Shown here: positions 1 to 12,329 of the stretch, piece after piece | How the letters are laid out: the number at the start of each line of letters is the position of its first letter | Position numbering within the stretch: the stretch's first letter is position 1 | Virus record (IMG/VR): IMGVR_UViG_2563366903_000021 | DNA: 12,329 nucleotides | Strand: one strand, 5' to 3' | DNA from: a virus | Lineage: Duplodnaviria > Heunggongvirae > Uroviricota > Caudoviricetes | Translations under genes and position numbers: made by a program | Notes under the pieces: generated by a model | What the model was told of the DNA's origin: nothing | The model's database searches: none | The model's input: the letters and a program-made list of their open reading frames with translations, nothing else

Positions 1-294
1 GTGGCGCACGTCTTCGGTGAACGCACTCTGGCCACACTGGAGCGTCTTCTGAGCCTGCTGTCGGCCTTTGAGGTCGTGGTATGGATGACGGATGGCTGGC
101 CGCTGTATGAATCACGCCTGAAGGGAAAGCTGCACGTTATCAGCAAGCGTTACACTCAGCGCATTGAGCGACATAATCTGAATCTGAGACAACATCTGGC
201 AAGGCTGGGACGGAAGTCACTGTCGTTCTCAAAATCGGTGGAGCTGCATGACAAGGTCATCGGGCATTATCTGAACATAAAACACTATCAGTAA
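1..294 (+). CDS. insB: IS1 transposase InsB, C-terminal portion (true start is upstream of the window; the GTG at 1 is only the frame entering the window)
   Basis: Translation ...[72 protein letters not shown] is the recognisable InsB C-terminus; stop TAA at 292-294 lies inside the IS1 right end. Confidence 0.9.
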
Positions 295-309
295 GTTGGA
301 GTCATTACC
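287..309. repeat. IS1 right terminal inverted repeat (IRR)
   Basis: atcagtaagttggagtcattacc, one mismatch to the canonical IS1 end ATCAATAAGTTGGAGTCATTACC (from memory). Confidence 0.8.
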
Positions 310-627
310 ATCGCCAGGATGATTTCTCAGATAACAGGAGTTGATATTCAGTATTGCCGGAGGCGGGTCGTGTGGTGCGAGAGGGTCCTTGATTCAGAAA
401 TGTTTTATGCAATGAAGCGAGAATTGGAGAAAGAACTTCTAGTGATTACTGGATGATGCAAAATATTTTTTGTAAATGCGTTGCTTTCGAGAAATGAAAG
501 TAGTATGTTTTGTGTATGCTCGGAGCAAAAGCGCACTGAGAAGCGAAAGAGAAATCCTGATTTACCTCGGTCGTCGATAATATTTAGGATCGGCATACTG
601 GCTAGATTAGGTAAAGGCCTCGGCAGA

Positions 628-657
628 AATGTCGGGGCTTTTTGTTTGCACAACAGG
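628..657 (+). terminator. Possible intrinsic terminator
   Basis: Hairpin cctcggc/gtcgggg (7 bp with two G-U pairs, loop agaaat) followed by ctttttgttt. A weak sigma70-like promoter (TTGCTT 481-486, 17-bp spacer, TATGTT 504-509) lies upstream. Confidence 0.35.
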
Positions 658-720
658 TAAGAGCATTGAACCCGCAGACCTCGTGGAATTGGTGAAAGGT
701 GTGCGCAGTGCTCTTATCGT

Positions 721-847
721 TGTGGTGAAGCTCAATGGCGAGCTAGCAGACAGGCGACTGTGAAAATACTAGTCATGTAGCGGATCGCCGCGCGTATTGT
801 AATCGGCAGCGCACCGATGGGAGCTGGTTCGATTCCGGCCGCCACAA
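721..847 (+). other. Degenerate tRNA-like remnant (intact T-arm and acceptor 3' strand, no canonical anticodon arm)
   Basis: T-arm gctgg-TTCGATT-ccggc at 823-839 containing the GGTTCGATTCC T-loop motif. The 3' acceptor strand cgccaca (840-846) can pair with tgtggtg (721-727, 7/7 with one G-U) or tgtagcg (776-782, 6/7). A D-arm-like gctc-aatggc-gagc sits at 730-743. The only 5-bp anticodon-like stem (802-806/814-818) has loop cagcgca with no U33. Confidence 0.3.
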
Positions 848-966
848 TCCAAACTGAGCCGTAGCCTCTGGGTGTCCTGAATTCATCAGTGATAGTTACG
901 CTGCGGCCTTCTACATACGATTTTTGTGAAAAGCGGGTGGCAAGAGGCTGCGAAATTTTTAAATAC

Positions 967-1185
967 CTCACAATTCCACAGCTTGATGATTGTCTGGCTG
1001 CCGGAGAATTTGTTAAAAATTACATCGCGTGGTGAATCCCCCTCAGCGGCGGGGCATCTGGCAAAGTGTATGATCCAGCGAACATGCAAATTCAGTAGCC
1101 AGGCTGAATTTACCGGGAGGCACCTGGCACCATGCGACAGACAGAAATTAGGCTATACTTCAGCCCCTCTCCGGAGGGGCTTTTC
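967..1185 (+). repeat. Tandem paralogous module, copy A (promoter-like 5' block, conserved internal hairpin, intrinsic terminator); candidate small RNA or vestigial late-promoter/terminator unit
   Basis: Shares with copy B the blocks ctcacaattc, gattgtctggc...tttgttaaaaa, ggtgaatccccct[hairpin]ggggcat, accgggaggcacc(c/t)tg(g)caccatgc and an identical terminal hairpin cagcccctctccggaggggcttt. No reading frame is conserved between the copies. Confidence 0.6.
1163..1185 (+). terminator. Intrinsic terminator closing copy A
   Basis: gcccctc (1163-1169), loop tccg, gaggggc (1174-1180), then TTTT (1181-1184). Confidence 0.7.
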
Positions 1186-1374
1186 TGTGCAGGATGTGTC
1201 ACAGTTTCCTGAATTCTGAGTACTGTCCTGTTACTCAGGGTGCTATATTTTCTGACGTGATGAAAGTCTGCCGGAAGGCGGAACGTATCGGAAATGACCC
1301 AGTAGAGAAAACGTTGACTCAGATACCGATGCTGAGTTACCGGGAAACCGGCATCACATGACCGCTATCCTTCC

Positions 1375-1398
1375 AGGCTCGCTCCGGCGGGCCTTTTT
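1375..1398 (+). terminator. Intrinsic terminator between the two modules
   Basis: aggctcgc (1375-1382), loop tccg, gcgggcct (1387-1394), 8 bp with one G-U, followed by ttttt. Same tccg loop as the module terminators. Confidence 0.5.
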
Positions 1399-1435
1399 AC
1401 TGCAGAAAACAGTTTTCCCGTAAAATGCCACGTTA

Positions 1436-1668
1436 CTCACAATTCAGGCTGGCGATTATTGTCTGGCCAGCGGGAAGTTTGTTAAAAAAATATGGCATGG
1501 TGAATCCCCCTGTGCGGAGGGGCATATCAGCGACAGGTGTTTGGTCACACCCCTTATCCTTTCTGGTGCGGGTTCAGGTGCTGATACTGAACTCACCGGG
1601 AGGCACCCTGCACCATGCATGAACGGTACATAGCGCTACTCTCCAGCCCCTCTCCGGAGGGGCTTTCT
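1436..1668 (+). repeat. Tandem paralogous module, copy B
   Basis: See copy A. The internal hairpin is cccct-gtgcgg-agggg here versus cccc(c)-tcagcggc-gggg in A, so the stem is kept while the loop differs. Terminal hairpin is identical to A. Confidence 0.6.
1647..1668 (+). terminator. Intrinsic terminator closing copy B
   Basis: gcccctc (1647-1653), loop tccg, gaggggc (1658-1664), then tttcttgtt. Confidence 0.65.
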
Positions 1669-1676
1669 TGTTGGAT

Positions 1677-1706
1677 AAAAAAAAGCCCGCGCCGGGAAGC
1701 GCGGGT
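1677..1706 (-). terminator. Intrinsic terminator oriented for leftward transcription
   Basis: On the + strand an A8 tract (1677-1684) precedes hairpin gcccgcgc/gcgcgggt (1685-1692/1699-1706, loop cgggaa). On the - strand this reads as an 8-bp GC-rich hairpin followed by T8. No T-tract follows it on the + strand. Confidence 0.65.
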
Positions 1707-1906
1707 GGCAAGGAATAAACAACAAAACGTGAAGTGATCAATTTTCAGCTGGCGAATAATACCCGACAGTAATCACTCTGCGCAACTGTATGGTCTTTTT
1801 CGTATTGCGGGCTGTAGTCATCCTCCTGTTTCTGAACCCTTGTCCATGACTGACGTCAGCCCGCACCTTATCTTGATTGCATACACTATCCCTGCCGGGA
1901 GGAATA

Positions 1907-3880
1907 ATGGCATTTAAACACTATGACGTGGTCAGGGCATCATCGCCGTCAGACCTCGCAGGAAAACTGACGCAAAAACTGAAGGAAGGCTGGCAACCCT
2001 ATGGTAGTCCGATTATCTCAAACGCGGGTTATGGTGCTGAATTTATCCAGGCTATAGTCGCTGAAGGGGATATGACCTCTCCGGTAGTTTCACCGGGGGG
2101 AGATGGTACCCGGACTGTTGTTGTTGAACCAGAATATTACTTTGTCATTGCGCTGGCCGGACAGTCAAACGGCATGGCGTATGGTGAAGGTCTGCCGCTG
2201 CCGGAGACATATGACCGTCCGGACCCGCGTATTAAACAGCTGGCGCGTCGCAGTACGGTGACACCGGGTGGTGCGGCCTGTGCATATAACGACATCATTC
2301 CGGCGGACCACTGCCTGCATGATGTGCAGGATTTGAGCCGTTTTTCTCATCCGAAAGCCAGCGCAGAGCAGTATGGGTGTGTCGGACAGGGATTGCATAT
2401 TGCCAAAAAGCTGTTGCCCTTTATGCCGGAAAATGCGGGTATTTTGTTAGTGCCGTGCTGTCGTGGTGGCTCTGCGTTTACAGCCGGTGCTGACGGAACG
2501 TTCAGTGAAAGTTCAGGAGCGTCGGATAAATCTGAACGATGGGGCGTTGATAAGCCGTTGTATAAAGACCTGCTGACACGCACTCAGGCCGCGCTGAAGG
2601 CAAACCCCAAAAACATACTGCTTTGTGTTGTCTGGATGCAGGGCGAGTTTGATTTAAAACAGGGAGCGTACGCCAGTCAGCCCGCCATGTTTGATGCCAT
2701 GGTGGAAAAATACCGTTCTGACCTGGCGGGAGTATCCGGTCAGTGCGCTGGTGCTTCTCCTTCTCTGGTGCCCTGGATTTGTGGTGACACGACGTACTAC
2801 TGGAAGGAGACGTATTCAGCGCAATACGATGCCGTCTATGGCGCATACAAAACCAAAGCCGGTAAAAATATCTTCTTTGTGCCGTTTATGATGGATGACA
2901 ATGGTCAGAAAGTCGGGACCAATGAACCGTCAGAAGACCCGGATATTCCGGCTATCGGGTATTATGGTTCCGGTGGACGAACGGATGCGAAGAGCTGGAC
3001 AACATCCGATCGTAAAACCCACTTTGGTTCATGGGCGCGTCGCGGAATTATTTCCGACCGTCTGGCAACAGCCATTCTTCTGCATGTGGGCAGAGTGGCA
3101 GATTTTGTTTCCGGGAAAGTGACAAAAGCCGCGGTTTCTTCAGGCGGAGGCGTATCGCAACCAGCACAGGAGAGTGGCGATACTCAGCCTGAATCCGTTG
3201 TCCCGACAAAGATACAGTCAGTGCTGGCTTATGATGCGAATGCGGAAAATGCCGATCTGGCTTCGCAGGGCTGGACGCTGACAGATGTCAAAAACACGCT
3301 GGTCAGTGACAGTGGTTCAGGTAAAAAAGCCCTTCGTCTTGAAAAACCAGAAAATGGTCTTGCACAGAAAAAGACCTGGAAAGTATCGCACGCAATTGAT
3401 GCCGGTAAGGGGAAGGAGCTGTTCGATAACGGCGGTGAAATCACGCTGCGCTTTAAAATCCCCGATGATGTATCTCTCAATGCTTCTGCAAATCAATATT
3501 CTGCGGGTATTTACTGGCGCGGTAGTGGATGGCCGGGAGCGGAATCAGAGGAGGGTTATATTGCGGCCTTCTATCTGCAGACTGATAAAACAAACATCAA
3601 TGTGATGTATCATGCAAACACCACATCACAGCGGCTTGGTAGTTATGGTCCGTTCGATCACGACTGGCACACGCTGACTTTCCGCTTCCCGGGTGGTGGC
3701 TCGCTGAACGTCACGCCGGTGCTTGATAATGCAGCAGGAAAACCGTTTACGCTGACCAGATGGACGAATGCAGCCTTTGAGGCCAACGCGCTGGCAATTA
3801 CGGATATTACCGGAAATGCGGCAACTTACCCTGTGCTGATTGAAAGTCTTACTGTTGGTGTGAATGCCGTAGCAGCATAA
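1907..3880 (+). CDS. nanS-p: Prophage-encoded sialate O-acetylesterase, NanS-p family (SGNH/SASA esterase with C-terminal carbohydrate-binding-like region)
   Basis: 657-aa ORF starting at ATG 1907 (GGGAGG at 1897-1902); the ORF-track start at 1877 has no SD. N-terminus MAFKHYDVVRASSPSDLAGKL resembles the small N-terminal domain of EHEC prophage NanS-p proteins (DUF1737 by memory). GQSN esterase motif (FVIALAGQSNGMAYGE) is encoded at 2159-2170. Position just upstream of the lysis cassette matches where nanS-p morons sit in Stx and related lambdoid prophages. Confidence 0.85.
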   Translation: MAFKHYDVVRASSPSDLAGKLTQKLKEGWQPYGSPIISNAGYGAEFIQAIVAEGDMTSPVVSPGGDGTRTVVVEPEYYFVIALAGQSNGMAYGEGLPLPETYDRPDPRIKQLARRSTVTPGGAACAYNDIIPADHCLHDVQDLSRFSHPKASAEQYGCVGQGLHIAKKLLPFMPENAGILLVPCCRGGSAFTAGADGTFSESSGASDKSERWGVDKPLYKDLLTRTQAALKANPKNILLCVVWMQGEFDLKQGAYASQPAMFDAMVEKYRSDLAGVSGQCAGASPSLVPWICGDTTYYWKETYSAQYDAVYGAYKTKAGKNIFFVPFMMDDNGQKVGTNEPSEDPDIPAIGYYGSGGRTDAKSWTTSDRKTHFGSWARRGIISDRLATAILLHVGRVADFVSGKVTKAAVSSGGGVSQPAQESGDTQPESVVPTKIQSVLAYDANAENADLASQGWTLTDVKNTLVSDSGSGKKALRLEKPENGLAQKKTWKVSHAIDAGKGKELFDNGGEITLRFKIPDDVSLNASANQYSAGIYWRGSGWPGAESEEGYIAAFYLQTDKTNINVMYHANTTSQRLGSYGPFDHDWHTLTFRFPGGGSLNVTPVLDNAAGKPFTLTRWTNAAFEANALAITDITGNAATYPVLIESLTVGVNAVAA

Positions 3881-3886
3881 CAGACG

Positions 3887-3922
3887 AAAAAAACCGCCAG
3901 CAACAGGAATGGAGACTGGCGG
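3887..3922 (-). terminator. Possible intrinsic terminator oriented for leftward transcription, just 3' of nanS-p
   Basis: On the + strand A7 (3887-3893) precedes hairpin ccgccag/ctggcgg (3894-3900/3916-3922) with a 15-nt loop; on the - strand this is hairpin plus T7. The large loop lowers confidence. Confidence 0.4.
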
Positions 3923-4020
3923 AGGTAATCCCAATGGAGAATCTAACGAAAGGATGCTTTCGACATCAATCATTTCTAAATGAAAACAGTTCTCATTGTC
4001 AACAGTAACGGTAATAAACC

Positions 4021-4215
4021 ATGACATTCATCAACCAGTTAATGCTGTACTTCTGTACGGTGGTCTGTGTGTTGTATCTGCTTTCGGGTGGATACAGGGC
4101 AGTACGCGACTTCTGGCGCAGACAGATTGACAAAAGGGCCGCTGAGAAAATCAGCGCCACTCAGTCAGCCGGAGCAAAAACAGAAGCCCCACTCATTCCG
4201 GAACAACCTTCTTAA
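4021..4215 (+). CDS. Hypothetical small membrane protein (64 aa, one N-terminal TM helix)
   Basis: ORF MTFINQLMLYFCTVVCVLYLLSGGYRAVRDFWRRQIDKRAAEK... has a hydrophobic N-terminus and basic/polar tail. No clear SD before 4021, so start and reality are uncertain. Confidence 0.4.
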   Translation: MTFINQLMLYFCTVVCVLYLLSGGYRAVRDFWRRQIDKRAAEKISATQSAGAKTEAPLIPEQPS

Positions 4216-4240
4216 TAACCCCTTTCAACGAGAAAATCTC

Positions 4241-4531
4241 ATGACAGATATAAAACAACTGGTCACTGCTGAGGCAGTGAAGGAAGTCATTCGCTCTGAA
4301 GAAGTCAGAAGCGTCCTGAAACAAAAACTCCGCCAGAATCTGGGAGAGCGTCTTGATGCAGAAGTGGATTCAATTCTGGATGAATTGCTTGGTGCACAGC
4401 CGGAACCATCCCCGGAACTGCTTCCGGAACCACAGGCGGAAGATGTCACCACGGAAAATGGTGATATTCAGCCGGAGTCACCGGTGACGGATATGACAGA
4501 CACACAACCCGAACCGGGCACAATGCTGTAA
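4241..4531 (+). CDS. Hypothetical acidic, Pro/Glu-rich protein (96 aa)
   Basis: ATG at 4241 with a weak SD (gagaaaa). Translation MTDIKQLVTAEAVKEVIRSEEVRSVLKQKLRQNLGERLDAEVDSILDELL... ends in a PEPxPE low-complexity tail. The ORF-track start at 4067 overlaps the preceding ORF and is rejected. Confidence 0.55.
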   Translation: MTDIKQLVTAEAVKEVIRSEEVRSVLKQKLRQNLGERLDAEVDSILDELLGAQPEPSPELLPEPQAEDVTTENGDIQPESPVTDMTDTQPEPGTML

Positions 4532-4542
4532 CGGCGGGGCAG

Positions 4543-4575
4543 GGCCATCAGTAAAACACTGATGGCCTTTTTTAT
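4543..4575 (+). terminator. Strong intrinsic terminator between the 4241-4531 ORF and the holin gene
   Basis: Perfect 10-bp stem ggccatcagt/actgatggcc (4543-4552/4558-4567), loop aaaac, then TTTTTTATTT. Confidence 0.75.
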
Positions 4576-4607
4576 TTCCGGTAGCACAGGTCTGTCGGGG
4601 CGGGGAT

Positions 4608-4823
4608 ATGTATCAGATGGAAAAAATATCAACGGGCATAGCCTATGGTACTTCTGCGGGCAGTGCGGGTTACTGGTTTCTACAGTGGTTGGATCAGGTT
4701 ACTCCGTCACAGTGGGCTGCTATCGGGGTTTTGGGGAGCCTGTGTCTGGGGTTCCTGACATACCTGACGAATCTGTATTTCAAAATTAAAGAGGACCGTC
4801 GCAAGGCTGCCCGGGGAGAGTGA
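4608..4823 (+). CDS. S: Class II holin (pinholin), phage 21 S21 family, with dual-start motif
   Basis: [71 protein letters not shown] is near-identical to phage 21 S21 as I remember it. Two in-frame starts (ATG 4608 and ATG 4617) match the antiholin/holin pair S21-71/S21-68. Confidence 0.9.
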
Positions 4824-4827
4824 TTAG

Positions 4828-5361
4828 GTGACTCAGAAACTCCACTATGGTTTATCGGTAGCCGTTCTGGCGCTGATTGCGGCAGGTGCTTCTGCGCCTG
4901 AAATCATCGACCAGTTTCTTGACGAAAAAGAAGGTAACCACACCACGGCATACCGTGATGGTGCGGGGATCTGGACCATCTGCCGTGGTGCCATCATGGT
5001 GGATGGCAAACCTGTCGTCCCGGGCATGAAGTTGTCGAAGGAAAAATGCGACCAGGTTAACGCCATTGAGCGTGATAAGGCGCTGGCATGGGTGGAGAAA
5101 AACATCAGAGTGCCACTGACCGAACCCCAGAAAGCGGGGATCGCGTCATTCTGTCCGTACAACATCGGGCCTTCGAAATGCTTCACCTCAACGTTTTACC
5201 GGAAACTGAACGCCGGAGACCGGAAAGGTGGATGTGCTGAAATCCGCCGATGGATATATGACGGCGGCAGGGACTGTCGGAATCGCTCAAATAACTGTTA
5301 CGGGCAGGTATCGCGGCGTGACCAGGAGAGCGCGCTGGCGTGCTGGGGAATTGACAGATAA
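4828..5361 (+). CDS. R: SAR endolysin (signal-anchor-release lysozyme, GH24 / T4-lysozyme family, R21-like)
   Basis: GTG start at 4828, 7 nt after GGGGAGAG. N-terminal Gly/Ala-rich weakly hydrophobic segment LHYGLSVAVLALIAAGASAP is typical of a SAR domain. E35-x8-D44-x5-T50 matches the catalytic-triad spacing of R21-type lysozymes. It immediately follows the pinholin. Confidence 0.9.
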   Translation: MTQKLHYGLSVAVLALIAAGASAPEIIDQFLDEKEGNHTTAYRDGAGIWTICRGAIMVDGKPVVPGMKLSKEKCDQVNAIERDKALAWVEKNIRVPLTEPQKAGIASFCPYNIGPSKCFTSTFYRKLNAGDRKGGCAEIRRWIYDGGRDCRNRSNNCYGQVSRRDQESALACWGIDR

Positions 5362-5453
5362 GCAGAATATTTTGCTGAAAAATGCGGTTTGCTCACACGG
5401 ACGGATAACACGAAATCCTGCGAACTGACAAAAACTAAGTGAATAAAAGTAAA

Positions 5454-5490
5454 AACCCCGTTTGTTGGCTGCAAGCGGGGTTTTGTGTTT
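5454..5490 (+). terminator. Terminator-like hairpin after the endolysin gene
   Basis: aaccccg (5454-5460) ... cggggtt (5476-5482) with a 15-nt loop, followed by ttttgtgttt. The large loop makes efficiency uncertain; it could also act on the - strand. Confidence 0.35.
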
Positions 5491-5517
5491 CTGACCTTGG
5501 ATAAGGCAAGGGAGAAC

Positions 5518-5700
5518 ATGGAAAAGTATAAACGAATTCTGTTGAGGTTGACTATGAAAAACGGCCTTGAACTGAAAGCGCCTGTAACTGATGACATCAG
5601 CAGAGCACTGGCTTTTGCCATTAAGTGGGTGGCGGTCGGTGTTGCTGTGTCCCCGATGCTGTATGGGCTGGCAAAACTGGTCATTGCGTTGAAATCGTGA
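5518..5700 (+). CDS. Hypothetical small tail-anchored membrane protein (60 aa) inserted in the lysis cassette
   Basis: ATG 5518 preceded by AAGGGAGA. MEKYKRILLRLTMKNGLELKAPVTDDISRALAFAIKWVAVGVAVSPMLYGLAKLVIALKS has a polar/basic N-terminus and one C-terminal TM helix. The ORF-track start (GTG 5485) lies in the upstream T-tract and is rejected. Confidence 0.5.
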   Translation: MEKYKRILLRLTMKNGLELKAPVTDDISRALAFAIKWVAVGVAVSPMLYGLAKLVIALKS

Positions 5701-5714
5701 AGGGAGGATTAAGC

Positions 5715-5846
5715 ATGTCAGACAAACTCATAACGCTGGCGAAGATCCTCTGTGTAATTGTCGGCATTTCATTTTCACTCATGCTGGTTGCCATTTTCTT
5801 TTCCACCGCCTGGCGAGTCCTGACGTTATCGGGACTGGTGGGGTGA
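5715..5846 (+). CDS. Hypothetical small hydrophobic membrane peptide (43 aa) inserted in the lysis cassette
   Basis: ATG 5715 with a strong SD GGGAGG (5702-5707) at 7-nt spacing. [43 protein letters not shown] is almost entirely one or two TM segments. Start is 14 nt after the previous stop; its stop is 7 nt before the Rz start. Confidence 0.55.
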
Positions 5847-5853
5847 AAGAGAG

Positions 5854-6321
5854 ATGAGCCGTGTTCTGCGTGTGGTGATTATTGTCCTGGCGGGTGGCTG
5901 TGGTGCGCTGTGGCTGGCAACAGACCATTACCGCGATAACGCCATCACCTACAAAGCGCAGCGCGATAAAAAAGCCAGAGAGCTGGAGCTGGCAAACGCC
6001 ACCATTACTGATATGCAGGTGCGCCAGCGCGATGTTGCTGCGCTCGATGCAAAATACTCGAGGGAATTAGCCGATGCGAGAGCTGAAAATGAAACTCTGC
6101 GTGCTGATGTTGCTGCTGGTCGTAAGCGCCTGCGGATCAACGCCACCTGCTCCGGTACCGTGCGTGAAGCCACCGGCACCTCCGGCATGGATAATGCAAC
6201 CGGCCCCCGACTGGCAGACACCGCTGAACGGGATTATTTCACCCTCAGAGAGCGGTTGATGACGATGCAGAAGCAGCTGGAAGGGGCACAGGAATATATC
6301 AGCACTCAGTGCCTGAAATAA
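5854..6321 (+). CDS. Rz: Rz i-spanin (inner-membrane spanin subunit), lambda Rz-like
   Basis: N-terminal TM anchor then coiled-coil periplasmic domain. ...[51 protein letters not shown]...[27 protein letters not shown]... is very close to lambda Rz as I remember it. Confidence 0.85.
6074..6259 (+). CDS. Rz1: Rz1 o-spanin lipoprotein, embedded in the +1 frame of Rz
   Basis: [20 protein letters not shown]|[41 protein letters not shown] has a lipoprotein signal peptide with lipobox VSAC and a proline-rich mature part, like lambda Rz1. It is wholly contained within Rz in another frame. Confidence 0.8.
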
Positions 6322-6622
6322 GTTTTGCTGATGCGCCGTATCGTCGCAGTATTCCCGCATTAACAGAGACCTCAGCCAGACACTGGACCTCCTGCGCGAG
6401 TGTGTGGGGATAATCAAAAACGATGCACACCGGGCTTTCCACGTTTTCAGGTAACGTGAGCGTTTTCCCGCATGGCCGCCTGTCCGGTGCGGTGGTGGAA
6501 GAAACCGGATAAAACAACCATATTGTGTAAATATCAATCAAACAAGACGCTGCTGTGTGAATTCTGAAAAATCACAGCGGTCATTATGCGTCAGTTTTTA
6601 ACAGAGGACGTCAGAAAGTGAC

Positions 6623-7474
6623 ATGGCAAAGCTGGACTGGAAAAAACTGGAGCAGGCATTCCGACGCGAACATGCCAGAACTGGCATAAAACTTCAGGAC
6701 TGGTGTCGACAGAACAATATCTGCTATGGCACGGCTCGTCGGTACATAAAACTGCGCAAAAACTCCCCCAAAAATACAGAGGAAAGTGCGCAGAAAAATG
6801 CGCAAAAAAGTGCGCAAATTGACACTCAAAAAAGCGCACAAAAAAATGCGCATGGAGCTGATGACGAGTCCAGTAATGACGAGTCTTACGGCGATGATGG
6901 CAGTGATGAAAAATGCGCAAAAAACTGCGCAAATTCGGCAGAAACGAAACGCAACAGCAGATCGGGCAATCCTCACCCCGTTGCCCGGTTTAGCGACCGT
7001 AACACCCACGCCGTGAGACACCGTGGATATGCGAAGTATCTTGAGGCAGATAACCTCATGGATGATGCGTCCGATATGGTGCTGTTCGATGAACTGGTGT
7101 TCACCCGTGCCCGCGCACTTTCAGTAACAGGAACACTGAAAAAAATGTTCGCCGACCTGAAAGAGGCGGCTGACGTGGAAACCCGTGTTGCCCTGTACGA
7201 CAAAATACTCAAAGCAGAACAGGCCCTTGACCGGAATATTGCCCGTATCGAGTCAATTGAACGCTCATTGTTGACGCTGGACGTTCTGGCGGAAACAGCA
7301 CCAAAACTTCGTGCTGACCGGGAAAGAATCAACGCTGCCAGAGATAAACTCAGAGCGGAAACCGATATTCTGACCAGCCAGCGTCGGGGCGTTGTTACGC
7401 CTGTCAGTGACATCGTGTCATCGCTGCATGAAATGAGTAATTCGGGGAGACTGGATGACATTCCGGAAGAATGA
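6623..7474 (+). CDS. Terminase small subunit (N-terminal HTH-like DNA-binding region, central low-complexity linker, C-terminal coiled-coil)
   Basis: Sits directly upstream of and overlapping the large terminase. N-terminus ...GIKLQDWCRQNNICYGTARRYIKLRK looks like an HTH. Weak SD, so the exact start is uncertain. Confidence 0.7.
   Translation: MAKLDWKKLEQAFRREHARTGIKLQDWCRQNNICYGTARRYIKLRKNSPKNTEESAQKNAQKSAQIDTQKSAQKNAHGADDESSNDESYGDDGSDEKCAKNCANSAETKRNSRSGNPHPVARFSDRNTHAVRHRGYAKYLEADNLMDDASDMVLFDELVFTRARALSVTGTLKKMFADLKEAADVETRVALYDKILKAEQALDRNIARIESIERSLLTLDVLAETAPKLRADRERINAARDKLRAETDILTSQRRGVVTPVSDIVSSLHEMSNSGRLDDIPEE
6753..6931. repeat. Array of seven TGCGCA palindromic hexamers (plus one AGCGCA) in A-rich context inside terS; candidate terminase recognition (pac-like) site and/or a protein linker repeat
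   Basis: TGCGCA at 6753, 6787, 6799, 6811, 6847, 6914, 6926 and AGCGCA at 6833, mostly as (A)nTGCGCAAA with 12-bp spacing in two runs. About 0.04 copies of a given hexamer are expected by chance in 180 bp. Encodes the AQKNAQKSAQ...KCAKNCAN low-complexity segment. Confidence 0.5.
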
Positions 7475-9161
7475 ACCGCGATGTGATGAACCGTCAGAAA
7501 TGACCGGGACCGAACAACGTCTGTTCATCATGACTAAACTGAGCAATCCCTGGTGGCGGCTCAATCATCTCTACAAGATACAGAACGAAAAAGGTGAGCT
7601 GGTCACCTTCAGAATGCGACCGGCGCAGCGCCAGTTGTTCCGGAGCATGCACAATAAAAATATTATCCTGAAAGCACGCCAGCTGGGGTTTTCCACGGCC
7701 ATTGATATTTATCTTCTCGACCAGGCATTATTCATACCGCATCTCAAATGCGGGATTGTCGCTCAGGATAAACAGGCTGCCAGTGAAATTTTCCGCACCA
7801 AAATTGCTGTACCGTTTGATCATCTTCCTGACTGGCTGAGAGCCTCATTCACCATCGTTGAACGTCGTAGCGGAGCCAGCGGTGGCTATATCCTGTTTGG
7901 TCACGGCTCGAGTATCCAGGTGGCAACCTCATTCCGTTCAGGTACGGTGCAGCGCCTGCATATCTCAGAGCACGGCAAAATTTGCGCAAAATATCCGGCT
8001 AAGGCGAAAGAACTGCGAACCGGTACACTTAATGCCGTCTCTGATGAGTGCATTATTTTTGATGAATCCACTGCTGAAGGTGTGGGTGGCGATTTTTACG
8101 AGATGAGTAACCGGGCACAGGAAATCACTGCATCAGGGCTGGCGCTGACGCCACAGGATTATAAATTCCATTTTTACGCCTGGTGGCAGGATCTCAAATA
8201 CAGCGCCAGAGTGCCGGAAAGCGGACTTAAGCTGTCACGGGAAAAAACAGCGTATTTTTCTGCGGTTGAAAAAGCAATGAACATCACGCTTACCGATGAG
8301 CAGAAACACTGGTACATCTGCAAGGAAACTGAACAGCGTGAGGAAATGAAGCAGGAATTTCCCTCAACGCCACAGGAGGCGTTTCTGACGTCAGGACGAC
8401 GGGTGTTCAGTGCGGAAAGCACGCTGCAGGCAGAGTCATTCTGTTCGCCACCGCTGATTGTTTATGACATTGAACCGGTTACAGGAACGAAGACCAAAGC
8501 GCAGTCTCTGCGTGACGGGAATAAAGCCGAACAGCACCGGACGCTGATGAATTATCTGCTGGTCTGGGAGCTGCCGGATCCGGATGAAGAGTATGTATGC
8601 GGAGCGGATACCGCTGAGGGGCTGGAGCACGGAGACCGCTCATCGCTGGATATCATCAGATGCAGTAATGGTGAGCAGGTGGCTCACTGGTTTGGTCATC
8701 TCGATGCGGAGCTTTTCGCTCATCTCATTGCGCAGGTCTGCCGTATGTACAACAACGCGTTTGTGGGGCCGGAGCGTAACAATCACGGACATGCCGTTAT
8801 CCTGAAACTCAGGGAACTCTATCCGACGCGTTATATCTACAACGAACAGCACCTTGACCAGGCATATGACGACGATACGCCCCGTCTTGGCTGGCTGACA
8901 ACCCGCCAGAGTAAACCGGTCCTGACAGAGGGAATGAAAACGCTGCTGAATAACGGCCTGTCGGGGATCCGCTGGTCGGGCACATTATCAGAAATGAACA
9001 CCTACGTTTATGACGCGAAAGGCTCCATGAATGCACAGGAAGGCTGTTTTGATGATCAGCTTATGAGCTACATGATTGCCCAGGAGATGCGTGCCAGAAT
9101 GCCGGTGAGGGTAAAACAGAAAACGGATAAACGCAGAACCACACACTGGATGGCTCACTGA
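7455..9161 (+). CDS. Terminase large subunit (ATPase plus nuclease)
   Basis: 568 aa. Terminase-type deviant Walker A KARQLGFST (compare T4 gp17 SRQLGKT) and Walker B-like IIFDE. Gene order terS-terL-portal. Start overlaps the terS 3' end by 20 nt (GGGGAGA SD); in-frame alternative starts at 7500 and further downstream are possible. Confidence 0.85.
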   Translation: MTFRKNEPRCDEPSEMTGTEQRLFIMTKLSNPWWRLNHLYKIQNEKGELVTFRMRPAQRQLFRSMHNKNIILKARQLGFSTAIDIYLLDQALFIPHLKCGIVAQDKQAASEIFRTKIAVPFDHLPDWLRASFTIVERRSGASGGYILFGHGSSIQVATSFRSGTVQRLHISEHGKICAKYPAKAKELRTGTLNAVSDECIIFDESTAEGVGGDFYEMSNRAQEITASGLALTPQDYKFHFYAWWQDLKYSARVPESGLKLSREKTAYFSAVEKAMNITLTDEQKHWYICKETEQREEMKQEFPSTPQEAFLTSGRRVFSAESTLQAESFCSPPLIVYDIEPVTGTKTKAQSLRDGNKAEQHRTLMNYLLVWELPDPDEEYVCGADTAEGLEHGDRSSLDIIRCSNGEQVAHWFGHLDAELFAHLIAQVCRMYNNAFVGPERNNHGHAVILKLRELYPTRYIYNEQHLDQAYDDDTPRLGWLTTRQSKPVLTEGMKTLLNNGLSGIRWSGTLSEMNTYVYDAKGSMNAQEGCFDDQLMSYMIAQEMRARMPVRVKQKTDKRRTTHWMAH

Positions 9162-11305
9162 TGAAAAATGAAACTAATACCATGGCGACGAAAAACGACA
9201 ACGGAGCCACGCCGCGTTTTTCTCAGCGCCAGTTACAGGCGCTTTGTTCTGATATTGACAGTCAGCCTAAATGGCGCGATGCCGCAAACAAGGCCTGTGC
9301 GTATTACGATGGTGACCAGTTGCCACCGGAAGTTCTCCAGGTGTTGAAAGATCGCGGTCAGCCGATGACCATCCATAACCTCATCGCGCCTACCGTTGAT
9401 GGTGTTCTGGGTATGGAGGCCAAAACGCGGACTGATCTGTTGGTGATATCAGATGATCCTGATGATGAAACAGAAAAACTGGCTGAAGCTATTAATGCTG
9501 AATTTGCCGATGCTTGCCGCCTTGGAAATATGAATAAAGCCCGTTCTGATGCCTATGCGGAACAAATCAAAGCGGGGCTCAGCTGGGTGGAGGTCAGACG
9601 GAACAGCGATCCGTTCGGGCCTGAGTTTAAGGTGTCTACTGTCAGCCGGAATGAAGTGTTCTGGGACTGGCTCAGCCGGGAGGCTGATTTAAGTGACTGC
9701 CGCTGGCTGATGCGCCGCCGCTGGATGGATACCGATGAGGCAAAAGCCACATTTCCGGGAATGGCTCAGGTTATCGATTATGCCATTGATGACTGGCGTG
9801 GTTTTGTCGATACCACGGTTACTGAAGGCCAGCCCAGTCCGTTGATGAGTGCATGGGAAGAGTATCAGTCATGGGATCGACAGCAGAACGAATGGCTTCA
9901 GCGTGAACGCCGTCGTGTGCTGCTTCAGGTGGTTTATTACCGTACATTCGAGCGTCTTCCGGTGATTGAACTCAGTAATGGACGGGTGGTGGCCTTTGAT
10001 AAAAATAATCTGATGCATGCGGTGGCTGTGGCATCCGGGCGGGTGCAGGTGAGAGTCGGGCGGGTAAGTCGTATTCGTGAAGCCTGGTTTGTGGGACCGC
10101 ACTTTATTGTGGATCGCCCCTGTAGTGCGCCGCAGGGGATGTTCCCGCTGGTTCCCTTCTGGGGATACCGGAAGGATAAAACCGGGGAGCCTTACGGGCT
10201 GATTTCCCGGGCCATTCCGGCACAGGATGAGGTGAATTTTCGTCGTATAAAACTGACGTGGTTGCTTCAGGCCAAACGCGTGATTATGGACGAGGATGCC
10301 ACCCAGTTGTCAGACAACGAGCTGATGGAGCAGATCGAGCGTCCGGATGGCATTATTAAACTGAATCCGGCCCGAAAAAATCAGAAAAGCGTTGCTGATG
10401 TTTTCCGGGTTGAACAGGATTTTCAGGTTGCCAGCCAGCAGTTTCAGGTCATGCAGGAGTCGGAAAAACTTATCCAGGACACGATGGGGGTTTATTCCGC
10501 ATTTCTCGGGCAGGATTCAAATGCATCGTCCGGTGTGGCGATCAGCAACCTGGTGGAGCAGGGAGCCACAACCCTTGCCGAAATCAACGATAACTACCAG
10601 TTTGCCTGCCAGCAGGTGGGAAGGCTGTTGCTCGCTTATCTTCTTGATGACCTGAAAAAGCGGCGCAATCATGCGGTGGTGATTAATCGCGATGATCGTC
10701 AGCGTCGCCAGACCATTGTCCTCAATGCTGAAGGTGATAATGGTGAACTGACCAATGATATTTCAAGGTTAAATACACATATTGCGCTGGCTCCTGTTCA
10801 GCAGACACCGGCGTTTAAGGCACAGCTTGCACAGAGAATGTCAGAGGTTATTCAGGGGCTGCCACCTCAGGTGCAGGCCGTCGTGCTCGACCTGTGGGTT
10901 AACCTTCTGGATGTGCCGCAGAAACAGGAATTTGTCGAACGTATTCGTGCGGCGCTGGGGACGCCAAAATCACCGGATGAGATGACTCCGGAAGAGCAGG
11001 AAGCGGCAGCACAACAGCAGGCGCTGGAGCAACAGCAGGCAGAACTTCAGATGCGCGAAATGACAGGCCGGGTGGCTAAACTGGAAGCAGAAGCTGCCAG
11101 GGCACGCGCGGCTGCGCAACGGGATAATGCTGGCGCACAACGGGATGTCGCCGCGGCACAGGGACAGCGTTATGTGGATGCGCTTAACCAGGCACATACG
11201 GCAGAAATCATTACCGGCATACAGAATATGGAACAGGAGCAGGAAGTTCTTCAGCAACAGATGCTGCATACACTACAACAGCGGATGCATGAAATGCCGC
11301 TCTGA
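9161..11305 (+). CDS. Portal protein
   Basis: 714-aa ORF immediately after terL with an ATGA stop/start overlap (9159-9163). Size, position and a Gln/Ala-rich coiled-coil C-terminus are typical of portal proteins. Confidence 0.75.
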   Translation: MKNETNTMATKNDNGATPRFSQRQLQALCSDIDSQPKWRDAANKACAYYDGDQLPPEVLQVLKDRGQPMTIHNLIAPTVDGVLGMEAKTRTDLLVISDDPDDETEKLAEAINAEFADACRLGNMNKARSDAYAEQIKAGLSWVEVRRNSDPFGPEFKVSTVSRNEVFWDWLSREADLSDCRWLMRRRWMDTDEAKATFPGMAQVIDYAIDDWRGFVDTTVTEGQPSPLMSAWEEYQSWDRQQNEWLQRERRRVLLQVVYYRTFERLPVIELSNGRVVAFDKNNLMHAVAVASGRVQVRVGRVSRIREAWFVGPHFIVDRPCSAPQGMFPLVPFWGYRKDKTGEPYGLISRAIPAQDEVNFRRIKLTWLLQAKRVIMDEDATQLSDNELMEQIERPDGIIKLNPARKNQKSVADVFRVEQDFQVASQQFQVMQESEKLIQDTMGVYSAFLGQDSNASSGVAISNLVEQGATTLAEINDNYQFACQQVGRLLLAYLLDDLKKRRNHAVVINRDDRQRRQTIVLNAEGDNGELTNDISRLNTHIALAPVQQTPAFKAQLAQRMSEVIQGLPPQVQAVVLDLWVNLLDVPQKQEFVERIRAALGTPKSPDEMTPEEQEAAAQQQALEQQQAELQMREMTGRVAKLEAEAARARAAAQRDNAGAQRDVAAAQGQRYVDALNQAHTAEIITGIQNMEQEQEVLQQQMLHTLQQRMHEMPL

Positions 11306-11325
11306 AAATCCTGAACTTAACGGAA

Positions 11326-11353
11326 CCCCGTCATCGTACGGGGTTTTTTGTTT
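11326..11353 (+). terminator. Intrinsic terminator after the portal gene
   Basis: ccccgt (11326-11331), loop catcgt, acgggg (11338-11343), extendable by flanking A-T pairs, then TTTTTTGTTT. Confidence 0.7.
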
Positions 11354-11462
11354 CCGGAGATAAGCGTTCCGGGAGCGGTGCGCTTATTCGCGGGGGCAGC
11401 GATAAGCCTTATTTACTCAACCATTCGGATCTGTCCGATAAACAGACCATGCGGAGTTATTT

Positions 11463-12329
11463 ATGGATTTTGAATTTACGGGTGAAGAAACCCCTGAACA
11501 ACTGGAAAAAATGCTGGAAGGGCTTGGGGATGTGGATATTGACGGTCACGAACAGGACGGCGTGACAGAGGCCGCCACAGAAAATCATGCGGATGAGGCA
11601 GCACAGACACAGACGGGCGATAACACTGCGGCACCGACGCCGGATGCCAGTGCTGAGCAGACGCAGGACGTGAAGGAGCCGGAGGCGAAGGGTGTGCTCA
11701 CCCGCGATGGTAAACACGTCATTCCCTATGAAGTCCTTGAGGCTGAACGTTCCGGTAAGCAGCGGGCCGAACAGGAAGCCGCACTTCTTCGGGGACAGAT
11801 AGCCGAAGAAAAACGCCTGGTTGAACTGCTGACGTCTCAGATCCACCAGGCCGGTATGAAACCCGCACCGTTACCGGAAAACGAAAAAATCTCTGATGAG
11901 AAGATTGCCCGTATCAGGGATATGTATCCGGAAATTGGTGACGCGGTGGCTTCGCTCATCCGTAAAAATAACTATCTCCAGTCCCGTGTTCAGCAATCAG
12001 CACAGCAGGCAGAAGGTCATGGTGGTGAGGATTTATCACCGGTTCTTGATGCGATGAATGCCGTGCCGGTGCTGAAAACGTGGCAGAACTCCGATCCGGA
12101 TCGCTTCTCGGTTGCCGTATCCATCGACGGGAAGCTCCAGAATGACCCCGCATGGAAAGACAAACCGCTCACTGAACGTTTCGCCGAAGTGGCCCGCCGT
12201 ACGCAGCTCGCTTTTGGTGAAGCCAGTGAGCCGCCTTCTGATGACAAGGCAGACAACACGGATATCCGGAAAACGGCGGAAGAAAAAGTGAAAGCCGCTG
12301 AACGGGAGATGGCAGTGCCTGCTTCCCCG
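11463..12329 (+). CDS. Head scaffolding-like / head morphogenesis protein, N-terminal 289 aa (continues past the window end)
   Basis: ATG 11463 six nt after GGAG; open to the window end, so absent from the ORF track. Very acidic N-terminus (MDFEFTGEETPEQLEKMLEGLGDVDIDGHEQDG...) followed by coiled-coil-like segments, directly downstream of portal. The antisense ORF 11457-11846 is its shadow. Confidence 0.55.
   Translation, partial: MDFEFTGEETPEQLEKMLEGLGDVDIDGHEQDGVTEAATENHADEAAQTQTGDNTAAPTPDASAEQTQDVKEPEAKGVLTRDGKHVIPYEVLEAERSGKQRAEQEAALLRGQIAEEKRLVELLTSQIHQAGMKPAPLPENEKISDEKIARIRDMYPEIGDAVASLIRKNNYLQSRVQQSAQQAEGHGGEDLSPVLDAMNAVPVLKTWQNSDPDRFSVAVSIDGKLQNDPAWKDKPLTERFAEVARRTQLAFGEASEPPSDDKADNTDIRKTAEEKVKAAEREMAVPASP

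Follow-up and report, generated by a model that had tools for sequence, protein, structure and literature searches.

Several non-decoding RNAs are processed in the manner of tRNAs, among them the species 1 and 2 RNAs of phage T4 (rnaC and rnaD), the M3 RNA of phi80, the mascRNA of MALAT1, and the tRNA-miRNA chimeras of MHV68. Such RNAs borrow tRNA features so that RNase P and the 3' enzymes release and stabilize them, and several of them are viral and have no known function. To our knowledge, none of those named has a fifth arm with a self-complementary loop, and no sequence relation between them and the locus described here is to be expected. A second reference point is the hairpin between nutL and N in the N leader of phage lambda, which we take to be an RNase III site that relieves N autorepression. 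Genuine tRNA genes are found in the late leader, where the slot between Q/tR' and the lysis genes hosts them in lambdoid, P22-like, and Stx phages: the 933W annotation has ileZ-argN-argO there, and the same slot is occupied by Asn and Leu tRNAs in phage L and by Asn and Thr tRNAs in Sf6 (PMC8022706). Extra helical arms leaving the tRNA core are known from class II tRNAs (Leu, Ser, bacterial Tyr, and Sec) and from allo-tRNAs, which were found partly in phages and metagenomes (PMC5389517). Finally, the HIV-1 DIS kissing loop displays a self-complementary hexamer on a hairpin, and OLE, ROOL, and GOLLD are self-assembling bacterial or phage RNAs, of which ROOL and GOLLD are phage-associated and often adjoin tRNAs (PMC12286853).

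We analyzed a stretch of 12,329 nt from a virus (IMGVR_UViG_2563366903_000021), referred to here as the window, and found at 721-847 on its + strand an element that shares features with these systems and differs from each of them. Like the late-leader phage tRNA genes, it lies in the slot from Q/pR'/tR' to the lysis genes, on the same strand, and has a tRNA frame; unlike them, it has a fifth arm, A33 and C37 in its anticodon-type loop, A8, a short D loop, and usually no CCA, and it is missed by tRNA finders. The lambda N leader has the flanks and the long basal stem of family members that sit in N leaders, but its stem encloses a different interior of ~ 100 nt that lacks a T arm, and the window copy sits in a late leader and has no long basal stem. 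In class II tRNAs, the extra arm is the variable arm at 44-48, of up to ~ 20 nt, whereas the element has a 4-nt variable loop and an arm of ~ 55 nt at position 26, which, unlike the class II arm, has an internal loop and a large apical loop. That apical loop has 20 nt, compared to 9 nt in the HIV-1 DIS. At ~ 130 nt, the element is shorter than the self-assembling RNAs (500-800 nt), and its putative dimerization is read from covariation only.

The window is the late region of a lambdoid prophage of E. coli. At 1-294 it codes for the C-terminal portion of an IS1 transposase (PF03400, E=6e-51), and identity of 99% or more to other E. coli prophages begins at base 310. In strain SCU-104, the base-310 junction falls within the gene for a 204-aa Q-like antiterminator (phrog_753, E=3e-68), so Q is disrupted by IS1 in the window prophage. 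The IS1-broken Q is followed by a tR'-type intrinsic terminator of the late leader (617-647, an 8-bp hairpin at 617-638 plus a U tract), at a position whose counterpart in HK75 is annotated Tr'. The tRNA-like element comes next, then two STnc100 sRNA genes (997-1190 and 1466-1675), which were the only matches at Rfam 15 gathering thresholds in the whole window, and then a SASA/DUF1737 esterase gene (1877-3880) with the holin, lysozyme, and head genes behind it. A search of the + strand from 300 to 1900 gave no sigma-70-like promoter. Given the broken Q and the lack of such a promoter, the window copy may be hardly transcribed; it is intact yet possibly silent.

The Rfam tRNA model (RF00005) aligned end to end, from model position 1 to 71, exactly onto 721-847 while skipping 74 nt, and scored 26.5 bits (E=0.002 in a 451-nt search of 550-1000), which does not reach the gathering score of 29. 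ARAGORN, run in tRNA and tmRNA mode over the whole window, reported 0 genes. The likeness to tRNA that the initial annotation had read from the sequence is real and exceeds chance. When 746-800 (or 746-801) was deleted in silico, ARAGORN called a 70-71-nt tRNA-Arg(gcg), so 721-847 amounts to a complete cloverleaf with an arm of ~ 55 nt inserted at tRNA position 26. Features of canonical tRNAs that are present include the 7-bp acceptor, a 5-bp T stem with a UUCRANY-type loop, and a D arm with G18 and G19.

The acceptor stem pairs UGUGGUG (721-727) with CGCCACA (840-846) in 7 bp, including one G-U, and is followed by the discriminator A847; no CCA is encoded (AUCC comes next). Two alternative upstream 7-mers had been offered as its 5' strand: the one at 721-727 is supported by covariation, as in the GUGUGACG/CGUCACAC variant of locus L133, and the other falls in a stretch that differs between homologues. 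After A8 and A9 (728-729), the D arm (730-743, GCUC/AAUGGC/GAGC) is present as first described. It was 100% paired in 32 aligned sequences and is almost invariant, so the D stem has no covariation support. The T arm at 823-839 (gctgg-ttcgatt-ccggc) is likewise exact in the sequence, with a loop that fits the tRNA consensus and a stem that was 99.4% paired, three of its five pairs having changed on both sides. The view that no canonical anticodon arm exists proved wrong. The hairpin AUCGG-CAGCGCA-CCGAU (802-818), with 5 bp and a 7-nt loop, makes up the last 17 nt of the stretch skipped by the Rfam model and stands at canonical spacing to the T arm, from which it is separated by the 4-nt variable loop GGGA (819-822). 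Its loop reads C32 A33 G34 C35 G36 C37 A38. The distinct copies have CAGCGCA (46), CAUCGCA (8), UAGCGCA (5), or CUGCGCA (1), and only positions 32 (C/U), 33 (A, once U), and 34 (G/U) vary. Its stem appeared invariant in the 32-sequence alignment; copies fetched with other patterns have AUCAG/CUGAU, AUAGG/CCUAU, or AUUGG/CCAAU.

The extra arm (746-800) starts with helix X (746-749/797-800), which covaries through the variants GCAG/CUGC, GUGU/ACAC, GGG/CCC, and GAG/CUC. A conserved asymmetric internal loop follows (750-752 and 790-796), in which A-Y-A faces GCGCGUA, and then a covarying stem 2 (753-760/781-789) with a bulged A784. The internal loop is nearly invariant across the family, as are A8 A9, the D loop, and the variable loop, GGRA. 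The arm is closed by a 20-nt apical loop (761-780), which contains the self-complementary hexamer ACUAGU at 768-773, a candidate site of kissing dimerization. All 61 distinct copies of the family have a self-complementary hexamer here, in seven different sequences: ACTAGT in 30, TCTAGA in 12, TCGCGA in 12, GCTAGC in 3, TCTGGA in 2, ACCGGT in 1, and TCCGGA in 1. In the 32-sequence alignment, the hexamer was 100% paired, with an outer pair of A-U, U-A, or G-C and inner pairs of U-A, G-C, C-G, or U-G. Its two inner nucleotides are adjacent, which makes pairing inside one hairpin impossible, and the UCUGGA type (17 copies) is symmetric only as RNA, through G-U. The simplest reading of this covarying palindrome is that it would allow loop-loop pairing between two RNA molecules.

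Other readings of the arm were considered. A mobile insertion or intron was rejected; a pattern scan of IMG/VR found no arm-less allele with the same anticodon-type hairpin, and visual inspection revealed no bulge-helix-bulge. We also rejected pairing between the apical CUAG and the invariant CUAG at the junction (743-746) because 16 of the 61 distinct copies have a CGCG, CCGG, or CUGG core while the junction stays CUAG. For a possible pseudoknot, in which GCGC in the anticodon-type loop would pair with GCGC in the internal loop, we saw no covariation, and the variants of locus L056 and of the CAUCGCA type break the pairing. Finally, no Rfam hit pointed to a known ribozyme or riboswitch inside the insert.

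Each cassette opens upstream of the tRNA frame with an invariant single-stranded motif, GCACAACAGG (648-657), whose last two G form the base of helix H1. The motif is kept in the window, lambda, Skatevirus, PdC23, gmqsjt-1, and Klebsiella, and it occurs twice in tandem at locus L137; other cassette-type copies also have a hairpin before it, in the same hairpin-plus-CAACAGG arrangement. H1 has 13 bp (656-668/706-718) and encloses an interior (669-705) that differs between phages. The upstream inverted repeat of the initial annotation is therefore real and part of this helix, although its left arm, taagagcattg, occupies 658-668 rather than 659-669 (it pairs with 706-716). At least three variants of H1 are fully compensated: GGAGAGAGUAUUU/AAGUACUCUCUUC in the Klebsiella type, GGUAAUGGCACUG/CAGUGCCAUUACC in locus L093, and GGUAAAUCAAUUUAC/GUGAGUUGGUUUAUC in cassette 2 of L137. 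We dropped a boxA reading of the conserved leader strand UGCUCUU(A/U) because this strand forms the 3' half of H1 and varies together with the strand it pairs with, becoming UACUCUC in the Klebsiella type and UGCCAUU in L093.

Copies of the element were gathered from IMG/VR, GenBank phages, and bacterial genomes; 132 had enough flanking sequence, 61 of them distinct, and the IMG/VR pattern scan alone matched at least 120 loci. Over the block at 706-847, HK75 and other lambdoid phages of Escherichia are ~ 90% identical to the window, as are dozens of Salmonella Skatevirus genomes, and identity is lower in Pantoea phage PdC23 (77%), Salmonella phage gmqsjt-1 (76%), and the P22-like BIS08P22 (71.5%). 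About 3% of complete E. coli genomes carry the family (158-175 of 5,426), and their RefSeq annotation has no feature over any copy. Among species-representative genomes, Klebsiella pneumoniae, Enterobacter intestinihominis, and Superficieibacter electus have it, and the hosts of the carrier phages are Enterobacteriaceae and relatives. Further scans of IMG/VR and of representative genomes for more distant relatives returned only close members (at least 70% identity). Rfam 15 contains no model of this family, and we found no description of it in the open-access full texts searched. A 2026 preprint on the neighboring prophage sRNAs (PasD/STnc100) speaks only generically of "tRNA-like sequences" as integration remnants, and GenBank phage records label the element "hypothetical protein", "polyubiquitin-A", or a 58-nt "tRNA-Ser".

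Covariation was evaluated on an alignment of 32 distinct sequences (A5), the window copy among them. The proposed structure had 95.3% of cells paired, compared to 32-47% when partners were slid by 1-3 columns, and 16 pairs had changed on both sides, compared to 3-6 in the slid controls; the observed covariation score was reached in 0 of 500 shuffles. Compensatory changes were seen in every helix but the D stem, and homologues show G-U intermediates in the covarying helices. Because the family is tight (at least 70% identity), part of this signal reflects a few events common by descent, and the covariation is built on a modest number of independent events. Folded as a single sequence, 721-847 was not unusually stable (z = -0.95), and its minimum-energy structure retained only the acceptor stem.

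A covariance model built from the same alignment (R1) had one match in the window, at 705-854 with 159.8 bits (E=1.9e-41), the window copy being part of the training alignment; eight loci outside the training set scored 148-162 bits. Scores were 41.7 bits for the tRNA-like of a Hafnia phage, 27.6 for the Sf6 N leader, and 24.4 for ileZ of 933W, and there was no match in the lambda late leader, the one lambda stretch searched. All hallmarks of the R1 family are found in the window: the tRNA frame, the arm of helix X and stem 2 with GCGCGUA, the apical hexamer, and AUCGG-NNNCGCA-CCGAU. A cmscan of 550-1000 against the 4,227 models of Rfam 15 at E<=10 returned only tRNA and chance-level miRNA and sRNA matches. 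It gave no covariance-model match to Y RNA/YrlA, viral TLS, a ribozyme, or any other curated Rfam 15 family. For tmRNA, there was no ARAGORN call, no match from the tmRNA clan at E<=10, and no G3-U70.

The element moves between genomic settings as a self-contained block. Among the 61 distinct copies, 27 are of the cassette type, with GCACAACAGG and H1 as in the window, 24 rest on a long basal stem, and 10 have other surroundings. The window and HK75 copies are in late leaders after Q/tR'. Long-basal-stem copies sit between nutL and the start of N (e.g., BIS08P22 and locus L009), on a stem of ~ 19 bp with the flanks of the lambda N-leader hairpin; in L009 these flanks are identical to lambda (the nutL boxB, GGCUUUGGGGUGUG on the 5' side, and CACACCACCAAAGCUAACUGACAGGAGAAUCCAGAUG on the 3' side), and only the hairpin interior differs. 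The N-leader copies have what looks like an encoded CCA and a 9-bp acceptor (...CACCACACC-A-CCA), which we rejected as evidence of charging: the basal stem of lambda has the same letters and no tRNA, so this "CCA" is probably inherited stem sequence.

Closing stems are also kept around other contents. The lambda late leader retains H1, the linker, and a closing stem, UGUGCUG/CAGCACA, that is compensated relative to UGUGGUG/CGCCACA of the window, around a different interior of 66 nt. HK629 and E212 have yet another interior in their late leaders, with no Rfam hit and no exceptional fold. The N-leader stem of Sf6 holds a third interior, of ~ 190 nt, whose place is taken in Hafnia phage Pocitis76 by a near-canonical tRNA(CCC). 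At L137, two tandem cassettes hold an HK629-type core and the tRNA-like, and the latter heads an array in which tRNA-Arg(UCU) follows after 7 nt and tRNA(CAU) after 3 nt more. Further settings include the nin region of Pantoea phage PdC23; the L017 type, with a terminator hairpin directly after the element; and Skatevirus. There, the copy lies between tail-region genes, one of them a major tail protein, on the strand opposite to the flanking genes, with a TTGACA-17-TAGATT promoter-like site upstream on its own strand. With this orientation and its own promoter-like site, the Skatevirus copy leads no operon.

We propose, with moderate confidence, that ~ 648-848 is an intact gene for a stable tRNA-like RNA that would be cut from leader transcripts by tRNA-processing enzymes and would act in trans. 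A functional tRNA-like RNA had been the less likely option of the initial annotation, and the evidence favors it. As the element sits just after the tR' terminator, its RNA would be made in the window only when Q-modified polymerase reads through. The tRNA frame would allow host tRNA-processing enzymes to excise the RNA from this leader, with RNase P cutting at 720/721 and 3' trimming after A847, and with an additional RNase III cut in the long basal stem of N-leader copies. The predicted product is a stable small RNA in which the D and T arms could form an elbow. Its working parts would be three conserved surfaces that a processing signal alone does not require: the anticodon-type loop, which is invariant, the internal loop GCGCGUA/AUAG, and the apical loop with its self-complementary hexamer; the apical loops of two molecules would pair, possibly giving a dimer, and the RNA would act in trans on something that recognizes tRNA. 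Excision by tRNA-processing enzymes seems the most economical route because of the tRNA frame, the tRNA array at L137, and the slot held in common with genuine phage tRNAs. Recognition by RNase P and the 3' enzymes is plausible at most, given the missing CCA, A8, A33, C37, and the short D loop.

An alternative that we consider unlikely, and still the strongest of those outside this proposal, is a purely cis-acting leader element. It would be a tRNA-shaped handle recruiting RNase P (and RNase III in N leaders), so that the cut separates the promoter-proximal leader, with its terminator hairpin or with the nut RNA in its antitermination complex, from the downstream mRNA, and the excised RNA is a by-product. 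The location of most copies in leaders of antiterminated operons (the cassette and long-stem types above) agrees with this, as does the stem of the N-leader copies with its lambda flanks. Lambda, Sf6, and HK629/E212, which retain the closing stems and swap the interiors, would fit a stem that matters in cis. However, RNase P requires only an acceptor/T-arm minihelix, and a cis handle leaves unexplained why the anticodon-type loop and the GCGCGUA/AUAG internal loop are invariant and why the palindrome covaries. Two kinds of copy also speak against it: that of Skatevirus, which runs counter to the genes on either side and has a promoter-like site of its own, and that of the L017 type, with a terminator directly behind it. 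The separate orientation in Skatevirus, the presence of terminators next to some copies, and the conservation of surfaces beyond the acceptor/T-arm minihelix together suggest that the excised RNA, and not the cut, is the point.

As to what a trans-acting RNA might do, we favor a mimic of tRNA-Arg that acts on a tRNA-binding factor. A fuller version is offered tentatively, and is doubtful when its parts are taken jointly: a self-dimerizing tRNA-Arg mimic, released by host tRNA enzymes, would act in trans on a host factor that recognizes tRNA, for example by soaking up or blocking a defense nuclease directed at tRNA-Arg or by taking over a tRNA enzyme. Differences in the palindromic loop would then set the dimer specificity of each phage lineage, and the same processing cassettes would hold the lambda N-leader hairpin and late-leader stem as alternative or relic cargoes.

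It is improbable that the element is instead a working, chargeable tRNA-Arg to which an arm has been added, with the anticodon GCG or, in some copies, UCG. One version would be a replacement tRNA with an anticodon loop so altered that a host nuclease directed at tRNA-Arg no longer acts on it. That phage tRNAs with anticodon-loop changes evade nucleases is a published idea (PMC10264068). The ARAGORN call of tRNA-Arg(gcg) after removal of the arm is consistent with such a gene, and the loop variation confined to 32, 33, and 34 gives GCG and UCG, both arginine anticodons. Stx phage 933W has tRNA-Arg genes in the same slot, and at L137 the element heads an array with tRNA-Arg(UCU) and tRNA(CAU). 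Against this, A33 replaces the near-universal U33 in 60 of 61 distinct copies, C37 replaces a purine, and the distance from the D stem to the anticodon stem is ~ 57 nt instead of 1. Rules of the tRNA core are also broken: A8, invariant in the family, replaces U8, and the 6-nt D loop has neither A21 nor A20, the latter a major identity element for E. coli ArgRS. Further departures from the canonical core (U8, A14, R15-Y48, and A21) and from the CCA that E. coli tRNA genes encode are the variable loop, GGGA, and the 3' end, CACA-A-UCC, with no CCA in the window type. A 55-nt arm in the core is without known precedent in decoding tRNAs, and the Rfam tRNA score is below threshold. Taken together, A33, C37, A8, the brevity of the D loop, and the size of the extra arm make decoding an unlikely role.

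The initial annotation had preferred a decayed phage tRNA or an att-derived fragment, a reading that we now find very improbable. The position is a known site of phage tRNA genes, ARAGORN found no tRNA in the window, and the Rfam tRNA score lies below the gathering cut-off, all of which would suit a pseudogene or a tRNA-derived att remnant. Decay does not agree with ~ 90% conservation on unrelated backbones, with the paired fraction so far above that of the slid controls, or with compensatory substitutions in nearly every helix. An att origin is unsupported because no host tRNA gene has the 3' half of the element: among 5,426 E. coli genomes, this 50-nt half had matches in 175, none of them under an annotated tRNA gene (E<=10). 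Moreover, the element lies mid-prophage, between Q and the lysis genes, with no integrase or att context. The suggested relation to the tRNA cluster of Stx phages did not hold up on alignment either; the element is 55-59% identical to ileZ, argN, and argO of 933W, compared to 58-65% for unrelated tRNAs among themselves, and we rejected homology at this background level.

Just as hard to credit is a role at the DNA level, as a protein-binding or recombination site at the palindromic hexamer and flanking repeats, or as the overlapping 79-aa minus-strand ORF (732-971): six of seven hexamer types are perfect DNA palindromes and some phage records place a protein over the element, but the symmetry of UCUGGA depends on a G-U pair, which only RNA can form, covariation in the helices around it is of the RNA kind, G-U intermediates included, the ORF has no Pfam hit, and homologues carry 1-nt indels that would frameshift any ORF over the element.

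The element is a tRNA-like RNA whose fifth arm has no known precedent. Lambdoid phages are among the best-studied genetic systems, yet this block of ~ 200 nt was unannotated or mis-annotated wherever we checked. If it is made and processed as proposed, it would extend the range of tRNA-like RNAs by a new, five-armed architecture and would suggest that the leaders of antiterminated phage operons serve as cassettes that deliver small RNAs. It would also be a natural counterpart of the engineered "tRNA scaffold" and a small, tractable candidate for an RNA-only homodimer, and it would give reason to revisit the polymorphic tops of the lambda N-leader and late-leader hairpins.

The five-armed tRNA-like element (window 721-847) is annotated inconsistently in public records. 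The Salmonella phage vB_CECAV_048 carries a 58-nt "tRNA-Ser" over the 3' part of the element only (L002, 2587-2644), other phage records label it "hypothetical protein" or "polyubiquitin-A", and the RefSeq E. coli genomes have no annotated feature there. One apparent occurrence outside Enterobacterales was observed in L134, a 9.7 kb contig from a metagenome-assembled genome assigned to Cellvibrionaceae, which has an HK75-type late leader including the element. In the part compared, its flanks closely resemble Escherichia phage flanks. Rather than a genuine occurrence outside the order, it probably represents an enterobacterial phage contig that was mis-binned.

Upstream, an IS1 end (transposase PF03400, profile residues 35-131) occupies window 1-309, inside a Q-like antiterminator gene that is uninterrupted in strain SCU-104 (204 aa). 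With this gene disrupted by IS1, the late operon of the window prophage probably cannot be switched on. Downstream, the late-leader stretch at window 860-952 is conserved with lambda and HK629. The branched hairpin into which it folds is stable (-36.6 kcal/mol, z = -2.6) and terminates in a terminator-like GC stem and T run (937-960). A tandem pair of STnc100 sRNA genes follows at 997-1190 (139.9 bits) and 1466-1675 (129.9 bits), both against a gathering score of 47, located between the element and an esterase gene. Both copies end in the identical terminator hairpin AGCCCCTCTCCGGAGGGGCT. STnc100 has been linked to PasD sRNAs (2026 preprint).

We compared the late leader of the window with those of lambda (L129, ~44,790-44,960), HK629 (L127), and E212 (L128). 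The flanks common to all four correspond to window 648-729 and 835-930. The sequence GCACAACAGG, helix H1 (656-668/706-718), and the 7-bp closing stem (721-727/840-846) are retained in all three phages, the stem with compensated changes in lambda. The interiors are unrelated, with 66 nt in lambda and ~100 nt in HK629/E212, and neither matched an Rfam family. In ~150 more E. coli genomes, the match to the 646-850 query was limited to its first 84 nt, namely, helix H1 and the 5' strand of the closing stem.

The large N-leader hairpin between nutL and N is also polymorphic, with four interiors observed within identical flanks and an identical basal stem. Lambda (L173, 35,300-35,560, minus strand) has ~100 nt at this position, the ~190 nt of Sf6 (L130) include a T-arm-like hairpin, the N-leader copy L009 has the five-armed tRNA-like interior, and a Hafnia phage (L131) has a near-canonical tRNA(CCC).

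Finally, two cassettes were observed in tandem on the minus strand of L137 (760-1480), each starting with a hairpin, CACAACAGG, and an H1 helix. The first has an HK629-type core, and the second carries the tRNA-like element, followed by tRNA-Arg(UCU) and tRNA(CAU). This tandem arrangement suggests that the small RNAs of late leaders are carried in a repeated modular unit.

Follow-up and report, generated by a model that had tools for sequence, protein, structure and literature searches.

The window, by which we mean the whole stretch of 12,329 nucleotides that was analysed, opens with the remains of an insertion sequence and carries, from there to an esterase gene, the following features.

1-309, plus strand: right end of IS1, with the C-terminal part of the transposase and the terminal inverted repeat ending at 309 (NCBIfam NF033558, profile 129-199 of 199)
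310-456, plus strand: what IS1 has left of a Q-like late antiterminator gene, namely its 3' end of ~49 codons, with the break at 309/310
481-509, plus strand: candidate late promoter PR' (TTGCTT, 17 nt, TATGTT), read from the sequence just past the Q stop and upstream of the tR' equivalent
613-648, plus strand: tR'-equivalent intrinsic terminator, a 13-bp hairpin as folded, then UUUUUGUUUG
967-1026, plus strand: candidate promoter region of unit 1, with a box CTCACAATTC (967-976), a -35-like TTGTCT (990-995) and an extended -10-like TGTTAAAAA (1011-1019)
1027-1186, plus strand: predicted unit 1 sRNA, ~160 nt, STnc100 (RF02076, family model R1, MFE fold, terminator)
1241-1402, plus strand: middle unit, a diverged STnc100 paralogue, with an extended -10-like TGcTATATT (1241-1249), a putative RNA from ~1255 and a terminator (1375-1394)
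1436-1494, plus strand: candidate promoter region of unit 3, with the box CTCACAATTC (1436-1445), TTGTCT (1459-1464) and TGTTAAAAA (1480-1488)
1495-1670, plus strand: predicted unit 3 sRNA, ~176 nt, STnc100 (RF02076, R1, fold, terminator), the second of two modules recognised in a first-pass annotation
1678-1862, minus strand: putative convergent sRNA of the EcOnc08/21/42 type, with its terminator at 1705-1686, the U-tract reaching 1678 and CCUUGCC just upstream of the terminator
1907-3880, plus strand: DUF1737-SASA-DUF6645 carbohydrate (sialate O-acetyl) esterase (Pfam; 'SASA family carbohydrate esterase' in RefSeq relatives)

The uninterrupted prophage and phage are homologous to the window from position 310 onwards, and the Q fragment corresponds to positions 4001-4147 of L001, within a 204-aa protein (L001 3533-4147) that matched phrog_753, 'anti-termination protein Q-like' (E 3.3e-68). 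This protein gave no match in Pfam or NCBIfam and is named by PHROGs only; in relatives, its gene comes after ninB-rusA-ninH. The first-pass annotation had stated that no Q gene lies upstream of the modules, which the interrupted fragment at 310-456 contradicts. Beyond the fragment, the candidate PR' was not called by a consensus promoter scan, and the region of the tR' equivalent (600-650) folded at -19.5 kcal/mol (z -3.25). Homology with phage HK75 starts exactly at the U-tract of its annotated Tr' and runs to window position ~952. No tRNA genes of the kind found upstream in Stx phages were detected by ARAGORN, and a tRNA-like match at 721-847 was sub-threshold. On the other side, the downstream gene set comprises the esterase, holin, lysozyme, Rz, terminase and portal genes. 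As arranged here, sRNA genes with putative promoters of their own lie in a prophage that has lost its late antiterminator to IS1.

Family membership of the tandem units

The modules at 967-1185 and 1436-1668 are copies of STnc100, a catalogued sRNA family of lambda-like E. coli and Salmonella prophages, which was a Salmonella Hfq-associated sRNA candidate when first listed (RF02076). The Infernal/Rfam comparison proposed in the first-pass annotation matched RF02076 to 997-1190 in unit 1 (139.9 bits, E = 1.7e-31) and to 1466-1675 in unit 3 (129.9 bits, E = 6.2e-29), in both cases over model positions 1-206 and about three times above the gathering score of 47 bits. Our family model R1 gave 138.7 and 161.1 bits for units 1 and 3, respectively, and a pairwise alignment of the two modules showed 81% mean column identity over 258 columns. 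Since both units match one covariance model end to end, the resemblance between the modules is not due to chance. The finding of two paralogous terminator-capped modules is therefore real, yet already known: they are neither a new RNA class nor orphan late promoters. A weak R1 match elsewhere in the window, at 11287-11352, is merely the terminator after the portal gene.

The count of two modules was incomplete, as a third, diverged unit with its own terminator lies between them and had been missed. The full-model score threshold of STnc100 was reached by units 1 and 3 and not by this middle unit, which scored 30 bits in Rfam (E 3e-4, below the gathering score). With R1, it was matched at 1255-1402 over the full model length (44.8 bits, E ~1e-11), and by MFE it folds into the same architecture (z -2.48). 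The region of the middle unit was found in 673 of 5426 complete E. coli genomes (~12%), and among 15 rows sampled, 14 had no annotated feature under the match.

All the sequence elements on which the modules had been recognised were also seen by us. Both have the TTGTCT, 17-nt spacer and TTAAAA (1013-1018 and 1482-1487) of the promoter-like block, an internal hairpin whose CCCCC/GGGGG stem is kept while its loop differs, and a common 3' block running from ACCGGGAGGCACC to GCACCATGC. The identical terminal hairpin, AGCCCCTCTCCGGAGGGGCT followed by a T-tract, was called terminator-like at 1162-1181 and 1645-1664. A terminator scan of 300-2000 gave 11 such sites against 1.7 ± 1.5 in shuffled sequence; the U-tracts of the terminators are interrupted (UUUUCUGU and UUUCUUGUU).

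As had been noted, the conserved block is not read in the same frame by ORF 926-1219 as by ORF 1425-1622 (offsets 0 and 2). The presence of ORFs over both modules, and of an SD-like GGGAGG 11 nt before an AUG within the conserved block, could suggest that the modules encode small proteins, from these ORFs or from a short one beginning at that AUG. Some translation is possible, given that ribosome footprints have been obtained by RIBOseq on some EDL933 copies (RCV up to 3.2), and the depositors of PhiR5_2, a relative with an intact Q, annotated short hypothetical CDSs in the corresponding region. Nevertheless, among 47 homologues no frame is kept: distances between conserved blocks take all three values modulo 3, and just 17 of the 47 have any stop-free frame. 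The frame initiated at the AUG would pass through the terminator, its stop being absent inside the sRNA, and PGAP calls no gene, RefSeq having no CDS between Q and the esterase in relatives. Compensatory base-pair changes, described below, account for the conservation, so that the original reading as conserved RNA rather than protein holds and a coding function is very improbable.

The first-pass annotation also considered that the modules were duplicated late-promoter units, that is PR', a 6S-like RNA and tR', orphaned from Q. They do combine a promoter with a terminator, lie on the late strand and precede lysis genes, and, as the case of StxS shows, an RNA from PR'-tR' can be an Hfq-binding sRNA (PMC7873438); like StxS and lambda 6S, the units would give short terminated late-region transcripts that are read through under Q. 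However, the Q-like fragment runs to 456, and the annotated Tr' of HK75 has its positional counterpart in another terminator, that at 613-648. The StxS/6S role falls here to ~516-648, and the units have no detectable sequence or model similarity with those RNAs. A PR'-tR' unit has its promoter at the end of Q and its terminator as the first late terminator, whereas the units start 570 and 1040 nt past the Q stop (456). In addition, the STnc100 family lies after stxB in Stx1 and Stx2 phages, far from PR', and also adjoins unrelated Q types. All these data make the duplicated late-promoter explanation scarcely credible. The late-region, late-strand context itself is that of STnc100, with the Q-like fragment and tR' equivalent on one side and the esterase and lysis genes on the other.

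Fold, covariation and probable seed

The covariation analysis that had been suggested as a check was run on 47 distinct homologues, aligned with structure-blind MAFFT and folded with RNAalifold, which recovered the Rfam fold. Paired cells amounted to 99.1%, against 96.4% in shuffles, and changes on both sides were present in 16 of 36 pairs, compared with 2.5 ± 1.1 in shuffles (0 of 500 reached this value) and 1-5 in slid controls; compensatory changes thus support the fold. The 5' hairpin is invariant, partly because the pattern with which the homologues were gathered covers it, and is therefore without covariation evidence. The window units have the STnc100 secondary structure, consisting of a closing helix between the 5' end and CACCAUGC, internal hairpins and a terminator hairpin. 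The MFE structure of unit 1 reproduces that of the family, with a closing helix of 8 bp and three internal hairpins, then the variable stretch at 1135-1161, which is single-stranded, and the terminator (1162-1181), and the cmscan structure lines contain few non-canonical pairs. In unit 3, the small CCGGG/CCCGG hairpin contains one mismatch, and folding of this sequence alone gave a result no better than shuffles (z -1.38).

The conserved 3' block had been described as single-stranded and as a seed shared by the two modules. Neither claim fits the fold, in which the block is predicted to be paired, forming the CCGGG/CCCGG hairpin and the 3' strand of the 8-bp helix that closes with the 5' end, while the stretch equivalent to the PasD seed varies between units. 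The shared block thus appears to be a paired scaffold, and the seed is likely to be the variable stretch before each terminator (1135-1161 in unit 1, probably 1358-1375 in the middle unit and 1617-1644 in unit 3). This is suggested by analogy with PasD, whose target motif CUCACA pairs with UGUGAG, a sequence that falls, in the alignment, on the unpaired segment of the model before the terminator. In the proposed scaffold, the 5' end would pair with CACCAUGC to close a multi-hairpin domain, which would be followed by 20-30 nt of unstructured RNA and then by the terminator hairpin. Each RNA would be expected to bind Hfq and base-pair in trans, like Esr055, EcOnc27/sRNA103 and PasD. If the variable pre-terminator stretch is the seed, the three units should therefore have different sets of targets. 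RNAduplex predictions between the three putative seed stretches and the translation-initiation regions of eight window genes gave a best z of -2.2 in 24 tests, none of them significant.

Furthermore, the central and pre-terminator segments of the family behave as reassorting cassettes. We distinguished 10 central and 13 3' types in 22 combinations, and all four combinations of C1/C4 with T1/T2 are present. It is possible, although we are inclined to doubt it, that STnc100 constitutes a 'programmable' sRNA chassis, in which a conserved scaffold carries central and pre-terminator cassettes that reassort by recombination among prophages, three differently loaded versions being stacked here. If this were true and all three were expressed, one prophage would obtain three target specificities plus a convergent fourth sRNA, an arrangement that would outlast the inactivation of Q. 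The search for targets could profit from three points, namely a likely seed in the variable pre-terminator stretch and not in the conserved block, cassettes that reassort between copies, and a widespread sub-threshold paralogue that has no feature under the match in 14 of the 15 sampled records.

Predicted transcription units at the moron site

Taken as a whole, the region bounded by the late terminator tR' on one side and by the esterase and lysis genes on the other very probably contains three tandem, independently transcribed STnc100 genes plus one convergent sRNA, at the 'moron' site of a lambdoid prophage. Each unit would be transcribed from a weak sigma-70 promoter with an extended -10 and would stop at its Rho-independent terminator. 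The plus-strand unit promoters were not called by a generic sigma-70 consensus scan, because their hexamers are weak; the same three promoter blocks recur in conserved form ahead of 54 distinct members of the family. These candidate promoters are backed by this conservation and by the mapped 5' ends of relatives. The Rfam model takes in ~30 nt of promoter, and judging from the mapped relatives the RNA starts at about model position 30. Transcription would start within the family GCAUGGUG 5' motif, at its G or, in the middle unit, at an A; the motif reads GCGUGGUG in unit 1 and ACGUGAUG in the middle unit. In this regard, the VT1-Sakai copy has a context identical to that of Esr055, with its Rfam match at 775-984 and GCATGG from 805, so that 805-978 gives 174 nt, and the RNA-seq 5' end of PasD2 is the same G as the family start.

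By homology with RACE-mapped Esr055 and the RNA-seq ends of PasD2, the transcripts would span ~1027-1186 and ~1495-1670. The inferred lengths of 160 and 176 nt, like the 174 nt of Esr055, agree with the ~160-170 nt originally predicted. If Q were intact, transcription coming from the late promoter PR' would pass through the units, and in the lysogen they would depend on their own promoters. Here Q is broken by IS1 and therefore only the sRNA promoters should matter.

Converging on unit 3, the minus strand from 1678 to ~1862 shows the homology of an EcOnc08/21/42-type RNA and constitutes a putative sRNA gene. An alignment of 1560-1900 with the PP6 region of E2348/69, which holds the RIL-seq sRNA E2348C_1409.E2348C_1408.IGR, gave ~85% mean identity. 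The CCUUGCC of this RNA is complementary to the RIL-seq target motif GGCAAGG/GGCAGGG, and the probe of Tree et al. for EcOnc08/21/42 corresponds to window ~1754-1788. Its 5' end is uncertain, lying at ~1862 by the EPEC estimate and further away according to the ~271-nt Northern band of EHEC. A short promoter, TTGCGC-18-TATTAT (1783-1754), was considered for it and is probably internal, as the published probe lies upstream. The AgvB, AsxR and Esr41 models gave no meaningful matches on the convergent strand, and the window contains neither the PasA nor the PasC probe sequence. Unit 3 and its convergent partner would form the 'sRNA dyad at the moron site' known from EHEC prophages.

Relatives and possible roles

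The studied members of STnc100 are Esr055, EcOnc27/sRNA103 and EcOnc05/06, with PasD1/PasD2 being more distant. A family member would be expected to appear as a discrete, Hfq-associated RNA of ~160-210 nt, and these relatives are Hfq-associated sRNAs by Northern blot, RACE, CRAC or RIL-seq (PMC5326754, PMC4104026, PMC8550237), including RACE and Northern data for Esr055, CRAC and Northern data for EcOnc05/06/27 (PMC4104026) and RIL-seq for PasD (PMC8550237). In EDL933, a Northern blot for STnc100_4 and RNA-seq for 11 STnc100 copies have been reported (PMC5331693). The window units share with the family its fold, its prophage late-region context and its multi-copy habit (11 copies in EDL933, multiple in LT2); the tandem arrangement of three units, of which the middle one is sub-threshold in Rfam, sets the window apart.

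Esr055 of EHEC EDL933 (Han et al. 2017, PMC5326754), a 174-nt RNA mapped by RACE between stx1B and an esterase gene, occupies the same slot just upstream of the esterase and has the same GCAUGGUG start and the same terminator; the VT1-Sakai copy (Esr055) scored 176.7 bits against STnc100. The 3' cassette of Esr055/EcOnc05 resembles that of unit 3. Esr055 differs in being a single copy after stx1B, in its -10 region (TTAGAAAA, compared with TTAAAAA in the window units), in its central cassette and in its reported DeoR-dependent activation. The dyads of EHEC Sakai (Tree et al. 2014, PMC4104026) are also alike, as a long late-strand sRNA converges on an opposite-strand sRNA in the interval from PR'/moron to a conserved esterase-like ORF. 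The probe for EcOnc27 matches a 3' cassette of the family that is related to the one in unit 1, while those for EcOnc05/06 match one of its central cassettes. The minus-strand partner in the window is of the EcOnc08/21/42 type, which is paired with EcOnc05 in Sp4, whereas AsxR or AgvB, which are absent here, take the convergent position in Sp5, Sp10 and Sp17. Unlike the Sakai dyads, that of the window is preceded by two further family units.

PasD1 and PasD2 of EPEC E2348/69 (Pearl Mizrahi et al. 2021), for which common ancestry with STnc100 has been proposed (Zhu, Shabalina and Storz 2026 preprint), have a similar scaffold, 5' end and analogous pre-terminator seed, and PasD2 lies upstream of an esterase. 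However, they score 38-41 bits with Rfam STnc100 and 34-35 bits with our family model, and have a TTGACT -35 and a different terminator. The PasD seed UGUGAG upstream of a GGCUGCGCA terminator is absent from the window units, whose likeness to PasD is limited to the scaffold; they are much closer to canonical STnc100.

The first-pass annotation had proposed a pair of prophage sRNAs or anti-sRNAs with a shared seed. In substance its first part stands, as the units are full-length STnc100 copies with Hfq-associated relatives; they are not of the AgvB/AsxR anti-sRNA type, and a shared seed is not supported. A related possibility, a variant of the trans-acting model, is that the units are sponges for core-genome sRNAs and not mRNA regulators, as are AgvB and AsxR, neighbouring prophage sRNAs at the very same site. 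AgvB and AsxR are RNAs of 51-60 nt that share a conserved 3' portion of ~42 nt and are transcribed on the strand opposite to the late operon, whereas the units are about three times longer (~160-176 nt) and lie on the late-transcription strand. The corresponding models (RF02702/RF02703) gave no match at E up to 5 over 300-1950 and up to 10 over 1655-1880. Furthermore, the RIL-seq partners of PasD are mostly mRNAs (aceE, uspA, yhdW, bfpB), and a sponge function is unlikely. The targets described for Esr055 and sRNA103 are predictions or overexpression effects, and there is no direct validated target of a canonical STnc100 member in the literature.

The role of the array could also be mainly in cis, its RNAs being by-products: three stacked terminators and a bidirectional one would insulate the esterase and lysis genes from read-through in the lysogen, making late expression strictly Q-dependent, or the units would be a processed esterase leader. 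This agrees with the four plus-strand terminator-like hairpins between tR' and the esterase, plus the convergent one, with the consistent position of the family between PR'/moron and the esterase/lysis genes, and with the strong conservation of the scaffold even where it is unpaired. On the other hand, a terminator alone needs no conserved promoter, compensating 8-bp closing helix or reassorting cassettes, and what accumulates in the case of the relatives is a discrete RNA that is bound to Hfq and has many RIL-seq partners. We therefore hold a mainly cis role to be improbable, although insulation and an array of trans-acting sRNAs are compatible and not mutually exclusive.

An array of trans-acting sRNAs, the reading we prefer, would concern a family that ranks among those sRNAs annotated most often in the genomes of enterobacteria. 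Esr055 has been studied in gut-site colonisation, and sequence variants of EcOnc27, which lies downstream of stx2, have recently been linked to HUS risk.

Identity and number of the units

The two tandem modules recognised in the first-pass annotation at 967-1185 (unit 1) and 1436-1668 (unit 3) are present in the window, and their alignment showed 81% mean column identity over 258 columns. Both contain a promoter-like block, a CCCCC...GGGGG hairpin whose loops differ, the common block ACCGGGAGGCACC..GCACCATGC and an identical terminal hairpin, AGCCCCTCTCCGGAGGGGCT, followed by a T-tract. In the Rfam scan that had been proposed as a check, just two matches in the window exceeded the gathering score, both to RF02076 (STnc100; gathering score 47) and both full-length, so the modules, which had been left without a named sRNA, are STnc100 genes.

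Features of the three units (window coordinates)
990-995/1013-1018 and 1459-1464/1482-1487, + strand: promoter-like TTGTCT, 17-nt spacer, TTAAAA of units 1 and 3 (sequence)
997-1190: STnc100 match of unit 1, full 206-position model, 139.9 bits, E 1.7e-31
1466-1675: STnc100 match of unit 3, full 206-position model, 129.9 bits, E 6.2e-29
1162-1181 and 1645-1664, + strand: terminators of units 1 and 3 (consensus scan)
1241-1249, + strand: good extended -10, TGcTATATT, ahead of the middle unit (sequence)
1375-1394, + strand: terminator of the middle unit (consensus scan)

Additionally, a relaxed Rfam threshold gave an STnc100-like match between the two modules (1226-1401; 30 bits, E 3e-4, below the gathering score). 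R1, a covariance model built from our alignment of 47 homologues, matched this middle unit over the full model at 1255-1402 with 44.8 bits (rough E ~1e-11), higher than the EPEC sRNAs PasD1 and PasD2 (34-35 bits). Its MFE fold (z -2.48) has the family architecture with altered helices (GUGAUG/CAUCAC, UCUGCC/GGCGGA, CCGG/CCGG). These matches, together with the fold, the -10 and the terminator, make the locus a three-unit STnc100 array. Of 5426 complete E. coli genomes, 673 contain the middle-unit region; among 15 sampled rows, 14 have no annotated feature where the match falls. Tandems of two or more units occurred in 15 of 111 IMG/VR loci, one with four; IMG/VR contig L009 (2268-3350) has four tandem STnc100-like units, two of them partial or diverged. 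The consensus scan found 11 terminator-like sites in 300-2000 versus 1.7±1.5 in shuffles.

A review ranks STnc100 with the sRNA families annotated most often and notes that it has no assigned function (PMC9029176). EDL933 has 11 copies, which are transcribed, one being confirmed by Northern (PMC5331693), and Salmonella LT2 has several, with RpoD-bound promoters (PMC10794520). In STEC, stx2 is followed at a distance of 75 nt by a copy (PMC12370729) that overlaps the Hfq-bound EcOnc27/sRNA103, where SNPs have recently been associated with HUS (PMC12711010). A common ancestor of PasD1/PasD2 and STnc100 has been proposed in a 2026 preprint (10.64898/2026.05.13.724894). Both the sRNA family and its architectural setting were already known; what is added here is modest, namely a third paralogue that scores below threshold, the arrangement of the units in tandem, a different location for the likely seed, and cassettes that reassort.

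Conserved fold and non-coding nature

Relatives were gathered from IMG/VR by a 15-nt pattern and the elements located with nhmmer, which gave 96 full-length hits (49 distinct sequences); 47 canonical sequences were aligned with MAFFT, which is blind to structure. RNAalifold recovered the Rfam fold on this alignment.

Consensus fold (RNAalifold, 47 homologues)
Closing helix, 8 bp: 5' end (GCAUGGUG) with CACCAUGC
5' hairpin: invariant in the alignment
8-bp hairpin: GGGUUCAG/CUGAACUC
Small hairpin: CCGGG-AGGCA-CCCGG
3' part: unpaired stretch, then terminator

Pair counting showed 99.1% of cells paired versus 96.4% in shuffles, and both-side changes in 16 of 36 pairs versus 2.5±1.1 (none of 500 shuffles reached 16), while only 1-5 pairs had such changes when partners were slid by 1-3 columns as a control. 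Double changes affected five of the eight pairs of the closing helix and seven of eight in the 8-bp hairpin; the 5' hairpin is invariant, which is uninformative because the collection pattern spans its 5' arm. The conserved block previously described as single-stranded is instead predicted to form the small hairpin and the 3' strand of the closing helix.

The proposal that the units are RNA rather than protein held up. The ORFs over them (926-1219 and 1425-1622) read the shared block in different frames, with offsets 0 and 2, as had been noted. Across the 47 homologues no reading frame connects the conserved blocks, whose spacings take all three values modulo 3, and only 17 have any stop-free frame; RefSeq annotation of relatives has no CDS between Q and the esterase gene. 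Although ribosome footprints were reported on some STnc100 copies in a RIBOseq study (PMC5331693), this frame analysis contradicts small proteins encoded by the units, which we consider very unlikely. The scaffold at 1115-1134 and 1598-1617 has an SD-like GGGAGG that lies in and around the loop of the small hairpin, and 11 nt beyond it comes an AUG belonging to the closing helix. Ribosomes might conceivably bind here without translating productively, or a protein might bind the loop.

An interrupted Q-like gene and the moron site

Upstream features
1-309: IS1 right end (IS1 transposase match, NCBIfam)
310-456, + strand: end of a Q-like gene, last ~49 codons (homology with uninterrupted relatives)
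613-648, downstream of the Q stop: hairpin and U-tract, tR' equivalent (fold z -3.25)

The IS1 terminal repeat ends at 309. Beyond it, starting at 310, the window shares 99.7-99.8% identity with phage PhiR5_2 and with prophages of 17 E. coli genomes. The stretch 310-456 forms, in these relatives, the 3' end of a 204-aa gene lying after ninB-rusA-ninH, whose product matches PHROG 753 ('anti-termination protein Q-like', E 3.3e-68). Therefore a Q gene, previously thought to be missing upstream, is present but cut by IS1, and with only ~49 codons left on this side the late operon is probably Q-defective (cryptic). In an intact lambdoid phage, Q-modified polymerase would read through the units' terminators. 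With Q disrupted here, activity should be confined to the promoters of the units themselves, and the sRNA genes, having these promoters, would remain active in a Q-defective prophage.

Homology to phage HK75 starts exactly at the U-tract of its annotated Tr' and runs to about 952, beyond which HK75 goes on to holin while the window has the sRNA array and the esterase gene. This boundary, together with the hairpin and U-tract after the Q stop, identifies 613-648 as the tR' equivalent. Eight Sakai prophages carry convergent Hfq-bound sRNA pairs between PR'/moron and a conserved ORF (Tree et al., PMC4104026; PMC7873438), and the STnc100 array occupies this moron site. Given both positions, duplicated lambdoid PR'/tR' units orphaned from Q, one of the two initial readings, are contradicted and extremely improbable. 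The original observation stands, and its interpretation is partly right, in that the modules are sRNA genes.

A candidate PR' (TTGCTT-17-TATGTT) may be placed at 481-509. The resulting ~130-nt RNA, at about 516-648, folds well (z -3.19) and would be a 6S/StxS analogue. The HK75 mosaic boundary at the terminator U-tract joins different Q/PR'/tR' cassettes to a common downstream leader (639-952), which is kept in HK75 and many P22-like Salmonella phages between tR' and lysis genes. Within it, 721-847 is a degenerate tRNA-like sequence (GGTTCGATTCC T-arm; Rfam tRNA 26.5 bits, gathering score 29), where ARAGORN found no tRNA.

Transcripts, variable cassettes and the convergent sRNA

Esr055 is a 174-nt RNA by RACE, located between stx1B and the esterase gene z3342 (PMC5326754). 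In phage VT1-Sakai, where the context is the same, Rfam matched STnc100 at 775-984 (record L136; 176.7 bits). There GCATGGTG begins at 805, and 174 nt counted from this point end at 978, in the T-tract of the terminator; Esr055 is thus an STnc100 member, starting at the G of GCAUGGUG, ~30 nt inside the Rfam model. The RNA-seq-derived 5' end of PasD2 (NC_011601 741157) is the equivalent G, 8 nt past TTGACT-17-TTAAAA. By homology, transcripts would span about 1027-1186 (unit 1, 160 nt) and 1495-1670 (unit 3, 176 nt), in agreement with the initial estimate of ~160-170 nt. Published Northern probes (reverse complements) for EcOnc27, EcOnc05 and EcOnc06 match variable cassettes of aligned family members.

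Conserved promoter blocks and a conserved scaffold are present in every unit, as is a terminator, and the promoter blocks (CTCACAATTC box, TTGTCT, TGTTAAAA) precede 54 distinct family members. A conserved CTCACAATTCAG box at 967-976 and 1436-1445, also upstream in loci L006-L125, is found in most members ~50-60 nt ahead of where the sRNA begins. It frequently has GTTGAC after it and could be a regulator binding site or second promoter; Esr055 is reportedly DeoR-activated through a proposed site that differs from it (PMC5326754).

Seed-like stretches and convergent sRNA
1135-1161, 1358-1375 and 1617-1644, + strand: stretches corresponding to the PasD seed segment, different between units (alignment to model)
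1678-~1862, - strand: convergent sRNA, EcOnc08/21/42 / E2348C_1409.1408.IGR type (homology, terminator)
1705-1686, - strand: its strong bidirectional terminator (consensus scan)

From their relatives, the units may associate with Hfq and act in trans by base pairing. The PasD target motif CUCACA pairs with UGUGAG, which aligns in R1 to the unpaired segment between closing helix and terminator. Across the aligned homologues we found 10 central and 13 3' cassette types in 22 combinations, and C1/C4 with T1/T2 as well as C1/C2 with T1/T5 occur in all four combinations (four-gamete pattern), which suggests recombination within the conserved scaffold blocks. As the pre-terminator stretches differ and cassettes reassort, three different target sets would be expected. 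Sponge activity, a variant of trans action, is improbable. A cis-acting terminator stack or leader is compatible with sRNA genes acting in trans but leaves the promoters, the covarying scaffold and the cassettes unexplained, and we regard it as unlikely. A duplex search of the three pre-terminator stretches against the initiation regions of the window's own genes gave nothing, and no validated direct target has been reported for any canonical STnc100 member (PMC7873438).

The convergent sRNA sequence has ~85% mean identity (alignment 1560-1900) with the E2348/69 PP6 locus, which holds the RIL-seq candidate E2348C_1409.E2348C_1408.IGR, noted as homologous to EcOnc08/21/42, whose published probe corresponds to ~1754-1788. 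Just ahead of its terminator is CCUUGCC, complementary to the target motif GGCAAGG/GGCAGGG of the E2348/69 RNA. Its 5' end is uncertain, about 1862 (EPEC estimate) or further; the RNA would be antisense to the esterase start codon (1907) if its length matches that of the ~271-nt EHEC band. Identity with AgvB, AsxR or Esr41 was rejected, as their models gave no meaningful match.

Some part of 300-1900 is present in 3023 of 5426 complete E. coli genomes, at up to 9 places per genome, and in Escherichia, Stx-converting and Salmonella phage records. The exact scaffold 23-mer was found in species representatives of Escherichia, Shigella, Enterobacter and Leclercia; a further exact match, on an 888-bp contig of Xanthomonas pisi DSM 18956 (L135), most likely reflects contamination of that assembly by enterobacterial or phage DNA. 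Lastly, a weak R1 match was rejected as spurious, since it picked up an intrinsic terminator-like hairpin at 11326-11352 (AACCCCGT...ACGGGGTTTTTTGTTT) directly 3' of the P22-type portal gene.

What the first reader, a model, noticed from the sequence alone, without database searches (positions are those of the whole stretch)
4021..4575. Two unknown small ORFs with their own strong terminator between nanS-p and the holin
A 64-aa putative membrane protein and a 96-aa highly acidic Pro/Glu-rich protein sit between the esterase moron and the lysis genes, closed by a perfect 10-bp-stem terminator (4543-4575). This moron slot in lambdoid phages often carries accessory or defence cargo. The acidic tail could mimic nucleic acid or be an intrinsically disordered interaction domain. 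Function unknown.
Basis: partly seen in the sequence, partly recalled or inferred. Interest (0 to 1): 0.4.

Follow-up and report, generated by a model that had tools for sequence, protein, structure and literature searches.

The report
Two conserved small prophage cargo genes
The two small genes are real and conserved, but they are the already catalogued, function-unknown families DUF1378 (a tiny membrane protein) and DUF826 (an acidic helical protein) that ride along with a phage sialic-acid esterase gene in E. coli prophages.

Summary
ORF1 (4021-4215, 64 aa) is Pfam DUF1378. ORF2 (4241-4531, 96 aa) is DUF826. The hairpin at 4541-4575 is a strong terminator. Both ORFs are under purifying selection (pN/pS 0.1-0.6). 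The longer 134-154 aa annotations of ORF2 are not supported.

The pair is nearly identical in phage PhiR12_3 and occurs in about 19% of complete E. coli genomes. The 933W L0106 region and Sakai ECs1210/ECs1211 are orthologues. No function has been published.

New context:
- The order esterase (nanS-p), convergent sRNA-like element, DUF1378, DUF826 recurs in two unrelated backbones: 933W-like lambdoid prophages and Mu-like prophages. The small genes stay under selection in both.
- Each part can also occur alone. DUF1378 closes the lysis cassette, overlapping the stop codon of the (putative) Rz-type spanin gene, in a Lonsdalea prophage and a Stenotrophomonas phage.
- A homologous terminator sits before the holin in E2348/69, which lacks both ORFs, and no terminator-like site follows DUF826 in the one Mu-like locus scanned. 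It is therefore the pre-lysis-cassette terminator rather than the pair's own.

Structure models give one long helix (membrane span plus basic cytoplasmic part) for DUF1378, and one long acidic helix plus a disordered tail for DUF826.

Best guess, at low confidence: a membrane-tethered pair that tunes lysis. Known families, moderate interest.

The parts
4021..4215 (+). DUF1378 gene (64 aa). Predicted bitopic inner-membrane protein: N-terminal transmembrane helix, basic cytoplasmic helix, short disordered tail.
   Evidence: Pfam PF07125 E 7e-36 and phrog_494. pN/pS 0.11-0.41 in this frame. AlphaFold2 gives one continuous helix over residues 2-51. Best 19-residue hydropathy window is residues 3-21, with 7 Lys/Arg in residues 25-45. 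Invariant residues include L9, F11, L18-Y19-L20 and G23-G24-Y25.
4241..4531 (+). DUF826 gene (96 aa from the ATG). Acidic soluble protein: short helix, one long amphipathic helix (residues 20-49), then a disordered Pro/Glu-rich tail ending in hydrophobic residues (TML).
   Evidence: Pfam PF05696 E 5e-24 over residues 1-57, and phrog_311. pN/pS is 0.16-0.59 for the N-terminal domain and 0.33-0.49 for the tail. AlphaFold2 pLDDT exceeds 90 for about residues 20-50 and is below 50 for most of the tail (59-91, 94-96). The homologous ATG carries an AGGAGG Shine-Dalgarno sequence in Mu-like copies. The C-terminal TML/MML/MMM is conserved.
4067..4240 (+). Upstream open extension of the ORF2 frame, overlapping ORF1. 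It is annotated as part of the gene by PGAP (TTG 4127, 134 aa) and in 933W (L0106, 148 aa). It is not coding.
   Evidence: pN/pS is 0.9-2.4 in this frame, like the control frame. One locus (L018) has an in-frame stop 29 codons upstream of the ATG. The proteins that look like DUF1378-DUF826 fusions (P0034, P0061) are singleton frameshift chimeras.
4541..4575 (+). Intrinsic terminator hairpin plus T tract, 33 nt upstream of the holin start. Best read as the terminator that closes off the cargo region before the lysis cassette.
   Evidence: Scan hit with 12 pairs followed by TTTTATTT. Folding energy -22.3 kcal/mol, z -4.2. Across 8 variants, 93.8% of cells are paired and 2 pairs have compensatory changes, while slid controls give 26-68%. 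A homologous hairpin is present in E2348/69 PP2, which lacks both ORFs. No terminator-like site follows DUF826 in the Mu-like copy scanned.
3887..4001 (-). Neighbouring element, not in the finding: a putative convergent small RNA gene between nanS-p and ORF1. It has a -35 TTGACA (4001 to 3996), a TAGAAA-like -10, a 5' hairpin, a single-stranded stretch containing CCUCC, and a hairpin plus U7 terminator (3927 to 3887).
   Evidence: Read from the sequence and folded. The alignment with PasA and PasC of E2348/69 shows the same position, orientation and architecture. L043 carries a compensatory stem change. PasA and PasC are Hfq-dependent sRNAs lying just 3' of the esterase on the opposite strand (PMC8550237 Table S6; preprint 10.64898/2026.05.13.724894). 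blastn with PasA itself does not reach 933W-type phages, so membership is not shown.
1877..3880 (+). nanS-p-type sialate O-acetylesterase gene, the first gene of the recurrent cassette.
   Evidence: DUF1737 + SASA + DUF6645. A homologue at 41-100% identity precedes the pair in every locus where upstream DNA is available and in Mu-like prophages.

Best explanation
Shown:
- The region holds two genuine protein genes of the known but uncharacterised families DUF1378 and DUF826.
- DUF1378 is a 64-aa protein with a single N-terminal membrane span. By the positive-inside rule its N terminus is outside and its C terminus inside. The helix continues into a basic cytoplasmic segment.
- DUF826 is a 96-aa cytoplasmic protein made of one long acidic amphipathic helix and a disordered Pro/Glu tail that ends in hydrophobic residues.
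- They form the distal end of a mobile accessory cassette: nanS-p esterase, a convergent sRNA-like element, DUF1378, DUF826. This cassette sits between the late promoter region and the lysis genes of 933W-like prophages, and at the right end of Mu-like prophages.
- The hairpin at 4541-4575 is the conserved terminator in front of the holin.

Inferred:
- No promoter of their own was detected. In this prophage they would be read as late genes by Q-antiterminated polymerase, which passes the terminator. Transcription without Q would stop there and spare the cell from S-R-Rz expression.
- The basic cytoplasmic helix of DUF1378 docks the acidic helix of DUF826 at the inner face of the membrane.
- The most likely job of this pair is a non-essential tuning of the lysis programme, for example by engaging the basic cytoplasmic tail of the holin, as an accessory antiholin-like module.

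I put about 0.9 on the descriptive part and about 0.25-0.3 on the lysis-tuning role.
For: Family membership.

Coding status.

Protein models and charge.

Cassette recurrence:
- All lambdoid loci with upstream DNA have the esterase.
- Mu-like prophages carry esterase, DUF1378 and DUF826 between the tail-fibre/Gin region and Com-Mom. Protein P0202 is indexed in 861 blocks of the collection.
- pN/pS is 0.25-0.28 within the Mu-like clade.

Lysis link:
- The pair lies directly 5' of a P21-type holin in this window, in 933W and in the distant locus L069.
- DUF1378 is the last gene of the lysis cassette, with its start overlapping the stop of the upstream putative Rz-type spanin gene (assigned by position and by reading the translated sequences; Pfam gave no Rz match for the BUCT709 ORF), in a Lonsdalea prophage and in Stenotrophomonas phage BUCT709. 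The two cassettes have different holins and lysozymes.
- A tail-less DUF826 lies just after Rz in L067.

Terminator.

No sigma-70-like site on the + strand anywhere between 300 and 5400.
Against: - The Mu-like copies lie far from any lysis gene and are still under selection.
- In Cedecea, DUF1378 follows a tail-fibre gene.
- P21-type lysis cassettes work without the pair in Qin and in E2348/69.
- The sites flanking lysis cassettes are general cargo hot spots in lambdoid phages (PMC4104026), so adjacency alone is weak evidence.
- No direct evidence of translation, of an interaction between the two proteins, or of any phenotype was found in the searchable literature.
- The promoter scan is a simple consensus match and can miss real promoters.
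- The two-protein complex could not be modelled with the tools allowed.
Confidence: 0.45

Rival explanations
1. Esterase accessory factors. The two proteins work with NanS-p, for example by anchoring it to the membrane, releasing it or regulating it. That would explain why they travel with the esterase between unrelated phage backbones.
For: An esterase homologue (41-100% identity) precedes the pair in every lambdoid locus with upstream DNA. The same trio, in the same order, occurs in widespread Mu-like prophages with no lysis genes nearby. The lambdoid and Mu-like versions are anciently diverged (uncorrected pS 0.7-0.85), yet both small genes are kept intact.
Against: Esterases with the same three domains occur without the pair in E2348/69 PP2 and PP5. 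DUF1378 occurs without any esterase in Lonsdalea, BUCT709 and Cedecea. DUF826 occurs alone in L067. The Mu-like esterases lack the DUF1737 domain, so no single esterase domain tracks with the pair.
Confidence: 0.2
2. Lysogenic-conversion or exclusion/defence cargo. A prophage-expressed inner-membrane protein and its partner would block superinfecting phage or otherwise benefit the lysogen.
For: Every context is a cargo slot. The pair shows presence/absence polymorphism and IS disruption. A terminator insulating the lysis genes implies that some Q-independent transcription enters the region. ECs1211 appears on a microarray list from uninduced Sakai cultures (PMC2241611).
Against: No PADLOC family matches. 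No promoter-like site lies between the esterase and ORF1. DUF1378 has almost no periplasmic part (3 residues), which is unlike most exclusion proteins. In two phages it overlaps the stop codon of the upstream (putative) Rz-type spanin gene, which makes it a late gene there.
Confidence: 0.2
3. The acidic tail of DUF826 mimics nucleic acid, giving an anti-restriction or DNA-binding-protein decoy in the manner of Ocr or ArdA.
For: Net charge is about -14 and pI is 4.07, and the tail has no basic residue.
Against: The tail is predicted to be disordered, with pLDDT below 50, rather than a rigid charge-patterned fold. Its sequence and length vary, and some family members lack it altogether. The gene lies in the late region, whereas anti-restriction proteins are needed at entry. 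No solved structure matches by sequence or by fold.
Confidence: 0.05
4. The true product is a longer protein: either the 134-154 aa ORF from TTG 4127 or GTG 4067, or a DUF1378-DUF826 fusion made by +1 ribosomal frameshifting at AAA-AGG (4132-4137).
For: PGAP and the 933W record annotate the long form. The ORF2 frame is open for 62-70 codons upstream in 34 of 35 loci. phrog_8301 and two database proteins combine both families. A Lys codon is followed by a rare AGG codon in an A4G3 run.
Against: The extension evolves like a non-coding frame, with pN/pS 0.9-2.4. L018 has a stop inside it, downstream of the putative shift site. The 'fusions' are singletons that switch frame at different points. 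The Mu-like copies have a canonical Shine-Dalgarno sequence at the short start.
Confidence: 0.03
5. A type I toxin-antitoxin-like unit. DUF1378 would be a small hydrophobic membrane toxin controlled by the adjacent small RNA.
For: DUF1378 is a small single-span protein, and a putative sRNA gene lies 20-130 nt upstream of its start.
Against: The RNA is transcribed away from ORF1 and does not overlap its ribosome-binding site. Reading the sequence by hand gives only 6 nt of complementarity to that site. The equivalent sRNAs, PasA and PasC, exist without DUF1378 and have many trans targets (PMC8550237). DUF1378 occurs without such an RNA in lysis cassettes.
Confidence: 0.04

Closest known systems
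Pfam DUF1378 (PF07125) / PHROG 494; orthologues Sakai ECs1210 (H0119) and the 5' part of the region annotated as 933W L0106
   Same: Full-length match at 122.6 bits. The gene has the same length, the same N-terminal membrane span and the same position upstream of the holin. Identity to the 933W copy is 86%.
   Different: Nothing substantive. This allele carries a 4-5 residue longer C-terminal tail.
Pfam DUF826 (PF05696) / PHROG 311; orthologues Sakai ECs1211 (H0120) and the 3' part of 933W L0106
   Same: The N-terminal 57 residues match at 84.6 bits, with the same gene order. The tail is acidic with the same hydrophobic C terminus.
   Different: The tail is longer here (46 residues) and differs in sequence from the 933W type. 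Overall identity is about 62-65%. This allele has G35 where near-identical relatives have E35.
T4 RI / RIII antiholins (a working analogy recalled from knowledge, not a test)
   Same: A small membrane-anchored protein and a small cytoplasmic helical protein that together act on a holin.
   Different: RI acts through a periplasmic domain, while DUF1378 has essentially none. The pair is not always next to a holin.
Classical moron (promoter, gene, terminator inserted in a late operon; Juhala et al. 2000, as cited in PMC4104026)
   Same: The pair is inserted between conserved backbone genes downstream of pR'. It is present in some prophages and absent in others, and a terminator lies at its 3' end.
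   Different: No promoter was detected. The terminator is shared with prophages that lack the genes. The unit of mobility appears to be the larger esterase cassette.
K-12 YdfR (Qin prophage), reported to bind the catalytic half of RNase E (PMC13232886)
   Same: A small prophage protein encoded inside a P21-type lysis cassette.
   Different: YdfR is DUF1327, not DUF826. BLASTP finds no alignment between it and ORF2. The lead came from my memory and was wrong.
PasA / PasC sRNAs of EPEC E2348/69 (for the neighbouring minus-strand element only)
   Same: Same slot just 3' of the esterase, same opposite-strand orientation, a size of about 80 nt, a TTGACA -35, and a GCCAGC...GCTGGC hairpin followed by a U run.
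   Different: Sequence similarity is confined to the terminator and a few motifs. An extra segment of about 20 nt is present. blastn with PasA does not find 933W-type phages.

Membership tests
Pfam DUF1378 (PF07125) | Score above the curated gathering threshold over the whole model | tested here: met
   122.6 bits against a cut-off of 25. Protein residues 1-59 match model positions 1-59 of 59.
Pfam DUF1378 (PF07125) | Single N-terminal hydrophobic helix followed by a basic segment, with the conserved LYF and SGGY motifs | tested here: met
   Hydropathy and charge counts, invariant alignment columns and an AlphaFold2 helix over residues 2-51.
Pfam DUF826 (PF05696) | Score above the curated gathering threshold | tested here: met
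   84.6 bits against a cut-off of 25. Protein residues 1-57 match model positions 1-59 of 75.
Intrinsic (Rho-independent) terminator | G+C-rich hairpin immediately followed by a U tract | tested here: met
   12-pair stem, 5-nt loop and a T6ATTT tail. Folding energy -22.3 kcal/mol, z -4.2.
Intrinsic (Rho-independent) terminator | Structure conserved across relatives | tested here: met
   93.8% of cells are paired and 2 pairs show compensatory changes in 8 variants. Slid controls give 26-68%.
Intrinsic (Rho-independent) terminator | Stops RNA polymerase in vivo and is read through by Q-modified polymerase | not testable with these tools
   This needs transcript 3'-end mapping in lysogens with and without Q.
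Moron (self-contained cargo transcription unit) | Own promoter upstream of the cargo gene | tested here: not met
   No sigma-70-like site on the + strand between 300 and 5400. The scan is a simple consensus match, so a weak or non-canonical promoter is not excluded.
Moron (self-contained cargo transcription unit) | Presence/absence polymorphism between otherwise collinear phages | tested here: met
   E2348/69 PP2 and PP5 have esterase then holin without the pair.
Moron (self-contained cargo transcription unit) | Terminator that belongs to the cargo | tested here: not met
   A homologous terminator is present where the cargo is absent. No terminator-like site follows DUF826 in the Mu-like copy scanned.
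Holin / antiholin-type lysis regulators | Small protein with at least one membrane span and a charged cytoplasmic C terminus, encoded in or next to a lysis cassette | tested here: inconclusive
   The physical features are met for DUF1378. The gene lies next to lysis genes in lambdoid, Lonsdalea and BUCT709 contexts, but not in Mu-like prophages.
Holin / antiholin-type lysis regulators | Changes lysis timing when deleted or overexpressed | not testable with these tools
   An experiment is required.
Known anti-phage defence systems (PADLOC-DB 2.0) | Match to a defence-protein model | tested here: not met
   No family matches either protein at E up to 1.
DNA-mimic proteins (Ocr/ArdA type) | Rigid folded scaffold displaying patterned negative charge | tested here: not met
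   The acidic tail is modelled as disordered (pLDDT below 50 over most of it), the folded part is a single helix, and no PDB match appears by sequence or fold.
DUF1327 / YdfR (RNase E-binding Qin protein) | Sequence similarity to YdfR | tested here: not met
   BLASTP finds no alignment at E up to 100. YdfR matches PF07041 only.

The most novel reading that the evidence does not exclude
DUF1378 and DUF826 form a previously unrecognised two-component, membrane-tethered module. It either sets holin triggering time from the cytoplasmic side, as a lambdoid counterpart of T4 RI/RIII-type lysis inhibition, or mediates non-lytic handling of the signal-peptide-less NanS-p esterase. It would be wired together with a convergent Hfq-type sRNA into one mobile cassette shared by lambdoid and Mu-like prophages of pathogenic E. 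coli, so that it influences the timing of phage-mediated lysis and of whatever that lysis releases.
Probability: 0.15. Interest if true: 0.6.

Novelty: already known. Interest (0 to 1): 0.3.

Why it matters
These two genes sit directly upstream of the lysis genes in Stx-converting and related prophages, downstream of stx where it is present. They occur in about a fifth of complete E. coli genomes, often in several copies, and nobody knows what they do.

If they tune lysis timing or the fate of the NanS-p esterase, they would bear on the timing of phage-mediated lysis and of whatever it releases, and on how phage enzymes that unlock mucus sialic acids reach their substrate.

The practical gains from this check are modest:
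- The correct gene boundaries. Public records variously call ORF2 'head completion protein', a 134-aa protein or a 148-aa protein.
- The recognition that the unit to study is a four-part cassette that moves between lambdoid and Mu-like prophages.
- The reassignment of the terminator to the lysis cassette boundary.

Tried and rejected
1. YdfR/RNase E lead. I recalled YdfR as a DUF826 protein and found a 2026 paper showing that it binds RNase E. Testing showed YdfR is DUF1327 and unrelated to ORF2, so I dropped it.

2. Long ORF or +1 frameshift fusion at AAA-AGG. Rejected on pN/pS, on a stop codon in L018 and on the nature of the 'fusion' proteins.

3. Defence-system, NCBIfam and solved-structure searches gave nothing significant (only chance-level hits at E about 0.1-1). 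A Foldseek search of the DUF826 model against the PDB gave no match.

4. Exhaustive profile search for distant DUF826 relatives. It found only 52 hits among 1.84 billion representative proteins, all short proteins of the same kind or chance matches in long repetitive proteins. It gave no functional anchor.

An alignment of distant DUF826 members was too divergent for the locus scan.

6. The 50-aa acidic ORF after DUF1378 in Lonsdalea is not a DUF826 relative (hhalign probability 0.2%).

7. Esr41 and AsxR as the identity of the neighbouring minus-strand RNA. Esr41 lies in SpLE1, AsxR lies 3' of stx2B, and there is no Rfam hit in 3881-4020.

8. A link between the pair and a particular esterase domain architecture. 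There is none.

9. The 'head completion protein' label on ORF2 in PhiR12 records is not supported by the Pfam, NCBIfam or PHROG results.

10. I could not model a DUF1378-DUF826 complex, because only window sequences or database proteins may be submitted.
Full report
OBSERVATION

The window carries, on the + strand, a 64-codon ORF at 4021-4215 and a 96-codon ORF from ATG 4241 to 4531. A terminator follows: the scan reports a 12-pair stem at 4541-4569 and a T-rich tail. It folds at -22.3 kcal/mol, z = -4.2, and none of 200 shuffles folds as well.

ORF1 has one strongly hydrophobic span (residues 3-21 and a little beyond), no charge before it and 7 Lys/Arg in the 21 residues after it. Its pI is 9.2. 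ORF2 has pI 4.07 and 22 Asp/Glu. Its last 46 residues hold 11 Asp/Glu, 9 Pro and no basic residue.

ARE THEY GENES, AND WHERE DO THEY START?

ORF1 matches Pfam DUF1378 end to end (122.6 bits, cut-off 25). ORF2 matches DUF826 over its first 57 residues (84.6 bits, cut-off 25). The PHROG equivalents, 494 and 311, are both labelled 'unknown function'.

I aligned 35 distinct homologous loci from viral contigs and annotated records. Both ORFs are intact in all of them, with the same start codons.

Nei-Gojobori counts against seven relatives gave the following:
- ORF1 in its own frame: pN/pS 0.11-0.41.
- ORF2 helical domain: 0.16-0.59.
- ORF2 tail: 0.33-0.49.
- The other frames: about 1-5.

The frame of ORF2 stays open for 62-70 codons upstream in 34 of 35 loci. 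This is why PGAP annotates a 134-aa protein from TTG 4127 and the 933W record a 148-aa L0106. That extension evolves like non-coding sequence (pN/pS 0.9-2.4, the same as the control frame), and L018 has a stop inside it. In Mu-like copies the homologous ATG is preceded by AGGAGG. The real start is therefore ATG 4241.

Two database proteins and PHROG 8301 appear to fuse the two families. The two proteins are singletons that change frame part-way, so they are frameshift chimeras. I considered a programmed +1 shift at AAA-AGG (4132-4137) and rejected it for the same reasons.

HOW KNOWN ARE THEY?

The 740 bases around the pair are 99.9% identical in Escherichia phage PhiR12_3 and in several E. coli chromosomes. 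The region matches 306 phage records, mostly Stx-converting phages, and 1025 of 5426 complete E. coli genomes, with a median of two copies and up to seven. RefSeq already labels the genes 'DUF1378 family protein' and 'DUF826 domain-containing protein'.

The orthologues are Sakai ECs1210/ECs1211 (H0119/H0120) and the region annotated as L0106 in 933W.

Both families are narrow:
- The word-indexed searches returned only E. coli and Shigella clusters.
- An exhaustive profile search for DUF826 found 52 hits among 1.84 billion representative proteins.
- A scan of one genome per species found DUF1378 only in Cedecea neteri and Lonsdalea britannica.

The searchable literature mentions the two families by name only in passing, as unknown ORFs between nanS-p and S (PMC10462455). 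ECs1211 appears on one microarray list (PMC2241611). I found no functional study.

A WRONG LEAD, TESTED

I recalled K-12 YdfR as a DUF826 protein and found a 2026 paper showing that YdfR binds the catalytic half of RNase E and co-purifies RNA (PMC13232886). On testing, YdfR is DUF1327 and has no detectable similarity to ORF2. The paper does not apply.

WHAT THE PROTEINS LOOK LIKE

AlphaFold2 with shallow alignments models DUF1378 as one continuous helix over residues 2-51 with a disordered end (mean pLDDT 71). It models DUF826 as a short helix (10-17), a long helix (20-49, pLDDT above 90) and a disordered tail (pLDDT below 50 for residues 59-91 and 94-96). No solved structure matches by sequence or by fold.

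In DUF1378, invariant residues run through the membrane span (L9, F11, L18-Y19-L20, G23-G24-Y25). This suggests sequence-specific packing in the membrane rather than a mere anchor. By the positive-inside rule the three N-terminal residues face the periplasm and the basic helix faces the cytoplasm (inference).

In DUF826 the tail varies in length and sequence, and some members lack it. Where present it usually ends in TML, MML, MMM or TTL.

The basic cytoplasmic helix of DUF1378 and the acidic helix of DUF826 are electrostatically complementary. That they bind each other is an inference I could not test.

GENOMIC CONTEXT, THE MAIN NEW INFORMATION

1. In every lambdoid locus where upstream DNA was available, a nanS-p homologue precedes the pair, although the esterases themselves are only 41-64% identical in many cases. 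A P21-type holin follows. A distant lambdoid locus (L069) has the same order.

2. The same trio, in the same order, lies at the right end of Mu-like prophages of E. coli, between the tail-fibre/Gin region and Com-Mom, far from lysis genes. One such DUF1378 protein is indexed in 861 blocks of the collection. The Mu-like versions are 48% (DUF1378) and 41% (DUF826) identical to those of the window, with synonymous sites near saturation. Within the Mu-like clade both genes still show pN/pS of 0.25-0.28. Both are therefore kept by selection away from a lysis cassette.

3. The links are facultative:
   - E2348/69 prophages PP2 and PP5 have the esterase, with the same three domains, followed by the holin without the pair.
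   - DUF1378 alone closes the lysis cassette, with its start overlapping the stop of the upstream spanin-like gene, in a Lonsdalea prophage and in Stenotrophomonas phage BUCT709. The two have different holins and lysozymes. I assigned these upstream ORFs as Rz-type by position and sequence reading; Pfam gave no Rz match for the BUCT709 ORF and the Lonsdalea ORFs were not scanned.
   - DUF1378 alone follows a tail-fibre gene in a Cedecea Mu-like prophage.
   - A tail-less DUF826 alone lies between Rz and Nu1 in L067.
   - IS elements truncate the pair in some copies.

All of these positions are cargo slots of temperate phages. Those in lambdoid phages always flank the lysis cassette.

THE TERMINATOR

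The hairpin is conserved in all variants. It is weaker elsewhere: position 6 of the stem is U:A here, U:G or U:C in others, and the T tract is shorter.

A homologous hairpin plus T run sits at the same distance upstream of the holin in E2348/69 PP2, which lacks both ORFs. Across eight variants, 93.8% of cells are paired and two pairs show compensatory changes, against 26-68% for slid controls. In the Mu-like locus I scanned, no terminator-like site lies downstream of DUF826.

The terminator is thus better described as the boundary element in front of S-R-Rz than as the pair's own. Its likely role (inference from lambdoid late-gene regulation) is to stop any transcription that lacks Q modification before it reaches the lysis genes, while Q-modified polymerase reads through.

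No sigma-70-like site was found on the + strand between 300 and 5400. In this prophage the pair is therefore most simply a set of late genes. The scan is crude, however.

A NEIGHBOUR WORTH NOTING

The 140 bases between nanS-p and ORF1 are conserved. Read on the minus strand, they look like a small RNA gene:
- TTGACA at 4001 to 3996, then 17-18 nt, then TTAGAAA.
- A perfect 6-pair 5' hairpin.
- A single-stranded stretch containing CCUCC.
- The hairpin CCGCCAG...CUGGCGG followed by U7, ending near 3887.

Different hairpin sequences occupy this spot in different lineages, always with the A run on the + strand side. L043 shows a compensatory A:U to G:C change.

In E2348/69 this slot holds PasA and PasC. 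These are Hfq-dependent sRNAs of 79-85 nt on the strand opposite to the esterase, verified by Northern blot and RIL-seq (PMC8550237 Table S6; preprint 10.64898/2026.05.13.724894). Convergent sRNAs are a known feature of cargo sites downstream of pR' (PMC4104026).

The window's element shares position, orientation, size, the promoter motif and the terminator style with PasA/PasC. It shares little sequence, and blastn with PasA finds only 29 phages, none of the 933W type. I report it as PasA/PasC-like and not as a member. It explains the strong conservation just upstream of ORF1.

MECHANISM

Shown:
- Two selected protein genes, one encoding a membrane protein and one an acidic helical protein.
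- Recurrent linkage with the esterase in two phage backbones.
- Recurrent placement at lysis-cassette borders.
- A conserved terminator before the holin.

Inferred:
- Late expression by Q read-through.
- Docking of DUF826 on the cytoplasmic helix of DUF1378.
- A role at the inner face of the membrane.

Among specific roles I rank a non-essential tuning of lysis first, at about 0.25-0.3. One possible route is binding of the acidic protein to the basic cytoplasmic tail of the holin. The reason for the ranking is that five independent contexts touch lysis cassettes, and in two of them DUF1378's start overlaps the stop codon of the upstream spanin-like gene.

Second come an accessory role for NanS-p and a benefit to the lysogen such as exclusion, at about 0.2 each.

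A nucleic-acid mimic, a long or fused product and a type I toxin are each unlikely. The Mu-like context is the main argument against the lysis model and the main argument for the esterase model.

VERDICT

The finding is real but already catalogued. The genes are members of DUF1378 and DUF826, nearly identical to annotated genes in a sequenced phage and many genomes, and their function is still unknown. Its framing as an isolated unknown pair with its own terminator needs correction. Interest is moderate to low (0.3). The value lies in corrected gene boundaries and in recognising a four-part cassette shared by lambdoid and Mu-like prophages.

Noticed in passing
window 3887-4001, minus strand: Putative convergent small RNA gene of about 80 nt between nanS-p and ORF1. 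It has a TTGACA -35, a 5' hairpin, a single-stranded CCUCC stretch and a hairpin plus U7 terminator. Position, orientation and architecture match the Hfq-dependent sRNAs PasA and PasC of EPEC E2348/69, but the sequence is largely different, and blastn with PasA does not reach 933W-type phages.
   Followed up: partly
window 997-1190, 1226-1401 (weak) and 1466-1675, + strand; minus-strand hairpin plus T run at 1705 to 1686: Two full and one weak tandem copies of the prophage sRNA family STnc100 (Rfam RF02076; 139.9, 129.9 and 30 bits) lie upstream of nanS-p. This family is related to PasD according to a 2026 preprint. Each copy ends in a + strand terminator-like hairpin, and a convergent minus-strand terminator follows the last copy.
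   Followed up: partly
window 1-294: The window opens inside an IS1 transposase gene (DDE_Tnp_IS1, E 6e-51). The region upstream of the sRNA repeats therefore differs from that of the otherwise near-identical prophage in E. coli G1/2, which carries HsdM/HsdS genes there.
   Followed up: no
L017, L020-L025, L033, L034, L036-L038, L041, L043-L048 (related loci), between the holin and the lysozyme: In many related prophages the holin and lysozyme genes are separated by 400-1300 bp of extra DNA, whereas in this window they are 4 bp apart. This is another cargo slot inside the lysis cassette. I did not examine its contents.
   Followed up: no
L058-L065 and L052 (Mu-like prophages of E. coli): A nanS-p-like esterase that lacks the DUF1737 domain, plus DUF1378 and DUF826, is carried between Gin/tail-fibre genes and Com-Mom in widespread Mu-like prophages. 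One of them is inserted inside an Stx1a phage (LC727895).
   Followed up: partly
window 4241-4531 in public records (PV340552 and relatives; WP_371357008.1; AF125520 L0106): The annotations of ORF2 are inconsistent: 'head completion protein', a 134-aa protein starting at a TTG inside ORF1, and a 148-aa protein that swallows most of ORF1. None is supported by the family searches or by the substitution pattern.
   Followed up: yes
window 4343 (codon 35 of ORF2): This allele has Gly at position 35 of DUF826, where all near-identical relatives but one (L006) have Glu. The position lies inside the confidently modelled long helix.
   Followed up: no
window 5362-5853: The 490 bp between the lysozyme and Rz hold only short ORFs. 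These are annotated as two hypothetical proteins of 60 and 43 aa in the G1/2 genome. 933W carries an antirepressor gene (ant) in this slot.
   Followed up: no

Follow-up and report, generated by a model that had tools for sequence, protein, structure and literature searches.

Two small membrane-protein genes between endolysin and Rz in a phage-21-type lysis locus, and the portable cassette of which they may be one copy

Described lysis systems and the layout of the locus

The lysis cassette of phage 21 encodes S21, R21, and Rz/Rz1, with R abutting Rz in its canonical form. The locus examined here, within a window of 12,329 nucleotides from a member of the Caudoviricetes (IMG/VR record IMGVR_UViG_2563366903_000021), resembles that cassette in its flanking gene families, in the order S-R-...-Rz/Rz1, and in late co-transcription, but carries a 492-nt insert between R and Rz that consists of a terminator and two mini-genes, here called ORFs A and B. 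Antiholins and other lysis-timing proteins (S21-71, lambda S107, T4 RI, and ORF52 of BSPM4) are, like the products of these genes, small late inner-membrane proteins, and A may share with them a dual start; however, neither A nor B is related in sequence to any holin or antiholin, and the cassette that carries them is not bound to one holin type. The gene for BSPM4 ORF52, a protein of 64 amino acids with a single transmembrane domain (TMD), lies outside its phage's lysis cassette; the protein shows toxicity on expression and delays lysis by binding to the holin (PMC11657625). By analogy, it may be taken as a precedent for a small membrane protein that affects lysis timing. The releasin Mu gp25 (DUF2730, PF10805) is a small membrane-tethered late protein encoded just 3' of the SAR endolysin, as A and B are. 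It has an N-terminal TMD, an N-out/C-in topology, and a 73-aa acidic cytoplasmic domain (PMC9239132), whereas A starts with a basic cytoplasmic part and has its TMD at the C-terminus, B consists of 43 residues without a soluble domain, and the A-B module is also found beside an endolysin that lacks an N-terminal hydrophobic segment.

Two further groups of elements invite comparison. Lambdoid morons (bor, lom, and HK97 gp15) are likewise DNA between genes that are adjacent in relatives, encode membrane proteins, and are reshuffled. Classic morons are expressed in the prophage from a promoter of their own and end in a downstream terminator, whereas the cassettes described here have an upstream terminator and no plus-strand promoter. 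Type I toxin-antitoxin systems (Hok/Sok, Ibs/Sib, and Zor/Orz) and the sar RNA of P22 share with the insert hydrophobic peptides of at most 60 amino acids, tandem arrays, a leader that occludes the Shine-Dalgarno (SD) sequence, and possibly a short cis-antisense RNA that lies over the ribosome-binding site and ends at a terminator, an RNA that is predicted here. The insert differs from the type I loci in having no dedicated toxin promoter and no similarity to an Rfam antitoxin or a known toxin family.

The features of the locus, in window coordinates, are as follows.

4608..4823, plus strand: S21-type class II holin (pinholin), context gene; Pfam Phage_holin_2_1, 5.3e-35; candidate starts M1 and M4
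4828..5361, plus strand: R21-type lysozyme, context gene; Pfam Phage_lysozyme, 1.6e-24; hydrophobic SAR-like N-terminus, best stretch at residues 9-27
5362..5447, no strand assigned: conserved left arm of ~86 nt, common to the R-Rz insert classes (BLAST of insert classes)
5452..5494, no strand assigned: predicted bidirectional intrinsic-terminator hairpin that travels with the mini-ORF cassette (terminator scan and fold)
5495..5517, plus strand: leader stem-loop with a 5-bp stem and a 7-nt loop (CCTTG-GATAAGG-CAAGG, 5495-5511), from folds of 13 modules
5518..5700, plus strand: ORF A, a 60-aa C-terminally anchored inner-membrane protein of the phrog_1115/4493/3246 family
5525..5554, minus strand: putative sigma-70-like promoter; -35 TAGTCA at 5554-5549, 18-nt spacer, -10 TATACT at 5530-5525
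5715..5846, plus strand: ORF B, a 43-aa membrane peptide with one helix (phrog_4906); strong SD, stop 7 nt ahead of Rz
5854..6321, plus strand: Rz i-spanin, context gene; Pfam Phage_lysis, 1.4e-49; phrog_13
6074..6259, plus strand: Rz1 o-spanin lipoprotein, embedded in Rz, context gene; Pfam Rz1, 3e-21; phrog_3198

The original prediction had placed a hairpin and ORFs A and B between S21/R21-type genes and Rz and had read the neighbours as a pinholin, a SAR endolysin, and Rz/Rz1, and these assignments were confirmed at the positions above. The context genes are of the phage 21 type, comprising a Phage_holin_2_1 protein, a lysozyme with a hydrophobic N-terminus, and Rz with embedded Rz1; the gene matching the holin in a related locus (L001) is labelled by PGAP as 'class II holin family protein'.

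The two small membrane proteins

ORFs A and B are real small membrane proteins of uncharacterised families. ORF A begins with an ATG at 5518 and stops at 5700, and initiation at an in-frame internal ATG at 5554 would yield a product of 48 amino acids; this internal start (M13), with GAGG 6 nt upstream, is kept in distant members. The N-terminal 37 residues are basic (net +4), the best hydrophobic stretch covers residues 38-56, and four residues follow. The AlphaFold2 model has a helix at residues 2-14 and a long helix at residues 23-59 (pLDDT about 86-89 over residues 31-60), and both lines of evidence agree with the tail-anchored topology that had been proposed for A. The helix displays small-xxx-small spacing (A39/G41/A43/S45), and distant relatives (~35-45% identity, estimated by eye) keep the helix together with an MKNG-x-E-x-x-AP motif. 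The in-frame dN/dS of A is 0.15 versus 0.89 and 2.0 in the other frames and, judging by these ratios, A is under purifying selection. An overlapping 33-aa ORF in another frame (5591-5692) was rejected as a candidate gene on its off-frame dN/dS of about 0.9-2.

ORF B begins with an ATG at 5715, has GGGAGG 7 nt upstream, and stops at 5846. Its in-frame dN/dS of 0.64, versus 0.88 and 1.10 in the other frames, is a weaker signal than that of A, and purifying selection on B is suggested less clearly. Profile searches placed A in phrog_1115, phrog_4493, and phrog_3246 (1.4e-42, 2.6e-30, and 4.5e-19) and B in phrog_4906 (2.5e-27), all of which are labelled 'unknown function', and PGAP calls both proteins hypothetical (WP_021566721.1 and WP_001280930.1). 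A Pfam scan with E up to 1 returned no family for A and nothing but a sub-threshold DUF3930 match for B, with no match of either to PF10805. Sequence searches of NCBIfam, PADLOC, and the PDB gave no match for A or B, and neither matched a holin or antiholin family in Pfam or PHROG. A scan of genome contigs with the A alignment produced 45 pattern matches, none of which held up in tblastn. In the literature, searches on the RefSeq accessions, on genes intervening between R and Rz, and on Ribo-seq of Stx phages found no description or function of these ORFs. That neither belongs to a characterised family, as had been supposed from the sequence, is thus borne out.

The hairpin, the leader, and a putative antisense RNA

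The hairpin (5452-5484) is built on a 14-bp stem, with GUGUUUCU after it, folds with -21.6 kcal/mol (z = -3.8 versus shuffles), and is flanked by U-tracts on both strands. It is present in all insert classes without ant, with the exception of a 289-nt deletion class, and in other genomic contexts its structure is kept with a different stem sequence. The left arm that precedes it (positions 1-86) occurs in every insert class except the same deletion class, which keeps positions 1-18 only; its first ~24 nt (AGCAGAATATTTTGCTGAAAAATG) are seen again at a boundary in another cassette, 3' of the lipoprotein gene in L181. Downstream of the hairpin, the 3' arm of the leader stem runs into the SD of ORF A (AAGGGAG, 5508-5514). 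Stem pairing was found in 48 of 50 cells (counted by script, with the 17-mers chosen by eye), compensatory variants include CCTAT/ATAGG and TGACT/AGTCA, and the leader is kept across the A family and a sister family, W.

A promoter scan identified no plus-strand sigma-70-like promoter between the terminator and ORF A or anywhere else in 4400-6700, and a terminator scan found none between B and Rz, the cassette's terminator being the one upstream of A. Because there is no such promoter, both ORFs must be expressed from the late transcript along with S, R, and Rz, in support of the co-expression that had been proposed for these genes.

The sole promoter-like site in that 2.3-kb interval is on the minus strand (5554-5525). 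We treat it as a lead only: it would drive a cis-antisense RNA of ~80 nt, from about 5518 to 5437, that ends at the hairpin. If so, the insert might be a selfish cassette resembling a type I toxin-antitoxin locus, in which a membrane toxin is held in check by an antisense RNA that starts within the first 12 codons and blocks the ribosome-binding site, and which either spreads itself or stabilises the prophage. The matching promoter geometry is found in 10 of 13 modules, non-homologous ones included, with the best matches (10/12) in L240 and the A37 class; when one module from each family is combined, P is about 0.01. The predicted antisense RNAs fold into two hairpins, the U-tracts on both strands and the tandem arrays of small hydrophobic peptides fit such a system, and the P22 sar RNA, a short antisense RNA over a ribosome-binding site inside a phage operon, is a precedent. 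The promoter scores are modest, however, with shuffle P values per module ranging from 0.004 to 0.6 across 11 modules, and conservation at synonymous sites is no higher over the putative promoter than in neighbouring codons. ORF B has no such minus-strand element, and the toxin would lack the dedicated promoter that known type I loci have. An Rfam scan of 5300-5900 gave chance-level sub-threshold matches only and no antitoxin family, the best being a plus-strand match to BTnc005 (E 0.016) and a minus-strand match to the rimP leader (27.5 bits versus a gathering threshold of 47; E 0.025). We consider the selfish-cassette explanation quite unlikely, even if the RNA architecture lends some support to the alternative, raised in the original prediction, of a small toxin-like peptide. 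Antisense-gated membrane toxins at this position would link type I toxin-antitoxin biology to phage late-gene control and would constitute a novel type of moron, designed to be silent in the lysogen.

Distribution of the insert and readings of its role

Among 5,426 complete E. coli genomes, 990 carry at least 80% of the insert. Phage records with ORF B number 276; most are from Stx phages, in which the ORF is often unannotated, and they include Min27, BP-4795, and P13374. W is present in H-19B and in 921 of the 5,426 genomes. All of the 79 closest Rz loci have at least one mini-ORF at the R-Rz junction, with zero empty junctions, and the R-Rz spacing in these E. coli-type loci ranges from 289 to 1426 nt. 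This survey resulted in 21 loci with a big ORF (mostly ant) plus B, 20 with W, 15 with A plus B, 11 with arrays, 5 with A alone, 4 with A37 alone, and 3 with B alone. A and B as an obligate two-component pair was accordingly rejected, each occurring without the other. Outside E. coli, R and Rz overlap without an insert in R21-type cassettes of Mangrovibacter, Serratia, Enterobacter, Pectobacterium, and other genera, and the insert is thus extra DNA between genes that are adjacent in relatives. The expectation that no gene lies between R and Rz applies to the R21-type cassettes of these other genera but fails in the Stx-like prophages of E. coli; likewise, the synteny survey suggested at the outset shows the insert to be common in E. 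coli and Stx prophages and absent from the former cassettes.

The families found at the junction are A, B, and W, all in PHROGs of unknown function. They are mutually unrelated and all transmembrane, and a single hydrophobic helix within 28-60 amino acids is present in each of A, B, W, A37, and A28. Frameshifts or truncations affect some mini-ORF alleles. A conserved junction (TGGTGGTGAnATG) joins the mini-ORFs directly to the gene that follows, and this arrangement, along with the overlap of the R stop with the Rz start in other genera and the weak constraint on B, would fit ORFs that have no protein function and serve, once a segment with a terminator had entered between R and Rz, to restore translational coupling or ribosome delivery to Rz or to counter polarity, with the RNA as the functional part. 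We regard this as very improbable, as the in-frame dN/dS is 0.15 for A and 0.06 for W, the motif and helix persist in distant relatives of A, and all three unrelated families are transmembrane.

The same unit is also found away from phage-21-type genes. In a lysis cassette unrelated to this one, an A-B module with its own hairpin separates a different endolysin gene from a small lipoprotein gene; the holins there are Phage_holin_8 and Phage_holin_3_7, there is no R21-type lysozyme, and the endolysin (181 aa) has no N-terminal hydrophobic segment. Relatives of A and W are located 3' of capsid, baseplate, tail-chaperone, and tail-fibre genes, always with the hairpin and leader, and the modules also form tandem arrays and reshuffled combinations. 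From these sequence comparisons, the insert is best explained as one copy of a portable cassette composed of a bidirectional terminator hairpin, a leader stem-loop that partly covers the SD, and one or more mini-genes for single-helix inner-membrane proteins.

This distribution bears on the suggestion, made in the original prediction, that A and B modulate the pinholin or the SAR endolysin. In such a reading, the pair would be a dedicated partner of the phage-21-type proteins, either an S21 antiholin or a releasin-like modulator of the SAR endolysin, acting via specific helix-helix contacts. The genes do separate an R21-type lysozyme from Rz and share a transcript with the pinholin, the A39/G41/A43/S45 spacing could pack against a glycine-zipper helix, and the possible dual start of A recalls holin/antiholin pairs. 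However, the occurrence of the module with unrelated holins and an unrelated endolysin, and of its relatives in structural-gene operons, means that a pinholin- or SAR-specific role is not supported. A and B also have no Pfam match to holins or DUF2730, the topology of A is opposite to that of Mu gp25, and R21-type cassettes of other genera do without these genes, all of which makes a dedicated partner very improbable. Position alone is weak evidence for a lysis role, since the non-lysis gene ant occupies the same junction in VT2-Sakai, BP-4795, and other Stx phages, and the location may only mark a recombination hot spot.

The reading that we prefer, tentatively and at somewhat below an even chance, is that A and B are small inner-membrane proteins which are made only late, under terminator insulation and translational gating, act generically on the membrane, and probably tune lysis. 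In a lysogen, the terminator and the leader structure would keep the mini-genes silent, and the putative cis-antisense RNA may add to this silencing; the proteins would be made only from Q-antiterminated late transcripts. The degree of insulation suggests that the mini-proteins are harmful to the membrane, and the fact that the cassette accompanies holins and endolysins of unrelated types and works wherever it lies among the late genes indicates that their action is probably generic. As they accumulate, they would most likely perturb the inner membrane or the proton-motive force, and such a perturbation would shift the triggering moment of any holin or pinholin and the release of SAR endolysin, making them accessory lysis-timing factors. 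Burst size and the timing and amount of Shiga-toxin release would then be affected. Counting against lysis tuning are the many R21-type cassettes that work without such genes, the family members located in structural-gene operons, and the weak purifying selection on B together with the frameshifted or truncated alleles.

Alternatively, the cassette could be autonomous moron cargo with a role outside lysis, blocking DNA entry by superinfecting phages, serving in defence, or neutralising a membrane-bound host defence late in infection. It is a modular mobile unit with its own hairpin and leader at several late-operon junctions, and its several families, arrays, and rapid reshuffling are typical of arms-race cargo. 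HK97 gp15, an inner-membrane exclusion protein encoded by a moron between tail-chaperone and tape-measure genes, occupies a junction like that of L240. Exclusion and defence morons normally act in lysogens, but the genes here, with no promoter and with a terminator directly upstream, should be silent in lysogens; moreover, anti-defence genes are usually early rather than late, and the PADLOC search matched neither protein. Such cargo is in our view unlikely.

A bolder extension of the lysis-tuning reading, which we consider doubtful, is that the insert represents an undescribed class of mobile cassette in temperate enterobacterial phages, in which a bidirectional terminator and an SD-occluding stem-loop, possibly with a cis-antisense RNA, would restrict a mini inner-membrane toxin to expression above a threshold of late transcription. 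Such a toxin would modulate the lysis clock universally and independently of the holin; as many Stx phages carry the cassette beside stx, this would also influence when Shiga toxin is released. Mostly unannotated, the mini-genes are part of the lysis cassette in a large proportion of E. coli prophages and in many Stx phages, among them H-19B, VT2-Sakai, BP-4795, Min27, and P13374, the phage of the O104:H4 outbreak strain.

Two small membrane-protein genes between R and Rz

The window covers the late region of an E. coli prophage that is lambdoid and Stx-phage-like; it contains the following features:

1-294, 3' part of an IS1 InsB-like ORF (IS1 fragment), at the left edge
997-1190 and 1466-1675, two diverged copies of STnc100-type RNAs (140 and 130 bits)
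SASA esterase gene, between the STnc100 copies and the holin
4608-4823, S21-type holin (S)
4828-5361, R21-type lysozyme with a hydrophobic N-terminus (R)
5452-5494, 14-bp hairpin, then a U-rich tail (-21.6 kcal/mol, z = -3.8)
5495-5511, leader stem-loop CCTTG-GATAAGG-CAAGG
5518-5700, ORF A, 60 aa
5554-5525, minus strand, putative promoter-like site (TAGTCA, 18 nt, TATACT) within the first 12 codons of A
5715-5846, ORF B, 43 aa, with GGGAGG 7 nt upstream and its end 7 nt before the Rz start
5854-6321, Rz
6074-6259, Rz1, embedded in Rz
Terminase genes, last in the gene order, after Rz/Rz1

The hairpin, ORF A and ORF B were found between R and Rz exactly as originally described. The N-terminal part of ORF A is basic (net +4) and its hydrophobic helix is C-terminal; its AlphaFold2 model consists of helix 2-14, a loop, and a single long helix spanning residues 23-59; ORF B is a single hydrophobic helix with short flanks. 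ORF A is clearly under purifying selection (dN/dS of 0.15 in frame versus 0.89 and 2.0 in the two other frames), and the in-frame value for the sister family W is 0.06. The signal for ORF B is weaker than that for A (0.64 in frame versus 0.88 and 1.10 off frame); its N-terminal 26 residues are almost invariant among about 30 variants, with W33, S39, G40, and G43 also kept. Beside these values we regard it as very improbable that A and B are mere coupling ORFs. The internal Met-13 of ORF A is preceded at 6 nt by GAGG, provided via a rare AGG codon, and both are kept in distant relatives. In W and in A37 (like A28, a short A paralogue of phrog_4493 with IRWW at its end) an internal ATG is likewise preceded, 12-13 codons earlier, by a GTG start. 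Either both forms of A are made, or the segment is constrained as the seat of the Shine-Dalgarno sequence and the putative promoter.

PGAP lists ORF A (WP_021566721.1) and ORF B (WP_001280930.1) as hypothetical proteins, and their PHROG matches (phrog_1115, 4493, and 3246 for A; phrog_4906 for B) are all to families of unknown function. Searches of NCBIfam, PADLOC, and the PDB gave no match to either, Pfam gave nothing for A and only a sub-threshold DUF3930 for B, and no homologue of A (restricted to Escherichia and Salmonella) or B (restricted to Escherichia and Shigella) carries a functional name. No description of A or B was found in literature searches; the mini-proteins themselves are "known unknowns". 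Membership in the Mu releasin family was rejected on the Pfam results and on topology.

The R-Rz junction in related prophages

Coverage of the 492-nt insert reached 80% or more in 990 of 5,426 complete E. coli genomes, and some part of it was present in 2,116. ORF B is present in 276 phage records, mostly of Stx converting phages, including Min27, BP-4795, YYZ-2008, and P13374; the B-containing stretch is unannotated in VT2-Sakai and labelled "ORF50, hypothetical" in BP-4795. Among the 79 IMG/VR loci nearest by Rz, R and Rz were adjacent in none, and the gap, which falls into classes of 289 to 1426 nt in length, held at least one mini membrane ORF in every case.

Contents of the R-Rz gap in the 79 loci
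Large ORF (>150 aa, mostly the non-lysis gene ant) and B: 21
W alone (phrog_6632; 32 aa, or 45 aa when counted from an upstream GTG): 20
A and B: 15
Arrays W31-B-A'-A28: 11
A alone: 5
A37 alone: 4
B alone: 3

Since A and B each occur without the other, an obligate pair is ruled out. The premise that no gene lies between R and Rz holds for the R21-type cassettes of Mangrovibacter, Serratia, Enterobacter, Pectobacterium, and other genera, in which the stop codon of R overlaps the beginning of Rz, but not for E. coli Stx-like prophages, where the insert is the rule. Four loci with E. coli-type R21 lysozymes are filed under Bacillota MAG, Veillonella parvula MAG, Sphingomonas, and Xanthomonas titles (L088, L092, L105, and L113), probably through contamination or mis-binning.

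The insert is mosaic. The first ~86 nt after R are common to all insert classes apart from the 289-nt deletion class, in which just the first 18 remain. The hairpin comes next, except in that class and in those with an ant module in its place, and the right end always has at least one mini-ORF abutting Rz, often via the junction TGGTGGTGAnATG. In most array loci the stop of B overlaps the GTG start of A' (GTGA), and in a few E. coli genomes (P0090 at L003 3001-3252 and similar cases) an indel of 1 nt joins B to the downstream A' in an 83-aa two-helix ORF. The motif AGCAGAATATTTTGCTGAAAAATG occurs after the R stop in the window (5361-5384) and after a lipoprotein gene (phrog_7528) in the unrelated lysis cassette of locus L181, and has the appearance of a mosaic boundary or a joint formed by recombination.

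Portable cassettes at other late junctions

The unit of hairpin, leader, and mini-ORF(s) is a portable one whose occurrence does not depend on the S21/R21 system. A-B, along with variants containing A28 or a 49-aa ORF, was found in an unrelated lysis cassette (L121, L131, L146, L172, L181, L225, and L227) with Phage_holin_8 and Phage_holin_3_7 holins and an endolysin of 181 aa that lacks a hydrophobic segment at its N-terminus. There a hairpin of different stem sequence precedes the mini-ORFs, and a 60-aa lipoprotein (phrog_7528) follows them. This association argues against the main idea of the original prediction, a lysis regulator partnering specifically with the pinholin or SAR endolysin, which we now disfavour as highly unlikely. 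Of 146 leader-bearing modules sampled from IMG/VR, R and Rz both flank 112 and only one flanks 14, most of which run off a contig end; the 17 flanked by neither include 11 of the W form in the baseplate operon of Rac-SA53-type prophages, where W lies between baseplate genes, and three in the other lysis cassette.

A profile searched against 1.84 billion representative proteins recovered only 21 relatives of ORF A; those on readable contigs (L237, L238, and L240) lie at other junctions. In L237 the relative follows tail-fibre genes. The metagenomic contig L238 carries, after a lambda-E-like major capsid gene, a tandem array (2433-3403) of three units with near-identical hairpins (AAACGCCCCGGCAGTTnGCCGCTGCCGGGGCGTT), with one or two mini-TM ORFs behind each hairpin, A-like and W-like ORFs among them. 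An A-W pair in L240 follows ORFs read, by sequence only, as P2-type tail-chaperone (E/E'-like) genes. Salmonella phage SPN3UB has an unannotated W between R and Rz, with a second, 36-aa mini-ORF overlapping the R end. These data establish portable cassettes for mini inner-membrane proteins that have settled between R and Rz in E. coli and Stx prophages and at other late junctions.

Two further small proteins were noted. A 60-62-aa lipoprotein of unknown function (LVGC lipobox, phrog_7528) fills the spanin position in phiP27-like cassettes (L236 2758-2946, L131, L181, and others); in the phiP27 record (L236), the annotated ORF L32 (2715-2870) is in a different frame. A 26-38-aa mini-ORF family with a GWGW motif was seen in L242 (SPN3UB, about 1497-1607), L108, L109, L112, and L095. 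In SPN3UB, where it is unannotated, and in Morganella and Edwardsiella it overlaps the 3' end of the gene for the R21-type lysozyme; the 34-aa Morganella member matches phrog_14810, and a similar ORF lies shortly after R in Trabulsiella.

Expression and candidate function

A terminator scan placed a terminator upstream of the mini-genes, and a promoter scan found no plus-strand sigma-70-like promoter between R and Rz. This arrangement implies that the mini-genes would be expressed only from Q-antiterminated late transcripts and insulated in the lysogen. The layout is the reverse of that of a classic moron; that the products serve as exclusion, defence, or anti-defence cargo, as the original prediction had offered in part, is unlikely. 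The folded modules always have a leader with a 5-bp stem, a 7-nt loop, and a 3' arm running into the Shine-Dalgarno sequence. Other modules have stems CCTAT/ATAGG or TGACT/AGTCA, with compensatory changes in two pairs, and 48 of 50 cells are paired, a count biased by choice of the 17-mers by eye.

The minus-strand site at 5554-5525 is the only promoter-like site that the scan found in 2.3 kb, and the hairpin has U-tracts on both strands. A transcript from this site would start near the A start codon, cross the Shine-Dalgarno sequence and leader, and end at the hairpin. The same geometry is present in 10 of the 13 modules, some of which are non-homologous. In a shuffle test of 11 modules, L240 and the A37 class scored best (10/12), per-module P ranged from 0.004 to 0.6, and Fisher combination with one module per family gave roughly 0.01; synonymous-site diversity added no support. 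The cis-antisense RNA is a lead, not a finding, and a selfish unit resembling a type I toxin-antitoxin system is distinctly unlikely.

We tentatively favour, as the likeliest function, a generic membrane-level influence of the cassette products on the timing of lysis. This reading draws on the membrane nature of the products, their predicted insulation in the lysogen, the unrelated holins and endolysins adjoining them, the tendency of the cassettes to sit in lysis cassettes, and the precedent of BSPM4 ORF52, a toxic 64-aa protein with a single TMD that modulates the holin although its gene lies apart from those for lysis (PMC11657625). In the literature searched, three things appear undescribed: the architecture, in which a 5' terminator and an SD-occluding stem-loop precede a mini-TM gene; its mobility from one late-operon junction to another; and its presence in all 79 surveyed loci and many Stx phage records. 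Whether akin to morons, accessory lysis genes, or type-I-like toxins, the cassettes are of interest for being so common beside stx and simple to test.

A second terminator-like hairpin (4541-4569) lies directly upstream of the holin, so that S-R is bracketed by two terminators. The STnc100 copies share ~79% column identity and are both upstream of the esterase gene; PasD is structurally related to STnc100, according to a 2026 preprint. Because the Pas-sRNA preprint places PasA/PasC/PasD1 between esterase and holin, a Pas-type sRNA may be encoded in the corresponding stretch here (3900-4570).

Follow-up and report, generated by a model that had tools for sequence, protein, structure and literature searches.

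The window, which is the whole 12,329-nt stretch of DNA from a Shiga-toxin-type E. coli phage analysed here, carries the small terminase gene terS, the large terminase gene terL, and a P22-like portal gene (Table 1). The terS and terL DNA is about 91% identical to that of the 933W-group phages. TerL is annotated as 'terminase, large subunit (T4-like headful)' in the phage PhiR12_3 (61,979 bp; host ECOR13), which is 99.9% identical to the window. The terS of the window is present in 22-26 complete E. coli genomes. A Pfam search of TerS and TerL identified no family, Phage_Nu1 included.

The AlphaFold2 model of TerS has three N-terminal helices (residues 6-20, 24-30, and 35-41; pLDDT 77-92). They are followed by a linker with pLDDT below 50 at residues 46-116, 118-124, and 126-131. 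The linker is the least conserved part among the homologues, and the protein constraint is weak in this predicted disordered segment, which hosts the repeat array described below. No PDB entry matched the N-domain profile significantly in a sequence search, and the best match was the HTH of the IstA transposase (E 0.14). The Foldseek search with the whole TerS model returned coiled-coil look-alikes only. With the N-domain alone, the best matches were nearly all HTH DNA-binding domains, although the E values above 0.1 make this result qualitative only.

Table 1. Positions of the genes, protein segments, and repeat clusters at the terS locus
Feature	Positions	Strand, place or codon phase	Basis or remark
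terS, small terminase subunit, 283 aa	6623-7474	+	phrog_370 'terminase small subunit', E 7e-118
TerS N-terminal three-helix HTH, residues 1-45, presumed hexamer reader	6623-6757	+	AlphaFold2, hhalign
HTH third helix, codons 35-41 (YGTARRY)	6725-6745	+	AlphaFold2; residues 39-41 covary with the hexamer
Predicted disordered linker, residues 46-131, hosting the array	6758-7015	+	AlphaFold2 pLDDT
TGCGCA copy 1, outlier	6753-6758	phase 2 (L-R-K)	Motif scan and codon phasing
Left cluster, five copies: TGCGCA starting at 6787, 6799, 6811, and 6847, and AGCGCA at 6833-6838	6787-6852	TGCGCA phase 3 (S/N-A-Q/H); AGCGCA phase 1 (S-A-Q)	Motif scan, AGCGCA read from the sequence; A-rich spacers
Hexamer-free 61-nt spacer between the clusters	6853-6913		Sequence
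Right cluster, TGCGCA starting at 6914 and 6926	6914-6931	phase 1 (C-A)	Motif scan
terL, large terminase, presumed nuclease/motor recruited by TerS	7455-9161	+	phrog_2 'terminase large subunit', E 5e-52
P22-like portal gene	9161-11305	after terL	PF16510, E 1.5e-129

The motif scan showed that 7 of the 12 exact TGCGCA hexamers of the window lie in one array within terS (positions 6753-6931, nt 131-309 of the gene). Together with the single AGCGCA, this is exactly the count given in the original prediction, and the family match of the gene agrees with its placement inside a small-terminase gene. The spacings between the TGCGCA copies are 12, 12, 22, 14, and 12 nt, with one 67-nt step from the start at 6847 to the start at 6914, which fits the description of a mostly 12-bp spacing. 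The AGCGCA copy sits 2 nt off register. TRF reported a period of 12 at 6783-6818 and 6909-6933, and also a period of 24. The 28-mers at 6793-6820 and 6908-6935 are 96% identical; despite this, the right cluster is read in another frame than the left cluster. Neither the Dam site GATC nor CCWGG is found in 6700-6960. Three other ORFs overlapping the array had been regarded as spurious. All of them exist, and no family match was found for two (6591-6932 and 6611-7021, both on the minus strand); the third, in the +1 frame (6786-7016, plus strand), matches phrog_30708.

The background rate of TGCGCA is 5 copies in the 11,477 nt outside terS. This gives an expectation of 0.08 copies per 179 nt and a Poisson P of ~3e-12, a figure weaker than the resampling and genome-wide tests, because copies made by tandem duplication are not independent events. 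In the codon resampling, the TerS protein was kept fixed and synonymous codons were drawn from the phage's own usage. The resampled terS of the window had a mean of 1.07 TGCGCA and a maximum of 6, and 0/20,000 trials reached 7; the array is thus beyond chance, as had been claimed. The other TGCGCA/TGCGAA lineages behaved similarly: 12 of the 14 gave 0/5000 trials at the observed count, and the remaining two (L007 and L095) gave 2/5000 and 32/5000. The proven P1 pac site gave 8/5000 trials at its observed count. In the two GATCA-class lineages, 297/5000 and 2176/5000 trials reached the observed count, since the test is weak for this class, in which Asp-His codons readily make GATCA. The PhiR12_3 genome contains 32 TGCGCA hexamers; seven of them fall in one 200-nt stretch, and every other stretch has two or fewer. 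The region at about 6750-6950 of the window corresponds to 30,740-30,940 of PhiR12_3. The hexamer cluster is therefore unique in the phage genome.

Codon and dipeptide usage was also analysed. Four of the five Gln codons in or beside the copies are CAA, versus 89% CAG in the phage overall. In the 85 ARR-class linkers, Cys-Ala accounts for 66 of the 93 Cys-X dipeptides (six commonest types). The array is selected as DNA, not as protein. It does encode the low-complexity peptide SAQKNAQKSAQ, as noticed earlier; the direction of cause, however, has to be reversed, and the peptide appears to follow from the DNA motif.

A linker without any DNA function was considered, in which slippage produced a low-complexity (S/N-A-Q-K)n segment and the motif-like codons are recent duplicates. 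Such an origin would fit the tandem 12-nt (4-codon) periodicity, the array copy numbers that differ between close relatives by multiples of 3 nt, and the predicted disorder of the segment. However, a coding tandem repeat keeps to one frame and its motif is explained by the peptide, whereas the single terS ORF holds the hexamer in codon phases 1, 2, and 3, encoding S-A-Q and C-A in phase 1, L-R-K in phase 2, and S-A-Q-type peptides in phase 3. The codon resampling failed to reproduce the array here and in most of the other lineages. Moreover, the motif is retained while the spacers and peptides differ, once on the other strand. The linker cysteines are explained by TGC-GCA or TGC-GAA, including those in the Pasteurella and L103/L107 peptides. 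Slippage alone is very unlikely to account for the array.

About 200 related loci were compared. They share a module, consisting of the TerS N-terminal three-helix HTH and, directly after it, 3-9 short motifs in an array. The distinct TGCGCA arrays number 83, with 3-9 copies (median 7) and spacings mostly of 9, 12, 14, 10, and 7 nt. They were found in Escherichia, Salmonella-type, Aeromonas, Vibrio, and Dickeya-type prophages, with a TerS identity of about 40%. The original prediction had proposed to check whether the DNA motif is kept when the protein repeat varies. The homologues do keep the hexamer, in all three codon phases and with varied spacers, and TGCGCA arrays also precede unrelated Terminase_2-type C-domains. 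In loci where the N-domain is swapped for an unrelated HTH, the TGCGCA array is absent, and a CCGTCC/GGACGG, CCGACC/GGTCGG, GGTACG, or GGGGCA array is found instead. The truncated terS genes of loci L129 and L169 were considered as A-run frameshifts; this was rejected, as the identity of L129 extends through the array and breaks off abruptly after it.

The motif also covaries with helix 3 of the N-domain. Among 53 distinct N-domains, ARR(Y/H) occurs with TGCGCA (38/38), AKRY with TGCGAA (10/10, once on the opposite strand), and ART(R/Q) with GATCA, the common 933W type (5/5); the total of 53/53 overstates the number of independent events, as the sequences share phylogeny. On the N-domain tree, AKRY is found in at least 4 places and ART in 2. 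The N-domains of L102 (TGCGCA array) and L103 (TGCGAA array) differ at only 5 of 44 residues, including R39K. In Pectobacterium, an AKRY domain is followed by five TTCGCA, which is TGCGAA on the other strand and encodes a quite different peptide. The 933W-type relatives have 4-5 YGATCA at 12-nt spacing. These phages, which are predicted GATCA readers, retain two TGCGCA downstream, which would be remnants of a recent recombination unless the right-hand copies serve some other purpose. In addition, the conserved peptide ENCANSAETKR is encoded by the right-most copy.

Two further explanations bear on these comparisons. The palindromes and A-runs might form hairpins in the terS mRNA, or minus-strand intrinsic terminators against antisense transcription. 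There are six terminator-like minus-strand sites in 6763-6931 compared with 1.5 expected from shuffles, but the stems are only 6-8 bp and the loops all-U. The A-rich spacers or the palindrome are missing in many members, such as those with GC-rich Aeromonas spacers or TGCGAA direct repeats, and the covariation with the TerS helix would be left unexplained. This role is extremely improbable. The hexamers might also be the target of a different protein from the phage or the host (a regulator, a nucleoid protein, or a restriction/modification enzyme, for example), with only an indirect link to TerS. TGCGCA is a perfect type II palindrome, typical of dimeric regulators and restriction sites; the TGCGAA and GGTACG arrays, however, are non-palindromic, and the cluster occurs only at terS in the genome. 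The motif shifts with single residues of the TerS helix and with the N-domain swaps, in hosts from Pasteurella to Aeromonas; such tracking of TerS would not occur with a host factor. The regulator alternative offered in the original prediction is thus quite unlikely, because the motif covaries with TerS itself.

The closest known system is the pac site of phage P1 and its protein PacA. The alignment of the TerS N-domain profile with PacA residues 1-60 gave an hhalign probability of 93.3% (E 2.7e-7, 41 columns), and BLASTP of TerS against PacA gave an E of 7e-4. There are also weak reciprocal PHROG matches, of the window TerS to phrog_1711 (the PacA family, 1.6e-4) and of PacA to phrog_370 (1.9e-4). 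In the AF234172 annotation, P1 pac consists of TGATCA/G hexamers in two clusters, with an IHF site and the mapped cleavage sites between them; it is described as having 'seven hexanucleotide repeats' (PMC11260489). The P1 hexamers lie at nt 194-352 of pacA, directly after the HTH, and the array of the window occupies a similar part of terS. Both sites contain two clusters, separated by a copy-free stretch, with about seven hexamers of the TGNNCA type in all. The copies are arranged as 1+5+2 with a gap of 61 nt in the window, and as 4+3 with about 90 nt between the clusters in P1. Phage P1 is also a headful packager and a generalized transducer, similar to the reports for 933W. The array is most likely a relative of P1 pac that uses a different six-base word.

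There are also clear differences from P1. The window hexamer TGCGCA has no GATC, in contrast to the TGATCA/G of P1, so Dam methylation cannot control it in the way known for P1 (Sternberg and Coulby 1990, as cited in PMC11260489). The 933W-type relatives, with their YGATCA, are nearer to P1 in motif than the window is. A consensus scan for IHF sites (WATCAANNNNTTR, at most 1 mismatch) found none between 4041 and 7653. TerS outside its N-domain is unrelated to PacA, and so is the large subunit to PacB; BLASTP of the window TerL against PacB gave an E of 3.4, and they share membership only in the very broad phrog_2. Considering the missing IHF consensus and Dam site and the different TerL, the P1 analogy is limited to the TerS N-domain and the array. 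PacA carries a TARRY helix, yet its site is TGATCA, and its domain is only 23% identical. Residues 39-41 are therefore not the entire code, and a one-residue rule of the form 'ARRY = TGCGCA' was ruled out. The covariation between motif and helix 3 is claimed within the closer family only.

Other packaging systems are less similar. The R elements of lambda cosB are several short copies near the small-terminase gene, read by the N-terminal HTH of gpNu1, and gpNu1 bound at cosB positions the large subunit to cut nearby. The R elements lie upstream of Nu1 in a phage with cos ends, whereas the repeats of the window are inside the ORF. In P22 and Sf6, which are headful podoviruses, the small-terminase gene contains pac, and the window also has a P22-like portal. 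However, the pac of P22 is not a hexamer array but one asymmetric element of about 22 bp, and the Sf6/Gally-type TerS belongs to another protein family. In the prophage Gally, the coverage peak is inside an Sf6-type terS (PMC9928086). Gally (E. coli LF82) was rejected as a mapped family member, as its TerS is a 140-aa Sf6-type protein unrelated to that of the window. The SPP1/SF6 pac (pacL, pacC, and pacR) overlaps the start of the small-terminase gene and has direct repeats, and the G1P protein displays its N-terminal HTH on an oligomeric ring (PMC4737164). In this best-studied HTH-type TerS, the isolated domain of SF6 shows hardly any sequence preference when it binds pac DNA, and its binding is not accounted for by the box repeats (PMC4737164). 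Repeats near terS are thus not automatically binding sites. The SPP1/SF6 TerS has no sequence relationship to the TerS of the window, whose motif-helix covariation argues for base-specific reading. P22, SPP1, and Sf6, the comparison phages named in the original prediction, are less apt than P1, which was absent from it.

The packaging mode of the relatives is partly described. For 933W, the ends could not be sequenced, a terminal redundancy was inferred as probable, and generalized transduction was found (PMC3752737). The 933W terminase also serves as a headful reference (PMC6029569). The GenBank note of vB_EcoP_phi296 ('circularly permutated genome; cohesive ends joined') was set aside as an assembly remark, not an end mapping.

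Taken together, the TGCGCA array is probably the recognition part of the phage's pac site, with a P1-like build. The support for this part of the original prediction comes from comparison, namely the motif conservation, the helix 3 covariation, and the homology to PacA. TerS carries its small N-terminal HTH on a long flexible linker, and the linker DNA carries the 7-8 hexamer copies that the domain would read. Several HTH domains of one TerS oligomer might bind neighbouring copies 9-14 nt apart. The TerS-bound array would mark the phage concatemers and bring TerL into place to make its first cut within the 61-nt gap or close to it; by analogy with P1, the spacer is a candidate first-cleavage region. 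Headful packaging would then proceed rightward into terL and the portal gene. We infer in this way the binding of TerS, its stoichiometry, the place and direction of cleavage, and the headful mode of this phage.

TerS might instead bind the hexamers to autoregulate terS and terL, as an operator or a roadblock, and not to initiate packaging. The covariation and the shared module tie the N-domain to the motif but do not tell what the binding achieves, and terS, whose first third holds the array, is the first late packaging gene. A sigma-70-like match is present in the array (6819-6847), but at chance level (1 found, 1.0 expected). In P1 PacA/pac, the only homologous system that has been characterised, the site is where packaging cleavage occurs and the cuts are mapped, and TerS proteins are generally defined by pac or cos recognition. 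One operator would also be enough for regulation, while 5-9 sites in two clusters resemble pac and cosB. A purely regulatory role is unlikely, and the two roles are not mutually exclusive.

The N-domain and its array may also form a portable and re-programmable packaging 'address label', whose word is set by one or two helix 3 residues; we propose this only tentatively. In such a code, R39 would correspond to TGCGCA, K39 to TGCGAA, and T40 with R/Q41 to GATCA, and the domain swaps would correspond to CCGTCC, CCGACC, GGTACG, and GGGGCA. The phage of the window would belong to a Dam-independent specificity class of the P1-type pac. The classes might diversify so that the many lambdoid prophages resident in one E. 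coli cell, and their satellites, avoid packaging each other's DNA.

A full-text search of the literature outside the subscription journals found no description of where packaging starts in the 933W/Stx-phage group, and this site appears to be previously undescribed. Shiga toxin genes are disseminated by the phages of this group, of which at least 933W carries out generalized transduction. A pac function of the array would provide a coordinate for predicting lateral and generalized transduction from these prophages, and a 200-bp cassette with which packageable plasmids or phage-like particles could be made. It would also offer natural matched protein/DNA variants with which to study how weak HTH domains arranged in a ring can recognise pac specifically, given that the SPP1/SF6 domain seems to lack such specificity (PMC4737164), and Dam-controllable (GATCA) and Dam-independent (TGCGCA) versions of one machine. 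If the address-label reading is true, the family would carry a readable code, which might be helpful to predict and engineer the specificity of packaging and transduction.

Sequence similarity identifies the window as the late region of a 933W/Stx-type, Sepvirinae-like lambdoid phage. Over the stretch compared, its identity to the complete Escherichia phage PhiR12_3 is 99.9%; in the conserved parts, many Stx-converting phages reach about 91%. Lysis genes are followed by terS, terL, and a P22-like portal gene (Table). The dense TGCGCA cluster that the original prediction placed inside the small-terminase gene was borne out: seven TGCGCA and one AGCGCA occupy nt 131-309 of terS. The whole window contains 12 TGCGCA; at the rate outside terS, 0.08 copies would be expected in the array stretch. 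The array has 12- and 24-nt periods (TRF), its 28-mers 6793-6820 and 6908-6935 share 96% identity, and its layout is five copies, a 61-nt gap, and two copies. The PhiR12_3 genome (61,979 bp) has 32 TGCGCA, and exceeds two copies per 200 nt at the array only.

Table. Coordinates of the array and its neighbouring features in the window
Feature	Position	Codon phase	Peptide
terS	6623-7474
TGCGCA	6753 (start)	2	Leu-Arg-Lys
TGCGCA, four copies	6787, 6799, 6811, 6847 (starts)	3	Ser/Asn-Ala-Gln/His
AGCGCA	6833-6838	1	Ser-Ala
TGCGCA, two copies	6914, 6926 (starts)	1	Cys-Ala
Gap between clusters	6853-6913
Terminator-like hairpins, minus strand	6763-6931
+1-frame ORF	6786-7016
terL	7455-9161
P22-like portal gene	9161-11305

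The codon phase of the copies is the decisive detail for distinguishing a DNA word from a protein repeat. The hexamer occurs in three codon phases; therefore, one DNA word is spelled through three peptides in one gene. When the TerS protein was fixed and synonymous codons were redrawn according to the phage's own usage, 1.07 copies were expected, and seven were reached in 0 of 20,000 trials. The same resampling of 14 other TGCGCA/TGCGAA lineages gave 0/5000 trials in 12 of them, 2/5000 in L007, and 32/5000 in L095. Of the five Gln codons in or beside the array copies, four are CAA; phage-wide, Gln is CAG in 89%. AlphaFold2 predicted disorder (pLDDT below 50) for residues 46-131, the segment in which the array wholly lies; on its two sides are an N-domain of three confidently modelled helices (6-20, 24-30, and 35-41) and a long helical hairpin. 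In this model, the linker protein seems free to carry whatever the array DNA needs. The array also contains A6-A7 runs. The +1-frame ORF, previously called spurious, matches positions 41-96 of phrog_30708 (E 1.3e-7), and the N-terminus of TerS aligns with positions 1-79 of this 115-position family. The family therefore seems to be the N-domain plus a +1-frame tail, which points to either frameshifted or mis-sequenced terS genes or a real short isoform.

About 200 loci were compared, from species genomes, IMG/VR, GenBank phages, and contigs coding for database homologues. The TGCGCA copy number was 3-9 (median 7; 83 distinct arrays). Aeromonas prophages, whose TerS is ~40% identical to that of the window, contain 5-8 TGCGCA at the same terS position, with spacings of 9, 10, and 14 nt, GC-rich spacers, and all three codon phases. 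Homologues were thus found to keep the DNA motif while the protein varies, a check proposed with the original prediction. The N-domain and array also precede C-terminal domains of quite another kind: in phage PHB10 the domain is of the Terminase_2 type, and a further example is the 364-aa protein of vB_EcoS-885R8. These comparisons indicate that the motif outlasts its sequence context.

Helix 3 of the N-domain and the array motif covary. Across 53 distinct N-domains, ..[TS]ARR[YH].. was found with TGCGCA (38/38), ..[TS]AKRY.. with TGCGAA (10/10), and ..TART[RQ].. with GATCA (5/5), these being counts of sequences rather than of independent events. On the N-domain tree, AKRY lies at no fewer than four separate places; ART lies at two, one being the 933W type of E. 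coli and the other a lineage from Salmonella. Between loci L102 and L103, 5 of the 44 N-domain residues are substituted (R39K among them), and their arrays are TGCGCA and TGCGAA, respectively. In Pectobacterium, an AKRY domain is followed by five TTCGCA, the TGCGAA word on the opposite strand; this array codes for NSQIRSSQKSDSQIR, a peptide with no resemblance to the Cys-Glu/Ala-Asn peptides that other AKRY arrays encode. Ala-Gln and Cys-Ala dominate the linker dipeptides of the ARR class, and Asp-His those of the ART class; Cys-Glu (TGC-GAA) was found in same-strand AKRY arrays. The linker peptides thus appear to follow the array DNA, and frame, codon, and strand evidence reject a pure protein repeat. 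The covariation carries the argument for a pac site; the repeats alone are no proof. Binding by a non-TerS factor, such as the host or phage regulator considered originally, leaves the tracking of the TerS domain across hosts unexplained. RNA hairpins or minus-strand terminators might also be proposed, as six intrinsic-terminator-like hairpins were found against 1.5 expected from shuffles; however, this reading does not extend to non-palindromic motifs or GC-rich spacers. These hairpins consist of neighbouring palindromic copies with T-runs between, and are probably a by-product of the array. TerS may also regulate its own expression through the array, although this is less likely; such a function would not conflict with a pac role.

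Replacement of the N-domain is accompanied by replacement of the array. Salmonella homologues in which the C-terminal two-thirds of TerS is retained and the HTH domain is an unrelated one lack TGCGCA arrays; they carry instead CCGTCC then inverted GGACGG, or GGTACGAAA then inverted GTACC. In further members of these domain types, the corresponding position is occupied by an array of CCGACC/GGTCGG, GGTACGCA, GGGGCAAAA, or GGTTCGCA. The HTH-then-array pattern is much wider than the window's family. In unrelated-HTH terS genes (L182:1500-1980, L183:1500-1980, and L188-L209), the arrays lie directly after the HTH, typically as 2-3 direct then 2-4 inverted copies with A-rich spacers; the motifs are CCGTCC/GGACGG, CCGACC/GGTCGG, GGTACG(A/C)A/GTACC, GGGGCAAAA/TGCCCC, and GGTTCGCA.

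Where the window has TGCGCA, 933W, TL-2011c, and other common Stx phages have 4-5 YGATCA at exact 12-nt spacing, with two further TGCGCA beyond them. Four YGATCA copies lie at L004:1765-1812 (TL-2011c terS nt 142-183), and also in L003 and L180; L028 has five, and protein P0015 up to seven. The 3' part of the 933W-type terS is nearly identical to that of the window, and the two TGCGCA retained despite a GATCA-type domain may reflect recent recombination. At the equivalent site of Salmonella lineages that have an ARTQ helix or a swapped N-domain, the hexamer has degenerated to TGCGAA, TGCACA, or TGCGTA. The window terS is itself a mosaic: its 5' end resembles phage GER2 (L002; alignment columns 1-200), and near-identity to PhiR5_2 (L003), a phage with a GATCA-type N-domain, begins at about column 296. 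The junction falls in the array/spacer; therefore, the repeats may double as recombination joints between modules. The truncated, 78-codon terS at L129:1201-1530 is identical to its full-length relative in L152 through the whole array and diverges abruptly ~210 nt into the gene, which indicates a rearrangement breakpoint at the array's 3' edge.

The N-domain is evidently homologous to the N-terminus of P1 PacA (profile-sequence comparison probability 93.3%, E 2.7e-7; BLASTP E 7e-4; weak reciprocal PHROG matches). The P1 pac consists of seven hexanucleotide repeats (PMC11260489), and its cleavage is described there, with reference to the paper's reference 37, as under adenine methylation control. 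In the P1 record AF234172, pac is annotated within pacA (nt 194-352), just after the HTH. Four TGATCA come first, followed by the IHF site and the cleavage positions, which are mapped on each strand, and then by TGATCG and two TGATCA. The window array shares the two-cluster layout and the in-gene place after the HTH. However, it has no GATC or Dcm site (6700-6960), so Dam control cannot operate, and a consensus scan found no IHF consensus nearby. The rest of TerS is unrelated to PacA, and the whole TerL to PacB. Only the N-domain and array module is common to the two phages, which fits a mobile cassette. PacA has a TARRY helix, yet its word is TGATCA; therefore, the word is not set by residues 39-41 alone. 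Between the two TGATCA clusters of pacA, in the stretch from the cleavage region's right edge to the right cluster, lie one TGCGAA and one AGCGCA (L099:1405-1410 and 1422-1427). Together with the TARRY helix, which goes with TGCGCA elsewhere, these could be coincidental or could suggest a target for the PacA HTH different from the Dam hexamers.

The array most likely provides the recognition sequences of a P1-like pac site. Known TerS rings have 8-12 subunits, to which the 5-9 sites at 9-14 nt may be matched. HTH domains of the oligomer, on flexible linker tethers, would bind neighbouring hexamers; TerL would thereby be placed so that its initial cut falls within or close to the gap, and headful packaging would then run rightward. 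The HTH of SF6/SPP1, taken in isolation, has almost no sequence preference when it binds pac DNA (PMC4737164), which counts against reading repeats by themselves as binding sites. The 933W phage is reported as a generalized transducer, probably with terminal redundancy (PMC3752737), and its terminase is used as a headful reference (PMC6029569). In the full-text literature available without subscription, no description was found of a 933W-type pac site or of terminase genes carrying TGCGCA arrays. The window array, which consists of hexamers within the gene but has another word and neither Dam nor IHF features, would thus be a new form of the P1-type pac site, and matched HTH/array cassettes in small-terminase genes form a wider, apparently undescribed pattern.

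Like P1 pac, the YGATCA arrays have a Dam site in every copy. The 933W/Stx phages typically encode their own adenine methyltransferase, as does the TGCGCA-type PhiR12_3 (2167-2793). Some complete E. coli genomes have as many as three terS loci from this family, and plasmids account for 4 of the 444 places. Dam control of Stx-phage packaging looks testable, and co-resident prophages of different hexamer classes would provide a natural test of packaging cross-talk.
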